Source: Roseibacillus sp.
GTDB taxonomy: Bacteria > Verrucomicrobiota > Verrucomicrobiia > Verrucomicrobiales > Akkermansiaceae
Length of the DNA: 64,000 nt
Assembly: GCA_051251855.1 (NCBI GenBank)
Contig: JBPOGI010000003.1
Location: 480,001 to 544,000, forward strand
Direction: 5' to 3'
In this document: positions 1-64,000 of the stretch, in pieces
How the letters are laid out: the number at the start of each line of letters is the position of its first letter
Position numbering within the stretch: the stretch's first letter is position 1
The notes under the pieces: generated by a model
The model's input: only the letters and a program-made list of their open reading frames with translations
Database searches by the model: none
Told to the model about the DNA's origin: nothing
Made by a program: the position numbers and the translations under genes

Positions 1-3000
1 CGACGAGTAAGAGGGGGACTTCGGGGTGGGGGTGAGTGGCGAGTTGGAGAGCGGCTCCTTGGCGGAGGGCGGGGTTCTTCGCATGAAGGGCTTGGCTGAG
101 GTAGGGGAAGGAGGCTTCGGGTTGGTGCGCGGTGAGAAGAGTCAAGGCATCGAGAGTGAGGGGAGTGGGAATGGCGTCTTTATCGAGAATTTTGATGAGA
201 AGAGGCGTGATGACGAAGGTGTCGTCGTTGGCGAGAAGCTTGAGAGCGATGGAACGTGCTTCGTTGGGAATTTTCTTGTTTTGAACTAGGCCGAGAAGGT
301 TGTCGGTATTGAGGTTGGTGGGAGAGATTTCGTAGTGCGCTAAGAGTGCGATGGCCTCGTTGAGAACGGGGCTGTCCGGGTGAAGGAAGGGCATGAGTTG
401 TCCTTCTAACAAGGGACGGATGTCGGAGAGTGGACGAGGTCCGAGGGGGGCGTGACGCCCAAGGGATTGGTCGACGGGAAAGGGCTGGGTCCACTGGCGA
501 AGGAGTCGCAGTGCTTCTTTGCGCTCGGCGAGAGGGACTTTGGGAGTGTTGGCAATGGTGAGTAGGCGGGCGGCATTCTTCTCACCACTGAGCCGGAAGG
601 TGGAGTGAATAAGACGACGCCAAATGAAGGGGGGGACTTGAGAGTCTTCTTTTTGCAAAAGCTCGTCGACGACGGCGATGAGAGCGGGACGGGCCGCCTC
701 GATGGGGGTGTCGTGAATGATACGAATGGCCTCATGACGAATGCCCGGGGTGTGGTCGAAAAGGAATCGGTTAACGCCAGTGTGTCTGAGGCGGTGCAGG
801 GCAAGGAGAGTAGGGAGACGCATCGCGGGTAGGGCGTGGCCAGAGAGGGTGACGAGTTCTTGTTCGCTAGCACAACCCGTTAGACCCACTACGGCGGCGT
901 GGCGGAGGTAGGGGTCATTTCGATCTCCGGCATGGAGGGCGAGGGTGAGAAGGGGCTCGAAGGCCTCTTTCACCCGTAGGCGCCCGAGGGAAAGGGCGGC
1001 GAAGAAGCGGACGCGTTCCGAAGAGTCGGTGAGGGCTTCGATGAGGCGAGTGGCGTCTTTGACGGGGGCCTCGCCGAGAGCTTTGGCTGCTTGAGCGCGG
1101 AGTTCGGGGTCGGGGCTTTTTAGCAAGCCAATGAGGGCGGCGGTGGCGTAGGGGTCTTTGTTCTTTCGCGCCAACATGGCGAGACCCCAAGTGGCATGCA
1201 GGCGAGCGACAGGAGTGTTGTCGTCGCGAAGCTCGTCGTCGAAGTCGAGGGGCGGGAGAAGGAGGTTTTCGGGAGGGAGGTCGAGGAGTTCGTTGCGCAG
1301 GTGGAGCTGGGAATAGAAGGAAGAAAGGGCTTTGGGTTTTTCGGAGAGGGCAACTTGAGCGCGCAAGCGGATCCGTTGATCAGGATGCGAGAGAAGGGTC
1401 ATGAGTTCTTCCTCGTTTCGCTGGCGGAAGCCTTCGCTCATGATTTGAGCGACTTCGGCGGCCTGTGGGTGATGCTCGTCGGGATTGAGTGCGATAACGC
1501 GCCCTTGTTGGGCCGAGACCCAGCCTGTAACGAAGTCGGTGAGGTAGGTGGTGCCTTGAAAGCCGAAGTCGATGTCGGTGGCACCAAGGCCCCAGGTGAA
1601 TTTTTCGCGTTTGGTGAGTTGATAGGAAGCCTCGTGAGGCTGCACGGAAAAGGCGTGAACGCCAGAGGCTGAGGGACCGCCTTTGTAGTCGCAAACGAAG
1701 AAGTGGTTCTCGAATTTTCCTCCTAAGGCGGTGCCGGGTTGGAAGGCAAGACCTGAGGGACCGTTACTGAAGTGGGCGATAGGAGGGAGCATCCATGCGG
1801 GTTGCTTGGGGTTGGCGAGGTCCCACATGCGGTCGGTCATCCAACGACTGGGAGGGACGTTCTCGAGTCCGACTTGGCGGTGAAAGGTATTGAGGGTCTG
1901 GTGGTCGGTGCGCCAACCGGAATCGGCACCTTCGACGAGATAGACAAGGCGAGCGAGGTCACCGAGGTCGGCGTTGTTGTCGACGGAAAAGGCGTCACCG
2001 ACTTCGTTGAAAGCAATTTCCTTGGGGTTACGGAGACCGGTGTGGAAGATTTCGAATCCTGATCCGTCAGGCTCGAAGCGAAAGGCAGCTCCCTGATCGG
2101 CGAGTGGATAATGGGAGCCTTCGGCGGTGGTGAGGTTCATGCCGCGGTCACCCATGGTTCCGTAGATGCGACCGTCGGGTCCGAGGGTGAATCCGTTGAG
2201 GTCGTGACCGGAGAGTGAGACACGCACCCCGAAGCCGTCTTGGATAATGAGACGTTCGTCACCGCTGACTTTGCCGTCGTTGTTGAGGTCAGAGAGCGCC
2301 CAGATGTTGGGAATGCAGGCAAAGTAGATGACGTCTTCGTAGGCGAAGACTCCCGCAGCGGTTCCGTCTAACAAGTCGTTGAATTCATCTGCAAAAATGG
2401 TGCTTTCGTCTGCGCTACCATCGTTGTCGTTGTCGCGGAGGCGGCGGACGACTTCGCTTTTTTCGGTGAGCTTTTTGAGAGGGACTTCATGCTGCCACTT
2501 CTGATGGAGGAGGCGGCGATCGTCAGGGGAGCGGGAAGCGATGTCATCGAGTAGCCAATAGAGGTTGTCACGATTGTCTTCTACGCCGTGTCGAAAGCGA
2601 TTGCTCTCGGAGAGGAAGAGGGTGCCGTCCTCGGCAATGGTGAGGGCGGTGGGAGAAGTGACGGAGTGAGTCTTGTGGTCCGCAAAAATGGTGGCGGTTG
2701 TCCCTTCGGGAATGATGAGCCCAGGCAGGAGTGGAGAGCTCTTTAGACCAGGTTCAAAGGCTTTCCCTTCGCGGGTGGAGTTAGGGAAGAGGGGGTTGGC
2801 TCCCGGGTGTTCGAGGAGGTGGTCGATCAGGAGGAACCCAGTTTCGCTGTAGTCGTAGCATCGGATGCGGACCTTTTTGCCCTGCCACTGTTTGACAGGC
2901 CAGGTGACTCTTTTGAGGTCAAGCCCCGCTTGAGGGTTGGAATTTTTGACGACTTGGTCGCCCACGAGGAGTTCGACTCCGACCGCATCACTGCTCCCCC

Positions 3001-3298
3001 CGATTTTGAAGCTGAGGAAGGGTTTAGAAAGTTTGAATTCGGGGGAGGTAAGGGTGCCGGTAGCGGCCACGCCACCGACTGCCGAGCACCCAAAGGATTC
3101 TTTGCAATAGCCACGAGCGACTCCATTGATTTCTTCTGGGAGTTCCGTGCAAGGACCGACCCCGAAGGCATCTCCTTCCAACTGCCAGTCTTTAAAACCG
3201 TCCCCTTCAAATGAAAGGAGAGATGGGGCGGGAGGTTTTTCCTTATCGACGCCGAGTAGAGTGACTGAGCTAAGGAGGAGAAGGAAGAAGGTACGCAT
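1..3298 (-). CDS. PVC-type membrane-bound dehydrogenase-domain / HEAT-repeat protein (putative heme-binding); 3' end runs off the window start
   Basis: Absent from the ORF track because there is no stop in the window. Manual translation from ATG at 3298 (MRTFFLLLLSSVTLLG, signal peptide) is open to position 1. Contains beta-propeller motifs (DNDNDGSAD, GHDLNGFTLGPDGRIY, GLRNPKEIAF) then HEAT repeats (DPELRAQAAKALG). The expected CxxCH would lie beyond the window. Confidence 0.8.
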   Translation of the reverse strand, partial: MRTFFLLLLSSVTLLGVDKEKPPAPSLLSFEGDGFKDWQLEGDAFGVGPCTELPEEINGVARGYCKESFGCSAVGGVAATGTLTSPEFKLSKPFLSFKIGGSSDAVGVELLVGDQVVKNSNPQAGLDLKRVTWPVKQWQGKKVRIRCYDYSETGFLLIDHLLEHPGANPLFPNSTREGKAFEPGLKSSPLLPGLIIPEGTTATIFADHKTHSVTSPTALTIAEDGTLFLSESNRFRHGVEDNRDNLYWLLDDIASRSPDDRRLLHQKWQHEVPLKKLTEKSEVVRRLRDNDNDGSADESTIFADEFNDLLDGTAAGVFAYEDVIYFACIPNIWALSDLNNDGKVSGDERLIIQDGFGVRVSLSGHDLNGFTLGPDGRIYGTMGDRGMNLTTAEGSHYPLADQGAAFRFEPDGSGFEIFHTGLRNPKEIAFNEVGDAFSVDNNADLGDLARLVYLVEGADSGWRTDHQTLNTFHRQVGLENVPPSRWMTDRMWDLANPKQPAWMLPPIAHFSNGPSGLAFQPGTALGGKFENHFFVCDYKGGPSASGVHAFSVQPHEASYQLTKREKFTWGLGATDIDFGFQGTTYLTDFVTGWVSAQQGRVIALNPDEHHPQAAEVAQIMSEGFRQRNEEELMTLLSHPDQRIRLRAQVALSEKPKALSSFYSQLHLRNELLDLPPENLLLPPLDFDDELRDDNTPVARLHATWGLAMLARKNKDPYATAALIGLLKSPDPELRAQAAKALGEAPVKDATRLIEALTDSSERVRFFAALSLGRLRVKEAFEPLLTLALHAGDRNDPYLRHAAVVGLTGCASEQELVTLSGHALPAMRLPTLLALHRLRHTGVNRFLFDHTPGIRHEAIRIIHDTPIEAARPALIAVVDELLQKEDSQVPPFIWRRLIHSTFRLSGEKNAARLLTIANTPKVPLAERKEALRLLRQWTQPFPVDQSLGRHAPLGPRPLSDIRPLLEGQLMPFLHPDSPVLNEAIALLAHYEISPTNLNTDNLLGLVQNKKIPNEARSIALKLLANDDTFVITPLLIKILDKDAIPTPLTLDALTLLTAHQPEASFPYLSQALHAKNPALRQGAALQLATHPHPEVPLLLV

Positions 3299-3429
3299 CA
3301 GAAGGACGAAGGTTAGCGTTGTTGTGATAAATTTCGACTGGGAATTTCATCCAGAGGAGGAAGAGGGGGTGGGAGAGGAAGCTCGTCTCTTCAAAACTTC
3401 AATTCCGGCGATTCAAGGCTCGCAACGGG

Positions 3430-4464
3430 TTAGTTTGAAACCGGTGCTGTGCCTGTTAACGCGCCCTGCGTTGACAGAAGGCGATCGACTGCCTCCGCGA
3501 CACGTGTCGGGGAGAGTTGGGAGAGGCAGCGGTGATCGAGTGGGCATTTCGATAAATGGCAAGGTGCACACTCGGCGTAGGTCGTGAGAACTTGGTGGAT
3601 TTTTCCGAGCGGGCGATGAGTGCGCGGTTCCTGTGGCCCCATCAGGCACACGGTGGGAAGACCAAGATGAGCCGCTAGATGAACGAGGGTTCCATTCGGG
3701 GCAACGAGGGTGGAGAAGGTTGGGAGAACTTGTAAAAGCTGATCGAGATCACAGCTGTTAGGCCCCGTTTTCTCATCGGGTTTATGGGGTTCTTTGATTC
3801 CCATAGCTGCAGTGAGTCGCTCAGCTGCGGGGCTTTTTCCTGGCATCGAGAGAAGGAAAAACTCGGGGTCGTTCGTTTCCCCAAGGATTTTGGTGAGATC
3901 CAAGAAGGATTCGATGGGCCACTCGGCGGCGGGCCCCAAGTCAGAATCAGGAGCGAGGGCAATGCGCGGTTTCTGGGGGCGTATTGGAAGTGCAGGAGGC
4001 GCAAAATTGTCGGGATGATGAGGGTCGCAATTGAGTTGTTGGGCCAAGCTCAGGTAGCGGGTTACGCGATGGGGAAGGGGGCCGCTTTCTACCGTGATAG
4101 CGACGGGGTCGGTGAGAAGTTTTTCGAGTTCCGAAGTCTGAAAGCCAATACGCTGGGGGATCGCGAGGCGGCAGAGGGCTCTTGCTGCGCGAGAATCTTC
4201 GAGAATGATGGCGGAGTGATAGGTGCCGCTTGAGAAGCGCTCAGCAAGTTTTTGAGGTGAGCTGTTTTCATCGTAGGAGATGATTTGTTTAAAATGAACG
4301 GCCCAGAAGGGAACAGCTGCTTTGGGACACAGAATCACGGGGGTTAGATCAGGCCGAGCACGTCGAATCGCGCGGAATGCAGGCGTGGCTAAACAAGCTT
4401 CGGTCAGGTCGAGCGGAGCAACGAGAGCGAGAGCAGGGCCAGTGATATTGAGGCTTTCAGACAC
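3430..4464 (-). CDS. Glycosyltransferase family 9 (LPS heptosyltransferase II-like)
   Basis: GT9 layout: ATPAFRAIRRARP, HRVTRYLSLA, EWPIESF, HLAAHLGLPTVCLMGP and C-terminal CAPCHLSKCPLDHRCL. Confidence 0.85.
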   Translation of the reverse strand: MSESLNITGPALALVAPLDLTEACLATPAFRAIRRARPDLTPVILCPKAAVPFWAVHFKQIISYDENSSPQKLAERFSSGTYHSAIILEDSRAARALCRLAIPQRIGFQTSELEKLLTDPVAITVESGPLPHRVTRYLSLAQQLNCDPHHPDNFAPPALPIRPQKPRIALAPDSDLGPAAEWPIESFLDLTKILGETNDPEFFLLSMPGKSPAAERLTAAMGIKEPHKPDEKTGPNSCDLDQLLQVLPTFSTLVAPNGTLVHLAAHLGLPTVCLMGPQEPRTHRPLGKIHQVLTTYAECAPCHLSKCPLDHRCLSQLSPTRVAEAVDRLLSTQGALTGTAPVSN

Positions 4465-4497
4465 GTGCGCGGAGTTTTGAGGCTAGCTGGCTCCGAA

Positions 4498-5037
4498 TCA
4501 AGAGGGAAGACTTTTGCAGAGTGACAGGAATGAGCTGGGCTGGTGGAAATCGGGCTCCTCTCCGGGCAAGGGAGCGAGGCTGTGAAAGCTTTGCTGTGGA
4601 GAGTTAAGGATGAATGTGATGTTGTAGGAAAGGGCTTCAAGAGGTGGAAGGAGGCGTTTTGGAATCCGGATGGACGCACTCCAAGCGTCGCTCTGCCATT
4701 GTCCTTCTGCCTTTACCCCAGCGAAATCAGGCTGTTTTTCTTGAGCGAGTCGAACATCGCGAAACCAGCACATCCACCAAGCTCCGTTGGGTGCGAGGTT
4801 GACTTCCAAATAGGATTGTCGAATGGGATCAGCGAGAAAGAGCTCTGCTACATCAAAGCGCCAGAGTTCTGGACAGAATTGACCTTCCTTTGAGTTTGGC
4901 ATGACCCTGGCAGATGCTCCGCGGGAGGCTTCGAAAAGAATTCCGTTCTCATCGAAGGAAAGCGAATATTGAACAGGGGGCGCCAGTAGGTGGCCAAACC
5001 AATCAGAATCAATTTCCTGTGTGACTTTTGGGCTCAT
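4498..5037 (-). CDS. Hypothetical protein, DOMON/CBM9-like fold
   Basis: ELWRFDVAELFL..YLEVNLAPNGAWW..PDFH motifs resemble DOMON-like proteins. Confidence 0.55.
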   Translation of the reverse strand: MSPKVTQEIDSDWFGHLLAPPVQYSLSFDENGILFEASRGASARVMPNSKEGQFCPELWRFDVAELFLADPIRQSYLEVNLAPNGAWWMCWFRDVRLAQEKQPDFAGVKAEGQWQSDAWSASIRIPKRLLPPLEALSYNITFILNSPQQSFHSLAPLPGEEPDFHQPSSFLSLCKSLPS

Positions 5038-5154
5038 GAATCCAATCCAAAGTAGTATGACGAAAATCCAATGAGATTTTCACCATAATGACAAAAAAAA
5101 GATGGCTCTTCGAAAGAACGATCCGTATGGTCCGTTAACAAAAGTGTAGTAAAG

Positions 5155-5937
5155 GTGAAACTTAAACCAATCGAGTATATCGGACCCGCTCCGACCGTCA
5201 AAAAGCCACGAAATCCTGCGGGAGGTTGGCTTTTGATTGGCTTTGCTACCGTGCTTGCCTTTTTCTTGGCTCGGCCGTTTGTGCAACTGGTTCAGGCTCA
5301 GCAAAGCCAGCCTAACGCGACAACCTTGGAAGCCGCTGGAAATCAGTTGGATAAAATGGGCACTTTTGGGTCTAAGCTGGCTAAGGCTGCGCTTGCCCGC
5401 ACCGAGGCTGAAGTGGTCTATGATTTGACCTATCGGGTTATCGAATTTCCTAATGGAGATATTCCTGCCGATCGAGGTAAGGCTGAGGATGTGATCGTGC
5501 GTTCTTACCGTGCGCTTGGAACCGATCTTCAAATGCTCATCAACGATGACATGTCGGAACACTTTCGCGAATATCCTCGCTATTGGGGCTTGAGCGAGCC
5601 GGACACCAATGTCGATCATCGCCGCACACCCAATTTACAGCGCTTCTTCGTGCGCCATGGCGAGTCTCTCAAATCTACGAACTCAGCCGAAGATTACGAG
5701 TTCGGTGATATCGTGGTTTGGCACCTCCCAGAGAATCAGCCTCAGCGCTCTTCTCACATTGGTCTCATTGTTCCTGGTCCCGGCAAGCTTTCAGATGAAA
5801 AGTGGGTTGTTCATAACAATGGCTCGGGCCCTCGTTGGGAGAACGAGCTTTTCTCTTATCCCATCATCGGCCACTACCGCTTCGTTCCTGAGAGTCTCCT
5901 CGTCGATGTAGAGGACGAGGCCATGGCCCCGCTTTAG
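5155..5937 (+). CDS. DUF1287 (YijF-like) domain protein with N-terminal membrane anchor
   Basis: YDLTY..FPNGDIP..DVIVRSYR..DTNVDHRRTPNL..GDIVVW..HIG..VVHNNG. Confidence 0.85.
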   Translation: MKLKPIEYIGPAPTVKKPRNPAGGWLLIGFATVLAFFLARPFVQLVQAQQSQPNATTLEAAGNQLDKMGTFGSKLAKAALARTEAEVVYDLTYRVIEFPNGDIPADRGKAEDVIVRSYRALGTDLQMLINDDMSEHFREYPRYWGLSEPDTNVDHRRTPNLQRFFVRHGESLKSTNSAEDYEFGDIVVWHLPENQPQRSSHIGLIVPGPGKLSDEKWVVHNNGSGPRWENELFSYPIIGHYRFVPESLLVDVEDEAMAPL

Positions 5938-6314
5938 GGTGTAAGATCTTCTCTTGGAGGGTGTTTGCCCTTGGCTGTATTCATCTTAGTTCGAATCCCA
6001 GCGTTTTTCTTTGTAGTCGAAGTGTCTTGTGAAAAGGCGTTTTTCACTGAAGAAGGGTGTCTTTGGGCGCCTCTCGCTCTGATTAAGTTCATTGGTTCGT
6101 TCTTTAAAGAAGCGCCGTGATCCAATGTTTCGTCGATGTTTTGGAGTTCTAACAGTTTCTAACGGCTTGAATCCCTTGTTCTTTAGGGCCTTTTGTTTTT
6201 CGCGAAAACATGAAAATTATGGGAAGGCAAGAAGAATTCCTTATGACACAAGACTTCGCGCAGCCCTACTTTAGCTTTGCCAAGCCTAGGAAAAGTGCTC
6301 AAAAAGGCCTCGCT

Positions 6315-6590
6315 ATGAACAAAGCAGAACTTATTGAAGCAGTCCAGAAGGAGATGGGAGCAGACACTACGAAGCGCGCAGCCGAAGAAGCTGTCTCTTC
6401 TGTGCTCGACGCAATCGCGAAAGGCGTGAAGAAAGACAAGAAAGTCCAAATCATCGGATTCGGAACTTTCGAGGTCAAGAAGCGTGCCGCGCGTATGGGT
6501 CGTAACCCCAAGACTGGCGAAGCAATGAAGATCAAGGCTTCCAAGTCTGTTGGCTTCAAGCCTTCTTCTACCCTCAAAGCTTCCCTCTAA
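6315..6590 (+). CDS. hup: HU family DNA-binding protein
   Basis: MNKAELIEAV..GFGTFEVKKRAARMGRNPKTGE; start trimmed to ATG 6315. Confidence 0.95.
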   Translation: MNKAELIEAVQKEMGADTTKRAAEEAVSSVLDAIAKGVKKDKKVQIIGFGTFEVKKRAARMGRNPKTGEAMKIKASKSVGFKPSSTLKASL

Positions 6591-6617
6591 TTTTTAGGGA
6601 CGTTTTTCTTTCATAAT

Positions 6618-6650
6618 CCCGGTGAGGTTTCGACCCCATCGGGTTTTTTT
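6618..6650 (+). terminator. Intrinsic terminator after hup
   Basis: CCCGGTGAGGT-TTCG-ACCCCATCGGG stem followed by T7. Confidence 0.8.
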
Positions 6651-6687
6651 ATTTGCGGGGGAGGGGTGAACCGGACGAAGTAGGGGC

Positions 6688-7485
6688 GTGCGCGTTTTTG
6701 CTCAGATCGGAGAACTCTTCTTCGGCTTGCTTCGTTACCTTGGTGAGTTGGCGTTGCTAGCAGCCCAAGTTGGTGAGTCGATCCTTAAGGGGAAGAAGCG
6801 TTGGCCCCAGTTTTTCCGTCAAATTGCAGAGATTGGCTATCGTTCCCAGCCAGTGGTGATTATTACGGGTGGGTTTACGGGGGCAGTACTGGCGGCTCAG
6901 GCTTTGTTCCAGTTTAAACTGGTGGGTATGGAGACCTTGGCGGGAGGTTTGGTCAGTGCGGCGATGCTGCGGGAGTTAGGGCCAACGATTACTGGGCTTA
7001 TGCTGGCGGGACGAGTTGGCTCGTCCATGGCGGCCGAGATCGGAACGATGAAGGTGACCGAGCAAATTGACGCTCTGCGCTCAATGGCAGTGCATCCGAT
7101 TGACTACTTGGTGACGCCACGAGTGATGGCGATGGTGATTTCGATACCGCTTCTTTTGACTCAGTCGGTCGTTTGTGGGATTTTTGCCTCCTATTTGGTG
7201 GGGGTGCCATTGTTTCATGTCGAGGAGGCGATTTGGTGGGAGAATGTGCGGAAATATTCTTCGCTGGACGATGTGAAGGTTGCGCTCTTTAAAGGACTGG
7301 TTTTTGGATTACTCATTGTCGTTATCTCCTGCCATCAGGGCCTTAAGGCGTCGAATGGTGCCGTCGGAGTGGGGAGGGGAACGACGAACGCGATGGTCTT
7401 TTCCTCTCTTGCAATTTTGATCGCGAACTTTCTGCTCTCGATGATTATGCAACTGATTTTCCCGCTGGGGATTGTGAGCGTGTGA
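6688..7485 (+). CDS. mlaE: MlaE family ABC transporter permease
   Basis: RELGPTITGLMLAGRVGSSMAAEIGTMKVTEQIDAL signature. Confidence 0.92.
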   Translation: MRVFAQIGELFFGLLRYLGELALLAAQVGESILKGKKRWPQFFRQIAEIGYRSQPVVIITGGFTGAVLAAQALFQFKLVGMETLAGGLVSAAMLRELGPTITGLMLAGRVGSSMAAEIGTMKVTEQIDALRSMAVHPIDYLVTPRVMAMVISIPLLLTQSVVCGIFASYLVGVPLFHVEEAIWWENVRKYSSLDDVKVALFKGLVFGLLIVVISCHQGLKASNGAVGVGRGTTNAMVFSSLAILIANFLLSMIMQLIFPLGIVSV

Positions 7486-7577
7486 TTCGTTTTGAACGAG
7501 CTGAAGAGCGGGTTCGTGATTTGACGAGAGCAGGCTGTGGGAATAGAGTATCCTCCCTAACGCTCCTAAACTGTAAC

Positions 7578-8180
7578 ATGACGACCAAAACGCTCCTGAC
7601 TTCTCTTGCTCTCGGACTCACTTTCGCCGTTGGTGGCTTATTCCTGAGTGAGCAGGCTTGGGCGGACAAGGAGCCAGTTATGGAGGTGGTGACCGAGAAG
7701 CCAACCGAACCAACGAAGAATATTGTGAAAAGCGACGAAGAATGGAAAAAAGAGCTGACCCCGGAGCAGTATCGAATCTTGCGGGAAGCAGGGACTGAGC
7801 GCGCCTTTGGCAAAGTTTATAAGGAGTTCAAGGAGCAGGGGGCGGGGACTTACATCTGTGTAGGTTGTAATACGGAGCTATTCAGTTCGAATGAAAAGTT
7901 TGACTCCCAGTGCGGCTGGCCGTCCTTTTATGACCCTTCCAAGAATGAGAACGTCAAAGCCGTGCCTGATGTGAGTGGTGGCATGGTTCGCACGGAGGTG
8001 CGCTGCGCGAAGTGTGATGGTCATCTCGGTCATATCTTCGAAGGAGAGGGCTTCGATACCCCGACAGACCAACGCTACTGCATTAATGGATCAGTGCTTC
8101 GATTTGTCCCTCATGAGGTCCACGAAAAAGAGGCTGAGCCAAAAGTGGAGAAAAAAGAAGACGCTGCTGAGAAGAAATAG
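7578..8180 (+). CDS. msrB: Peptide-methionine (R)-S-oxide reductase MsrB with signal peptide
   Basis: GTERAF, CVGC, CGWPSF, CAKCDGHLGHIF, RYCIN motifs; hydrophobic N-terminus ending AWA-D. Confidence 0.93.
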   Translation: MTTKTLLTSLALGLTFAVGGLFLSEQAWADKEPVMEVVTEKPTEPTKNIVKSDEEWKKELTPEQYRILREAGTERAFGKVYKEFKEQGAGTYICVGCNTELFSSNEKFDSQCGWPSFYDPSKNENVKAVPDVSGGMVRTEVRCAKCDGHLGHIFEGEGFDTPTDQRYCINGSVLRFVPHEVHEKEAEPKVEKKEDAAEKK

Positions 8181-8420
8181 CTCGTCTTCGTAGTGTTCCC
8201 ACGGAATGCCGAATGGTTTCTCCATCCGGCATTTGTATCGAATTGAGGATCCAGGAGCGGGCGGGTGAGATCTCAGTCCAAGATTGACTGACAAAGAAAC
8301 TAGCAAAAAATAGGAATGGATTCTTATAGCTTCGGTCTTTTGAAGGAAACGGCATCTTCTTTGTAGCTGTAAGGAAAACGCTCCGTTCGTCGAATTCCCT
8401 TTAAAGACGCCTGTTAGGGG

Positions 8421-8444
8421 ACTTTGTGAAAAATTTCACAAAGT
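8421..8444. promoter_or_regulatory. Palindromic operator (Rex- or CRP/FNR-type) upstream of the atp operon
   Basis: ACTTTGTGAAA-AA-TTTCACAAAGT with 11-bp perfect arms; contains TTGTGAA-N4-TTCACAA; a TTGACC -35-like hexamer follows at 8448. Confidence 0.7.
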
Positions 8445-8501
8445 GTCTTGACCCATCTTTAGAACCCTTCTATTCGACTCTCAGCCGGCAACGCAAAACC
8501 T

Positions 8502-9383
8502 GTGAATTTTTCTTCTACTTTCTCACGCTTCCTCCTGACAATTGTTGGGCTCTTCGCTTCGAGCAGTGTTCTTTTTGCTGCCGGGGGGGAACTTCCTCTC
8601 TACGCAGAAAAGCTTTTCGGACCCGTTTCCAACTCAATCTTGATGACTTGGATTGCCGTGGGTCTGATTGTCCTCTTCTGCAAGTCGGCCACCAAGCAAA
8701 TGGCCCTTGTTCCAACTGGATTTCAAAACTTTGCTGAGTGGCTTGTTGAGGGGCTTTACGATTTCTTCGGAGAAATTCTTGGCGAGCATCTCATTAAACG
8801 TACTTTTTGGTTCTTTGGCTCCGTCTTCGTATTTATCTTGGTCAATAACTATATGGCTCTCGTTCCTGGAGTCGGGACAATCGGTCAATGGGGTTCAGGT
8901 GAAAATCTTTCTGAGCCTGTCTTCCGTTCGTTTCTACGAGGAGCGAACGCTGACCTTAACCTGACGGCAGCGATGTCTCTCACTTTCGCCATTCTCTGGT
9001 GCTACTGGGCCATCACTGAGAACGGACTTAAAAACTTCGCAGCCCATATCTTTGCTCCTAAAGGCGACTTCAAAGGTGTCATGCTTCTTTTCATGGTTCC
9101 GGTGTTTCTTTTCGTGGGAGTGTTGGAAGTGATTTCAATCGCGATCCGTCCGGTTGCGCTGAGTTTTCGCCTGTTTGGAAATGTCTACGGTGGTGAGCAG
9201 ACCTTGGGGACTTTGATGAGTCTTGCGCCCTATAAGTGGATGCATTTCCTTCCCGCTCTGCCCTTTTACTTTATGGAGCTTCTGGTCGGCTTGATTCAGG
9301 CCTTGGTCTTCACTCTCCTGGGTGCCATTTTCCTGAGGTTGATCTGCGACCACGACCACGGTGATCACGAGGAAGCTCACTAA
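8502..9383 (+). CDS. atpB: F0F1 ATP synthase subunit a
   Basis: RPVALSFRLFGN, ELLVGLIQALVF; first gene of the operon. Confidence 0.95.
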   Translation: MNFSSTFSRFLLTIVGLFASSSVLFAAGGELPLYAEKLFGPVSNSILMTWIAVGLIVLFCKSATKQMALVPTGFQNFAEWLVEGLYDFFGEILGEHLIKRTFWFFGSVFVFILVNNYMALVPGVGTIGQWGSGENLSEPVFRSFLRGANADLNLTAAMSLTFAILWCYWAITENGLKNFAAHIFAPKGDFKGVMLLFMVPVFLFVGVLEVISIAIRPVALSFRLFGNVYGGEQTLGTLMSLAPYKWMHFLPALPFYFMELLVGLIQALVFTLLGAIFLRLICDHDHGDHEEAH

Positions 9384-9455
9384 CTAATTTCGACGTCTGA
9401 CCATGGCAAGACTGTGGGGACGCCGTTCCAAACAACAAAAAACAAACTAACTATT

Positions 9456-9689
9456 ATGCCTATCGAAACACTTACCATCTTGGCCGTCGCCGCTTCTGTT
9501 TTTAACAAGAGCTTCGTTGGTGCCCTTGCAGCCCTCGGTGCTGGACTTGGAATCGGAATTCTCGGTTCTAAAGCTGCTGAAGCAACAGGCCGCAACCCTG
9601 GCGCTGCTACTCCTATTCTCGTGATTTCAATTATTTTGGCCGCACTGATTGAGGGTGTCTTCATTCTCTCTCTCTTTGTTGCTTCGTAA
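9456..9689 (+). CDS. atpE: F0F1 ATP synthase subunit c
   Basis: GAGLGIG, RNP loop, ALIEG carboxylate. Confidence 0.93.
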   Translation: MPIETLTILAVAASVFNKSFVGALAALGAGLGIGILGSKAAEATGRNPGAATPILVISIILAALIEGVFILSLFVAS

Positions 9690-9704
9690 TTTTCAACTTT
9701 CTCT

Positions 9705-9751
9705 CTCGCCGGGTCCTGTGACCCGGTGGGAAACTTTCTCTTTTTCTCTTT
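9705..9751 (+). terminator. Stem-loop with pyrimidine tail between atpE and atpF (partial terminator or mRNA stabiliser)
   Basis: CTCGCCGGGTC-CTGT-GACCCGGTGGG followed by a T/C-rich run. Confidence 0.5.
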
Positions 9752-9775
9752 AGAATTCTCTTAACCATCATCGAA

Positions 9776-10330
9776 ATGATTCCGACCATCTTAGCCGCCG
9801 CAGGTGCCGCCGACCTCGAACCAGGAGTTTGGGAAAATTTGACCAAGCAATTTGGAGTCAATTGGCCCTTCTTTATCGCCCAGGTGGTTAATTTTTTCTT
9901 GGTAATCTTTGTGCTGAAGAAATTCGCCTTCGGACCCATTCAAGAAATGCTTGAACAGCGCAAGACGCGCATTGCAGACGGTGAGGAAAAGATTGCTAAA
10001 ATCGAAACCCAGATGGCAGACAGCGAGAAGCGTGTCACCGAAAAACTCGACGAAGCCAATGCCGATGCCAAGCGCATGATTGAAGAAGCCAAAGAGTCTG
10101 CCGCCAAGCTGGGTGAGGCAGAGAATCAAAAGGCGATTGCTTCCGCTCAGAACATTTTGTCGAAGGCTGAAGAAGCTGCCAAGGCTGAGCGCGAGACCAT
10201 GAAGGCCGAGATTAAGGCTGAGTTCGGTAAGCTCGTAACTGCAGCCACTTCTCAGGTAGCTGGTAAGGTCCTCAATGACGATGACCAGCGCCGCATTAAC
10301 GAAGAGTCGATGACGACCCTCTCTAACTAA
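9776..10330 (+). CDS. atpF: F0F1 ATP synthase subunit b
   Basis: AQVVNFFLVIFVLKKFAFGPI membrane anchor plus coiled coil. Confidence 0.93.
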   Translation: MIPTILAAAGAADLEPGVWENLTKQFGVNWPFFIAQVVNFFLVIFVLKKFAFGPIQEMLEQRKTRIADGEEKIAKIETQMADSEKRVTEKLDEANADAKRMIEEAKESAAKLGEAENQKAIASAQNILSKAEEAAKAERETMKAEIKAEFGKLVTAATSQVAGKVLNDDDQRRINEESMTTLSN

Positions 10331-10353
10331 CTTTTTGATTCGAACACGCGACG

Positions 10354-10749
10354 ATGAAAATTTCAAAATCAGCCCAGACCACCGCACGGAGAATCTTCCG
10401 TCTCTGTTCGCCAGAGGGTCGACTTGACCAGCAGCGTCTGCGCACGGTGATTGCGAAACTCGTCGCTGATCAACCTCGCGACTTTCGCGGAATCCTTGCC
10501 GGCTTGGCTCGTTTGGTTCGCCGCGAAGAGGAGCGCAGCCGAGTCCTTGTAGAAAGCGCTCGCTTTCTGGACCCCGCTACTGAGCAACGTGTTCGCGATT
10601 CCCTCACTTCCCAATACGGTGAGGGTCTTAATTTTGAATTTCGCACGAATCCCGACCTGATGGGTGGGATGAAAATCCAAGTGGGAGACGACGTCATTGA
10701 TGGCTCTGTTCTTTCCCGTATCAACCGCCTCGAAACGGCTTTCCAATAA
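10354..10749 (+). CDS. atpH: F0F1 ATP synthase subunit delta (short form)
   Basis: NPDLMGGMKIQVGDDVIDGSV C-terminal motif; operon position. Confidence 0.88.
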   Translation: MKISKSAQTTARRIFRLCSPEGRLDQQRLRTVIAKLVADQPRDFRGILAGLARLVRREEERSRVLVESARFLDPATEQRVRDSLTSQYGEGLNFEFRTNPDLMGGMKIQVGDDVIDGSVLSRINRLETAFQ

Positions 10750-10773
10750 AAACAATCTCCAAATAACATACCG

Positions 10774-12315
<1,542 letters not shown>

Positions 12316-12366
12316 TCGGTCGTTGTTAGAAAACGATTCCCAATAACCTTTAAAGAGTAACACCAA

Positions 12367-13266
12367 GTGGCCAACCTTCGAGATATTCGCCGACGCATTA
12401 AGTCGGTCAAAAACACCGCCCAAATCACCCGCGCAATGCAGTTGGTTGCAGCGGCGAAGATGAAGAAGGCGCAGGACCAAGCACTTGCTGGTCGTGATTA
12501 CGCCGATCTTCTCAATCAGGTTCTGGTGAACTTGAAGGACAACGTGGATGAAGAAGCTCATCCTCTTCTTGAAAAGCGCGAAGGCGGGAAGGAACTCGTC
12601 CTCGTGATTTCGACGGACAAAGGTCTTTGCGGTGGACTCAATACGAACCTCCTTAAGAAGGTTCGTTCAGAGGCTTCAGAGGGTGCTGAATTTGTGACAG
12701 TGGGCCGCAAGCTGCGTGACCAACTTTCGAAAGCAGGGGAAGAACTCATTGCGGACTTCGAAGTGTCCGACCCCACGCCGTTTATCGAGGCTCGCCCCAT
12801 TGCGACTCTCCTCACCAAGAAGTTCTTGAGTGGCGAGTATGGCAAAATCTCCGTCGCCTTCACGAACTTCGTGAGCACCATGACGCAAGACCCCACGGTC
12901 GTTCAGCTCCTTCCTATCGATGCCGAGAGCGTTGGTGAAAAGCAGGACTACGAAGGAGTGGGCAACGATGAAATCAAAGAGACTGACCATGCGGTTGCTC
13001 TCGGGAAGGATTATCTCTTCGAGCCCTCCTCTGAAGGTGTGCTTGATGCTCTTCTTCCACTCTTCGTCAATTTTCAGGTCTATCAGATGATTATCGAATC
13101 GCGTGCATCCGAGCACTCTGCACGGATGGTGGCAATGAAAGCTGCTACCGATAACGCGAAGAAGATGACCAAGGAATTGACCCTCGAGTATAACAAAGCC
13201 CGACAAGCCGCAATTACCGCTGAGCTTCTCGAAATCACCACCGCTATGAAGGCGATGGAGGGTTAA
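12367..13266 (+). CDS. atpG: F0F1 ATP synthase subunit gamma
   Basis: ITRAMQLVAAAK, DKGLCGG, YNKARQAAITAELLEI. Confidence 0.97.
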   Translation: MANLRDIRRRIKSVKNTAQITRAMQLVAAAKMKKAQDQALAGRDYADLLNQVLVNLKDNVDEEAHPLLEKREGGKELVLVISTDKGLCGGLNTNLLKKVRSEASEGAEFVTVGRKLRDQLSKAGEELIADFEVSDPTPFIEARPIATLLTKKFLSGEYGKISVAFTNFVSTMTQDPTVVQLLPIDAESVGEKQDYEGVGNDEIKETDHAVALGKDYLFEPSSEGVLDALLPLFVNFQVYQMIIESRASEHSARMVAMKAATDNAKKMTKELTLEYNKARQAAITAELLEITTAMKAMEG

Positions 13267-13294
13267 AGACTTTGCCAATTTAACGACCCCATAA

Positions 13295-14791
<1,497 letters not shown>

Positions 14792-14822
14792 GCTGATTTC
14801 CTAATTCTTAGATATTCTCAAA

Positions 14823-15233
14823 ATGGCTCTTCATCTCGAAATCGTCACTCCAGAGCGGAAAGTTTTTTCCGATGATGTGGATAACGTCTACCTTCCCGGT
14901 GCGGATGGTGAGATGGGTGTTCTTGGCGGTCACGCTGCTCTCGTTTCGGCGATGCAAGCGGGTGAACTTCGTTACTTGAAAGAGGGAAAGACGACCGAAC
15001 TTGCAGTGGGTCACGGTTTCGCCGAAGTCACTCAAGAAAAGGTAACGATTCTCACCGATGTGGCCTTCGAAGAAGACCAGATTGACGAGAACGCGGTTGA
15101 AGAAGCGATGAAGCGCGCCGAAGAGGCTCTCGAGAACATCGATCCTGACGAAGCCGACGAGATGGCTGCTCAGCAAAAAGTCATTGCCTCGGCTATGGCA
15201 CAGCTCGCGCTCAAGAAGAAGCGCAAGGGCTAG
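14823..15233 (+). CDS. atpC: F0F1 ATP synthase subunit epsilon
   Basis: LEIVTPE..GEMGVLGGHA. Confidence 0.95.
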   Translation: MALHLEIVTPERKVFSDDVDNVYLPGADGEMGVLGGHAALVSAMQAGELRYLKEGKTTELAVGHGFAEVTQEKVTILTDVAFEEDQIDENAVEEAMKRAEEALENIDPDEADEMAAQQKVIASAMAQLALKKKRKG

Positions 15234-15262
15234 GCCTGAATCCTTTCTTCTGATAACTTTCC

Positions 15263-15287
15263 AAAGCCTCCTTCGGGAGGCTTTTTT
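15263..15287 (+). terminator. Intrinsic terminator of the atp operon
   Basis: AAAGCCTCC-TTCG-GGAGGCTTTTTT. Confidence 0.9.
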
Positions 15288-15295
15288 GTGGAATG

Positions 15296-15358
15296 GGAGT
15301 AGGGACATTCCTGCCCCTGAAAAAGATGTTGTTCCAAGGACGGGAGTGTTCTTGCTCC
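15296..15358. repeat. Degenerate REP doublet (REPIN-like inverted pair)
   Basis: GGAGTAGGGACATTCCTGCCCC paired with AGGACGGGAGTGTTCTTGCTCC gives a ~21-bp stem, mostly Watson-Crick plus G-U; GTAG tetramer present. Confidence 0.55.
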
Positions 15359-15360
15359 TT

Positions 15361-15894
15361 TTAGAGGTCCCGAAGATGGACCCCTTTTTGATCGCGTTCT
15401 GAGAGTTTAGGTTCGGTTATTGGCCACTCAATGGAAAGGTCTGGGTCACTCCATGCAAGGACTTGTTCTGTTTCTGGGCTCCAAGGAGTGGAAACGAGAT
15501 AGGCAATCGTGGCTGGACCCTGCGGAGTGGCGAGGCCGTGAGCGAAGCCGGGAGGGAGATAAATTTGAGAGGGTGTTTCAGAGCGGTCGGCTGAAAGTTG
15601 AAAGCTCTGCCATTTTCCGAAGTTGGGTCCGAGGCGAAGATCGACCGCGACGTCGAAGATGGTTCCGGATATGACGGTGATGAGTTTCGCCTGGGGTTCT
15701 GGGTCTTGAAAGTGAAGTCCGCGAATACAGCCTTCTTCGGTTTCGGAGAGATTCATCTCGGCCCATGGGTGGGAGTAGCCGGCCTCGGCATGGAGACGTT
15801 GCGCGAAGAGGGGACGGAAGGTTCCTCGGGAGTCATCAAATCGGGGAGGAGTCAGGAGCATCACTCCATCTAGGTTGGTGGATTCGATTTTCAT
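15361..15894 (-). CDS. rfbC: dTDP-4-dehydrorhamnose 3,5-epimerase family
   Basis: DSRGTF, IRGLHFQ, DVAVDLR, PPGFAHG; start at MKIESTNL overlaps the upstream stop (ATGA). Confidence 0.88.
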   Translation of the reverse strand: MKIESTNLDGVMLLTPPRFDDSRGTFRPLFAQRLHAEAGYSHPWAEMNLSETEEGCIRGLHFQDPEPQAKLITVISGTIFDVAVDLRLGPNFGKWQSFQLSADRSETPSQIYLPPGFAHGLATPQGPATIAYLVSTPWSPETEQVLAWSDPDLSIEWPITEPKLSERDQKGVHLRDL

Positions 15895-17249
15895 GATTCT
15901 AAGAGTTCCTTTGCCGCCTCGGCACCCATGCGCATGGCGCTGTGCATGTTGGGGTAGGTGAAGCCGCCTTGGCGTCCGGTGGTACGGAGGTTTTTGAAGG
16001 ATGCGAGATAGTCGGTGATGGTTTGGAGATGCCCTTCGAAGCCTTTCGCAAAAATGGGATAGGCGTGTTCGGAGTGGATGAGGTGATGGGAGACGACGTC
16101 CTTGGGTTGGCACAGTCCTTCTGCCGCCAGGTCGCTGAGGATCTGGGGAAGGGCTTCACCTCGCCATTTGGGATCGTCTTTCTCGCAGGTGGTTTCGACG
16201 ATGAGGGTGGTGTGCCCGGCTGGTTTGACGAGTAGTCCAGCATTTTTGGGTTCACCGACTCGGTGGAAGAGACGGTCGCGGTAGTAAGTATAGAGCGCTT
16301 CCATACATTGCTCTTTTTTGACCAAGAGGGCGTAGACGGTCATGGGCTTGAAGCGCAGGGCGGCGGCGGCTTCGAGGACGGGGGCGGGTGGAGCGGGGAA
16401 AAAAGATTGTACCAACTGGGGCAGGGGAATGGTGGAGAGATACTGGGTCTCGGAAGTGCCGTTGCTTCCGTTGGGAGTGATAATGGACTGGATGGAATCG
16501 CCGTCGTGCGAGATTTGGGTGATGGGGGAATTGGTGTGCAACTGGGCGCCTTGGCCTTGGGCGTGGGCTGCTAGGGTGCGGGGGAGGGATTCCGAACCAC
16601 TGCAAGAATAGTGCAAGGTCTCGAAGCGAAGGGCGCCTTCGGTAGCGTCACGGGGCTTGGCGAGGCGAAGCTTTTCGAGAAGATTTTTGAGGACATCAAT
16701 GGCGGAGAGGCGAGGCATCTTGCGGCGCACAAATTCGGCAGATAGGTCGCGGGGGTGGATTTCCCAGTAGCGGTGGGTGAAGTCTTCGAAGAAAAATTCG
16801 TAGAGCGGAGAACCGTAGAGTTCGATGAGAGCGGATTCGGCATCTTCGCCGGGCTGCCGGGAGGGGTAGCGAGATTCGACTTCGGCGAGAAAGAGGCCCG
16901 TGAGGCATCGGGCGAGGGTGACGGGTGGAATGCCGGCGAGGATATCGCGGCCTCGCAGGGGGTAGTGGTAGAGTTTACCACCCCACCTGATGTGGGATTT
17001 GAGGGGGACTTCGATGCGTTCCGAGCCCATGGCGTTTTTGCAGGTGGCAAAAATTTCCTCATCGAAAGCATGGAGCATGTGAACGCCAAGGTCGAACCAA
17101 TTGCCGTCGAACTGGTGCCCAGCTGCGAGCCCTCCGTAGGTGGGAGCCTTTTCGAAGAGGGTAACCTCGGCTCCGAGGGAAAGGGCTTGATGGGCGGCAT
17201 AGAGTCCGCAAACCCCGCCTCCGAGAATGGTAATCTTGGGTGGATTCAC
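15891..17249 (-). CDS. FAD-dependent oxidoreductase (HemY/UDP-galactopyranose mutase-like family of polysaccharide loci)
   Basis: ITILGGGVCGL FAD motif, DLGVH, TGRQGGFTYPNMHSAM; GTG start overlaps the upstream TGA. Confidence 0.8.
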   Translation of the reverse strand: MNPPKITILGGGVCGLYAAHQALSLGAEVTLFEKAPTYGGLAAGHQFDGNWFDLGVHMLHAFDEEIFATCKNAMGSERIEVPLKSHIRWGGKLYHYPLRGRDILAGIPPVTLARCLTGLFLAEVESRYPSRQPGEDAESALIELYGSPLYEFFFEDFTHRYWEIHPRDLSAEFVRRKMPRLSAIDVLKNLLEKLRLAKPRDATEGALRFETLHYSCSGSESLPRTLAAHAQGQGAQLHTNSPITQISHDGDSIQSIITPNGSNGTSETQYLSTIPLPQLVQSFFPAPPAPVLEAAAALRFKPMTVYALLVKKEQCMEALYTYYRDRLFHRVGEPKNAGLLVKPAGHTTLIVETTCEKDDPKWRGEALPQILSDLAAEGLCQPKDVVSHHLIHSEHAYPIFAKGFEGHLQTITDYLASFKNLRTTGRQGGFTYPNMHSAMRMGAEAAKELLES

Positions 17250-18442
17250 AGTGATGAAGAGGCGAGGTGTCTTTGCTGTTCTTGCCAGAGTTCGGTGAGC
17301 CGACCACTTGGTAGAGTGAGATGGTCGGTGGTGAGGGGCTGGTCCTTGGAAACAGGTTCTTTGAGGGTAGTGCTTTCTTCGAGCAGGGAAATAGGGATGC
17401 GTTGCGAGTTGAGGGGGTCGACGAGGCCATAGCACTCGGCGGAGCCGATAGCGTGTCGGATGGGAGTTCCGGCGGGGAGGTCTCGCTTGGCGTAGGTGTA
17501 GACGTCGCAGGTTTGGCGAGTTTGGTGGAGAAGTGGCTGTCCGGCGACGACGGCGAAGATGGCCTTGGGAGTCTCGAGATGGCAGAGATGGTAGGGGCGG
17601 TAGAGGAGGTATTCGGGGCCGTCCCCTAATTTATAGTAGTTGAGGTAAAAGACTTGCTCGGGTGGGAGGTCTTTTTTTGGGCGTACCACGAGATAGACTC
17701 CGCCGCCTGGTTCGGCTCCGAGGAGGTAGTCGATGCGAGGGGTTTCCCCGTAGGTAGAAAAGTCGAAGAGCTGGAGCGCTTCTTGCACATCTTTGGCGCG
17801 TGGGCCGGTCATACCGCCTTTGGGGGGAAGGTAGCCGAGAGCATTGGCAAGAACGGCCATCTCGATGTGAAGCTTGGTGCCGTCGGTGTAGGCACAGCAT
17901 TGGGTGGCGGAGAGATTGCGCTTTTCGGCTTCGGCCTTGATGGACTGAGGAGTGGCGGTGCGATCGAGGAAGCCTTTGATGTTGCCCGCTTGCACGATAT
18001 CGAAGCCCATCAACTCGGCCTCTGAGATCATGCTCGCGAGGACGCCGTGTTGGTCGCCGGCATCGGAGGTGACGGTGACACCTGCTTCGGTCGCACGATG
18101 ATGAAGAAGGGGGCCCAAGGCGAGGTCGACTTCGGCATTCATGAGCACGACATGAGCACCCCTTTCGATGGCTGCGAAGCAATATTCGGCAGCGGAACCA
18201 ATGGAGTTGGTTGCCTCGACTAGCACGTCGATTTCTTGGCTATGGAGGAGTTGGAAGAAGTCGTCACCTGCAGCAGCAGAAGTCGTCAGGTCGGCGGCGC
18301 TTTGTGCGGAGGATAGGTCTTGGTCGGCGACCCAAGCGAGCTCCATTCCTGGGGTGATATTGATTTGGAGAGCGATACCACGACCCATGCAGCCTGCCCC
18401 GACGAGGCCAACGCGAATGGGGATAGTGGATTCGTTCGGCAT
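17246..18442 (-). CDS. Homoserine dehydrogenase-like NAD(P) oxidoreductase with C-terminal SAF domain
   Basis: VGLVGAGCMG, GDQHG, DGTKLHIEMAVLANA, YRPYHLCHLE, AKRDLPAG. Confidence 0.85.
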   Translation of the reverse strand: MPNESTIPIRVGLVGAGCMGRGIALQINITPGMELAWVADQDLSSAQSAADLTTSAAAGDDFFQLLHSQEIDVLVEATNSIGSAAEYCFAAIERGAHVVLMNAEVDLALGPLLHHRATEAGVTVTSDAGDQHGVLASMISEAELMGFDIVQAGNIKGFLDRTATPQSIKAEAEKRNLSATQCCAYTDGTKLHIEMAVLANALGYLPPKGGMTGPRAKDVQEALQLFDFSTYGETPRIDYLLGAEPGGGVYLVVRPKKDLPPEQVFYLNYYKLGDGPEYLLYRPYHLCHLETPKAIFAVVAGQPLLHQTRQTCDVYTYAKRDLPAGTPIRHAIGSAECYGLVDPLNSQRIPISLLEESTTLKEPVSKDQPLTTDHLTLPSGRLTELWQEQQRHLASSSL

Positions 18443-18477
18443 TGTTAGAGTGATTTTGACTTAAGTTGAAAGCTCCT

Positions 18478-20340
18478 TCAAGTGGTGCTTGTGTGTTGTT
18501 CGAGCCAGAGCTGTAGAATTACGAGAGCAGCTAGTTGCTTAAGGGGCAGAAAGTTGGTGGCTGAAAAGAGAGGTTCGATTGCTCGATAGTTGAGCCATCC
18601 TTGAGAGGATACCGATTGAGGGGTCAGGACATCGCGAGCAAAGGAGAGGAAGGGCGTGCGCCAAGAGGGTTGTTCAAGGGGGAGGTAGAAAGGTTGCTTA
18701 GGCCGATGGGTGATAGAGTGGGGGAGGTAGCGTTCTGCGAGTTTACGCCACAGGTATTTGTCCGTTCGTTGATGGATCTTCATGCCCGTGGGAAGGCCGC
18801 TGGCGAAATCGATGATTCGATGATCGAGGAAGGGGCTTCGGTACTCAAGGGAGTGAGCCATTGTGTTCTTGTCCTGACGAATGAGGGACCAATCAGGTAA
18901 CCAGTGCCGGTATTGCAAGGCCAGAGCGTTGTGAAACGAGTGAGGTGAGAGCTCGGTTTCGCTGAGAGCGTGTTCTACCTGAAGTGGTTCAATGTCCTTG
19001 CTGAGAAGAGCCTCAATTTCTTGAGGGCTAAAGAGAGTGTGGAGGTCGGTAGCCTTCTCAAAGAGGCTCTTCTTTCCAAAGTCACGGAGATAGGTAGCGG
19101 CTTTTGAACGTCCTTGAGTTCCAAGAGAAGCAGGGAAGTTGGTTAGTTTACTGAGAAGGGGAAGAGGGACTCTTTCAAGCGCAGCGGAGGCGACCGCGCG
19201 CCCCATAGGTCCCAGTTTCTCAGCGGTGAGGAGGGTTTTCTGAAACGAGTAACCGGCAAAGTATTCATCGGGTCCCTCTCCACCGAGGGCGACCTTGCAA
19301 CCCAGTGCACGAGTGTGGGAAGCGAGATGGTCGAAGGCCAAGATGAGCGCATCTCCTACGGGTCGGTCCATCTGTTGGATGACTCGGGGCAGGTCGTGCA
19401 GGGAACTTGGGTTAAGTTCAGCGGCATGGTGCGCAAGCCCTAGTGACTTAGCAAAGCTCGTCGCTGCGGTGCTTTCATCCGAGGTGGCTCCAAAGCCAAT
19501 GGAAGTGGTGGTAATGTCTGCACCCAAGTCTCTGGCGTAGTGCGCAAGTAATGAGGAGTCGACGCCTGCGGAAAGATAGGCGGCCACGGGAACGTCAGCC
19601 TGTAAGGCGAGTTCGACGCTGGAACGGGTAAGGGCGTCGAGTTCGTCTAAGGCCTGAGACTCATTTTGAGATGAGCTAGCTTCACTGGGGGCCTGCCAAT
19701 AGCGCTGAATGGTCTGAGTTCCATTGCTCTGGATTTGCATCCAATGGGCGGCAGGGAGGGTGAAGACATTTTTGAAAAGAGTGTCTGGTTCTGGGAGATA
19801 GCGGAGGGAAAGCCAGGTGGCGAGATGTTCTGGGGCAGGGATGAGTTCGAGTCCTGCAGCGGCAAAGGACTTTGTTTCTGAGGCGAACAATACGGAGGAT
19901 CCTGATCGTGTGTAGTAGAGTGGTTTCTGACCACAACGGTCACGAGCGAGAAAGAGGGAGTCGGTGCGGGCGTCGTGAATGGCCAGAGAAAACATGCCGT
20001 TGAGCTTTTCAGGGAGCGAGGTTCCCCATTCTAACCAAGCGGCAGGAAGGATTTCGCAATCGCATTGAGTTGTGAACGTATGTCCTTTGTTTCTAAGAAT
20101 TTCCCTGAGTTCCTGCCAGTTATAGAGTTCGCCATTACAGATGGTGGTAATCTTTGAACAAGGAGAAGAAAAGGGCTGGTCCCCGTTGTCGATATCTTGA
20201 ATTGCTAGGCGAGTGAAACCGAGGCAGGAGGAGCCGCAGGCTTTGATCGCGCTGCTATCGGGACCACGGTGACGCAAACTTGCTGTCATTTTTTCGACAA
20301 TGTTTGAGGAAAGATGAAGCCCGCCTGTGATTCCGCACAT
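18478..20340 (-). CDS. asnB: Asparagine synthase (glutamine-hydrolysing) family amidotransferase
   Basis: MCGI N-terminus, HRGPD, NGELYN, LSAGVDSS, GEGPDE, LEYRSPFLD. Confidence 0.9.
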   Translation of the reverse strand: MCGITGGLHLSSNIVEKMTASLRHRGPDSSAIKACGSSCLGFTRLAIQDIDNGDQPFSSPCSKITTICNGELYNWQELREILRNKGHTFTTQCDCEILPAAWLEWGTSLPEKLNGMFSLAIHDARTDSLFLARDRCGQKPLYYTRSGSSVLFASETKSFAAAGLELIPAPEHLATWLSLRYLPEPDTLFKNVFTLPAAHWMQIQSNGTQTIQRYWQAPSEASSSQNESQALDELDALTRSSVELALQADVPVAAYLSAGVDSSLLAHYARDLGADITTTSIGFGATSDESTAATSFAKSLGLAHHAAELNPSSLHDLPRVIQQMDRPVGDALILAFDHLASHTRALGCKVALGGEGPDEYFAGYSFQKTLLTAEKLGPMGRAVASAALERVPLPLLSKLTNFPASLGTQGRSKAATYLRDFGKKSLFEKATDLHTLFSPQEIEALLSKDIEPLQVEHALSETELSPHSFHNALALQYRHWLPDWSLIRQDKNTMAHSLEYRSPFLDHRIIDFASGLPTGMKIHQRTDKYLWRKLAERYLPHSITHRPKQPFYLPLEQPSWRTPFLSFARDVLTPQSVSSQGWLNYRAIEPLFSATNFLPLKQLAALVILQLWLEQHTSTT

Positions 20341-20490
20341 GAAGCTACTAGTGAACGGAATATCTTAGAAGAGAAGGAGGGAATGTGCCTTTCCTTTGGT
20401 GGGAATGAAAGCGTCAAGTATTCGGAATGTCCTTAAGGCGGTAATATTAGCGTTGCTTTATTTCTCGTTATGACATACAACTTCCTCGTT

Positions 20491-21465
20491 ATGTTCAAAC
20501 ACCTTCCACTTTGCGTCCTAGCTCTCGGAATGTCTGCCCTGCATTCGCAAACAATTACCTACGACTTTAATAGTCAATGGAATGGTGATTGGGACACCTA
20601 CCACGTTCAAACGGGAGGAAATGCTGCGAGTCCTTCCATGAACTATTCAAAAGCCTCTGAAGGGCGAACAGGAGGTGCCGGAGGAAATATTCTAGCAGGA
20701 ACGGTTTCTGGCGTCGGATACCAAGGCTCGATTTCATCTATTTACGATGGTTATGGAGCCGTCGATCTTTCGAAATCCGGTGATCGGGTGCGTCTGCAGG
20801 GTTCGTATTCCGCTTTCGCTAATGAGTCAGCTTTTGCGAGCGGGAGCAGTGAGGTTGGTCAAGTGGGATTGATTTCCGCACCCTCATTTTCGAATGCTGC
20901 CGATAGCATTCTTAAGTTGGGCGACTCAGTTTACGTAGGTTTTGTGGAGAATTCGTGGTCAGGACAAACTCCAACTGGTCCAGGAACCGCCAATGTGGAA
21001 GTGGGGCTATTTCAAGATGGCTCCATGACTCAGAGCTTCGGAAGCTACAACTTGTCTGGCTATGGAGGTCGAATTGGGAGCCAAGTTTGGGCCCAGTTCT
21101 TCGAATACGATATTGTCTTCGAAAATCTTCCCGATGGAACTCTAGGCTATAAGGTGGGTTTGAATACGGTGAGCTTTTATGACGACAACCTTTTTTCATC
21201 GCCGGATCCTACCGAGGGTTCAGCCGTGAATTTAGGGACTTGGGAGGGTTCACTTGCCGGGGTTGGCGGCTTATCCGCTTTGGATGATCTTTATGTATCC
21301 TACGGTGCCTATGTTGCTTCTGATGGAAATGCGACAATCACGGGATACACCTTCGACCATTCTCCTTCAGGGGATCTACACGATGGTATTATCGCCATAC
21401 CTGAGCCATCGGCTGTGGTGCTCGGTTTCTCCAGTTTGTTGATTCTTGTGCGTCGCCGTCGCTAG
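20491..21465 (+). CDS. PEP-CTERM sorting-domain protein
   Basis: Signal peptide; C-terminal IPEPSAVVLGFSSLLILVRRRR; alternative start at 20470. Confidence 0.9.
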   Translation: MFKHLPLCVLALGMSALHSQTITYDFNSQWNGDWDTYHVQTGGNAASPSMNYSKASEGRTGGAGGNILAGTVSGVGYQGSISSIYDGYGAVDLSKSGDRVRLQGSYSAFANESAFASGSSEVGQVGLISAPSFSNAADSILKLGDSVYVGFVENSWSGQTPTGPGTANVEVGLFQDGSMTQSFGSYNLSGYGGRIGSQVWAQFFEYDIVFENLPDGTLGYKVGLNTVSFYDDNLFSSPDPTEGSAVNLGTWEGSLAGVGGLSALDDLYVSYGAYVASDGNATITGYTFDHSPSGDLHDGIIAIPEPSAVVLGFSSLLILVRRRR

Positions 21466-21505
21466 GGGGCTCTTCGCTTAAGCTCAACTTACCAATTCCC
21501 CTCTC

Positions 21506-22417
21506 ATGAAGCTTCTTTTGCTTGCATGCTCGATCAGTCTTGTCCCCGTCCAAGGGCAGACCCTTGAGCTATTTTTCCTCGCTGGTCAGTCCAATGCGGA
21601 CGGATCCAACTCCTACTATTTCGATAATGGTGATTCCTCAAAGGGGGGAGGGCTTTCGCCAGCCAATGCTTCTTACGCGGATGCATACAGCGGCATTCAA
21701 TATGCCTACGCACACGCGAATCCATTTTCGGGTACTCCCAACCGCTACCTCACGGGATCGCTTGGTGATCTGAGACCCGCGACATGGGGAATGATGGGGC
21801 CGGAAATCTCGTTGGGACGAAAGCTGGACGAGTTACACAGCAATGACGTTGCTCTTCTTAAGTATACCTCACCTGGAACATCTTTAGCTACGCAATGGGG
21901 ACCCGATGACGGCTTGCTCTATCAGGATATGATCTCATTTTTCAATGAGCAGATTACGATTCTGTCACCTTCTTATACTGATATCAATTTCAATACCTTT
22001 TTCTGGCACCAAGGTGAATCTGATTCAGGGCTGACCTATCAGGCCGACTTTCAGGCCATGTTCGATCAGCTCCGACTGGACTTATCCTCTGAGCTTACAG
22101 GCGTCACGGGATTGATTTCCGAGAATTTCGACCCTGGAAATACGGGGAATACTCCCCGTTTGAATATCACTCAGGTGAATGAGGCTCTTGAGAATTTGGG
22201 CGATGCTCAGACCTACCTGACGACAACGGGATCCCTTACAGATATTCCTCTTCACGACAATATCCACTTTGACGCCGATGGTCAGCTAATCCATGGCGAG
22301 CGAATGGCGTCGGCCTACGAGAGTGAGTTTCTTGCTGTGCCCGAACCTGGTTCAATAGTTTTGCTTTTGCTCTCAGGGATACTTCTTCCTCGAAGACGAG
22401 CGCGGCACTCCTTTTAA
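21506..22417 (+). CDS. PEP-CTERM protein with SASA (sialate O-acetylesterase/CE6-like) domain
   Basis: LAGQSNA, WHQGESD, DNIHF catalytic motifs; VPEPGS..RRR tail. Confidence 0.88.
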   Translation: MKLLLLACSISLVPVQGQTLELFFLAGQSNADGSNSYYFDNGDSSKGGGLSPANASYADAYSGIQYAYAHANPFSGTPNRYLTGSLGDLRPATWGMMGPEISLGRKLDELHSNDVALLKYTSPGTSLATQWGPDDGLLYQDMISFFNEQITILSPSYTDINFNTFFWHQGESDSGLTYQADFQAMFDQLRLDLSSELTGVTGLISENFDPGNTGNTPRLNITQVNEALENLGDAQTYLTTTGSLTDIPLHDNIHFDADGQLIHGERMASAYESEFLAVPEPGSIVLLLLSGILLPRRRARHSF

Positions 22418-22459
22418 TTGGTTGATATTACGGTTTACTTAATTTATTGTGGCAGCTTT

Positions 22460-23503
22460 ATGAGAATTCCTCCAATTTTCAATTTAGTTGTCCTCTTTCC
22501 CTTGATTGGAAGTCTCCATGGCCAAGGAGCGATCGATTGGACCGTAAGTGATGACGCCGCAGCGTGGGGTGGCACCGGGACCAATGCTTTTGCCACCAGC
22601 GGCGGAACCTATACCCGAAGTTCCGCTCTCATCAACAGCTCCGGAAATGCTTCGCCAGGCTATTCTGCTTCCGCAAATCAGTCCTTTGATGGTCCTTATG
22701 ATGGGAGTGCTGGAATTTTTGCCGATCGGAATACGCAGGGGGCCTTCACTCGCACTGACCCAAATGCAGTGATGAATCTGTCGGCCACAGGAGCCAGTGC
22801 TACCCTCCGAACAGCGGTGATTGCCTTTCAGTCTAATTTGGAATCGGGCCCCCTCAGCGGTCACTATTTGCAATTCGGGCTATCGAATTCCGATGCCATC
22901 ATAGGTGCCGTAGGAAACGATAGTCTCTTTGTAGGATTGGACCTTAATTCTGCTTCATCGAATGGACACATTGACTATGATCTGAACGTCTACGATGAGA
23001 GTACAGACTCGGATCCTCTGGATGGAGTTTGGAATTGGAGTCCTCTGGTTGACTTGGGGGGAAGTGCAGATGGCTTGAGGGTGGAGGTTTCCAATAATAC
23101 TACGGCAGGAGCGGATCCTGGGGTAATGAATGCCATCGAGCTGACTTATACCAACATGGGGAGTAATCTCCTGAGGCTCGATATCGGAGTCATGGGCCTA
23201 GACTACAGCGGAAGGGCCGCCGCGGATACTCTCACAGGGACCAGTCTTCTCTTTCAAGATTCAGTGGTGGTGGACCTGAATGCTTCCCCCCTTGATTTGA
23301 CGGCTCTGCGTCCTGCTTTTGGATTTAATTTTAATGATGCTGTGGATACTGCGCGAGCGGTTGGCACCGGCGTTTCTCTCGACTGGGAAGAGCAATATCC
23401 AACAGGATTCTCTGTGGCTGTGCCTGAGCCTTCAGCCCTTCTTCTCGTGATGGGTTCTCTGTCGCTCATTATGCAGCGGCGGCGTATGGCAACGGTCGCT
23501 TGA
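22460..23503 (+). CDS. PEP-CTERM sorting-domain protein
   Basis: Signal peptide MRIPPIFNLVVLF..; VPEPSALLLVMGSLSLIMQRRR. Confidence 0.9.
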   Translation: MRIPPIFNLVVLFPLIGSLHGQGAIDWTVSDDAAAWGGTGTNAFATSGGTYTRSSALINSSGNASPGYSASANQSFDGPYDGSAGIFADRNTQGAFTRTDPNAVMNLSATGASATLRTAVIAFQSNLESGPLSGHYLQFGLSNSDAIIGAVGNDSLFVGLDLNSASSNGHIDYDLNVYDESTDSDPLDGVWNWSPLVDLGGSADGLRVEVSNNTTAGADPGVMNAIELTYTNMGSNLLRLDIGVMGLDYSGRAAADTLTGTSLLFQDSVVVDLNASPLDLTALRPAFGFNFNDAVDTARAVGTGVSLDWEEQYPTGFSVAVPEPSALLLVMGSLSLIMQRRRMATVA

Positions 23504-23581
23504 GCTTCTCGCCCTGAGCTTTCCAGTGGTTGACTGACTCTGCTCTTCTCGCGAGAAGGGCTTCTTCTCATCGTTACAGCT

Positions 23582-25360
23582 GTGAAGAATCCTTGTAAAA
23601 TATCTTTCGGCCTCATGGTCTTTTGCGGGGTGTTCCTTCTCTTCGGGCGCACGGTTGGGTTCGACTTTATCAACTACGACGATCCGGCCTATGTCACCCA
23701 AAATGCGGCTTTGGCTGACGGGGTGACTCTTGATGGTTTCAAGTGGGCGGCAACCGAGACAGGAGAGACGAACCTTTGGCATCCCATGACTTGGGTGTCC
23801 CACATGGTGGATATCGAAGTCTTTGGAGTCGAACAGGCCGGAGGGCACCACTTGGTAAATGTCTTCTGGCATGCTCTTGCTGCGGTGGGATTGTTTCTTT
23901 TGCTCAAGAGGATCTTTGGCTCTGCCAAGATGGCATTGGTGGCGGCTTTGATTTGGGCTTTTCATCCGCAGCGAGTGCAGAGTGTTGTTTGGGTGAGTGA
24001 GCGTAAGGACGTGTTGAGTGGCGCGTTTCTGCTGTGGTCTTGGCTGGTGTGGGAAGAAGGGCGTGAGCGAGCGAAGGCAAGAGCTTGGCAGTGGCTGGCG
24101 GTCCTTCTTTTTCTGCTCGCGGCAATGGCAAAACCCAGCGTCGTGCCTTTGCCTTTGATTCTGTTACTGCGGGAGTTACTGAGAGGTGATCTGAAATGGG
24201 AGGGGAGGTCTCTGAGGAAAATCGCGTTTCAAGTGGCTCCCTTCTTTGCTGTCTCGTTGGCTGTCGTAACCTTGACCCTTTGGTTTCAGCAAAAGGGTGG
24301 GTTGGCTGATGTTTCTCAGACCATGCCCTTGTCGCGCCGTCTCATGTTGATGCCTGGGGTGCTCTGGTGGTATCCGCAAACCTTCGTCTGGCCTTTCCCA
24401 CAGCGCCTTTGGGTTTATCCACAGGAAGGGAGATTGACGGAGTGGCTGTTTCCCGTGGTCGGATTTTCTGCCGTTCTGGTTCTCACTTGGTTCGCTCGGC
24501 GAGAGAGATTGGTGTTGCTCGGTGCAGGGGTGTTTCTGCTGCTTTGGCTGCCGGTGAGTGGGCTTGTTGCGGTGAGCTTCTACAATGTCGCCGATCGTTA
24601 TGCCTATCTGCCTCATCTCGGGTTGGTGATCTATTTGGTGGGTGTTTGGAAGTGGTTGGTGAAGAGAACTCGTGAGAGCGTTGCGGGATTTGCTCCTGTA
24701 GTTGCTTCCGTGTTGTTTGTTGTTTTGGCTGGGTCTACTTGGAAGCAAACAAGTTATTGGAAAAACAGTGAGACTCTTTTTTCTCGTGAGCGTGCTATTA
24801 ATCCTCGCAGTCTTTTAGCTCCCATACAACTGGCGGTTGCTTTGGAACAGAAGGGGAAGTTGAAGGAGTCGCTCGGTCTTTATCATGAAGCACTCGGCAT
24901 TGACAATGAGTCGGGATTGGCTGCCACCAATGCGGGGCGCATCTACTTGAAAATGGGTCAAGAGGGAGAGGCGATTCATATGTTTCGCCAAGCGATAGAG
25001 AAGAAAACGCTCAACTCGGAGCAACCCTATCTCTTGCTGTGCAAGCTGCTGGTTGATGGTGGTTCGGCGAGCGAGGCAACGGCTGTGTTGGAGAAAGGAA
25101 TGGTGCGCTTTCCTGCTAAGACAACTTTGCCTATGGAAAGAGGGGCGCTTGCACAAAGTGTGCTGCGTGACCCTCGCGAAGCGATGATGTGGTTCGAACG
25201 GGTGCTCAAGCTGGAGCCACTCCATCCCGATGCGTTGCAGGGGAAGGGGGTGGCTCTGCTCGAAGTAGGTGAGGTGGAAGAGGGGAGACGAACTCTCCGG
25301 AAACTTCTGAAGCATCATCCCGAGAGAGAAGCGATTCGGAGGTTTTTGGAAAAAAGATGA
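23582..25360 (+). CDS. TMTC-like GT-C membrane glycosyltransferase with TPR repeats
   Basis: FINYDDPAYV, WHPMTW, HLVNVFWH, FHPQRVQSVVWVSERKDVL, ADRYAYLP, many TM helices and C-terminal TPRs. Confidence 0.8.
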   Translation: MKNPCKISFGLMVFCGVFLLFGRTVGFDFINYDDPAYVTQNAALADGVTLDGFKWAATETGETNLWHPMTWVSHMVDIEVFGVEQAGGHHLVNVFWHALAAVGLFLLLKRIFGSAKMALVAALIWAFHPQRVQSVVWVSERKDVLSGAFLLWSWLVWEEGRERAKARAWQWLAVLLFLLAAMAKPSVVPLPLILLLRELLRGDLKWEGRSLRKIAFQVAPFFAVSLAVVTLTLWFQQKGGLADVSQTMPLSRRLMLMPGVLWWYPQTFVWPFPQRLWVYPQEGRLTEWLFPVVGFSAVLVLTWFARRERLVLLGAGVFLLLWLPVSGLVAVSFYNVADRYAYLPHLGLVIYLVGVWKWLVKRTRESVAGFAPVVASVLFVVLAGSTWKQTSYWKNSETLFSRERAINPRSLLAPIQLAVALEQKGKLKESLGLYHEALGIDNESGLAATNAGRIYLKMGQEGEAIHMFRQAIEKKTLNSEQPYLLLCKLLVDGGSASEATAVLEKGMVRFPAKTTLPMERGALAQSVLRDPREAMMWFERVLKLEPLHPDALQGKGVALLEVGEVEEGRRTLRKLLKHHPEREAIRRFLEKR

Positions 25361-25365
25361 GCGCT

Positions 25366-26208
25366 CTAGCCTCTTGGAGCTAAAGAGATGCCGTCACTAC
25401 CGAGAACGATTTTACGCTGTTTGTAGAGCGCTCCAGTGGCGCGCTTGAAGGCCTTTTTGCTGACGCCAAGGGCTTTGTAAATGTCTTCGGCTGGGCTCTT
25501 GTCGCAGAGGTGCCAGAAGCCGCCGCGGTCTTCGAGCTCCTTGAGCAAGCGCTCTTCCAGTTCTTCGACGAGGTATTCTTTGGGGGGATAGAGGGAGAGA
25601 TCGATTTTGCCATCGTCACGAATCTTGGTGATGTAGCCGGTGGTTTCTTCACCAGCATGGAGGCGGCGGAAGACGGTGTCGTTGTAGATGACGCCGGAGG
25701 CCTCATGATTGATGATGGCTTTGTAGCCGAGCTCGGTCTTGCCATAGAGAATGAGTTCGACTGCTTCTCCTTCGAGGTAGGGTGGCTTTTCTTTGCTGAA
25801 AAATTTGGAGAGGCGGCGGCTGGCGACGATACGCTCGGTGACGGGATCGACGTGAACATAGACGACGTAGGAGCGGCCGACTTCGCAGGGTTCCTTTTGC
25901 TCGCGGAAGGGGAGGAGGAGGTCTTTGGGGAGTCCCCAGTCGAGAAAGGTACCGACGTCGGTGGATTGCACTGCTTCGAGATAGCCGAACTGTCCGGGCA
26001 TCACCTTGGGAAAGCGGGTGGTGGCGATGGGGCGGTCTTCGGAATCGCGGTAGATGAAGACTTCGATCTCGCTTCCCATGAGGGTGCCTTTGGGGACTTC
26101 CAATTTGGGTAGAAGGATGTCACCGAGATGTCGACCGGCGTCGAGGAAGACTCCCATTGGGGCTTCTCGCATTACGGTGAGTTCTACTCGGTCGCCTATT
26201 TCTGCCAT
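25366..26208 (-). CDS. CvfB/YitL-like S1-domain RNA-binding protein
   Basis: GVFLD, VFIYRDSEDR, GTFLDWGLPKDLLLP, winged-helix SKKAFKRATGALYK. Confidence 0.88.
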   Translation of the reverse strand: MAEIGDRVELTVMREAPMGVFLDAGRHLGDILLPKLEVPKGTLMGSEIEVFIYRDSEDRPIATTRFPKVMPGQFGYLEAVQSTDVGTFLDWGLPKDLLLPFREQKEPCEVGRSYVVYVHVDPVTERIVASRRLSKFFSKEKPPYLEGEAVELILYGKTELGYKAIINHEASGVIYNDTVFRRLHAGEETTGYITKIRDDGKIDLSLYPPKEYLVEELEERLLKELEDRGGFWHLCDKSPAEDIYKALGVSKKAFKRATGALYKQRKIVLGSDGISLAPRG

Positions 26209-26262
26209 GGCAGGAGTGTGCCTGCGCCGTCTTCTTTTTCCTACTGCAAAAAGAGGGTCTCG

Positions 26263-27696
26263 TTAGATTCCTGTTAAACTCAGCCAGAGAGGCATGATGA
26301 GGGCCGCCGCGCCCATCACGAGCCCGGGGAGCAGGAAGTCGCGGGCTTGGAGCCGGTCAGAGCCGTAGACAATGGCATTGGGGGGAGTCGAGATCGGCAA
26401 TGCCATAGCCATGGAGCAGGAAAGGGCAATCGCTAGGAGTACGAGAGGCACGTTTTCATGGGGAGCAATACTAATCGCCAGCGGCACCAGCATCGCGGCG
26501 GTGGCGGTGTTGCTCATGAGGTTGGAAAGAACCACGGCGATGGTACCGAAGGCCATCGCCATCGCGAGTCCTCCCAGAGTGCCGGGAACTTTGCCCGCCA
26601 ACCACTCGGCGAGCCCGCTTTCTTGCACCCCTACTCCCAATGAGAGTCCACCCGCGAGAAGGAGGAGGACATCCCATGGTAAGGCGCGGATATCTTCGGA
26701 ATCAATCACGCCGGCGACCGCGAGAGCCACGATGGGAATGAAGGAGACGACTGGGGCAGCGACCCCAAAAAGTGATTCTCCCATCCACATCGCGACCGTA
26801 GTGGAAAACACGATCATGACCGTGAGTCGGTGGCGCTTGGAGCGGGCGCATTGCTTTTCGATTTTCTCCAAGGAGAGTTTTCCCGTCTTTTCACCGCGAA
26901 TCCAAACCCACCAAATCAGGAGGTAGCCTAGGACTGAGAGTAGAAGCGCGGGAGGAAGAGCCATCAGCATCCATTCGAAAAAATCCAGTCTCTGATCTGC
27001 TGGTAACTGGGCTGCCACGATGGCATTAGGCGGGGTTCCAATAATGGTGCCGATGCCTCCCAAGTTGGCCGCCACTGCGATTGAGAGTACCATTCCTTTC
27101 GCGAAGCGGCTCTCCTTGGGTAAAGAGAGAAAAAGTGGCGCAACTATTGCCATCATCATGGCAGCGGTCGCGGTGTTAGACATGAACATGCTGAAGACAA
27201 AAGTAACAGCCATCATCCCGGCCATGAGCTTGGCGGGACTCCCTGTCAGATGACCTAAGAGGATGCCTGCCAGCCACCGATCCAATTCGGTCTTGGTGCA
27301 GGCCTGCGCGAGCACAAAGCCGCCGATAAAGAGCCACATCGTGGGCTGGGCCCAAGGTGCAACGAAGGTGGTCCAGCCCTTCGTGTTTTCCTCCGCAAAA
27401 AGAACTCCTCCAGGGAGGCCTAGAAGCGCGATTTGTAGACCGATGACGAGGACGCCCACGGCGAAGGCAGGCATGGCTTCCATGACCCAGAGCAAGGCGG
27501 CGAAGATAAGAATTCCCAGTGAAATTTGACCGGCAGGTTCCAGCCCCTTGTAAAGCGGCCACTGCAAGAGGGAAGGGGTTCCCACCACCGCCAAGGCGAT
27601 ACCAAAAGCCAGCAAGGTCTTGCGAATGCTCCTTCGCTCTTCATTGCTAAAGCTGCCTAGCAGTCGCTTGGCCTGTGTTCTCGTATCCCGTGCCAT
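26263..27696 (-). CDS. SLC13/DASS family sodium:anion symporter
   Basis: MSNTATA twice, GTPPNAI, PISTPPNAIVY. Confidence 0.9.
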   Translation of the reverse strand: MARDTRTQAKRLLGSFSNEERRSIRKTLLAFGIALAVVGTPSLLQWPLYKGLEPAGQISLGILIFAALLWVMEAMPAFAVGVLVIGLQIALLGLPGGVLFAEENTKGWTTFVAPWAQPTMWLFIGGFVLAQACTKTELDRWLAGILLGHLTGSPAKLMAGMMAVTFVFSMFMSNTATAAMMMAIVAPLFLSLPKESRFAKGMVLSIAVAANLGGIGTIIGTPPNAIVAAQLPADQRLDFFEWMLMALPPALLLSVLGYLLIWWVWIRGEKTGKLSLEKIEKQCARSKRHRLTVMIVFSTTVAMWMGESLFGVAAPVVSFIPIVALAVAGVIDSEDIRALPWDVLLLLAGGLSLGVGVQESGLAEWLAGKVPGTLGGLAMAMAFGTIAVVLSNLMSNTATAAMLVPLAISIAPHENVPLVLLAIALSCSMAMALPISTPPNAIVYGSDRLQARDFLLPGLVMGAAALIMPLWLSLTGI

Positions 27697-27796
27697 GACG
27701 TCAGTTGTCTTTCACCACGCAGGTTGCTTGCCAAATGAAGTCCGCTTTTGCCGCTCTTCAGAGAAGACCGTGTAACGCTACTCTCATAGAGTTGGC

Positions 27797-28630
27797 TTAG
27801 CCCGCTTCGCCACACCAAGTCCACATGTCGGGGTCGGTGGCGGATTTGATTTCGGTGGCGAGTTTGTCACCATCGACGCCTTCTTCAAGAACGGCGAAAA
27901 CGGTGGAACCAGAGCCGCTCATCATCGCGGCTTGCACGCCTTCGGTGGCGAGGAGCTTGCGCTTGAGGATGGCGAGGAAAAGATGCTTTTCAAAGACTGG
28001 CCTTTCGAGGTCGTTCATCATCTTGACACCTGCAGATTCCTGAGGGCCATAGGGAATGTCAGCGTGCTCGCGGGAGAATTTCCAGCGGCGGTAGGCTTGC
28101 TCGGTGGAAACGGGGAAGCCGGGTTTGAAGAGGAGGACGGTCTCGTTCCACTCGATACCAGCGGCTTCGACATCAGTGCCGCGGCCACGACACCAGCAGG
28201 CTTCGTCGAAGAAGAAGAAGGGAACGTCGGAACCGAGGTCGGCGCCGATTTTGGAAAGTTTGTTGAACTCGATGGGCTCGTCGTAGAGGGCGTTGAGGCC
28301 CAGTAAGGTAGCGGCGGCATCACTGGAGCCTCCTCCGAGTCCCGCGCCGTGTGGAATGGCCTTTTCGAGGCGGATTTTATAGCCGACTTTGACGTCTGCT
28401 TCTTGCTCGAAGGCGCGCACGGCGCGAGTGACGAGGTTGGTGCCATCGGTGGGCACGCCGGGGGCATCGCATTCGAGAGAAAAGGAGTCTGCGGACTCGA
28501 AATGCAGCTGATCACTCAGTCCCCGAAGCGGAGTCATGAGAGTTTCCACCTTATGAAATCCATCACGTCGTCTCCCAAAAACACGCAGGGAGAGGTTTAA
28601 TTTAGCCGGGGCATCTACGAGCACGGCCAA
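27797..28630 (-). CDS. ispE: 4-diphosphocytidyl-2-C-methyl-D-erythritol kinase
   Basis: APAKLNL, PHGAGLGGGSSDAA, GSDVPFF, MSGSGST; start uncertain (28624/28630/28660). Confidence 0.93.
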   Translation of the reverse strand: MAVLVDAPAKLNLSLRVFGRRRDGFHKVETLMTPLRGLSDQLHFESADSFSLECDAPGVPTDGTNLVTRAVRAFEQEADVKVGYKIRLEKAIPHGAGLGGGSSDAAATLLGLNALYDEPIEFNKLSKIGADLGSDVPFFFFDEACWCRGRGTDVEAAGIEWNETVLLFKPGFPVSTEQAYRRWKFSREHADIPYGPQESAGVKMMNDLERPVFEKHLFLAILKRKLLATEGVQAAMMSGSGSTVFAVLEEGVDGDKLATEIKSATDPDMWTWCGEAG

Positions 28631-28703
28631 GGAAGTGCCAGAAGTGGGGCAGAAATCCAATTTTCATTTTCAAAATCTCGCATTCGCCCGTATGCCTCTG
28701 GGT

Positions 28704-29375
28704 ATGAAGAATTGGACTTTCCAAGACACAATCGTCGCTCCTTCCCTGCTTGCGGCTGATTTTGGCCGGGTGGCGGAAGAAACTTCCCGAGCCATCAATG
28801 CAGGCGGGGATTGGCTTCATCTCGACATTATGGACGGAAATTTCGTCGATAATATCTCATTTGGACCTGCCATGGTGGAAACGGTGCATGCGACCAACGA
28901 TGTTTTTCTAGATGTGCACCTCATGATCAAGCGGCCTGACCACTATTTGGCGCGATTTGTGAAGGCGGGGGCCGATATGGTGACCGTGCACGTCGAGGAC
29001 GAGGCGGATCACGAGGTGGCGGCGACTTTGAGCGCGATTCGGGCTGCGGGGGTGAAGGCGGGACTGGCCTTGAATCCTGCGACCCCCTTTTCGGCGGTGG
29101 AGCCTTTTTTGGAGCAGATCGACATGCTGCTTTGCATGACGGTGGTGCCTGGGTTTGGCGGGCAGGCGTTCATGCCAGAAATCATGGCCAAAGTGGAGCA
29201 GGCGGCGGCTCTTCGTAAGGAAAAGGGGTTGAGTTACCACATCCAAGTGGATGGTGGAGTCGACGTCGAAACCTCGGTGTTGTGTCGAGAAGCGGGAGCG
29301 AATGTTTTGGTGGCGGGGTCTTCGACATTTAAGGCTCCGGATATGAAGGCGGCGGTGGCAGCTGTGCGGGGTTAG
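28704..29375 (+). CDS. rpe: Ribulose-phosphate 3-epimerase
   Basis: APSLLAADF, HLDIMDG, DVHLM, PGFGGQ, VDGG; alternative start at 28692. Confidence 0.95.
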   Translation: MKNWTFQDTIVAPSLLAADFGRVAEETSRAINAGGDWLHLDIMDGNFVDNISFGPAMVETVHATNDVFLDVHLMIKRPDHYLARFVKAGADMVTVHVEDEADHEVAATLSAIRAAGVKAGLALNPATPFSAVEPFLEQIDMLLCMTVVPGFGGQAFMPEIMAKVEQAAALRKEKGLSYHIQVDGGVDVETSVLCREAGANVLVAGSSTFKAPDMKAAVAAVRG

Positions 29376-29562
29376 TCGGGTGGATTTTTTTAACTAAGAC
29401 TCCTATTCTTGAATCCTATCCATTCTGGTCCCTATCAGGAAAGTGATTGTGCTCGTAATACGAAGGAGTTGAGGGACGTTTAGAAACAGTGATGAAAGAA
29501 AACTCTCAAGCGGTCTTGGAGGCGGCGCGGCTCAGTACTTTGAGTATGGAAAGGAGGTCCTT

Positions 29563-30441
29563 GTGATCCGAGTGAACGGTGAGCTCGTTAATCCGAATCT
29601 GTTTGAGGAGGCTTTCTCTCGCATCAAGTCGGAGGCGGAGCTTCGCACGCAGGTTTCTTGTTGTGAGCGAGATGATGAATTTAGCAAAGAGGCGGAAGAA
29701 GAGGTCATTGATTCCATTCTGATTGCGCAGGAAGCGGAGAAGAATCATCAGAACTTAGATGAGGGCGAGGTCACTGCGGCCCTCGAAGAGATGATCAAGC
29801 TCTATCGCGAGCATGGGGCTTCATGGGAGATGTTGGAAGCTGAGCGCGACAACTTGCGCGAAGAGGTGATGGCGAACTTACGCATGGAGAGGTTCATGGG
29901 AGAGCATCTTCCGGTGGTCACGGCGCCCAGCCAAGAGGAGTTAGCGAGCTACTATGAATCTCGTAGAAAAGAGTATCGTTCATTGCCGGAGGCGCATTGT
30001 TTGCACCTAATTCGAATGATTGACGGGCATGACGATCAGCGTGCCTTGCTGGAAGAAATGACGGAGCAGCGGAATCGCGCTTTGGCGGGAGAGGACTTTG
30101 CGGAGTTGGCCAAGACGGCGACCGAGAAGTCGAGCAAAGATATCGATCTAGGTTGGGTTCCGTTGGACCGGCCGACGAATCCCTTTGAGACTATTCTTTT
30201 CTCGATGCAGGTCGGGGAGATTTCGCCGGTGATTAGCTACGAGCATGCTCTTCATTTGGTAAAGGTGACCGAGCGGCGAGGGGGGGAAGCGCCGGCTTTG
30301 GAAGAGGTGGCTGAAGAACTCAGCAATCGCTATGTGTTGGAGAAGAGGCAGGCGGCTTTGCGGGTGCTGGCGGAAAAGTTGCGCGAGACCGCTACGATTG
30401 AGCGAGTAGATTTCGAAGCCGGCGATTCGGAGAAGGATTGA
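29563..30441 (+). CDS. Parvulin (PpiC-type) peptidylprolyl isomerase with SurA-like N-terminal domain
   Basis: HCLHL, EDFAELAK, DLGW, GEISPVI..LHLVKV; AAGGAGGT upstream of the GTG. Confidence 0.8.
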   Translation: MIRVNGELVNPNLFEEAFSRIKSEAELRTQVSCCERDDEFSKEAEEEVIDSILIAQEAEKNHQNLDEGEVTAALEEMIKLYREHGASWEMLEAERDNLREEVMANLRMERFMGEHLPVVTAPSQEELASYYESRRKEYRSLPEAHCLHLIRMIDGHDDQRALLEEMTEQRNRALAGEDFAELAKTATEKSSKDIDLGWVPLDRPTNPFETILFSMQVGEISPVISYEHALHLVKVTERRGGEAPALEEVAEELSNRYVLEKRQAALRVLAEKLRETATIERVDFEAGDSEKD

Positions 30442-30456
30442 GGAGGGACGACTTCG

Positions 30457-31260
30457 TTAGCTTTTCTCATTTACGAGGCTGAGAAGATGTTTCGCAAAGG
30501 TTTCGCCCAATTCGATTTGGCCGTCGTGGTTGTAGTGCCCCTTGTTGATACGGTCAAAGTCATCGGTGTCGAAGCAGGCGGCATTCTCATCTTCTTGGGC
30601 GATGGTTTCTAGGGCCGCCCGAACGAGAGGGCCATTGCCTGCGGGTTTGTCGAAGGTGGGGAGAATACGACCCATCACAAAGGGCATTTCCCGTTCCTTG
30701 AATTCACTTCGCATTTCTTTGATGAAGTCCTTGAGGCTGTCCTCATATTCAGCACCCATACCTTGGTCGGCATCGCTTTCGCCCTGCATCCAGAGCATGC
30801 CGCCGATGGTGTATTTGACTTTGCTGTCGTCCAAGTTTTCAAGTGCGGCTTTGGCTGTGGTGAGAAATCTTCTCAGCATGGGGCCCTTTCCGTCCTCTAT
30901 TTTCCAATGCTTGTGCAGGGAGGTGCCTCCGGCAGCTGTTTTGATGAGATAGATGTTGTCGTCGGGATAGGCTTTGCGCATCGCGCGACCAAAGGAGAGT
31001 TCAGGGCCGAAGCGTCCTTCGTTGGCAGATACTCCGGGACCGATGTCTTGCCATTGGCCTTTGTTCCAAATTTGAACGCCTTCGGGTGGTTTTTGTTCGG
31101 ACTTACTCAGTTGGTCAAAGAGACCTGCGCCAGACATGTTTGACTGGCCGGCGAGTAAGAAGACGCGAGCCTCTGCGGAAGCCTTGAGGATCATGAGCGT
31201 TAGGGAGAGGGCGAGGATCGTAAAAAGCTTCGGAGTCCGAGAGGGGTAAAGAGAGCTCAT
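30457..31260 (-). CDS. Secreted SASA-family (sialate O-acetylesterase-like) esterase
   Basis: Signal peptide; LAGQSNM, FGPELSF, WMQGESD. Confidence 0.85.
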   Translation of the reverse strand: MSSLYPSRTPKLFTILALSLTLMILKASAEARVFLLAGQSNMSGAGLFDQLSKSEQKPPEGVQIWNKGQWQDIGPGVSANEGRFGPELSFGRAMRKAYPDDNIYLIKTAAGGTSLHKHWKIEDGKGPMLRRFLTTAKAALENLDDSKVKYTIGGMLWMQGESDADQGMGAEYEDSLKDFIKEMRSEFKEREMPFVMGRILPTFDKPAGNGPLVRAALETIAQEDENAACFDTDDFDRINKGHYNHDGQIELGETFAKHLLSLVNEKS

Positions 31261-31315
31261 TTCTGACAGGCTAAGTTTAGGAGTCTCTTTTTCAAACCCT
31301 AAATGATAGTCCGCT

Positions 31316-32029
31316 TCATGGGCTGGGAGAGTGGCTTTTGGTGAGGTGGAGTTGATAGCCGATGCCTGGAGCGGTGAGAAGATGTTGTGGTTGAGCGGGG
31401 TCGGTTTCTATTTTTTTGCGAAGAGTGGCGATGTGATTGTCTACGGTGCGAGTAGTAGGAAAGGAGCCATAGGACCAGACGCGGTCCAGAAAGGTTTCGC
31501 GGCTGACGGGCTGGTTGGGTGTTTCGGCAAGGAGTTGAAGGATGCCGAGTTCTTTGTGGGTGAGAGCGAGAGGCTGTTCGTCTTTGAGACAAGTTTGAGA
31601 GGCAAAGTCGATGGCGATGTTTCCGAGGGTGAGGGTGGATGGAGAGTCGGGAATGTCGAGACGGCGGAGAAGGGCGCGAACCCGGGCGGTGAGTTCGGAG
31701 AGGCTAAAGGGTTTGACGAGGTAGTCGTCAGCTCCGGCGTCGAGGCCATTGACCCGGTCATTGACGAGGCCGCGGGCGGTGAGCATGAGGATGGGGACGG
31801 GGTCTTTGCGCTTACGGATTTCGCGACAAATGGCGAAGCCGTCGAGCTTGGGGAGCATGAGGTCGAGAAGGATGAGGTCGGGGGATTCGGTGAGGGCGAG
31901 GGTGAGGCCTTGTTCGCCGTCGGCAGCGGGGATGACGCGGTGTCCTTCGGCTTCGAGGGCATCAGTGAGGCCGATGCGGAGCGGGGTTTCGTCTTCGACG
32001 AGAAGGATGCGGGCGGAGTGAGACTTCAT
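31316..32029 (-). CDS. OmpR/PhoB family response regulator
   Basis: LLVEDE, LLDLMLP, GADDYLVKPF, winged-helix RTVDNHIATLRKK. Confidence 0.95.
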   Translation of the reverse strand: MKSHSARILLVEDETPLRIGLTDALEAEGHRVIPAADGEQGLTLALTESPDLILLDLMLPKLDGFAICREIRKRKDPVPILMLTARGLVNDRVNGLDAGADDYLVKPFSLSELTARVRALLRRLDIPDSPSTLTLGNIAIDFASQTCLKDEQPLALTHKELGILQLLAETPNQPVSRETFLDRVWSYGSFPTTRTVDNHIATLRKKIETDPAQPQHLLTAPGIGYQLHLTKSHSPSP

Positions 32030-32076
32030 GCGGGATTATTTGAACAGGAGGTAAGGAGGACGAGGCTGGGTGTACG

Positions 32077-32158
32077 GACTAGTGTGATTTTCAACGCAGA
32101 GTCGCAGAGGACGCGGAGTGAACGCGGAGGACGGACTGATGTGTTTTTTTGAGATTTG
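32077..32158 (+). repeat. CGCAGAG-unit repeat, solo copy A
   Basis: GACTAGT..TTCAACGCAGAGTCGCAGAGGACGCGGAGTGAACGCGGAGGACGGAC..GTGTTTTTTTGAG; aligns with 37310-37389 and with the GxxExxY inverted repeats. Confidence 0.9.
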
Positions 32159-32275
32159 AACCACCGCTCTGCGGGGCACGGCAGAAGGCAACAAAGGAAG
32201 CGAAGTCGGGGTTGGATGTTTATTTTTGAACAGAAGGTGAAGAGAGAAAGGAACTTCGATTCGTAGCTTTGGTTT

Positions 32276-33955
32276 TTAGGTTTTTTCTTTGAGGGGAAGG
32301 TTGATGGTGAGGCGGGTTCCTGTTTTTTGATCAGGGTTGTCGGTGATAGTGATGGTGCCTTTGTGGGCTTGCACGATGTGTTGGACCAGACTGAGACCAA
32401 TGCCGGTGCCGGTGACTTCGGTGTTGCGGTCGCGACGATAGAAGCGTTGGAAAACTTTGGTGCGTTCAGAAGCGGGGATGCCTGGGCCGGTGTCGGTGAT
32501 GATAAGCTTGAGGGTGTCTGGGCTTGTGGTGGCTGCGAGGGCGATGATTCCGGGGGCGGGGGTGAATTTGAGGGCGTTGTCGAGGAGGTTGAGGAGGAGT
32601 TGGCGGATGGCGAGGGAATCGAGATTGGGTGAGAAGTCCGTGGGGAGGTCGATGTTGGTGGTGAGGGTGTGCTTCTTTTGGTCGAGGTTGGGTTGGATGA
32701 GTTGAAGGGTTTCGGCGAGGAGCGCGGAGAGGTCGGTGGGCTCGAAGTGGTAGAGTTTGCGGCCTTTTTCGATGCGCGAGAAGTCGAGGATGTTTTCGAC
32801 GAGATTGCCGAGGCGTTGGCTCTCGTTGGAGATGAGACGGTGGTATTGGTCCGATTTTTCAGCTGGGAGAGTTTCCTTTTGGAGGCGTTCGGAGAGGAGG
32901 CGGATGGAGGTGATGGGGGTGCGGAGTTCATGGGAGACGCTGGCGACGAAGTCGGATTGCAGGGCGGAAAGTTGCTGTTGTTTGCGGAGGGTGAGGTAGG
33001 CGATGGTGGAGGCAAGGGCGGTGAGGAGAACGGTGAAGAGAAGAATCAACTTGAGGCGAGAGAGGCGTTCGTTGATGGAGGTTTGGATGAAGCTATCGTC
33101 AGGGTAGGCAGAGAGGGTGAAGTTTTCCGTTCGTTTCTGAGCGATCGCCTTCTTAAAATTGAATCTGTTAGGGGAACGATCCCACGAAAAATAGCGTATT
33201 CCTCCGGAAGGGTTGAGGTCTCCTTCCCAGAGATAGGTGAGCCATTCTGGGGGAGGGGAGACTTCGATACGATGTCGAATCTCCTCGGCGAGAAGCTTTG
33301 TGGAGATCACGGTAACTCCATCCTCGGTAAAACGAGCTTGGTCTCCGTCTTTGGGCCAATCATCGACCTTGCCTTGGGGGTAGGTGGAAAGACTACGAAG
33401 TTTTTCGTAGATTGGGATTTGGGAGGAGATTTCTTGAAGAAGTTGAGGGTCGGGCTTTTGCAGAAATGGTTTTGATTTTTCGAGAAGAAGAGGGGTGAGT
33501 TCGGTGGGGTGTTGGTGGAGGTTTTTGAGGAACAGAGCGGTGGTTTCGGGGGTGGGTTGCCGCTCAAGGAGGAGGACGAGGTGGTAGGTGATGAGGGTGG
33601 GGAGGTGTTGGCCGGAGGTGGTGTAAACTTCTGAGATGCCCGCTTTAATCAAGAGCACCTGGAGGTCGTAGACGCCCTTCTTGGGAGGGAGTTCGCGAGC
33701 TTCGTGGTAGGCTTGAACGAGTTCGTGTTCGATAGTGGGAGGGGTGATGGGATAGCGGACGTGGAGGGCGACGGCGTTGTCGGCACGGGTGGGGTAGAAG
33801 AGACTTTCGTGAGCGGCGTCGACCCAAGCTTGCGCTTGCTCGCGGTAGCTGGTTTCGATGGCGACTCTCTCGTTCTGGAAGAGGCGTAGGGAAAGGGAGC
33901 CAAGGATGAGAACCGGAGCGAGAAAGAGGAGGGGGATGGCGAGGCGGCGCAGCAT
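32276..33955 (-). CDS. Membrane sensor histidine kinase
   Basis: Two TM segments, VSHELRTP H-box, NLLDNALKF, DTGPGI, GTGIGLSLV. Confidence 0.95.
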   Translation of the reverse strand: MLRRLAIPLLFLAPVLILGSLSLRLFQNERVAIETSYREQAQAWVDAAHESLFYPTRADNAVALHVRYPITPPTIEHELVQAYHEARELPPKKGVYDLQVLLIKAGISEVYTTSGQHLPTLITYHLVLLLERQPTPETTALFLKNLHQHPTELTPLLLEKSKPFLQKPDPQLLQEISSQIPIYEKLRSLSTYPQGKVDDWPKDGDQARFTEDGVTVISTKLLAEEIRHRIEVSPPPEWLTYLWEGDLNPSGGIRYFSWDRSPNRFNFKKAIAQKRTENFTLSAYPDDSFIQTSINERLSRLKLILLFTVLLTALASTIAYLTLRKQQQLSALQSDFVASVSHELRTPITSIRLLSERLQKETLPAEKSDQYHRLISNESQRLGNLVENILDFSRIEKGRKLYHFEPTDLSALLAETLQLIQPNLDQKKHTLTTNIDLPTDFSPNLDSLAIRQLLLNLLDNALKFTPAPGIIALAATTSPDTLKLIITDTGPGIPASERTKVFQRFYRRDRNTEVTGTGIGLSLVQHIVQAHKGTITITDNPDQKTGTRLTINLPLKEKT

Positions 33956-33986
33956 CTTAGTTTACTTGCTTGGGTGGCGTGGGGAC

Positions 33987-36900
33987 TCATCTTGCTGACG
34001 GCTTTTGAGGAGGGCCTTCGCCTTTTTCGTATGGGTTGATACGAATGAGCTTTTGGGAGGGGAAGAGGGTGATGTTTTTCCAATCTCTTGGGGTTTCTAG
34101 CTGAGCCGTAACTAAGTCAAGGGTGAGAGGAAGGGCTGGCGAATCTTGTTGGTCGAGGGGAGGGGCTTGCCAGATGATTCGGTTCTCTTCGCGAGTGAAG
34201 TCCGGGAAGCGAGGAGTCCATTGGTGTTGAACGGGGTCTTGCATCCCAATCTTGAGAGACCATGGCGTTGAGAGCGTTTCGGTGAAGATTTCATTGAGCC
34301 GATCGGGGAAGGGTGAGTCTTCTTGGGCGGGTGGAAGGACTAGTACGAAGCTGGCGTTCGGATCGATTTGAGGAGGAGAAGTGAGAAAAAATTCTTCAAG
34401 GGAGAAATGTTTCATTTTCTTTCCATGAGGCTGATTTACGCCCTGATGAAAGAGGACGTGAGCCTTCTTCCAATCGATGGGCTGAAGGGGGATTCCATGA
34501 GGTTGAAGCAAGGCCAGAAACACGGCGGCTCTTCCATCGTGGGGAAGCCAATTTACCATTTCTGATAAGCTGAAGCTCATGGAGCTAAATTTTTCTGAGC
34601 TGATTTCCCAGAAGGGACCCTCAAGGCTTTGGCAGATTCGACCTGTGTTGCTCTTGGGGATGACCGGTCCAGGTTGGGGCGTATGCACGTGGAAGTGGAT
34701 ACGATCACCTGAGACGACATGAGTGGAGTCGATGGGGACGAGTTTTCCGGTATCGGGGTTGGGACGAAGGAGTATGCAGTTGTTTAGAAAGAGAGGGGCA
34801 ATGCCAGTAGCAATGCGAACCCTTTCCGTTGAGTATCGAGAAGATTTGGGTTGGTAGCGGAAAATTGGGCCTGTCGGATTGTTCGTGTTAGTGAGGATTT
34901 GATTGTCGCCGAGGGTAATGGCAAGGTCGATGGGGCGAGGGGCTTGGAGGAAGATGGTGACTTCGTCTTTAGGACGTTTGGAATCGATGTGGCGGCTGGG
35001 AATTTCGATGATGTCGCCCCATTGGAGGGCGAAGTCTTGGCCAGAGGCAAGGTGTTCGCGGAAGAGAATGGAGGTAGGCTCGGCTTCGTTGAGGCGGTAG
35101 ACGAGAAGGGGTTGGTCGCCGGAGAAATTAAATAGGCGATCTCTTTCTTGATTGGCTCGATGGAGGAAATCTTTGAGAGTGGTTGGAACGGAGGCGCTTT
35201 CTTTGGAGAGGAGGCAGCGGAAGATGGGTTCTTGGTCGGTCTGGAGGGAGGTGAATCCTTGGGAGAGCCAGAGACCGTTGGGGCGATGAGGGTTGTTGGA
35301 GGGGTCAAAGTGAGCGGCTTGCCAGAGGTGGTGGAAGCATTCAGAGAGGGCGTTTGGAATTTGATTTTCACGACCAAAATAATCTCTTTTCTCCAAGTGT
35401 TTGACGACTTCGGGATTGGCTCCAGCCTGGAGAAGAATTTGAATGGCTTTCGCTTCGTAGGTGGAGTCTCGATCGTCTCTTGAAAGAAAAAGGGCAAGAG
35501 GTTCGCCCGCAAAGGGAGTAAAGTTAGAACTTGGAGGTCTACTTGATAGGGAAATGATTGGGCCGAAATTGGGGTCTGCACCGGCTTTTAAAAGCTGGTT
35601 CAAGATATGAAGGGCTGTTTGCTGACCGTTGGAATAATGAAAGCCGTATTGAGCGAGGAACTGGAGGGGAGTATGCTTTTCTCGAGTCTCTTTTCCTGAA
35701 ACTTGAAAGGAGGAAGACTGATAGTTGAGATCGGGGTTGGTAGCTAAAACTTGCTCGAGGCATGTGAGAATTTTCTGTGCGTCCTCTCGCAGGCCAAACG
35801 ACTTCGAATTTTTCGAATATCGGCAAAAGAGATTTTGGATAAGGTTGTGGGTGGCGCTTTTATAAGGGACAAGGCCGTGGTCGATGAGGGTTTTGAGGGC
35901 GTTTGGGTTGGCGGCCTTGACTGCGTTGTCGATGGCTAATTGCTTGGCATCTTTTGGGAGCGTTTCGAGGACTCCGGCTTGAATCATGTTGTCGAACCAC
36001 TTTTGAGATCCGAGTTCGATGGCGCGCGCGAGAATGGTGGGTTCCGCTTTGTTCCAGTCGGCTCCGGACCGGAGTAGGGTTTGGGTAGCTTTGTTGGCTA
36101 TTTCTTTTTGTTCGTCTTGGGTGAGGAAATTCAAGGCTTGGGCCAGAGGCGACAAACGATTTGAGCCTGATTTTAGATTTGGGTCCGCTCCCGCTGCGAG
36201 GAGTGCCTCAATTTTTGCGAACTTGGTGCCTTGCTCTTTTTGGTCTTTGAGGGTCTCTAGCAGGTAAGCAAGAGGAGAGATCTGAAACTTTTGACTGTCG
36301 TAAGAATGCGGAAGGGTGACCGTTAATGTGTGGTCAGGGTTGGCTCCGTGTTCGAGGAGGAGCTCGAGAAGGGGGAACTTTTTTTGATTGGAATCGAGAG
36401 TGGCCAGGAGAGGAGGCGCTTCGAGAACGGGGTTGATGATTGCTGGTTTTTGGGATTTTGGGAGGGCGTTAAGAAGCTGGGAGAGACTCTTCTGGCCATT
36501 TGAGGACTGGATGGCTTTGGTAAGATGAGATGAGTAGGGAATGAGTCCAAGGGAAAGGAGGTAATCGATGATGGATTGGTGGCCTTGTCCCAAAGCATAG
36601 TCGAGAGCTTGCGGGCCTTCTTGTTCGAGATTAGCTCCCCGTTTGATAAGAAGCTCGCACATCGCCCTGTGACCATTGTGGGCAGCCTCTTGCAGAGGTG
36701 TTCTGTTACCGTTGATTCGCGAGACATCGGCGCCAGCATCAAGGAGGAAGGCGGCGACTTTGAGTTGGCTTTTCTGGGCTGCTAACTGAAGAGGGCCGGT
36801 GTTGAGGAGGTCAGGACTTTCGGCGAGGAGCTTTTTGAGTTCGGCGATTTTTTGATCTTGGGGGTCGATGGGGGCGGGGGAATCGGGATTGGAGGGAGAA

Positions 36901-37238
36901 GCGGGCTCTTGGCCCAGGGCGGTGAGGTTTTCTTGCGCGAGTTTGGTGAGGTTCTTGTCTTCGGGGTAGCGGGTGAGGAGGGTTTGGTAGGTGGTGATGG
37001 CTTCGTCGGTGCGGTCGAGCTTGCGGAGGCATTCGGCTTGGCGGTAGAGGGTGCGGGCGGCGAGTTGGCGTTGCTTTTGGAATTTATCGCTGAGCTTGCG
37101 GTAGCTCTCGAGGGCGGCTTCTGGGTCGCCGTCGACTTCTTCGGAGTAGAGGGCTTCACGAAAGGAGTCTTCGAGGGAGGGGGGCTCCTGCGCCTGGGTG
37201 GTGAGAAGGAGCAGGAAGAGGGTGAAGAGTGTTTTCAT
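33987..37238 (-). CDS. Exported TPR + ankyrin-repeat protein
   Basis: Signal peptide MKTLFTLFLLLL; TPR-like LYRQAECLRKL..YQTLLTRYP; ankyrin units TPLQEAA, LLEHGANPD, LLAAGADPN. Confidence 0.82.
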   Translation of the reverse strand: MKTLFTLFLLLLTTQAQEPPSLEDSFREALYSEEVDGDPEAALESYRKLSDKFQKQRQLAARTLYRQAECLRKLDRTDEAITTYQTLLTRYPEDKNLTKLAQENLTALGQEPASPSNPDSPAPIDPQDQKIAELKKLLAESPDLLNTGPLQLAAQKSQLKVAAFLLDAGADVSRINGNRTPLQEAAHNGHRAMCELLIKRGANLEQEGPQALDYALGQGHQSIIDYLLSLGLIPYSSHLTKAIQSSNGQKSLSQLLNALPKSQKPAIINPVLEAPPLLATLDSNQKKFPLLELLLEHGANPDHTLTVTLPHSYDSQKFQISPLAYLLETLKDQKEQGTKFAKIEALLAAGADPNLKSGSNRLSPLAQALNFLTQDEQKEIANKATQTLLRSGADWNKAEPTILARAIELGSQKWFDNMIQAGVLETLPKDAKQLAIDNAVKAANPNALKTLIDHGLVPYKSATHNLIQNLFCRYSKNSKSFGLREDAQKILTCLEQVLATNPDLNYQSSSFQVSGKETREKHTPLQFLAQYGFHYSNGQQTALHILNQLLKAGADPNFGPIISLSSRPPSSNFTPFAGEPLALFLSRDDRDSTYEAKAIQILLQAGANPEVVKHLEKRDYFGRENQIPNALSECFHHLWQAAHFDPSNNPHRPNGLWLSQGFTSLQTDQEPIFRCLLSKESASVPTTLKDFLHRANQERDRLFNFSGDQPLLVYRLNEAEPTSILFREHLASGQDFALQWGDIIEIPSRHIDSKRPKDEVTIFLQAPRPIDLAITLGDNQILTNTNNPTGPIFRYQPKSSRYSTERVRIATGIAPLFLNNCILLRPNPDTGKLVPIDSTHVVSGDRIHFHVHTPQPGPVIPKSNTGRICQSLEGPFWEISSEKFSSMSFSLSEMVNWLPHDGRAAVFLALLQPHGIPLQPIDWKKAHVLFHQGVNQPHGKKMKHFSLEEFFLTSPPQIDPNASFVLVLPPAQEDSPFPDRLNEIFTETLSTPWSLKIGMQDPVQHQWTPRFPDFTREENRIIWQAPPLDQQDSPALPLTLDLVTAQLETPRDWKNITLFPSQKLIRINPYEKGEGPPQKPSAR

Positions 37239-37309
37239 GATGAAAGAGGAAAGCATTTTGAAGGAGGGGGAGTTGTCATGGAATGGTAAAGTTTGGGGAT
37301 AAGTTGCCC

Positions 37310-37389
37310 GACTAGTATGGGTTCACCGCAGAGTCGCAGAGGTCGCAGAGTGAACACAGAGGACGGACCGGTGTGTTTTTTGAGTTTTG
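37310..37389 (+). repeat. CGCAGAG-unit repeat, solo copy B
   Basis: GACTAGT..TTCACCGCAGAGTCGCAGAGGTCGCAGAGTGAACACAGAGGACGGAC..GTGTTTTTTGAG; direct repeat of copy A. Confidence 0.9.
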
Positions 37390-37490
37390 GAGAGAGACTT
37401 GGTTGGACGGGACGAATTTTGGTGTTTCTTTCGAGGAGAGGACGGCTTTTGGGGGTTGCCTCTGCTGGGGATGGGGGTAAGTTTCCGCCC

Positions 37491-38444
37491 ATGAGCGGTT
37501 GCGCTGGAGCCAGTGGGAAAAAAGGACTTCGTCCGGGGGATTTCGGTCCTCGCATGCGGATGGATGCGAGTCTGCACTTGGATAAGAAACCAGATTGGAT
37601 TCGGGTGAAGCTACCGAATAATCCTGTCTTCTGGGATACCAAGTCGATGGTGAAGGATCTGAATCTGGTGACCGTTTGTGAGGAGGCGCAGTGCCCAAAC
37701 CGCTGGGAGTGCTGGGGGCAGGGAACGGCGACCTTTATGATTGCGGGTGAGAAGTGCACTCGTGCTTGTGGATTCTGTGCTGTGAAGACGGCGAAGCCGG
37801 ATGCGCTGGAGGAAGATGAGCCCCAGCGGGTGGCGGAGGCGACGAAGCGGATGAAGCTGAATCACGTCGTCATTACGGCGGTGGCGCGCGATGACCTCGA
37901 AGACGGGGGTGCGGAGCATTTTGAAAAGACAATTGAGGCGGTGCGCGAGGTGAACCCAGGGATTACGATTGAGGTTCTGGTGCCGGACTTTAACGATAAG
38001 GATTGGGCGCTGGAGATGGTGATGCGCGCCAAGCCGCAGATTTTTAATCATAACCTTGAGACGGTTCGTCGCTTGACTCCGTTGGTGCGGAGTCGGGCTC
38101 AGTATGATCGTTCTTTGGCGGTCTTGAAAAAGGCGAAGGAGATGGCTCCGGGTAAGGTGGCGACCAAGAGTGGAATTATGCTTGGGTTGGGTGAGCGTGA
38201 TGAAGAAATCGAGCAAGCGATGGATGACCTCCGTGCGGCGGATGTGACGGTTTTGACCTTAGGTCAGTATTTGCGGCCGACGCCGATGCATTTGCCAGTG
38301 GTGGAGTATGTCACTCCCGAGAAGTTTGCGGAGTGGAAGACGATTGCGGAGAGCAAGGGCTTCCGACACGTGGCGAGTGGTCCGTTGGTGCGGAGTTCGT
38401 ATCACGCGGCGGACTTTAAGCCGGAGCTGGATTTGGAGGATTGA
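37491..38444 (+). CDS. lipA: Lipoyl synthase
   Basis: CEEAQCPNRWEC, CTRACGFC, RSSYHA; start uncertain. Confidence 0.96.
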   Translation: MSGCAGASGKKGLRPGDFGPRMRMDASLHLDKKPDWIRVKLPNNPVFWDTKSMVKDLNLVTVCEEAQCPNRWECWGQGTATFMIAGEKCTRACGFCAVKTAKPDALEEDEPQRVAEATKRMKLNHVVITAVARDDLEDGGAEHFEKTIEAVREVNPGITIEVLVPDFNDKDWALEMVMRAKPQIFNHNLETVRRLTPLVRSRAQYDRSLAVLKKAKEMAPGKVATKSGIMLGLGERDEEIEQAMDDLRAADVTVLTLGQYLRPTPMHLPVVEYVTPEKFAEWKTIAESKGFRHVASGPLVRSSYHAADFKPELDLED

Positions 38445-38451
38445 GATTCTG

Positions 38452-38532
38452 CGTAGCCGAGTTGGTGACAACTCGGGCGGGGTAGATATTCTTGGGGTCA
38501 ACTCTGCCAGAATTGTCACCAATTCAGCTACG
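38452..38532. repeat. GTAG-type REP doublet (REPIN-like) between convergent genes
   Basis: CGTAGCCGAGTTGGTGACAACTCGGG and an inverted copy (reverse complement CGTAGCTGAATTGGTGACAATTCTGG); each unit is internally palindromic. Confidence 0.8.
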
Positions 38533-38540
38533 GGAGAACT

Positions 38541-39401
38541 TTAGAAGCCTTTGCGCCAGAGAAAGTCTAACCCGTAGTCGGGGTAGTAGCTTTGCACGAT
38601 GAAGGCGACGAGGAAGTAGTCGACGATGAGGTGTACGATGAGCACCCAGAGGAGGCTTTCCGATTTTTCGAACATGGCTCCTTGGGTCCAGGCGAAGAGA
38701 AAGACGACGAAGAAGCCGCAGCCGACGAAGGCCATGTCGAAGAGGACGGCGGTGTAAAGGACAGCTTGGAGTAGGTTGGCGGTGCGGTAGCGAAAGAGGC
38801 TACGGAGGACTGCGAAGCAGGTGTTGACGAAAAAGAGCTCGTCCCAGATACCAACCATGTTGATGCCAATGAAGAGGCGGCGGATTTCTTTATCGTCGGC
38901 TTCGGCGGGCATGGCCCATTGGCGGAAGAGTTCGTTGTCGAAGAACTCGCGGTTACCCCACTCGTAGGATTTGAGGACGACCCAAGCGAGGGGGATGGAG
39001 AGAATGGTGTAGATGAGGTCTTGCTTGCGCCAATGCACGGGCCAGAAGCGGAAGCGGATGAGGCCTTTGTCGCCGCTGAAATGGAGCACGAGGGCGGGCG
39101 CAACGATGGCGAGGGTGAAGGCGATGGAGAGAACGAGGAAGTTTTCGTTAGAGAGAGAGGGGTTGATATCGAGAGCGGCTAAGAAGACTACGAGCCCCAT
39201 CATCACTCCCATGCGACGGCGCAGTTTGGCCTCGGGATCAGTGCCGATGAGCCATGAAGCAACCAATGCGAAAACTCCACCGGCGAGGAATTGGTGGGCT
39301 GGGATCAGGAGGACCGTCGCGAGTGCGAAGCAGACCAGCATGACCTTGCGGCGGGTTGTCAGTTCGAGGTCGAGCCGTTCCATCGTTTCCATCGGGCCCA
39401 C
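38541..39401 (-). CDS. CPBP (Abi/CAAX) family intramembrane protease
   Basis: Multi-TM; GIWDELFF and SLLWVLIVHLIVD motifs; start may be ATG 39392. Confidence 0.7.
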   Translation of the reverse strand: MGPMETMERLDLELTTRRKVMLVCFALATVLLIPAHQFLAGGVFALVASWLIGTDPEAKLRRRMGVMMGLVVFLAALDINPSLSNENFLVLSIAFTLAIVAPALVLHFSGDKGLIRFRFWPVHWRKQDLIYTILSIPLAWVVLKSYEWGNREFFDNELFRQWAMPAEADDKEIRRLFIGINMVGIWDELFFVNTCFAVLRSLFRYRTANLLQAVLYTAVLFDMAFVGCGFFVVFLFAWTQGAMFEKSESLLWVLIVHLIVDYFLVAFIVQSYYPDYGLDFLWRKGF

Positions 39402-39448
39402 TGTCGCGTGCGACGAATTTGTGACAAGGGCAAAGCCTCGCTCTCTTC

Positions 39449-40486
39449 CTATCGTGCTGCTGGGGCGGGAGCAGGCACGTAGAGGGTGCCGTTCGCTGGG
39501 ATGCGAGAAGTGGCAGAGAGAGCGCAGTGATTGAGCTGATTAAGGGTGTCGACGTCGGTGCCCACTTTCTCAGCGATTTCGCCAAAGGAGGTGTTTTTGG
39601 GAATCTTGATGAGCATCTTGTGAGAAGGTGCTTGAGGCTGTGGAGGAGTAGGAGCGGACTTATATTGTGGCGTAAGTTGCGATTGAGGAGTTGCCTGAGG
39701 TTCGCGCTGAATGGAGCGCAACGGCGGGGAAGCGTAACCAGCGGGCTGCTGGTTGTTGGCTGGGCTTGAGTAAGTGCTCGGGATGTTCAGTCTTTTGCCA
39801 ACCCTCATCCGAGCGGGATCGATGCCTGGGTTGGCGGACATCAGTTGGCTGAGACCAAGCCCGTAGCGTTCGGCAATTTGAGAGAGGGTGTCTCCCGACT
39901 GCACAGTGTAGCTGCGGGCACGGGCTTGAGCTTGGGCGGTGAATTGGGCCGCTTGAGAGGCACTGGGAATGGTCAACCTTTTGCCGATACGCAGTCGGAG
40001 AGGGTCGGTGCCGGGGTTAGCTGTGAGGAGGGAGCTTACGGAGATTCCATAGGCTTCTGCGATCTCGGAAAGTGTGTCGCCGCTGCTGATGCTATGGGCG
40101 CGAGTTTGATTGGAGGCGCCGAGTCGTTGTTGAGGGGCCTCGTCCCAGCGGTGAGTTACCACAGGATTGTTCGGCATGATAACCACTTGCTGTGGGGACT
40201 GCTGTTGAGGTTGATAGGCGGTGGCAGCTTGTGATATTGGGCGGTTGGCGACTTCTTCAATCCGTTTGAGTTGATTGGTAAAGAGAAGGCGCATCTCGTG
40301 GAGCTCGGTTTCGAGGCGTCCAATGCGGTCGTTTTGAGTCTTGAGTCGATCTTCGACTAAGCTTGGAGAAGCTGGGCTTGAGGAATTGCTGGGAGCGGGG
40401 CCTACATTCGACTGTGGTGCGGTGCCTTCCGGGATGCAGGAAACGAGGAGGCAGGAAGTTACCAAGAGTGAAAGAATAAGGCGCAT
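39449..40486 (-). CDS. LysM peptidoglycan-binding lipoprotein
   Basis: Lipobox LVSC; two clear LysM units (GDTLSEIAEAYG, GDTLSQIAERYG) and a degenerate third. Confidence 0.88.
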   Translation of the reverse strand: MRLILSLLVTSCLLVSCIPEGTAPQSNVGPAPSNSSSPASPSLVEDRLKTQNDRIGRLETELHEMRLLFTNQLKRIEEVANRPISQAATAYQPQQQSPQQVVIMPNNPVVTHRWDEAPQQRLGASNQTRAHSISSGDTLSEIAEAYGISVSSLLTANPGTDPLRLRIGKRLTIPSASQAAQFTAQAQARARSYTVQSGDTLSQIAERYGLGLSQLMSANPGIDPARMRVGKRLNIPSTYSSPANNQQPAGYASPPLRSIQREPQATPQSQLTPQYKSAPTPPQPQAPSHKMLIKIPKNTSFGEIAEKVGTDVDTLNQLNHCALSATSRIPANGTLYVPAPAPAAR

Positions 40487-40717
40487 AAGAGTCGAGTGGT
40501 TTGGCTCGTTAAATATTTTATAAAACTTAACTAATGTCGAGCCAATTCTCTTATTTTTGAATGCGATCGGTGGGAAAATCACCAATTTATCAGCATTACG
40601 GAGTTTTCTGTGGTGAGGAAAGTTTTATGAATTTAGGGAGAATACCCTGCTTTGGTGGTTTCAAAACGGTCTTCTGTTCTTTGCAGATGTCCTGAAATGG
40701 ATAGGCTAGATGTTGAA

Positions 40718-41782
40718 ATGAAATTAAAAACTCTCGTTCTTGCCGGACTGATGCTCTTCGGAAGTCCTCTTCTCGCTAAAACATATCAAGCTCTCACTTT
40801 GGCGGGTGAAGTCTTTGCCGCCGCGGCACCAGTCCAGACGAATCACACTCCTGAGGAGATGGTGGCGGCCGCGGAGAGCTTTCTGAAGTCTTTGACTCCC
40901 GAAGAGCGAGTACAGGCATTGCTTCCTCTCGATGATCCAGAGCGACAGAAATGGACGAATGTTCCAACGAAGGCGGATGATGGCGGTTTACGCTTGGGTG
41001 ATTTGACCAAAGAGCAGCTGGAAGGAGCCAGCGCCTTTCTATCGACGGTGTTGAGCAAGGAGGGTTATTTGATGGCTCGCAATGTGATGCTAGCAGATGA
41101 CCTTTTGTTAAGGTCGAAGGAGCAGGCGAATCGCCGAGGCGGTTTTGGGACCGCTAATTTTTGGATTGCAGTCTTTGGGACGCCATCGAAGACGGAGCCA
41201 TGGGCGGTTCAGTTAGATGGTCATCACATTGCCTTTAACCTGACGATTGTGGGGGAGCAGGTGTCGATGTCGCCTTCGTTCATCGGGACTCAGCCTCATC
41301 GCTTTACTTTGGGAGAGGAAGAAATTGTCCCCATGGGGGCGGAGACGGAAGCTGCCTATGCCCTGATGGCGAGTTTATCTGAAGATCAGAAAAAGGAAGC
41401 GATTCAGGGAAAGAAAAGGGGGCGTATGGAGGCCGGGCCAGGGGCCGATGGCAAAAAGCCAAAGCAGCGAGGATTGTCTTGTGAAACTTTGACTCAAGAG
41501 CAGCGGGGACTTCTTTTGAAGTTGGTATCCTTGTGGATCGACGACTTGCCGAAGAATTCCTATTTTGCCCGTTTGGCTGAAATTGAAGCACAGCTGGATG
41601 AGACGGTATTTCTCTGGCAGGGGCCACATGTGCCGGGTAGTGATGCCTCGTTTCATATTTTCGGGCCAGGTTTGATTATCGAATACGCGGGGCAGAACTT
41701 GGGCGGCGATCCGTTGGACCATTTGCATTCGATCTATCGCGATCCGACGAATGAGTATGGGGTGAAGTGGATCGGAGAGTGA
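40718..41782 (+). CDS. DUF3500 domain protein
   Basis: WTNVP, GLRLGDL, FGTPS..W..DGHH, HLHSIYRDPTNEYG. Confidence 0.82.
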   Translation: MKLKTLVLAGLMLFGSPLLAKTYQALTLAGEVFAAAAPVQTNHTPEEMVAAAESFLKSLTPEERVQALLPLDDPERQKWTNVPTKADDGGLRLGDLTKEQLEGASAFLSTVLSKEGYLMARNVMLADDLLLRSKEQANRRGGFGTANFWIAVFGTPSKTEPWAVQLDGHHIAFNLTIVGEQVSMSPSFIGTQPHRFTLGEEEIVPMGAETEAAYALMASLSEDQKKEAIQGKKRGRMEAGPGADGKKPKQRGLSCETLTQEQRGLLLKLVSLWIDDLPKNSYFARLAEIEAQLDETVFLWQGPHVPGSDASFHIFGPGLIIEYAGQNLGGDPLDHLHSIYRDPTNEYGVKWIGE

Positions 41783-41786
41783 AAGA

Positions 41787-43034
41787 GTGGCATTCAGGAT
41801 TTCATTTTACGTTCTCGCATTGCTCGTCTTCCGAGTGGGATTACTCTCCGCGCAGGGGAAGAACGAAGACGAGCAAAAGGTTCCAGCCTATACTTTGCCA
41901 GCCTTGTTCAGTGAGGATGATGGCTCGACAATAAAGACAGTTGCGGATTGGAATGAGCGTCGTTCGGAGATTTTGGATCTCTTCGCAGGGGATGTCTACG
42001 GGCGGGTTCCAAACAAAGCAAAAAAGGTAAAGTTAGTAGGTGAAGAAGGAACGGTGATTCCTGATTTTCTGAATGGGAAGGCAACCTTGCGCGAAGTGGC
42101 TTTGGTCGCAGAAGGAATTCAGCTGAATCTTCTCCTTGTCCGTCCCAATCACGTTTCGAAGCCGGTGCCTGTTATTCTGGGTCTGAATTTTGAAGGAAAC
42201 CATACTATCCATTCCGATCCGCGGATTTCGCTGACCAAGTCTTGGGTTCCAGCAAGCCGCCAGGGGCATTCTGAGAACAATCAGGCTCGTGACGAAGGCA
42301 GGGGAAAGCATGCGGGACGTTGGCCTATTGAGAGGATTGTGGAGCAGGGGGTTGCCTTCGCCACGATATACTGTGGCGACATCGATCCTGATTTTGACGA
42401 TGGCTTTGGCAACGGAGTTCATGCGGTTTTTGGAAAACCGGCAGCGAACGAATGGGGAACGTTGGCAACGTGGGCCTGGGGTTTGAGTCGGGGACTGGAC
42501 TATCTTTCTGCGAGGAGTGATATCGACGGGCGAGATATTGGAGTCTTTGGTTTTTCGCGTTTGGGAAAGGCTGCTCTGTGGGCGGGTGCTTCCGACCATC
42601 GCTTTGCGTTTGTGATTTCGAATCAATCGGGATGCGGTGGTGCGGCTTTGAGTCGTCGTGCATTTGGAGAGACGGTGTCCCGAATCAACACTGTTTTTCC
42701 TCACTGGTTCGCGGATAGTTTCCTGCAATATAATGATAACGAGGCTTCTTTACCCGTTGATCAGCATCAGCTTTTGGCACTGATTGCGCCGCGACCGGTC
42801 TATATTGCGAGTGCGGTGAAGGACCGGTGGTCGGATCCCAAGGGGGAGTTTCTTTCCGCCAAATTTGCGGAACCCGCCTTCTTACTTTTCGGGAAAGAAG
42901 GTTTGGGAGTGGAAGAGCTTCCCGCCGTTGATCAGTCTGTTGGGAAAACGATTCGTTATCACATTCGGTCTGGGGGACATGGGGTGACTGAATATGATTG
43001 GGAGCAATATCTCAAGTTTGTGAAAGAGGAGTGA
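41787..43034 (+). CDS. CE15 glucuronoyl-esterase-like alpha/beta hydrolase
   Basis: WAWGLSR, GFSRLGKAALWAGA, SGCGGAAL, DQHQLLALIAPRP, GGHG. Confidence 0.85.
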   Translation: MAFRISFYVLALLVFRVGLLSAQGKNEDEQKVPAYTLPALFSEDDGSTIKTVADWNERRSEILDLFAGDVYGRVPNKAKKVKLVGEEGTVIPDFLNGKATLREVALVAEGIQLNLLLVRPNHVSKPVPVILGLNFEGNHTIHSDPRISLTKSWVPASRQGHSENNQARDEGRGKHAGRWPIERIVEQGVAFATIYCGDIDPDFDDGFGNGVHAVFGKPAANEWGTLATWAWGLSRGLDYLSARSDIDGRDIGVFGFSRLGKAALWAGASDHRFAFVISNQSGCGGAALSRRAFGETVSRINTVFPHWFADSFLQYNDNEASLPVDQHQLLALIAPRPVYIASAVKDRWSDPKGEFLSAKFAEPAFLLFGKEGLGVEELPAVDQSVGKTIRYHIRSGGHGVTEYDWEQYLKFVKEE

Positions 43035-43054
43035 ATTGTGATTGAGGCGGGTAT

Positions 43055-45562
43055 CTAGCCAAAGAGGTCCATCTGGGGATTGTTGGCTTGGGGGAGGTTG
43101 TCGTGGGTGTCGCGGGTGTTTTTGGCCTTGGGGTTGGTGGGCTTGTTTGATTTTTCGGGCTTTTGGGAGTTGAGCTCGAGGTGGCTGAGGATTTCGGTGG
43201 CGCGGGCGATGATGGGTTGAGGGAGGCCGGCGAGGCGGGCGACTTGGATACCGTAGCTTTTGTCGGCGGGGCCGGGTTGGATTTTGCGGAGGAAGATGAT
43301 GTCTTCGTTCCACTCGCGGACGGCGACGTTGTGGTTCTCGACCGCTTCTTTGCTGGCGGCGAGGTCACAGAGCTCGTGGTAGTGGGTGGCGAAGAGGGTG
43401 CGCGATTGGGTGCTGTCGTGCAGGTGTTCGGCGACGGCCCAGGCGATGGAGAGTCCGTCGAAGGTGGCGGTGCCGCGGCCGATTTCGTCGAGGATGACGA
43501 GGGAGTCGGCGGTGGCGTTGTTGACGATGAGGGCGGTCTCGTTCATCTCGACCATGAAGGTGGACTGTCCCTGCGAGAGGTCGTCGGAGGCGCCGACGCG
43601 GCAGAAGATTTTGTCGACGAGGCCGATGGTGGCTTTTTCGGCGGGGACGTAGGCTCCGATTTGGGCCATGAGGGTGACGAGGGCGACTTGGCGGATGTAG
43701 GTGGACTTTCCGGCCATGTTGGGGCCGGTGAGGATGTGGAGACGGCCGGTCTCGGGGTCCATGGAGGTGTCGTTGGGAACGAATTTTTCTTCGATGAGAG
43801 TTTGTTCGAGGACGGGGTGGCGCGCGTTGGTGAGGTGGAGGCTGCGGTCGGTGGTGAGGTGGGGGCGGGTGTGTTGGTGGAGTTGCGCAGTCTCGGCAAA
43901 GGAAAGGAGGACGTCGAGGGTGGCGAGGGCGTCGGCGGTTTGCTGCAGAGGGGCGAGGTGCTCGCAGACTTGTTTGCGCAGGTGGACGAAGAGGTCGTAT
44001 TCGAGGGCTTTGGCGCGCTCGTCGGAGCCGAGGATCTTCTGCTCCATCTCCTTGAGGGCGGGGGTGATGTAGCGCTCGGCGTTGGCCATGGTTTGCTTGC
44101 GCTGGTAGTCCTCGGGGACTTTGTCGACTTTGCCTTTCGAGACTTCGAGAAAGTAGCCGAAGACATTGTTGAACTTGATTTTGAGGTTGTCGATGCCGGT
44201 GCGTCTACGTTCGGTTTCTTGCAGTTCGGCGAGCCAGTTCTTTCCTTCGCGGGAGGCGGAGCGAAGTTCGTCGAGCTCGGCGGAGTAGCCGTCGCGAATG
44301 AGGTTTCCGTCTTTGGGTGAGGCCGGTGGTTCGTCTCCGAGGGCGTTGGCGAGGAGTTCGGTGAGTTCGGGGAACTCTTGGATTTGGGTTTTGAGATGGG
44401 AAATTTGAGAGGTGTCTTTTCCTAAGGCCTCGAGGTCTTCGCGAAGAGCTGGGACGCGTTCGAGGGAGGTGGCGAGGGTTTTGAGATCGCGGGGGTTGCC
44501 GCTGCCTTGGGAGAGACGGCCGGTGGTGCGCTCGATGTCGCGAATGTCTTTGAGGGATTCGCGGAGCTTGGAGAGGAGGTAGGGTTCGGCGAGCAGTTGT
44601 TCGACGGTGTCGAGTCTGTCGTTGAGGGTGTCGAGGTCGCGCAGGGGATGGAGGACCCAGTCACGGAGCTTGCGCGCGCCCATGGGGGTGGCGGTGCGGT
44701 CGAGGGTGGCGAGAAGGGTGTGCTGGGTGCCGGAGCGGGATTGCACGAGGTCGAGATTGAGCTGGGAGGCGGTGTCGATGAGGACGTGCTCGCTGTGGTC
44801 GCGCACGGCGAGGGTGGAGAGGTGTTCGCAGTTGCGGCGGAGTTGGTGGACGAGGTAGTGGAGGGCGGCTCCACCGGCGCAGATCGCGGAGGCCATGTCT
44901 GCGCACCCAAAGCCTTTGAGGGACTGCACCTTGAAGTGGTCGAGGAGGGTGTGTTGAGCGGTCTCGTTGAGGAATGCGTAGGCGTCGTAGGGGAAGGAGC
45001 CAGGGAGTTGACCGAGTTGTTGCAGCTGGTCGTCGGGGATGAGGAGTTCGGAGGGAGCGAGGCGGTTGATTTCGTCGCGGAGGAGGTCGAGGTCGGTGAA
45101 TTCGGCGAGGGAGAATTCGCCGGTGGAGTGGTCGGCGCAGGCGAGTCCGTAGCGGAGTTTTTTTCCGGAACCAAATTGGCAGGCGGCGGCGAGGTAGTTG
45201 TGCTTGGTGTCGTCGAGGAGGGTGAGGTCGTCGATGGTGGAGGCTGAGATGATCTGCGCGATTTCGCGTTCGACGAGTTGGCCGGGTTTGGGTTCGGAAG
45301 TTTGTTCGGCTAGGGCGACGCGTTTGCCGGCTTTGACGAGCTTGGCGATGTACCCGGTGGCGGCGTGATGGGGGACTCCGGCCATGGGGATGTCGTGGCG
45401 CTTGGTGAGGGAGATGTTGAGGATGGGTGCGGCGATTTTAGCGTCCTCGAAGAACATTTCGTAAAAGTCACCCAAGCGATACAGGAGTAGGATGTCGTCC
45501 GGGAGGGAGCGACGGATGGCTTGGTACTGGGCCATCATTGGGGTGAGTTTTTTTTCGGGCAT
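43055..45562 (-). CDS. mutS: DNA mismatch repair protein MutS
   Basis: GDFYEMF, TGPNMAGKST, DEIGRGT, SYGIQVA. Confidence 0.98.
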   Translation of the reverse strand: MPEKKLTPMMAQYQAIRRSLPDDILLLYRLGDFYEMFFEDAKIAAPILNISLTKRHDIPMAGVPHHAATGYIAKLVKAGKRVALAEQTSEPKPGQLVEREIAQIISASTIDDLTLLDDTKHNYLAAACQFGSGKKLRYGLACADHSTGEFSLAEFTDLDLLRDEINRLAPSELLIPDDQLQQLGQLPGSFPYDAYAFLNETAQHTLLDHFKVQSLKGFGCADMASAICAGGAALHYLVHQLRRNCEHLSTLAVRDHSEHVLIDTASQLNLDLVQSRSGTQHTLLATLDRTATPMGARKLRDWVLHPLRDLDTLNDRLDTVEQLLAEPYLLSKLRESLKDIRDIERTTGRLSQGSGNPRDLKTLATSLERVPALREDLEALGKDTSQISHLKTQIQEFPELTELLANALGDEPPASPKDGNLIRDGYSAELDELRSASREGKNWLAELQETERRRTGIDNLKIKFNNVFGYFLEVSKGKVDKVPEDYQRKQTMANAERYITPALKEMEQKILGSDERAKALEYDLFVHLRKQVCEHLAPLQQTADALATLDVLLSFAETAQLHQHTRPHLTTDRSLHLTNARHPVLEQTLIEEKFVPNDTSMDPETGRLHILTGPNMAGKSTYIRQVALVTLMAQIGAYVPAEKATIGLVDKIFCRVGASDDLSQGQSTFMVEMNETALIVNNATADSLVILDEIGRGTATFDGLSIAWAVAEHLHDSTQSRTLFATHYHELCDLAASKEAVENHNVAVREWNEDIIFLRKIQPGPADKSYGIQVARLAGLPQPIIARATEILSHLELNSQKPEKSNKPTNPKAKNTRDTHDNLPQANNPQMDLFG

Positions 45563-45572
45563 CTTAAGGTGG

Positions 45573-45626
45573 TTCGTTCAACGCAGAGTCGCAGAGAGCA
45601 CGGAGTTACGCAGAGTTTTTTTTGAG
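45573..45626 (+). repeat. Left inverted repeat of the GxxExxY element (copy C)
   Basis: TTCGTTCAACGCAGAGTCGCAGAGA (45573-45597) is the exact reverse complement of 46071-46095; imperfect extension to ~45626. Confidence 0.92.
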
Positions 45627-45662
45627 TTTTTTGAGTCGGGTTTGGATGACTTTTTTGAGTGT

Positions 45663-46040
45663 TTACTCGGGGAGGTTGTTGGCGAGGCGGCGGATGCCGT
45701 CTTTGAGGAGAGGGACGTTAAAGTTAATGAGGAGTCCGAGTGGCTTTTTACTGAGCTTGAGATATGTGAGAATCTGGGCGGTGTGAATGGGGTCGATTTT
45801 TTCTACGGATTTAAGTTCGAGAATGATTTTGTCTTCCACGAGGAGGTCGATTCGATAGGCGTCTTTGACGATGAGGCCTTTGAATTGAATGGGGAGGATG
45901 ACTTGTCGCTCAACTTTTAGGCCTCGCTGTGTGAGTTCATGGAAAAGGCAAGCTTCGTAGGTTTGCTCCAAGAGTCCGGGCCCAAGTTCTCGGTGAACTT
46001 CGATTGCGGCTCCAATAATTATCTGACTCAATTCATTCAT
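45663..46040 (-). CDS. GxxExxY protein (PD-(D/E)XK nuclease-like)
   Basis: IGAAIEVHRELGPGLLEQTY; RIDLLVEDKIILELKS; AQILTYLK..GLLINF. Confidence 0.93.
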   Translation of the reverse strand: MNELSQIIIGAAIEVHRELGPGLLEQTYEACLFHELTQRGLKVERQVILPIQFKGLIVKDAYRIDLLVEDKIILELKSVEKIDPIHTAQILTYLKLSKKPLGLLINFNVPLLKDGIRRLANNLPE

Positions 46041-46042
46041 AT

Positions 46043-46095
46043 CTCAAACAATCTCTGCGAAACTCTGTAATCTCTGCGACTCTGCGTTGAACGAA
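46043..46095 (-). repeat. Right inverted repeat of the GxxExxY element (copy D)
   Basis: Minus strand reads TTCGTTCAACGCAGAGTCGCAGAGATTACAGAGTTTCGCAGAGATTGTTTGAG, then AT and the ATG of the GxxExxY gene. Confidence 0.92.
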
Positions 46096-46100
46096 TTACA

Positions 46101-46997
46101 TTAATACTCCCGATCGAGGAGATGATGGGCGATTTGGTTGAGATGGGTGGCGGCTTGGCCGAATGATTCTAGGGCGGCGAGGGAGAGGTCGGTGAGGCGT
46201 TTGGCTTCGGCTTTGGATTGTTCGAGTCCGAGGATGGCGGGGTAGGTGGATTTGTTGACCGCTTCGTCTTTGCCAGCGGTTTTGCCGAGGGTGGCGGTGT
46301 CGGCGGTGACGTCGAGGATGTCGTCGATGACTTGGAAGGCGAGGCCGAGGTTGTAGCCAAAAGTTGTGAGTGCGCTGAGTTGTTCGGTGCTGGCGTTGGC
46401 GGTCATGGCGCCGAGGCGGATGGAGGTGGTGAGGAGGGCTGCGGTTTTGCGCTCGTGGATGGCGATGAGTTCGTCGTGGCTGAGCAGGGTGTCTTCGCCT
46501 TCGCCTTCGAGGTCGAGGATTTGGCCGCCGATGAGTTGCTTGGATCCGGCGCAGACGGCGAATTCGGTGAGGTAGGATCCGACAGGGAAGCGTTCGGCAG
46601 GTGGGGTGTGGGCGATGAAGTGGAATGCTTCCGCTTGGAGGGCGTCACCAGCGAGGACGGCGATGGCTTCTCCAAAGACCTTATGGGATGTGGGGCGCCC
46701 TCGGCGGAGGTCGTCATCGTCCATGGCTGGGAGATCGTCGTGGACGAGAGAATAGGTGTGAAGAAGTTCGGTGGCGCAGGCTGGGAAAAGAGCGCTGGTT
46801 TCGTCGCCGCCACAGGCTTCGGCGGAGGCGAGGGTGAGGATGGGGCGGAGTCGTTTACCGCCTGCGAAGACGGAGTAGCGCATGGCCTCGTGGATTTTGG
46901 CGGGCTTTTCGAGGTCTGAGGGGAGGTGGGTGTCGAGGTGGGCGTCGATGAGGTCGCGTTTTTGGGCGAGATAGCTTTTGAGGTCTTCGCTTGGCAT
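46101..46997 (-). CDS. ispA: Polyprenyl (farnesyl/geranylgeranyl) diphosphate synthase
   Basis: GGKRLRP, SLVHDDLPAMDDDDLRRG, AFQVIDDILD. Confidence 0.93.
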   Translation of the reverse strand: MPSEDLKSYLAQKRDLIDAHLDTHLPSDLEKPAKIHEAMRYSVFAGGKRLRPILTLASAEACGGDETSALFPACATELLHTYSLVHDDLPAMDDDDLRRGRPTSHKVFGEAIAVLAGDALQAEAFHFIAHTPPAERFPVGSYLTEFAVCAGSKQLIGGQILDLEGEGEDTLLSHDELIAIHERKTAALLTTSIRLGAMTANASTEQLSALTTFGYNLGLAFQVIDDILDVTADTATLGKTAGKDEAVNKSTYPAILGLEQSKAEAKRLTDLSLAALESFGQAATHLNQIAHHLLDREY

Positions 46998-47140
46998 GAG
47001 GCCTAGAGAGTCGGAATTGTGGCTCTAAGAATCAAGGCTGGGCTTTGTGTTTAAGAGGCCGGAGTCTAGAGTCGAACCGAAGTGGACGGCTCGGAGGGGA
47101 CGGACTTGTGGGGCCGGTCAAAGACCAGCGCTCCCAGTGG

Positions 47141-47482
47141 TTAGCGGAGGGAGAGTTTTTTGGTGAGATGGAGGATGTCTTTTTTGAGGTCGGCGTGGGT
47201 GGCTTCTTTGGCGCGCCAACGGGCGATGAAGACAAGGTGATGGCCGGGGGAGATTTGGTCGCCGATTTCGACAAGGACGGCACGGATGAGGCGGCGGATG
47301 TGGTTGCGCTCGTGGGCTTTTCCGGCCTTTTTGGAGGTGATGAGGGCGTAGCGGAAGTGGTCGAGTCCAGGCTGGGGGAGGGTGGCGAGGACGAGGTGTT
47401 TGCTAGAGGCAGTCTGACCCTTCTCGCGCACTGCTTGGAAGTCAGCGCGGTCGTTGAGGGTGAGTTTGCGAGAAAGCTTCAT
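47141..47482 (-). CDS. rnpA: Ribonuclease P protein component
   Basis: SKKAGKAHERNHIRR RNR-like motif; directly after rpmH. Confidence 0.9.
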   Translation of the reverse strand: MKLSRKLTLNDRADFQAVREKGQTASSKHLVLATLPQPGLDHFRYALITSKKAGKAHERNHIRRLIRAVLVEIGDQISPGHHLVFIARWRAKEATHADLKKDILHLTKKLSLR

Positions 47483-47509
47483 GCGACTACGGCGAGTGAG
47501 AGGGCTACG

Positions 47510-47540
47510 AAAAAACCGGAGCGGTTTGGCCACTCCGGTT
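47510..47540 (-). terminator. Intrinsic terminator between rpmH and rnpA
   Basis: Minus strand AACCGGAGTGG-CCAAA-CCGCTCCGGTTTTTT. Confidence 0.75.
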
Positions 47541-47581
47541 CTTTGAAAACTTTAGGAAGCGGAGCGAGTCCGCTGCTGCCG

Positions 47582-47767
47582 TTACTTGGTGTTGTGCTGA
47601 ACGGTGTGGCGCTTGAAGTGAATCTCGGCACCTTTCGGGATGAGACGCTTGCAACCTTTACGGCGGCGCTTGTTGAGAATCTTGCGACCAGCTTTGGTGG
47701 CCATACGGGCGCGGAAGCCGTGCTGGCGCTTGCGGGTACGTTTGGAAGGTTGGTAGGTGCGCTTCAT
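47582..47767 (-). CDS. rpmH: 50S ribosomal protein L34
   Basis: [20 protein letters not shown]. Confidence 0.95.
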
Positions 47768-47934
47768 GGTGGTCTTTACTTAAAGTGTTGTGCCGGTTGG
47801 CGGATTGACTCGCCTTAGGGGGCGAAAGGGGCGGAAGACTAGTCTTAGGCGACGAGGTGTCAAGACAGGAGAAACACTTGCTTAAAAATATTCCTTCCCC
47901 GTTTCGGCAGGGGCGATTAGTCTCCGCCTGTCTC

Positions 47935-48201
47935 ATGGCGTCCACAAAAACATTTACGGTCAATAATAAGCTTGGAATTCATGCTCGTCCTGCAGCGCAG
48001 TTTGTCAAAATTGCGAGTCGCTTCGATTGCGAAATTCGTGTCGAGAAAGATGAGGAAGAGATTGATGGTAAAAGTATTATGGGTTTAATGATGCTCGCTG
48101 CTGGCCATGGATCTCAGCTTAAGGTAACTGCTGAAGGAAGTGACGAGGAAGAGGCGTTGAAGGCTCTCGAGGAGCTTGTGAATCGTAATTTTGAAGAGTA
48201 A
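47935..48201 (+). CDS. ptsH: HPr phosphocarrier protein
   Basis: GIHARPAA (His15) and KSIMGLM (Ser46). Confidence 0.93.
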   Translation: MASTKTFTVNNKLGIHARPAAQFVKIASRFDCEIRVEKDEEEIDGKSIMGLMMLAAGHGSQLKVTAEGSDEEEALKALEELVNRNFEE

Positions 48202-48246
48202 TTCTTTGGGGTATTCAGGTGGGATAGCGTTGGGTTAAGTTCTTTT

Positions 48247-49713
48247 GTGAACCGAATCTTTTCTTTTCTGGCCGTCTTTGGCTGTTTCTTTCCTGTTTTT
48301 GGAAAGACGAATTTGGTTTTGATTCTGGCTGATGACTTGGGGTGGGGTGAGTTGGGGTGTTACGGGCAGAGAAAGATTAAGACTCCGAATTTGGATCGCT
48401 TGGCATCTGAAGGGGTTCGGCTGATGCGTCACTATGCGGGGGCACCGGTTTGCGCTCCGTCGCGTTGCGTGCTGTTGACTGGCAAGAGCTTGGCTCGAGC
48501 GGAGATTCGGAGTAACGGGGACTCGGGAAACGGTCGTCAGTTCCCGGGTCAGTGGCCGATTACTGATGAGGCGGTGACGCTTGCGGAGGTTCTTAAGGAG
48601 GCGGGTTATCGCACGGGTGGCTTTGGAAAGTGGGGTTTGGGGCCGACGGATTCGAGTGGCTCGCCGATGCGACAGGGGTTTGATCGCTTTTATGGCTATA
48701 ACTGCCAGCGCAATGCGCACTCCTTCTATCCTCCGTTTCTGGATGACGATGAGGGGGTCGAAATTTTGAATGATCCGGCGGTTCCGGGGCATGCTAAGAA
48801 GCTGGAAGGGGAGGTGAAGGCTGAAGACTATCGAGCAAAAATCTATGCGCCGGATCGAATCTTGGAAGAGGCGTTGGATTTCTTGGATGAAGGAAAAGGG
48901 GAGCCTTTCTTTCTGTATTGTCCCTTTGTGGAGCCGCATGTGGCGATGCATCCTCCTGCTGAGTGGCTTGATCGGTATCCGAGGGAATGGGATGAGGGAA
49001 ATGGAGTTTATCGTGGATTAGGCGGGTATCTGCCACATCCTCGGCCGAGGGCGGGATATGCGGCGATGATTTCTGATCTCGATGAGCATGTGGGTGTTGT
49101 TTTGGCGAAGTTGGAGTCGCTGGGGGTGGTTGAGAATACTTTGGTCGTTTTTACATCGGATAACGGAACGACCCATGGGAGTAAGGATCCTAAGTTTGGT
49201 ATTGGGGGAGTGGATGCTGATTTTTTTAATTCTACCCGAGGTCTCAGGGGATTTAAGGGCTCTGTTTATGAAGGTGGTTTGCGAGTCCCAGCCATAGTTC
49301 GTTGGCCAAGGAAGATTCCGAGAGGTGAGAGTAATGAGACCCCGAGTTACTTTCCGGATTGGTTTGCTACCTTTTGTGCAGCGGCGGGAGTAGTACCTCC
49401 GGAGGATTTGGATGGGGTGAATCTTTTGCCAGAATTGACGGGGCAATCATTAATGCGGGAGAAGCCGATGATTTGGGAGTTCCATGGCTATGGTGGCCAG
49501 GTCGCTGTTATTGACGGCGATTGGAAGGCGGTTTGGGAGAAGTTTTCGCGGAAGGGAAGGGGCTCATCTTGGGCTCTTTACGATCTGGAATCTGATCCGA
49601 GTGAAAAGAAGAACCGAGCAGAAGAATTTCCTGAGAAGTTGAGAAGTCTACAGGAGGCTTGGTCGCGGAATCGTAGCGAGAACCTCCGTTATCAAAAACC
49701 TGCAGTGGATTAG
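48247..49713 (+). CDS. Arylsulfatase (formylglycine-dependent S1 sulfatase)
   Basis: ILADDLG, CAPSRCVLLTG, GKWGLG, SDNG, YEGGLRVP. Confidence 0.93.
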   Translation: MNRIFSFLAVFGCFFPVFGKTNLVLILADDLGWGELGCYGQRKIKTPNLDRLASEGVRLMRHYAGAPVCAPSRCVLLTGKSLARAEIRSNGDSGNGRQFPGQWPITDEAVTLAEVLKEAGYRTGGFGKWGLGPTDSSGSPMRQGFDRFYGYNCQRNAHSFYPPFLDDDEGVEILNDPAVPGHAKKLEGEVKAEDYRAKIYAPDRILEEALDFLDEGKGEPFFLYCPFVEPHVAMHPPAEWLDRYPREWDEGNGVYRGLGGYLPHPRPRAGYAAMISDLDEHVGVVLAKLESLGVVENTLVVFTSDNGTTHGSKDPKFGIGGVDADFFNSTRGLRGFKGSVYEGGLRVPAIVRWPRKIPRGESNETPSYFPDWFATFCAAAGVVPPEDLDGVNLLPELTGQSLMREKPMIWEFHGYGGQVAVIDGDWKAVWEKFSRKGRGSSWALYDLESDPSEKKNRAEEFPEKLRSLQEAWSRNRSENLRYQKPAVD

Positions 49714-51515
49714 TCGTCCTTGGCGAGCCGAGGGTCCTTGGGTGGCTTTTGATCGAGAAGCTTTGAAGTTTTCGTGGCGAGGTCGTAGAATTCGGTCTGA
49801 ATCGCTTTGTAGGTGTTGAAGAAGAGTGACTGGTTGAAAGAGTCGCTGCTATACTCTTCATTATCGTAGCGCTCTTTTGCGCGGGCAAGAGTGCGGACGC
49901 GATTGGCGAGGTCGAGGGCGCTATCGTACATCTCCCGGTCACCCATGGCGATGTAGCGGGCGAGAGGGTCGAGGTTGGCCCGGCATGTCTCATGAATCTC
50001 TTCCAAAGTGGACGCATTGAGGCCGCGTGAACTTGAATAGGGAATGTTGGAGAGAGGCATGAGGGATGACTGGATGATGGCTGCAAGCGCCTTTGTAGAG
50101 TGATTTTGGGGGTAGCTTCCAGAGCCGCGCATTTTCAAGAGAGTTGCAGAGAGATGGCGGGGCTCGATTTCCTGAACCTCTGTAAGTCGAGTGAGGACGT
50201 GGGGGTTTGAGACAAAGACGGAGGTGGATTTTTCTGCGCCAACGCGGCGGATTTCTTGAAATTTGGTGATGGCTTGGGTGGTGTTCTCGGGGGTCGTGTT
50301 TTCGAAGGAAAGCTCCAAGGCCTCTTCTAAAGTGGCCACTTGAAAGATATCAAAATCGAAGAAGAAGTCTTCATTTTGCTGGGTGAGAAAGGAGATGAGG
50401 AGCGGGGTCATCTGGGGGGCGATAAGGAGGCGCCTTGGTTCGTCGCTTGTGCTCGCGAGTAAGATTTCTAGAAATTGCCAAGGGAGCTTGGGGGCTTCGA
50501 TGGTGCCGTTTCTAGTCAGTTTTCCAAGGACCACCAAGTTGTCGAGGGGCTTTCGTTCGCTGAGAAGTCCCTCCATGAGAATTGCCATTGGAAAGGCGAG
50601 GGTGTGGCCGTTCGTGTCGAGGTAGTTTTGTTTGCCGAGAACAAATTTTCCCGAGACTCCAGCCACGATTTCGGAGTCATGGTTATTGCGAAGATTGCTT
50701 TCGGCGATGGAGAGCGATTCAGGAAGGGTCTTGGAGTATTTGTTGAGAGGGAGTTTGACGTTATGGGAACCTTCTTTGAGTTTTCCTTCGAAGAGGAGTG
50801 CTCGAACTTGAGGACGAATTTTACCTCCTGCGCTTTCTGCTTCGCGAAGAATGACGGGGACCATCACTGAGTCTTCGAAGTCGGCGACCTTTTTAAAGGG
50901 CTTTTCTTCTGGCTCTTCGGGGATGTCGTTACTTCCTCCAGCCAAGGAATTTTCCTCATTCATCTCATTTTCTTCGACTGAGGGGAGAGGTTCAGGTTGT
51001 TTCACAAAGCTGGCAGCAGGTGCGACTGCCCGACGCCAGCGGGGGGATTCTTCTGCGCTAGGGCGGGCGCTCATGATGCCGAGCTCGGGCGTTATGGTTG
51101 CCAGGGGGTCGAGTAGCATTTGGGCGACGGCAAAATGTTCCTTTTGATCGGGATCTTCCAAGAGAAAGAGAACCGTGCGGGAGATGTTCTCGAGAGGTTC
51201 CGTGTAATCTACAACGGGAACTAGGTAGTCCTCGGGAAGATCGGCAAAGATCTTGGCGGTATTGAGGGGGGCTTTGGACTTGGGAGCTAGATTGGAGGCA
51301 AGAGCGAGGAGCTGAGCTGTGGCTCTGCTTTCGGCTGGATCTTTGAGGGCGGTGGGCCGGTTGGCGAGGGTGACGAGATCTTTAGCGAGCAACTCCTGCC
51401 GGTTGGCATCGAGCTTGAGGGCGTCGCGCCGAAAGAGAAGGATGTCTTCTGCAGGAGGAACAAAGCAAGCGAGCACGGCGCTCGTCGTTGCAAGCAGTAG
51501 GAAGAGGATCTTCAT
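49710..51515 (-). CDS. Exported hypothetical protein with a degenerate Lon/S16 C-terminal-like domain
   Basis: Signal peptide or lipobox (VLAC); NGHTLAFPMAI..VVLGKLTRNGTI..DIFQVATLEEAL parallels the Lon_C sequence pattern. Confidence 0.6.
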   Translation of the reverse strand: MKILFLLLATTSAVLACFVPPAEDILLFRRDALKLDANRQELLAKDLVTLANRPTALKDPAESRATAQLLALASNLAPKSKAPLNTAKIFADLPEDYLVPVVDYTEPLENISRTVLFLLEDPDQKEHFAVAQMLLDPLATITPELGIMSARPSAEESPRWRRAVAPAASFVKQPEPLPSVEENEMNEENSLAGGSNDIPEEPEEKPFKKVADFEDSVMVPVILREAESAGGKIRPQVRALLFEGKLKEGSHNVKLPLNKYSKTLPESLSIAESNLRNNHDSEIVAGVSGKFVLGKQNYLDTNGHTLAFPMAILMEGLLSERKPLDNLVVLGKLTRNGTIEAPKLPWQFLEILLASTSDEPRRLLIAPQMTPLLISFLTQQNEDFFFDFDIFQVATLEEALELSFENTTPENTTQAITKFQEIRRVGAEKSTSVFVSNPHVLTRLTEVQEIEPRHLSATLLKMRGSGSYPQNHSTKALAAIIQSSLMPLSNIPYSSSRGLNASTLEEIHETCRANLDPLARYIAMGDREMYDSALDLANRVRTLARAKERYDNEEYSSDSFNQSLFFNTYKAIQTEFYDLATKTSKLLDQKPPKDPRLAKDD

Positions 51516-51640
51516 CAGAAGTGGTTGGAATAGCAGAAATTGGCCTGATCGACAATCGAGGATGGCGGCAGCTCCGACTCCTTTACGGGAGGAAAGAGAG
51601 AGGATTGGTCATTTCTTGAAAAGTTTCTTAAGAGATCGGT

Positions 51641-52045
51641 ATGGCAGACGAAAGGGAGACCCAATACCAGTGTGAGACGGAGGAGGAAGTGATGTTCTAC
51701 GATACCGATTGTGGGGGAGTAGTTCACAATCTCGCCTACCTGCGCATGGTGGAGAAATGTCGCACTCACTTGGCGGCTCAGATGGGTTTCGAGCTGCGGG
51801 CGATGGGGGAAACGGGGATCTTTCCGGTGGTAGTGAGAACGGAGGCGGACTATCGCAAGCCAGCGCGCTTGGCCGATGTTTTGCAGATTCGAGGCTGGTT
51901 AGCGGAGTGGAGTAAGGCGCGCTTTTGGTGTGAGTTTGAGGTGACGCGAGGTGAGGACTTGATTTTGACGGCGCGACAGTCTTTGGCGTTGGTGAAAATG
52001 CCGGAAGGTAAAATTCAGCGATTGGGGGAGTTGCCTAAAAAATAG
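51641..52045 (+). CDS. Acyl-CoA thioesterase (YbgC/FadM hot-dog family)
   Basis: DTDCGGVVHNLAYLRMVE..YRKPAR. Confidence 0.88.
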   Translation: MADERETQYQCETEEEVMFYDTDCGGVVHNLAYLRMVEKCRTHLAAQMGFELRAMGETGIFPVVVRTEADYRKPARLADVLQIRGWLAEWSKARFWCEFEVTRGEDLILTARQSLALVKMPEGKIQRLGELPKK

Positions 52046-52090
52046 TGGGTCTTGTTTGCAATAAGAGAGCTTCGGTGGCGTAATACCCCC

Positions 52091-54547
52091 ATGCGGCTCT
52101 TTGCGATATTTCTCTCTTTCCTGCCTTTTTTTGCTCACGGACAAGAATCGATTGAAGGGAAGGTTTCACCCCAGAAAGAGGTAGCTACTTTGTTGGATGG
52201 TTTTGTCTTGGAGCATATCGTTGATGTTCCTAAAGCTTACGGGAGTTGGGTCGCGCTTGCGAGCTTACCTGAAGTGGACGGGAAGACTCAGTTGGCGGCC
52301 GCTGATCAGTATGGTGACATCTATCGAATCACCTTAGAAGGCGATGCAGTGGAGGTGACTCCATTTGGAGTCGCTTTAAAGGGAGCGCATGGACTGCTTT
52401 GGTTTCAGGATTCGCTCTATGTGGTTGTCGGAGAAGCGGTGGGGAATGAGCGTGGGGTTTATCGCGCTCGCGATTTAGATGATGATGGCAAGTTCGAGAA
52501 AGTGGATGTGCTTCGCAAGTTCGAATCAGGGGGGGAGCATGGGGTGCATTCTTTGGTGCCATCGCCTGATGGGGAGTGGCTCTACATGGTGCTGGGAAAC
52601 TACACCAAGGATTCGAAACCAGAGAACACCCTGGTTCCTCTCGTCTGGGATGAGGATCAGCTTTTGCCGCGTAACCCTGATGGCCGCGGACACGCGAGCG
52701 ATAAGTTTGCGCCGGGAGGGCGGGTTTTGCGGTGTCGGCCTGATGGCACTGAGTGGACTTATGTGAGCACTGGTTATCGGAATCCTTTCGACGGGGCTTT
52801 CAATGAGGATGGTGAGTTCTTCGTCTATGATGCAGACATGGAGTGGGATATGGGCATGCCATGGTATCGCCCAACACGGCTCTGCTGGGCGATGGAGGGT
52901 TCGGAATTTGGCTGGCGCAATGGCACCGGAAAATGGCCAGAATACTACGAAGATAGTTTGCCCGGGGTGACTGATTTCGGACCAGGAAGCCCGGTTGGGG
53001 TGGTGAGTGGAAGAGGAGCTCAATTTCCAGAGAAGTATCAACGGGCCATCTACTGCCTCGATTGGACTTTTGCCACCATCTATGCCGTGCACCTAGACCG
53101 AGATGGAAATGGTTATAAGGGTGAGTGGGACGAGCTTCTCACCGCGACACAGGCGTTGCCTCTCACGGATGCGGTGATTGGAAGTGATGGTTTGTTTTAT
53201 TTCGCTACCGGAGGTCGTCGTGGGGAATCCAAGATGTGGCGGATTCGCTACCAAGGGGAAGAATCGACAGAGAATGCGTGGCGTGAGACTGAAAAGCCCA
53301 AGAACGAAGGAGACGATCGCTACTCGCGTTTTCAACGACGGGTTGAGGCTGAGTTGAAGGGCCCAGATGCGGTGCGCAAGCTGATTGGAAAAGGTTCGGA
53401 CTTAGAAAAAATGACTGCCGTGATGGGATTGGCTCGAGTGGGGAATGAGGGCGACCGGGCGATTGCAATTTCCGAACTCCTGACCATGAATTGGTCAGAA
53501 TTCGATAGGCAAGAGCAGCTCACTTGGTTGCGAGCTTTGGGACTGGTTTTCATTCGGATGGGGGAACCCAGCGAGGAAGAGCGGGAGCTTGTATTGGCCC
53601 TCATCGATTCCTCATTTCCTCATCAGGACCGCGACGTGGAAGACGAGCTTTGTCGCATGCTTTGCTATTTGCAGGCGCCCGAGATTGTGAGTCGAACCTT
53701 GGCGTTGCTTGCGAAGACTGAGGAAAATAAAGGAGATTCTAATTGGATGCGGTTAGTGGAGCGGGGACAGGACCGATATAATGGTAAAGTGGCTGAAGTT
53801 CTTCGGGAGCTTGGTTCTCCTCGCAAAATTCATTTGGCCTACTGCCTTCGGGTCGTGAAGGGGCCTTGGACGGAAGGACAGCGACGCCAGTTGATGGAGT
53901 GGTATTCTCGCGAGGAGAAGAGTAAGGCTCAGCAAAGTGCGCAGTTAGGTCTCGCTAAAATGCGTGATGATACTTTGGCGAATGCGACAGAAGAGGAGCG
54001 CTTGATGGTGGAGACTTGGGGATTGAAGGTGAAGCGAGATCCGTTTGCCAACCTTCCGAAAGCGAAAGGGCCTGCCCGAATCTGGACGGTAGAAGAAATT
54101 GCGGAGGTGGCCAAGGATTTGAAGGACGCGGACGTGGCGAACGGCAAGTTGATGTTTCGGGCGACGCTGTGTGCAGCGTGTCACCGCTTTGGAGCAGAGG
54201 GTGGAGCGGCGGGACCTGATTTGACCAATGTGAAAGGCCGTTTCACGGCAGAGGAACTGGCGATTGCTATCCTAGAGCCGAGCCGAGAAATCAGTGATCA
54301 GTATGAGTTCAAATACTTCCTCAAGCATGATGGTTCGACGGTTGTGGGCAAGGTGCTCGATGAGCGTGATGAGATTTTGGTCATTGCCACTAATCCTTTT
54401 AACTTTGCCGAGACGGTCGGGCTCTCGCGTGCGGACATTAAGGAGATCACATCTTCCCCTGTTTCCCCCATGCCGGGAGCGTTGGTGAATCAGCTCAACA
54501 AGGATGAGATGAAGGACTTGCTGGGCTATCTGTTAGGTGCCAAGTAG
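52091..54547 (+). CDS. PVC-type dehydrogenase-domain c-type heme-binding protein
   Basis: Signal peptide; GYRNPFD, DADMEWD propeller motifs; CAACH, GPDLT and SPMP cytochrome domain. Confidence 0.88.
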   Translation: MRLFAIFLSFLPFFAHGQESIEGKVSPQKEVATLLDGFVLEHIVDVPKAYGSWVALASLPEVDGKTQLAAADQYGDIYRITLEGDAVEVTPFGVALKGAHGLLWFQDSLYVVVGEAVGNERGVYRARDLDDDGKFEKVDVLRKFESGGEHGVHSLVPSPDGEWLYMVLGNYTKDSKPENTLVPLVWDEDQLLPRNPDGRGHASDKFAPGGRVLRCRPDGTEWTYVSTGYRNPFDGAFNEDGEFFVYDADMEWDMGMPWYRPTRLCWAMEGSEFGWRNGTGKWPEYYEDSLPGVTDFGPGSPVGVVSGRGAQFPEKYQRAIYCLDWTFATIYAVHLDRDGNGYKGEWDELLTATQALPLTDAVIGSDGLFYFATGGRRGESKMWRIRYQGEESTENAWRETEKPKNEGDDRYSRFQRRVEAELKGPDAVRKLIGKGSDLEKMTAVMGLARVGNEGDRAIAISELLTMNWSEFDRQEQLTWLRALGLVFIRMGEPSEEERELVLALIDSSFPHQDRDVEDELCRMLCYLQAPEIVSRTLALLAKTEENKGDSNWMRLVERGQDRYNGKVAEVLRELGSPRKIHLAYCLRVVKGPWTEGQRRQLMEWYSREEKSKAQQSAQLGLAKMRDDTLANATEEERLMVETWGLKVKRDPFANLPKAKGPARIWTVEEIAEVAKDLKDADVANGKLMFRATLCAACHRFGAEGGAAGPDLTNVKGRFTAEELAIAILEPSREISDQYEFKYFLKHDGSTVVGKVLDERDEILVIATNPFNFAETVGLSRADIKEITSSPVSPMPGALVNQLNKDEMKDLLGYLLGAK

Positions 54548-54559
54548 CTGAGGGTTGAG

Positions 54560-55492
54560 CTAATTTCTCGAAAAGATAAGTTGGGCGAAGTACTTGCTAC
54601 CAGCGGGGAGCTGGGTCCGAAAGGTTCCGAGAGAAGACTCCGTGGTTACAGCTGGAAACCATGAGGTGAGGTTCGTCGAATACCTGCCTAAGATTTGGAC
54701 GTCGTTCGTATCTGTTTGGGGCTGCCACTGGAGTTCTCTACTTTCTGCTAAAAAAGTAAAGCGGGCTCCAGGTTGATCAGGAAGGGAGGGGTTCATGCCG
54801 AATACGTATTCGGCAAGGTTCGGCCAGCGGTCGGCATCCGAGTCAGAGTTGTCTCCTGAAATCTCTGGAGTGGCGAGTTCGGTATCGTCGAATTGAGAAA
54901 CAAGCCAACCGTCAAAGCTGAGAGTATTTTTAGGGGCAAGTCGTAGTTCGGTGCCGATGTCGGTGCCTCGAATAATAGTGTCGATTTGGGAGGTGTTAAG
55001 GGTGGTCGAACCAAGGGCGGAGGGCATCTGCCAACTCGTCTCAGTTGAGCTGAAGATACCCCATTCGGTTGCTAGACTCGGATCTTGGTGGTTGAAGACC
55101 CAGATGACGAGTGGTGTCCCTGAAGGAAGGGAAGAGGTATTAGTGATTTGGCCAAAGACATGACCCACCGTGAATTGGTCGTTTACTTTGAGTATCGTTC
55201 CAGAGTTCCCATTCTGCACGACTTGACCTCCTCCTTGGGTGCCTTCGGCTAAAACGGTCCAGCGAGGAAGGAGGCGACTTTCTTCTGAGGAGTATTGGGC
55301 GATCTGCAAGCCAACCCCCGAGAGATCGACTTTACCGACTCTGATCGCGAATCCGGATAGGAGATTACCCTGAGAGTCTCGAAGAGGGGTTCCGCCGTTA
55401 CTGTTAATTGAGACGGTGGAGGAGGCAGCGAAAGTGCTTAGAGCAACTGTGAGAACAAGGGGCAGGTAGAAAGATTCAATTTGTCTCTTCAT
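54560..55492 (-). CDS. Secreted protein; paralogue of the 63188 PEP-CTERM passenger, with a verrucomicrobial-type C-terminal domain
   Basis: Shares RVG..LAEG..G.IT..WVFN..ATEW..S.....W.MP...GSTTL..DTI.RG with 63188-63838; tail DSDADRWPNLAEYVFGMNP..STNLTSW. Confidence 0.75.
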   Translation of the reverse strand: MKRQIESFYLPLVLTVALSTFAASSTVSINSNGGTPLRDSQGNLLSGFAIRVGKVDLSGVGLQIAQYSSEESRLLPRWTVLAEGTQGGGQVVQNGNSGTILKVNDQFTVGHVFGQITNTSSLPSGTPLVIWVFNHQDPSLATEWGIFSSTETSWQMPSALGSTTLNTSQIDTIIRGTDIGTELRLAPKNTLSFDGWLVSQFDDTELATPEISGDNSDSDADRWPNLAEYVFGMNPSLPDQPGARFTFLAESRELQWQPQTDTNDVQILGRYSTNLTSWFPAVTTESSLGTFRTQLPAGSKYFAQLIFSRN

Positions 55493-55548
55493 GCGAGCAA
55501 TCGGGGATGTTGGCTGCACACCCCGACATATCGCTGCCCAGAGATGGG

Positions 55549-56517
55549 CTAAGGTGCTGTCAGACTAGGGGCGGCAAGAGTGATAACCTTGTCCAAGTTG
55601 ACGCTAACTGCGAGCGCGCGACCAGCCTCTAGTGGGACATTGTCGGAAGTCTGGCCCATCCCATTGATGAAACTGTTAGTGCCAGGATTAGTTGCTCCTC
55701 CATCGGTGAGATAGGTGCCCAAGGTCATCAGGCTGCCATCTTGAAGGAAGATATTTGCCGAATCTGAAAAGACTGCGAAGTCATCCTTGAATCCTAGATC
55801 CCCAAGCGAGATAGAGGAGGGAAGGGGGTTGGAGGGGCCGATGAGGTTGACGGCTCCGGCATAGACGGGGACTCGAGTGGGAGTTGATTTTATGTGGGTG
55901 AATTGTCCATCAGCTCCGACGCTGAGGGAGCGATCGGTGCTTGAGTAGAAGACGAGTCCTTCACAAGGGAAGATTCTCTCTGCGCCTTTGTCAGCTCCCA
56001 TCACGTCAATCCAGGTGGCAGTGGCAGGATTCCAATAGAGATCAAGGCGGCTGCCGTCGGCGTTGAAGAGGGTGAGGGTGTCTTCTAAAGGGGCGAAGTC
56101 TGCACCGTCGGGAAAGAGGGTGGCTACTGTGAGATGCTCTCTCACGATAATGCGGTGGCTTCCCGTGAGTCCGTAGGCGATCGCGTCGCCTGCCAGTGTT
56201 ACTGAGCCAGCTTGGTTGTTTTCAATGTCGAAGGTGAGGCCGGCATTAGGGCCGTCTTGAAGCTCTAGGTAATGGTTGCTCAAGGAGGAGGGAAGAAGAC
56301 TCGTAGTGTTGAGTTCAACCAAAGTTGCGTCTTTATCAAACTCCACACTGATGGCGATTCCTGAAAAGTGTTCGACCGCAACAAAGGGAGGAACCCATGT
56401 TGAATTACCTTTAGGAATCTCAACGCTAATGCTTCCGACAGTCGAAGAAGTGGCAGCACTCAAAATTTTAGTTGAGAGAGATAGAAATGCAAAAAAACGA
56501 TAAATTACTGGTTTCAT
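55549..56517 (-). CDS. Exported protein, TIGR02597-like verrucomicrobial family
   Basis: Signal peptide; VGSISVEI..PPF, HYLELQDGPNAG, TVATLFP pattern recalled for this family (not searched). Confidence 0.55.
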   Translation of the reverse strand: MKPVIYRFFAFLSLSTKILSAATSSTVGSISVEIPKGNSTWVPPFVAVEHFSGIAISVEFDKDATLVELNTTSLLPSSLSNHYLELQDGPNAGLTFDIENNQAGSVTLAGDAIAYGLTGSHRIIVREHLTVATLFPDGADFAPLEDTLTLFNADGSRLDLYWNPATATWIDVMGADKGAERIFPCEGLVFYSSTDRSLSVGADGQFTHIKSTPTRVPVYAGAVNLIGPSNPLPSSISLGDLGFKDDFAVFSDSANIFLQDGSLMTLGTYLTDGGATNPGTNSFINGMGQTSDNVPLEAGRALAVSVNLDKVITLAAPSLTAP

Positions 56518-56730
56518 GATGACAGGGAATTATTGATTATAGGAGGGTTCTAGCTGATTTTGGTGGCAGCAGGTCAAGTTCTTATTCTCTCATAAAAGGC
56601 TCTAGATGAGAGATTTGTATCCGTCTTCAGGTGGGGCAATGCGTTGAACTCGCATGACACACTTTTATTTTAAAAACTTAATGCTGTCAAATATTAAAGT
56701 TGCCCGAAGTTTTGGTTGGTATGTAGTTGC

Positions 56731-56940
56731 ACCGCTTAGACGAAAGTTTGAGGTATTGGAAAGAAGGCCTGAAAGATGTCTTTCTTCACCAATGTTTCGA
56801 TTTTTCATCTGCACCAATCCCCTTCATTAGGTCGAAAGGCCGGAGCTACCGAGAAGGGGATCCGCTAGGAATGCTCCGGTCGAAATATTGCGAGTAACTA
56901 TTGAAGTCCCCTTCAACCGATTGCTCTCATCAGTGCAAAA
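56731..56940 (+). promoter_or_regulatory. Candidate structured 5' leader RNA of the PEP-CTERM gene
   Basis: Several GAAA-capped hairpins, a TGCAC/GTGCA closing stem and alternative pairings. Confidence 0.5.
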
Positions 56941-56945
56941 ATCAT

Positions 56946-57656
56946 ATGAAAAACAGAATATTCGCTACAACAGCCGCTCTTGTTACAGGAGCAGGTTTCC
57001 TCCATGGTCAGACTTGGATTGACCTTTCCAGCACCGAGCTAGGTAACCCTACCGAGGCTCAATTGATCGCTGGTCACACTACCACTCTGGTTTCCGCGCC
57101 GGACATCACAGTCACGGTTACTGCGACTTCAGATGGTTGGGAGCCTGGGACTTCTCCCAATATTACAACGACTGGTGCCCATACTAACCTGCTTATGGCC
57201 GGCGGTAGTTTTGGAACATACTCTTACACCTTTTCGGGAGCCAATTCTTGGAAGGTTATCGGTGTCGATTACCTCAATACGAACATTATGGTTGATAGCC
57301 TCAATGAGCGGACTACCAGTTCGGTAACGGGTGGCACGTGGACTTCGACGCAAGGAACCGAACTTGGTGATCCTAATTTGACATTCTCTGCCTTGGGTTC
57401 GAATACAATGATTTTTGATTCCATCAATGGCGTAACTGCAGGTTCCACTCCTGTTGCTCCTACTGACTTCGGTGCAATTGCGACCGGAAGCAATATTACT
57501 GCTTACTCGACCACCTATAATCGCGATACCACCACCGGACGCAGCACGCAGTCTTATCTTGCTGCGATTCAGGTCCAGCAAGTTGTCCCTGAGCCAAGCA
57601 GCGCCTTGCTTCTTGGTCTTGGTGGATTGGGCTTCCTTGCCCGCCGCCGTCGCTAG
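56946..57656 (+). CDS. Thr/Ser-rich PEP-CTERM protein
   Basis: Signal peptide; VPEPSSALLLGLGGLGFLARRRR. Confidence 0.92.
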   Translation: MKNRIFATTAALVTGAGFLHGQTWIDLSSTELGNPTEAQLIAGHTTTLVSAPDITVTVTATSDGWEPGTSPNITTTGAHTNLLMAGGSFGTYSYTFSGANSWKVIGVDYLNTNIMVDSLNERTTSSVTGGTWTSTQGTELGDPNLTFSALGSNTMIFDSINGVTAGSTPVAPTDFGAIATGSNITAYSTTYNRDTTTGRSTQSYLAAIQVQQVVPEPSSALLLGLGGLGFLARRRR

Positions 57657-57679
57657 GTCCGATTCTAATTATTCTTCTG

Positions 57680-57709
57680 AAAAGCCTGTCGGTTTCGACA
57701 GGCTTTTTT
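57680..57709 (+). terminator. Intrinsic terminator (possibly bidirectional)
   Basis: AAAAGCCTGTCG-GTTT-CGACAGGCTTTTTT. Confidence 0.9.
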
Positions 57710-57782
57710 GTGTATAGGTGCTGCGGTCAGAGTGACGGTATTGTCACACGGGAATTCTGAAAGAACGGAGAAGTCTCTCTCC

Positions 57783-57976
57783 CTTGGGAACAGCCACAGT
57801 TCTGTTTGGTGCAATTAATGGCGTATCTGCGGGTGTCTCTCCGTTCGCCTCCAGGTGCTTTAGAGCGCTGGCAACTGGTAGCGCAATTGCCGTGTGCTCG
57901 ACTCCCTACGAGTTGCCAAGGAACGCAGCCCGCAATGATACAATGCGGCAATTCAGGTTCAGCAGATATTCCTGAG
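57783..57976 (+). ncRNA. Candidate rod-shaped ncRNA (6S-like architecture)
   Basis: Seven nested helices found by hand across ~195 nt between convergent genes; G-U pairs favour the + strand. Confidence 0.4.
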
Positions 57977-57996
57977 CCAACAGGCCTCTGGATTCT

Positions 57997-59412
57997 TTAA
58001 AGGAGGAAGCCCAGTGGAGGAGTCGAAGAGGTTGGGCTGTAGAATTCTGAGATATTTGGAAGGATGGTCTCTAGATCTGAATTCGAAACGCCAAACCATT
58101 TAGCAAGCTCTGCGAAGTAGAGGTCACACGAAGTTGAGGGAAGGAGACGGCCGTTCGTGCCAATGTCCATTCCTGATGCGAGGCCGAGGGTGTCGGGATA
58201 TTGACCGTAGATGCGAGAACCCTTGACGGCGCCCCCTACCACGATCTGATTGCCTCCCCAAGCATGGTCGGTGCCTCGTCCGTTGGAGCGAATCGTTCGC
58301 GAAAATTCGGAACAGGTGAAGAGGGTGACTTGGTCTTCGAGTGACAGGTCGCTCATAGCGGTTTGGAATGAGCTGATGGCGTTGTCGAGCTCGGTGAGTC
58401 GCAGGGTCTGTGCTGCAAGGAGCTCATCGTGATGGTCGAACGAACCATAACCCACAAAGAAGATTTGGCGCTTGTGGCCGAGGGCGGGGCCAGCGGCAAT
58501 AGAGCGAGCTACCATAGCGAGATTTTGGGAGAGGGTGGTGGAATCGAAAGCAGTTGAGATATTGACCGATGAGGTGGCGGAAGCGAAGGAACTGTGGGTG
58601 TCGAAGCTGCGGCTTGATTCTTCGGCGTAGGCTCTTTCGAGGACCGTGCGATAGGTTTCTTCCATCATGGACTCGGTGGCTCCAACCCTGAGGCCATTGC
58701 TCCCGCCAAAACCACTCCCTGTGAGTCCCACAGAACCGTCCTTGGTAATGGAGTAGGGGAAAACGTTAGAACCCGTTTGCATGATGTTGTTGCCGTCGAG
58801 CGAGATACTCATGGGCACGGTGCCGTTAGGGTCATTCCTGATGTTCGTGGCGTCGGCCATGCGACCCGCCCAGCCTGAGAGCGCGCTAAGGGTTTGAGGA
58901 AGGGAGGTCTGCCACTCTGCTTGCTGGTTGTTGTGAGAGAAGAGGGCTTTGGGGAGTTCGAAGTTGCCACTCTTGTAGTCAACGGGAGTGGGGATGGGAA
59001 CGACGAGGGTGCCCACGTTGGCGACGAAGGCGGCTTCGCTAGTATTGAAAAGGCTTTGGAGCTTGGGCATCGCAGGATTGAGTCCGAAGGTCCGTCCTGG
59101 GGTATTAAGTGAGGTGAGGGGAAGCACGCCTCCGGTGTTGCCTGGGGACGGGAGGGCGAGATTGGAACGACTTGCAGCGTAGGCGGAATACTCGTCGGTG
59201 GTGGTTGGCACCAGCATGTTGAAGGAGTCGTTTCCTCCGAAGAGAAAGATGCAGACGAGGGCTTTGTGATCGTCGTCTCCGGCCCCACTTTGAGCCATCG
59301 CATTTCCGGTCATGCGAAGTTGAAGAAGAGTATTGAAGAGAGCGAGTGAGCTCATGGCTCCGCAGGTGCCCTTGCCGAGGAACATGCGGCGGCTGATGGT
59401 CGATTGCTTCAT
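57997..59412 (-). CDS. DUF1501 domain protein with Tat signal
   Basis: SRRMFL twin-arginine; KALVCIFLFGGNDS, LFSHNNQQ, SEFSRT, GTDHAWG. Confidence 0.9.
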   Translation of the reverse strand: MKQSTISRRMFLGKGTCGAMSSLALFNTLLQLRMTGNAMAQSGAGDDDHKALVCIFLFGGNDSFNMLVPTTTDEYSAYAASRSNLALPSPGNTGGVLPLTSLNTPGRTFGLNPAMPKLQSLFNTSEAAFVANVGTLVVPIPTPVDYKSGNFELPKALFSHNNQQAEWQTSLPQTLSALSGWAGRMADATNIRNDPNGTVPMSISLDGNNIMQTGSNVFPYSITKDGSVGLTGSGFGGSNGLRVGATESMMEETYRTVLERAYAEESSRSFDTHSSFASATSSVNISTAFDSTTLSQNLAMVARSIAAGPALGHKRQIFFVGYGSFDHHDELLAAQTLRLTELDNAISSFQTAMSDLSLEDQVTLFTCSEFSRTIRSNGRGTDHAWGGNQIVVGGAVKGSRIYGQYPDTLGLASGMDIGTNGRLLPSTSCDLYFAELAKWFGVSNSDLETILPNISEFYSPTSSTPPLGFLL

Positions 59413-59456
59413 AAAAAATGGGGTGCTGTTGGGGAAAATCTTTCTTACTGCCAAGT

Positions 59457-61736
59457 CTACTTGAGAATGGCGGTGCTGGGGGAGGTCATCGTGAGGTAGT
59501 GGGCGGTGTGATAGCGGTAGCTGAGATAGAGGCTAGAATAGATGGAGACGGCTGGGGCAATGGCACTTCTTCCCTCAGCGCTCAGGCGACCGTTGGCATA
59601 AAGGAGATTGGTCTCGTCTAACAGGAGTTCGGTGTCGAGACCATCGTTAGAAGAGTCGGTATAGAGAGGACGGAATTCTGGGGTGCCACCGGATGTTCTT
59701 TCGTGAAGCCCAAACCCGTAATATCGCCAAAAGAGGTTGAGAGAAGTTGTGGCGGTGTAGGAGTTGAGAATTTGGAAAACGGGGCTGACCATTCCTTCTC
59801 CTCTCACTTCTCCGGGCTTCGAGTATCCGGGTTGGAAGTAGTTGAAAACGGAGGGAGGCTCGAGAGGGAATTGTAAAAGCTCGGTGGCGGCATCGGAGTC
59901 CTGCCAGTATTGAATTCCGGTCTCGTCGTGGAGGGCTGGGTTGGCGGCTCCAGCGGCGGAGGCTCTCACGAGCATGGTCATCCGAATCATGGGCTCGCGG
60001 AGGCGCCCTACTTCAGGATTGGAAAGATCGGGGAGGGGGTTGCGAGCCTCGGGATCGAGAAGAATGGCCTTCACGACGGCTCCCAGATTTCCTCGGTTCC
60101 CGTTACCATCGTTCACGAAGACATGGGCAATGCGTTCGACGAAAGAAGGGGAGGGATTGGAGGTGATGAGGAACTGAATGAGTTGCTTCGAGATGAAGGG
60201 GGCGCAGTTGGGGTGCTCGACGAGCATTTTACAGGTATCGCGAATGTCGTCATAGCCTGTGCGTCCTGCATCGCTTTCGTGGGAAGGTAGAACAACCCCG
60301 TTGAGGAGAGTCTTTTCCCCGGTATCATGGCGATCGGCAAACATGGCGAGAGGGGCTTCAGCCATGTGATTCTGAGTGGCGCTGTTAGGAGGATTGGCAC
60401 CCCAGTTCGCGTTTTGATACCAAAGACCTGTGAAGACGCGGGCCATTTCCTGAATGTCATCAATATCATAGGTGGGAATCGGTTCTCCAGCGGAGTCGAG
60501 CTTGAGGGTTCCGTCCATATTGAGCTCGTTGAGACCAATGGAAAAAAGTTGCATGATTTCCCGAGCATAGTTTTCGTCAGGAAATCGGTTGATGGAGGCG
60601 TCAGCTTTTTCGTTTCCGAGGCTACTCAGCCACCAGCCCATCATAGGGTGGACGCTTGCTTCATAAAGAAGGTCTTCAAAGTCACCGAACGAATGTTCGA
60701 TGAGGAGGTCGTAGTAGTCGGTGCTTCCGAGAGCGAATCCGGCGCAGCGTCTTCCTACCACGAGAATTTCGCTCAGAGCGTAAGCGGTTCTCTGTCGGAG
60801 TTGATCGGGAGCGAAACAGGCAGTTCGTACCCAGGGCGTTGAGATGTTTCGATTTTGAATCCGGCGTTCTTCGAGTTCCGTTGAGACTGTCGGCCAAGGA
60901 GTGAGAGTTCCGTTGTCGAGATAGGCTTGATAGTCGGTGCTACGGCGTGCGTAAAGGAAGTCAATGTAAGGGCTGAGATAGCTCTCAGGAATAACCATTT
61001 GTGCGTCGATCCATTTCTCGTAAGCGTTGTCTCCTAGGGCCTGAAGGCTGGCGATGTCGGCTAGAGAAGGTCCAAAAGTTGCTTGGGCGAGAAAGCGAGA
61101 TGCGGTCTCGGGGGAGGGGGTTCCAGCAACGCTGGTTCCAAAGAGACCTCCTTTAGGGTTTCCTCCCGAGAGGAGATTGGTCATTTGTTGAAGATCGCCC
61201 CCATTGGCAGCAGTGCGCACACTGGCTGCGCTGTTTGGATCAAATCCAACGAGGGTTTCTGCCCAATCGGGGACTTGGTCTCCGTCGGAGTCGGTGGCTG
61301 TGGTGGTGCTCACTCGGAAGAAATCAAAACCGCTTCCGGGAAGGCTTGCTTTACTAACGACGAGACTTCTAACAGTCCCGTCTCCGGTGACGGGGCCACC
61401 GGTGTTGGTCCAAGTGGTGCCATCGGAAGAGTATTCGACTTGGTAGCCAAGGCCTGCCTTTGAAGGCCATCGCACTGTGAAGGAGGTCTCATCCTCGATC
61501 AAAGGCAGACAGCGTAGGCAGTCGGTGGGGCTTTCGGGATCAGTCAGGGAGGCCGCTTCTTCGGCGTTGGAGAAACCGTCTCCATCGCTGTCAGAGCTCA
61601 AGGGTACTTCTAAAATTGAAGGGTAGAGCGCTTCGTAGAGGTCGTCGACTCCATTGCTATTCAAGTCAAGTCCTTGAAGGGGGCTGACTTGCGCTAGGAG
61701 TAAAAAAGCAGGGGGGATGATAAAAGCCTTCTTCAC
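59457..61736 (-). CDS. DUF1800 family protein with N-terminal DxDGDG/beta-sandwich extension
   Basis: ASRFLAQATFGP, DQLRQR, PDENYAREIMQLFSIGL, LREP, PPSVFNYF. Confidence 0.9.
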   Translation of the reverse strand: MKKAFIIPPAFLLLAQVSPLQGLDLNSNGVDDLYEALYPSILEVPLSSDSDGDGFSNAEEAASLTDPESPTDCLRCLPLIEDETSFTVRWPSKAGLGYQVEYSSDGTTWTNTGGPVTGDGTVRSLVVSKASLPGSGFDFFRVSTTTATDSDGDQVPDWAETLVGFDPNSAASVRTAANGGDLQQMTNLLSGGNPKGGLFGTSVAGTPSPETASRFLAQATFGPSLADIASLQALGDNAYEKWIDAQMVIPESYLSPYIDFLYARRSTDYQAYLDNGTLTPWPTVSTELEERRIQNRNISTPWVRTACFAPDQLRQRTAYALSEILVVGRRCAGFALGSTDYYDLLIEHSFGDFEDLLYEASVHPMMGWWLSSLGNEKADASINRFPDENYAREIMQLFSIGLNELNMDGTLKLDSAGEPIPTYDIDDIQEMARVFTGLWYQNANWGANPPNSATQNHMAEAPLAMFADRHDTGEKTLLNGVVLPSHESDAGRTGYDDIRDTCKMLVEHPNCAPFISKQLIQFLITSNPSPSFVERIAHVFVNDGNGNRGNLGAVVKAILLDPEARNPLPDLSNPEVGRLREPMIRMTMLVRASAAGAANPALHDETGIQYWQDSDAATELLQFPLEPPSVFNYFQPGYSKPGEVRGEGMVSPVFQILNSYTATTSLNLFWRYYGFGLHERTSGGTPEFRPLYTDSSNDGLDTELLLDETNLLYANGRLSAEGRSAIAPAVSIYSSLYLSYRYHTAHYLTMTSPSTAILK

Positions 61737-61848
61737 TAACTCTATTTGAGATTAATATGTATTAATTGTCAATTCTGTTGAAGTGATTCTTCGATCCGTA
61801 CTGACGGCAAGGAGATTGAGGGCAGTTTGCGAATCGGCACTACGGCTC

Positions 61849-62454
61849 TTATAAACCCTGCTCAGGACTTGTAAGGGGCTGGGCATCTTCACTTTCGACT
61901 AGGTCGTCTTCAGTCCACATCTGCCGATCGGGTCCGGCGGAGCGAACTCCCACGCGATTGATATCAATGGCATGAAAGTAGAGAGGACTTTCCCAGCGGT
62001 CTAGGAACTCTCCCTGCTCGCTGATCCAGGGTGAATCCGGTGAGAGGAAGCGAATCAGAAAAGGGTTTTTCCCTAGAAGGGCTGCGGTGGTCTCGCGATT
62101 TTCTCCTACAGGCAAGGGGTCGGGAGATTTGACGAGGAGAAAGTAGTTATCGAAGACTCCTGCAATTTCCACCAAGTCTTGTTGAGGGCTCGTGTCTTCG
62201 CTCCCGTATTGTTTCAAGTAGTTGCTTGAAAGGTCGTCAATTTCCGATTCGGTGGGAACTTCAGACACGGTTGTGGAGGTCTTTGAGTCTTGGGTGACTT
62301 CAGTTACTTCTTGGGCTGTTTCGGGGGCGCTGCCTGGCAATGTCGACTCCGTATTTTGCGGCTCGATGGACTCGCTGGTCATGGTAGCCCGCCAGATGAG
62401 AGCAATGAGAAGAGCGAGAATGACGGCAACTGCAATGGATAGCTTGGCCTTCAA
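61849..62454 (-). CDS. Membrane-anchored protein with GspG-like C-terminus
   Basis: N-terminal TM; LDRWESPLYF..RSAGPDRQMWTEDDL; no prepilin cleavage motif. Confidence 0.6.
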   Translation of the reverse strand: MKAKLSIAVAVILALLIALIWRATMTSESIEPQNTESTLPGSAPETAQEVTEVTQDSKTSTTVSEVPTESEIDDLSSNYLKQYGSEDTSPQQDLVEIAGVFDNYFLLVKSPDPLPVGENRETTAALLGKNPFLIRFLSPDSPWISEQGEFLDRWESPLYFHAIDINRVGVRSAGPDRQMWTEDDLVESEDAQPLTSPEQGL

Positions 62455-63044
62455 AATCGCCTCCGGTTTCGAGTAAAGAGCATCCCACTAGAAATGATAG
62501 CTAGAAGGGTGAATGCCGAGGGTTCGGGGACCGCTTGTGCTTCGAAATCAAGAATATAGTTCGAAGCAGCGCCAGTCTCGTTGAGCCATCCGGCGTAGTT
62601 GCCTTCTTGGAGGGTTGAGACTCCGAAAAAGGGAGGAAGGCCGGTGAGGCCTGGCAAGGTGATGACGGGCAGGATGTTGCCGCCACTCGTGACGGAGCCT
62701 TCAGAAATGCCCGTATATCCAATAGCGTCAGAGAAGGAATTCGACGGGGGAGAAGAAAGTTGATCGCCTGGCATCATGAGGAGGTAGCTGGCATCCTTTC
62801 CGCCGCTGAAGGAAAGAACCCGAATCCCTGTAATTTCCAATCCGGCAGGAACCACGAGGCGGAACATGTCTAGATCAGAAGTGTTCCCTAGAAGAGTGCC
62901 TTCCAAGACGTTGGAGCCGTCACCGATCACCAATACGGTCGGTTTGAGATAATCGTCGGAAAGATCGCCTGAGGTGGCTTCGCTGTAGTTGAAGCCTTGG
63001 GCTAACAACCCTCCCGAGGAGAGGGCGAAGAAGATCAATTTCAT
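62451..63044 (-). CDS. PEP-CTERM protein (PPC-like beta domain)
   Basis: YSEATSGDLS, DLDMFRLVVPAG; VPEPSAFTLL..RNRRRF. Confidence 0.88.
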   Translation of the reverse strand: MKLIFFALSSGGLLAQGFNYSEATSGDLSDDYLKPTVLVIGDGSNVLEGTLLGNTSDLDMFRLVVPAGLEITGIRVLSFSGGKDASYLLMMPGDQLSSPPSNSFSDAIGYTGISEGSVTSGGNILPVITLPGLTGLPPFFGVSTLQEGNYAGWLNETGAASNYILDFEAQAVPEPSAFTLLAIISSGMLFTRNRRRF

Positions 63045-63187
63045 GGCCCCAAAATAGTTTGGGAAAGCTGGAAGTATAGGGCTGAGAATGTCAGGATGTC
63101 TTAGTGTCAGTATCCGATTGGTATTCCTTAGAATGCGGATTGTCAGATTGACTTTATTTTCTGAAGTTTCAAATCTGTTGGTGCGCT

Positions 63188-63838
63188 ATGAATCTCCCCC
63201 CTTCCTTCCCTCTGTGCTCAATCTGTCTATTGAGCTGGAGTCTACATTTGCCGGCTCAAACGGTGACGGTGAGTGGGGTTGATAAGGTGACAGGTCAATT
63301 TTTGAATTCCGGAGGGGCAGGGCTTCAAATGGGTTCTGTGGTGAGGGTCGGTAGTTTTAACCTCTCAGGAGGAGGTCAATCAGTGCTTCAGTTTTCAAAT
63401 GACTTCAGCGAAATTGACGCTTTGTTTACTCCTTTGGCTGAAGGGATTCTGAACGCGGGGACGGTAAATCAATCGCCGACTTCTGGAGACCAATTGGTCA
63501 TTAACGATTTTTCAAATCCTGGCGATATCTTTGGTAATATTACCGATACCGATGGCAGTTATTTGGCGGCTGGGAGCGCTCTTTTCCTCTGGGTATTCAA
63601 TAGTGAAATCATGGGCGATGCTACTGAGTGGGCAATTGTAGGTTCGACAGATAGTTCTTGGATGATGCCGGAAGAGGAGGGGTCGACGACGTTGACGCCG
63701 CAAGATGTTGATACGATTTTGCGAGGTAGTGGAGCTGGACCTAATATCCTATTGGAGACTTATGCGGTTCCGGAACCCAGTGTAGTTCTACTGGGTTGTT
63801 TGAGCGCGAGTGTGCTCCTTGGACGCCGGAGAACGTAG
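63188..63838 (+). CDS. PEP-CTERM protein
   Basis: Signal peptide; VPEPSVVLLGCLSASVLLGRRRT. Confidence 0.9.
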   Translation: MNLPPSFPLCSICLLSWSLHLPAQTVTVSGVDKVTGQFLNSGGAGLQMGSVVRVGSFNLSGGGQSVLQFSNDFSEIDALFTPLAEGILNAGTVNQSPTSGDQLVINDFSNPGDIFGNITDTDGSYLAAGSALFLWVFNSEIMGDATEWAIVGSTDSSWMMPEEEGSTTLTPQDVDTILRGSGAGPNILLETYAVPEPSVVLLGCLSASVLLGRRRT

Positions 63839-64000
63839 TTACTCAACCTTCTCGAAGTAAAGGATGGCGGTCTTGCCGTAGTTCTTGCGCTTGATGAGTT
63901 TAAGGCCCTCAAGTTCTTCCGGGCTCGTTCGTTCGGACTCGACTTCGAGCATCAGAATTCCTCCGGGAGCTAATGGAAGTGGCGCGAGGAGGAGGGGGCC
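63839..64000 (-). CDS. rsmD: 3' end of an RsmD-like 16S rRNA methyltransferase (5' end outside the window)
   Basis: Manual translation ..LAPGGILMLE..KRKNYGKTAILYFEKVE* matches the RsmD C-terminal pattern. Confidence 0.65.
   Translation of the reverse strand, partial: GPLLLAPLPLAPGGILMLEVESERTSPEELEGLKLIKRKNYGKTAILYFEKVE

Follow-up and report, generated by a model that had tools for sequence, protein, structure and literature searches.

A small predicted nuclease gene between inverted repeat arms at the ispA-mutS junction of Roseibacillus sp.: an apparently undescribed and widespread cassette

We analyzed a window of 64,000 nucleotides from Roseibacillus sp. (contig JBPOGI010000003.1, positions 480,001 to 544,000, forward strand); the source genome, called G000 here, comprises 4.96 Mb in 13 contigs. 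Named GxxExxY loci that cluster with loci of the same family on the protein trees suggest a Verrucomicrobiota host. A small gene of the GxxExxY family lies in this window between an ispA-type synthase gene and mutS1 (Table 1). All three genes are on the minus strand; because the cassette is co-oriented with the host operon, it is probably transcribed by read-through. The gene is bracketed by two arms, the cores of which form a perfect 25-bp inverted repeat. No further exact pairing occurs at either end of this core, and profile hits extend the arms imperfectly to about 52 bp. A repeat search returned the same arm pair as the longest inverted repeat within the window (68 nt, 82%). Each arm is built from a T-rich head and four CGCAGAG-like units with a spacing of 8-10 nt; one unit of the arm on the ATG side reads TACAGAG. 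The ispA stop lies 5 nt outside the upstream arm, the TTTGAG end of this arm is 2 nt 5' of the GxxExxY ATG, and 10 nt separate the outer end of the downstream arm from the mutS ATG. No Rfam match was found between positions 30000 and 48000.

An earlier sequence-only reading of this DNA had placed the perfect repeat at exactly these coordinates, had estimated its imperfect extension at about 53 bp and had given both the 2-nt and the 10-nt distance correctly. It had also described four C(G/A)C(A/G)GAG-like units per arm; the number is right, but the TACAGAG unit does not follow that pattern. Its two solo arms, reported at 32077 and 37310, are both real, with starts about 10 nt away from these positions. 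The TTTTTGAG units next to the downstream arm look like the arm unit of a four-helix-bundle cassette found elsewhere in G000, and the run, judged by this resemblance, is possibly a relic of another element.

Table 1. The ispA-mutS1 cassette, its neighbors and related solo arms. Positions refer to the window.
Feature	Position	Strand	Remarks
Downstream host gene, mutS1	43055..45562	-	
Downstream arm, pyrimidine-rich on gene strand	45573..45624	+	perfect core 45573-45597, exact reverse complement of 46071-46095
Run of TTTTTGAG units, between GxxExxY stop and downstream arm	45616..45659	+	
GxxExxY gene, 125 aa, PD-(D/E)XK fold (predicted)	45663..46040	-	TIGR04256, PF13366; E25, D65, E75-x-K77, Q89-xxx-Y93 intact
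Upstream arm, purine-rich on gene strand	46045..46095	-	perfect core 46071-46095
Upstream host gene, ispA-type polyprenyl (FPP-type) diphosphate synthase	46101..46997	-	
Solo arm, CGCAGAG word	32088..32137	+	purine strand = G-rich strand
Solo arm, CGCAGAG word, between divergent genes	37321..37367	+	purine strand = G-rich strand
Kinase-regulator spacer, 246 nt, same-orientation arm stack	32030..32275	+	two AACAG-type, one CGCAGAG, one AACCACCGC-type

The open reading frame 46040-45663 scored 157 bits against TIGR04256 (curated cut-off 35) and 153 bits against PF13366 (cut-off 22). These were the only matches; no transposase domain, DDE or other recognised, is present in the protein, as the first reading had claimed. 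The structure model of the 125-aa protein has a pLDDT of 96.6. The best Foldseek rows for this model were Cas4 and lambda exonuclease (4r5q, 4ic1, 6m9k) with E values of 1.3e-3 to 3e-3, and none fell under 0.001. A wide fold search gave Z scores of 8.4-7.9, none higher, to restriction-fold proteins and Cas4, and the top rows were mostly PD-(D/E)XK nucleases. Each of the residues E25, D65, E75, K77, Q89 and Y93 is kept in 90-99% of the alignment rows; the PD-(D/E)XK-like residues that had been recognized by eye (D65, E75, K77) are among them. We take the combination of E, D, ExK and QxxxY to be the motif set of the RecB family. Conserved cysteines for an Fe-S cluster are absent from the alignment. 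According to the model, the protein has the core fold and the catalytic D and E-x-K of the PD-(D/E)XK superfamily. We infer that it is a RecB/Cas4-type nuclease, a prediction in which likeness of fold alone does not show function.

Further searches with the protein found no solved structure related by sequence, no usable match in the ESM Atlas outside PF13366 and no match in PHROGs. No PADLOC match improved on E 0.005, and the matches obtained were to Cas4 models. The dN/dS ratio was 0.05-0.06 in four pairs of GxxExxY genes and 0.24 in one, and four pairs were saturated; all pairs are of other members, the ispA-mutS copy being in none. As judged from these ratios, the gene family is shown to be under purifying selection.

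G000 contains three GxxExxY genes and each of them is bracketed by inverted arms. The CGCAGAG word occurs in two of these cassettes, at the ispA-mutS junction and between the halves of metH; the third has a different word. We screened 1864 genes of 50-300 aa (own gene calls) for inverted flanks with a score of at least 34. Only seven genes passed, including all three GxxExxY genes, which argues that the arms are not there by chance. The others are one gene for a TIGR02436 four-helix-bundle protein and three Y1/RAYT-like genes named from sequence motifs only (G000:C1:1784248-1784853, C6:445613-446065 and C10:61842-62441). The TIGR02436 gene (G000:C7:393814-394179, minus strand) sits in an operon gap between near-perfect inverted arms of CTCAAAAA-type units. 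This cassette has the same arm-gene-arm layout as GxxExxY without a nuclease fold, so the mover could also be a host or third-party enzyme. The genome-wide count of the repeat, proposed in the sequence-only reading together with its enrichment at GxxExxY genes, was made with an arm profile that gave 50 hits, 39 of which were retained at E 0.05 or better. All 39 arms are intergenic or at gene ends. Eight belong to four inverted pairs, two with a gene and two gene-less (G000:C8:198058-198256 and C10:60081-60240, the latter adjoining an arm of another word), and 31 are solos.

Next to this genome we examined 152 distinct loci, 147 of them with full flanks, drawn from relatives and from the best 80 of 510 GTDB hits, a choice by which close homologues are over-represented. 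Inverted arms (score ≥26) were found at 121 of the 147 loci versus 8 of 147 in the reversed control. The arms vary together with the protein, a relation that had also been named as worth checking: over 105 loci, protein identity is correlated with arm-word similarity (Mantel rho 0.37 against a null maximum of 0.13). On the large protein tree, which was built with a quick method only, arms of one class fall together (18 label changes versus 34.8 after shuffling). Compared in this way, the arm words are shown to travel with the protein clade across phyla; co-inheritance alone could yield this covariation. In the source genus the arm pattern is present in six of nine genomes and missing from the three without the gene. 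Across the order, the gene is present in 32 of the 33 genomes that show the arm pattern and in 110 of 151 overall, numbers in which kin are not independent, with 30 of the 41 gene-negative genomes coming from one genus.

The family is spread over many phyla, with up to 10 copies per genome in the order. The arms tend to lie close to the neighboring genes: at 62 of 101 loci the upstream arm has a same-strand stop no more than 30 nt away (opposite strand 21), and at 61 of 101 the downstream arm has an ATG at no more than this distance (opposite strand 7). Among 72,556 plasmid records only eight carry GxxExxY, six of them larger than 400 kb, and a single query found none in IMG/VR and phage records. 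One match, at G125:C23:147249-147572, lies within an open frame of 1859 codons and is perhaps an in-frame or fused copy.

A survey with ispA matched 40 of 41 genomes, and 30 loci were read. mutS is the next gene after ispA in five of the 30, all in the source genus. Empty sites at this junction, which the sequence-only reading had suggested looking for, exist in G001, G007 and G008 with spacers of 146, 51 and about 50 nt, respectively. The junction in G002 is differently filled: it contains a different GxxExxY gene with different arms, and the proteins are 53-55% identical in a context of flanks with 82/88%. A diverged copy, with 89 differences in 631 nt, spans the ispA-mutS junction in another contig set. 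Hence a gene fixed at this locus in relatives that lack the repeats is not what we found; the junction varies and the arms track the gene.

The second CGCAGAG cassette of G000 allows a similar comparison. metH is split at the junction in all seven readable congeners (of eight loci); insertion into an intact metH is thus ruled out, and the cassette uses a pre-existing gap. This gap contains a cassette of type A in G000 and G004, type B in G005 and type C in G002, and no gene in G006 and G007. When G001 and G004 are compared at metH, the six bases after the stop are identical and are followed by unlike arms, which means that the swap begins at the arm boundary. In G001 the type B GxxExxY gene (L184) is internally deleted, with an intact upstream and a decaying downstream arm. 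A 30-nt spacer in G006 (L185) resembles, by eye, the outer end of a downstream arm and is possibly a deletion relic.

Many of the 118 arm-positive loci have both flanking genes alike and unlike cassettes. At hisS-aspS (this and similar gene names were assigned by reading translations) the flanks are 78/90% and the resident GxxExxY proteins 34% identical. The residents of metH, hisS-aspS, nuoK-L and nuoD-E are non-monophyletic, with at least two changes each on the starred branches of a 46-row tree, and monophyly of the metH residents is rejected (AU p=0.028). At ispA-mutS the starred branches do not demand two origins, although L007 groups at 100/99 with a locus from another site. The residents of a further junction (L003, L045, L049, L056 and L082, from two families) are monophyletic with a support of 100/98, which indicates that some cassettes stay put for long periods. 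The arm word at this junction differs between lineages and is self-complementary in each.

The absence of an obvious target-site duplication, claimed for the ispA-mutS cassette, extends to the family: the longest shared flank word averaged 3.39 versus 3.32 in the control over 106 loci, with ends taken from arm alignments, so that very short duplications could be missed. The comparison of junctions shows, at the level of sequence, that gain, loss and replacement affect the cassette as a whole. We consider it very probable on these grounds that GxxExxY and its arms constitute a mobile unit.

The solo arms show a strong strand polarity. The GC skew of G000 is near 0.2, and the purine strand of 30 of the 31 solos is on the G-rich strand as determined in a 40-kb window; the remaining one sits in a local G-rich patch, and all 31 are therefore on the locally G-rich strand. 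As a rule, it is the leading strand that is richer in G. Genes have no matching bias, since 1664 of 3707 (45%) are on this strand. Base composition was rejected as a cause of the polarity (log10 likelihood ratio -0.03), as was the idea that solos are decayed hairpins, given that the 31 solos have no partner-arm signal (mean z 0.23, none above 2.5). Single arms form no hairpin either when four of them are folded on both strands (z -0.5 to +1.4). When the arms of six words in G000 are pooled, 64 versus 10 have the same polarity, and types without a matching cassette in this genome share it. Other, unrelated repeats of G000 lean to the G-rich strand less strongly (14:8, 18:6 and 23:8). The polarity recurs in G012 (22 of 23 solos; 30 of 33 matches used) and in G133, a genome with weak skew (12 of 12; from the first 30 of 88 matches, which give 26 distinct loci). 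It is absent from G029 (9 of 22 solos, all 28 matches). In the first 45 kb of contig C7 of G000 the skew reverses locally, perhaps through inversions or misassembly.

Arms also accumulate. Ten junctions of G000 contain more than one arm word, and the solo at 32088 is part of an arm stack in the kinase-regulator gap. In G005 the orthologous kinase gene (44% identity) overlaps the regulator in an ATGA stop/start, versus the 246-nt gap in G000. Many solos, for example at 32131-32150 and 37363-37385 of the window, are accompanied by a GGACGGACYG..TG tail and a GGACGGGGTTGG spacer that are not found in cassette arms; this suggests that solos were copied from one another.

The arrangement resembles several known systems, which we describe here from parts of the cited reports. 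Ssn is a small nuclease that is flanked by its own repeat; its cuts in single-stranded DNA fall near this repeat and on one strand only (PMC11893778). The GxxExxY cassette shares with Ssn and its NTS repeat the small single-domain nuclease gene between oriented cognate repeats (121 of 147 loci), the dispersed copies of the repeat and the repeat variants that go with protein variants. It differs in that Ssn is a GIY-YIG enzyme, whereas GxxExxY is PD-(D/E)XK according to Pfam, NCBIfam and fold; NTS has a hairpin core, whereas single GxxExxY arms do not fold; and the GxxExxY arms are arrays of tandem units whose cassettes replace each other at operon junctions. With REPIN/RAYT systems (10.1101/2021.07.10.451892; PMC3733652) it has in common a family of extragenic repeats linked to a single gene family, inverted doublets without a gene, and a gene that is largely off plasmids. 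The same sources describe TIRtrons, i.e. genes between terminal inverted repeats. RAYT and TIRYT proteins are HUH tyrosine transposases according to these accounts, whereas GxxExxY has a PD-(D/E)XK fold and no HUH domain. RAYTs are there described as single-copy, non-jumping and vertically inherited; GxxExxY, in contrast, has three copies in G000 and is non-monophyletic at four junctions and vertical at one. REPs are palindromes, from which the GxxExxY arms differ because single arms do not fold; they contain no palindrome, and most GxxExxY repeats in G000 are solos.

Intervening sequences of 23S rRNA (PMC4990558), as far as part of that report covers them, also have an ORF inside an insert with pairable ends, and a four-helix-bundle (S23p-like) family shows the same layout in G000. 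The GxxExxY cassette, however, lies between the protein genes ispA and mutS without an Rfam match and has a nuclease as cargo; excision by RNase III belongs to the comparison with these sequences, and there is no sign of it for the GxxExxY cassette. Cas4, lambda exonuclease and RecB share the PD-(D/E)XK core; GxxExxY differs in its 125 aa, no conserved Fe-S cysteines and no CRISPR context at ispA-mutS. IS elements and MITEs resemble the cassette in the gene between terminal inverted repeats and in gene-less derivatives, but the cassette has no transposase domain and no target-site duplication signal. It is, as compared with parts of these sources, neither an rRNA intervening sequence nor a classical IS.

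From these likenesses we infer a pair of the Ssn/NTS or RAYT/REP kind with a different nuclease fold, which would act on single-stranded DNA. The cassette occupies stop-to-start gaps of housekeeping operons. In the mechanism that we propose, GxxExxY would recognize its arm word on just one strand while the DNA is transiently single-stranded, like Ssn with NTS; likely substrates would be incoming DNA or, at the fork, the template of the lagging strand. The cut would fall near the T-rich outer end of the arm, after which the cassette would be copied, deleted or exchanged by host repair. Leftover arms would serve as landing sites, by which the same junctions would be reused and arm stacks would arise, and action on a single strand would account for the one orientation in which solos persist or originate. 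We see an even chance that the unit of arm, nuclease gene and inverted arm at ispA-mutS belongs to a widespread, slow-moving kind that acts in this manner. By analogy, the protein probably acts on its own arms; that it does so on single-stranded DNA linked to the replication fork is plausible, with the balance slightly against it. In its boldest form the proposal would make GxxExxY a large family of sequence- and strand-specific ssDNA nucleases with clade-specific linear words, which drive a transposase-free, fork-tied mobility in which cassettes displace one another and leave polar arm stacks; this tentative extension we regard as somewhat unlikely. Observations that speak against the proposed mechanism include the lack of polarity in G029, the similar lean of other repeats in the strongly skewed G000 and the like layout around a four-helix-bundle gene without a nuclease fold.

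The last of these observations also fits the view that the arms alone are the mobile unit, moved by host repair, recombination or another enzyme, and that GxxExxY is a passenger without action on them. The three Y1/RAYT-like genes in G000 (by motif) and the polarity of arm types without a matching cassette (64 versus 10) also agree with such passive cargo. It is difficult to reconcile with arm words that track the protein clade across phyla, with arms that are nearly confined to gene-bearing genomes and with catalytic residues kept in 90-99% of rows; we judge it unlikely. The sequence-only reading had proposed an autonomous/non-autonomous pair analogous to RAYT-REP. The empty and refilled sites, the covariation and the co-occurrence bear out that a gene and repeat pair comes and goes. 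GxxExxY is a candidate mover of the solos, but the four-helix-bundle gene, without a nuclease, has a like layout. A domesticated, Ssn-like restriction or defence nuclease could instead cut arm-bearing incoming ssDNA and tune gene exchange, with turnover as a by-product of homologous replacement between relatives. SsnA is described as acting in this way in Neisseria in part of the report on it (PMC11893778), and the long-term vertical inheritance at one junction, the purifying selection and the rarity on plasmids and absence from the phage collections searched are compatible with it. Plain recombination in the flanks would not predict a replacement that starts at the arm boundary and keeps the adjacent bases, and the PADLOC matches were the weak Cas4 ones; we consider this explanation quite improbable.

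We give a similarly low probability to an intervening sequence at the RNA level: arms paired within the operon mRNA would loop the ORF out or excise it and bring the ispA stop to the mutS start. On the mRNA strand the two arms do fold together as a single long stem (z -8.1), as is expected of any inverted repeat; the positions of stops and ATGs close to the arms (62 and 61 of 101 loci) and the arms that remain complementary at the vertically inherited site, even though their words change, would also suit this explanation. However, mismatches between the arms on the mRNA strand comprise 174 A.C versus 97 G.U without any wobble excess, and in G-rich loci alone they are 19 versus 20. Pairing in mRNA furthermore leaves the solos and their replication polarity unexplained, and a cut of the mRNA without ligation would presumably not help coupling. 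The loop-out alternative raised in the sequence-only reading thus lacks support, although an mRNA stem may be a side function of the cassette arms. Selection for pairing on the antisense strand was rejected, because the 174:97 excess stems from C-rich loci and vanishes in G-rich ones; the excess is therefore treated as mutational. A joint that skips the cassette was found in none of four contig sets, which are DNA or untyped and as such prove nothing on RNA.

PF13366 is listed, in the part of the source available, as a family of unknown function with multiple transfers (PMC3424549). We found no published description of a cassette of GxxExxY and arms in the open literature searched, from which subscription journals were largely, and supplements wholly, absent. 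The nuclease-repeat cassette is real, widespread and apparently undescribed in that literature. Each GxxExxY clade is now paired with a specific candidate substrate and the strand is predicted to matter, so that a simple oligo assay can test the proposal. If the proposal is true, it would add a third enzyme fold to the nuclease-repeat pairs beside HUH and GIY-YIG, account for a class of intergenic repeats and provide small nucleases whose sequence words differ.

Repeats of other types occur in the vicinity of the arms. REP-like palindromes are often located in the same intergenic regions of G000 as solo GxxExxY arms. The window also contains, at 38452-38532 between convergent genes, a 35-bp inverted repeat with an 11-nt loop, which is probably a REP-type doublet or a terminator.
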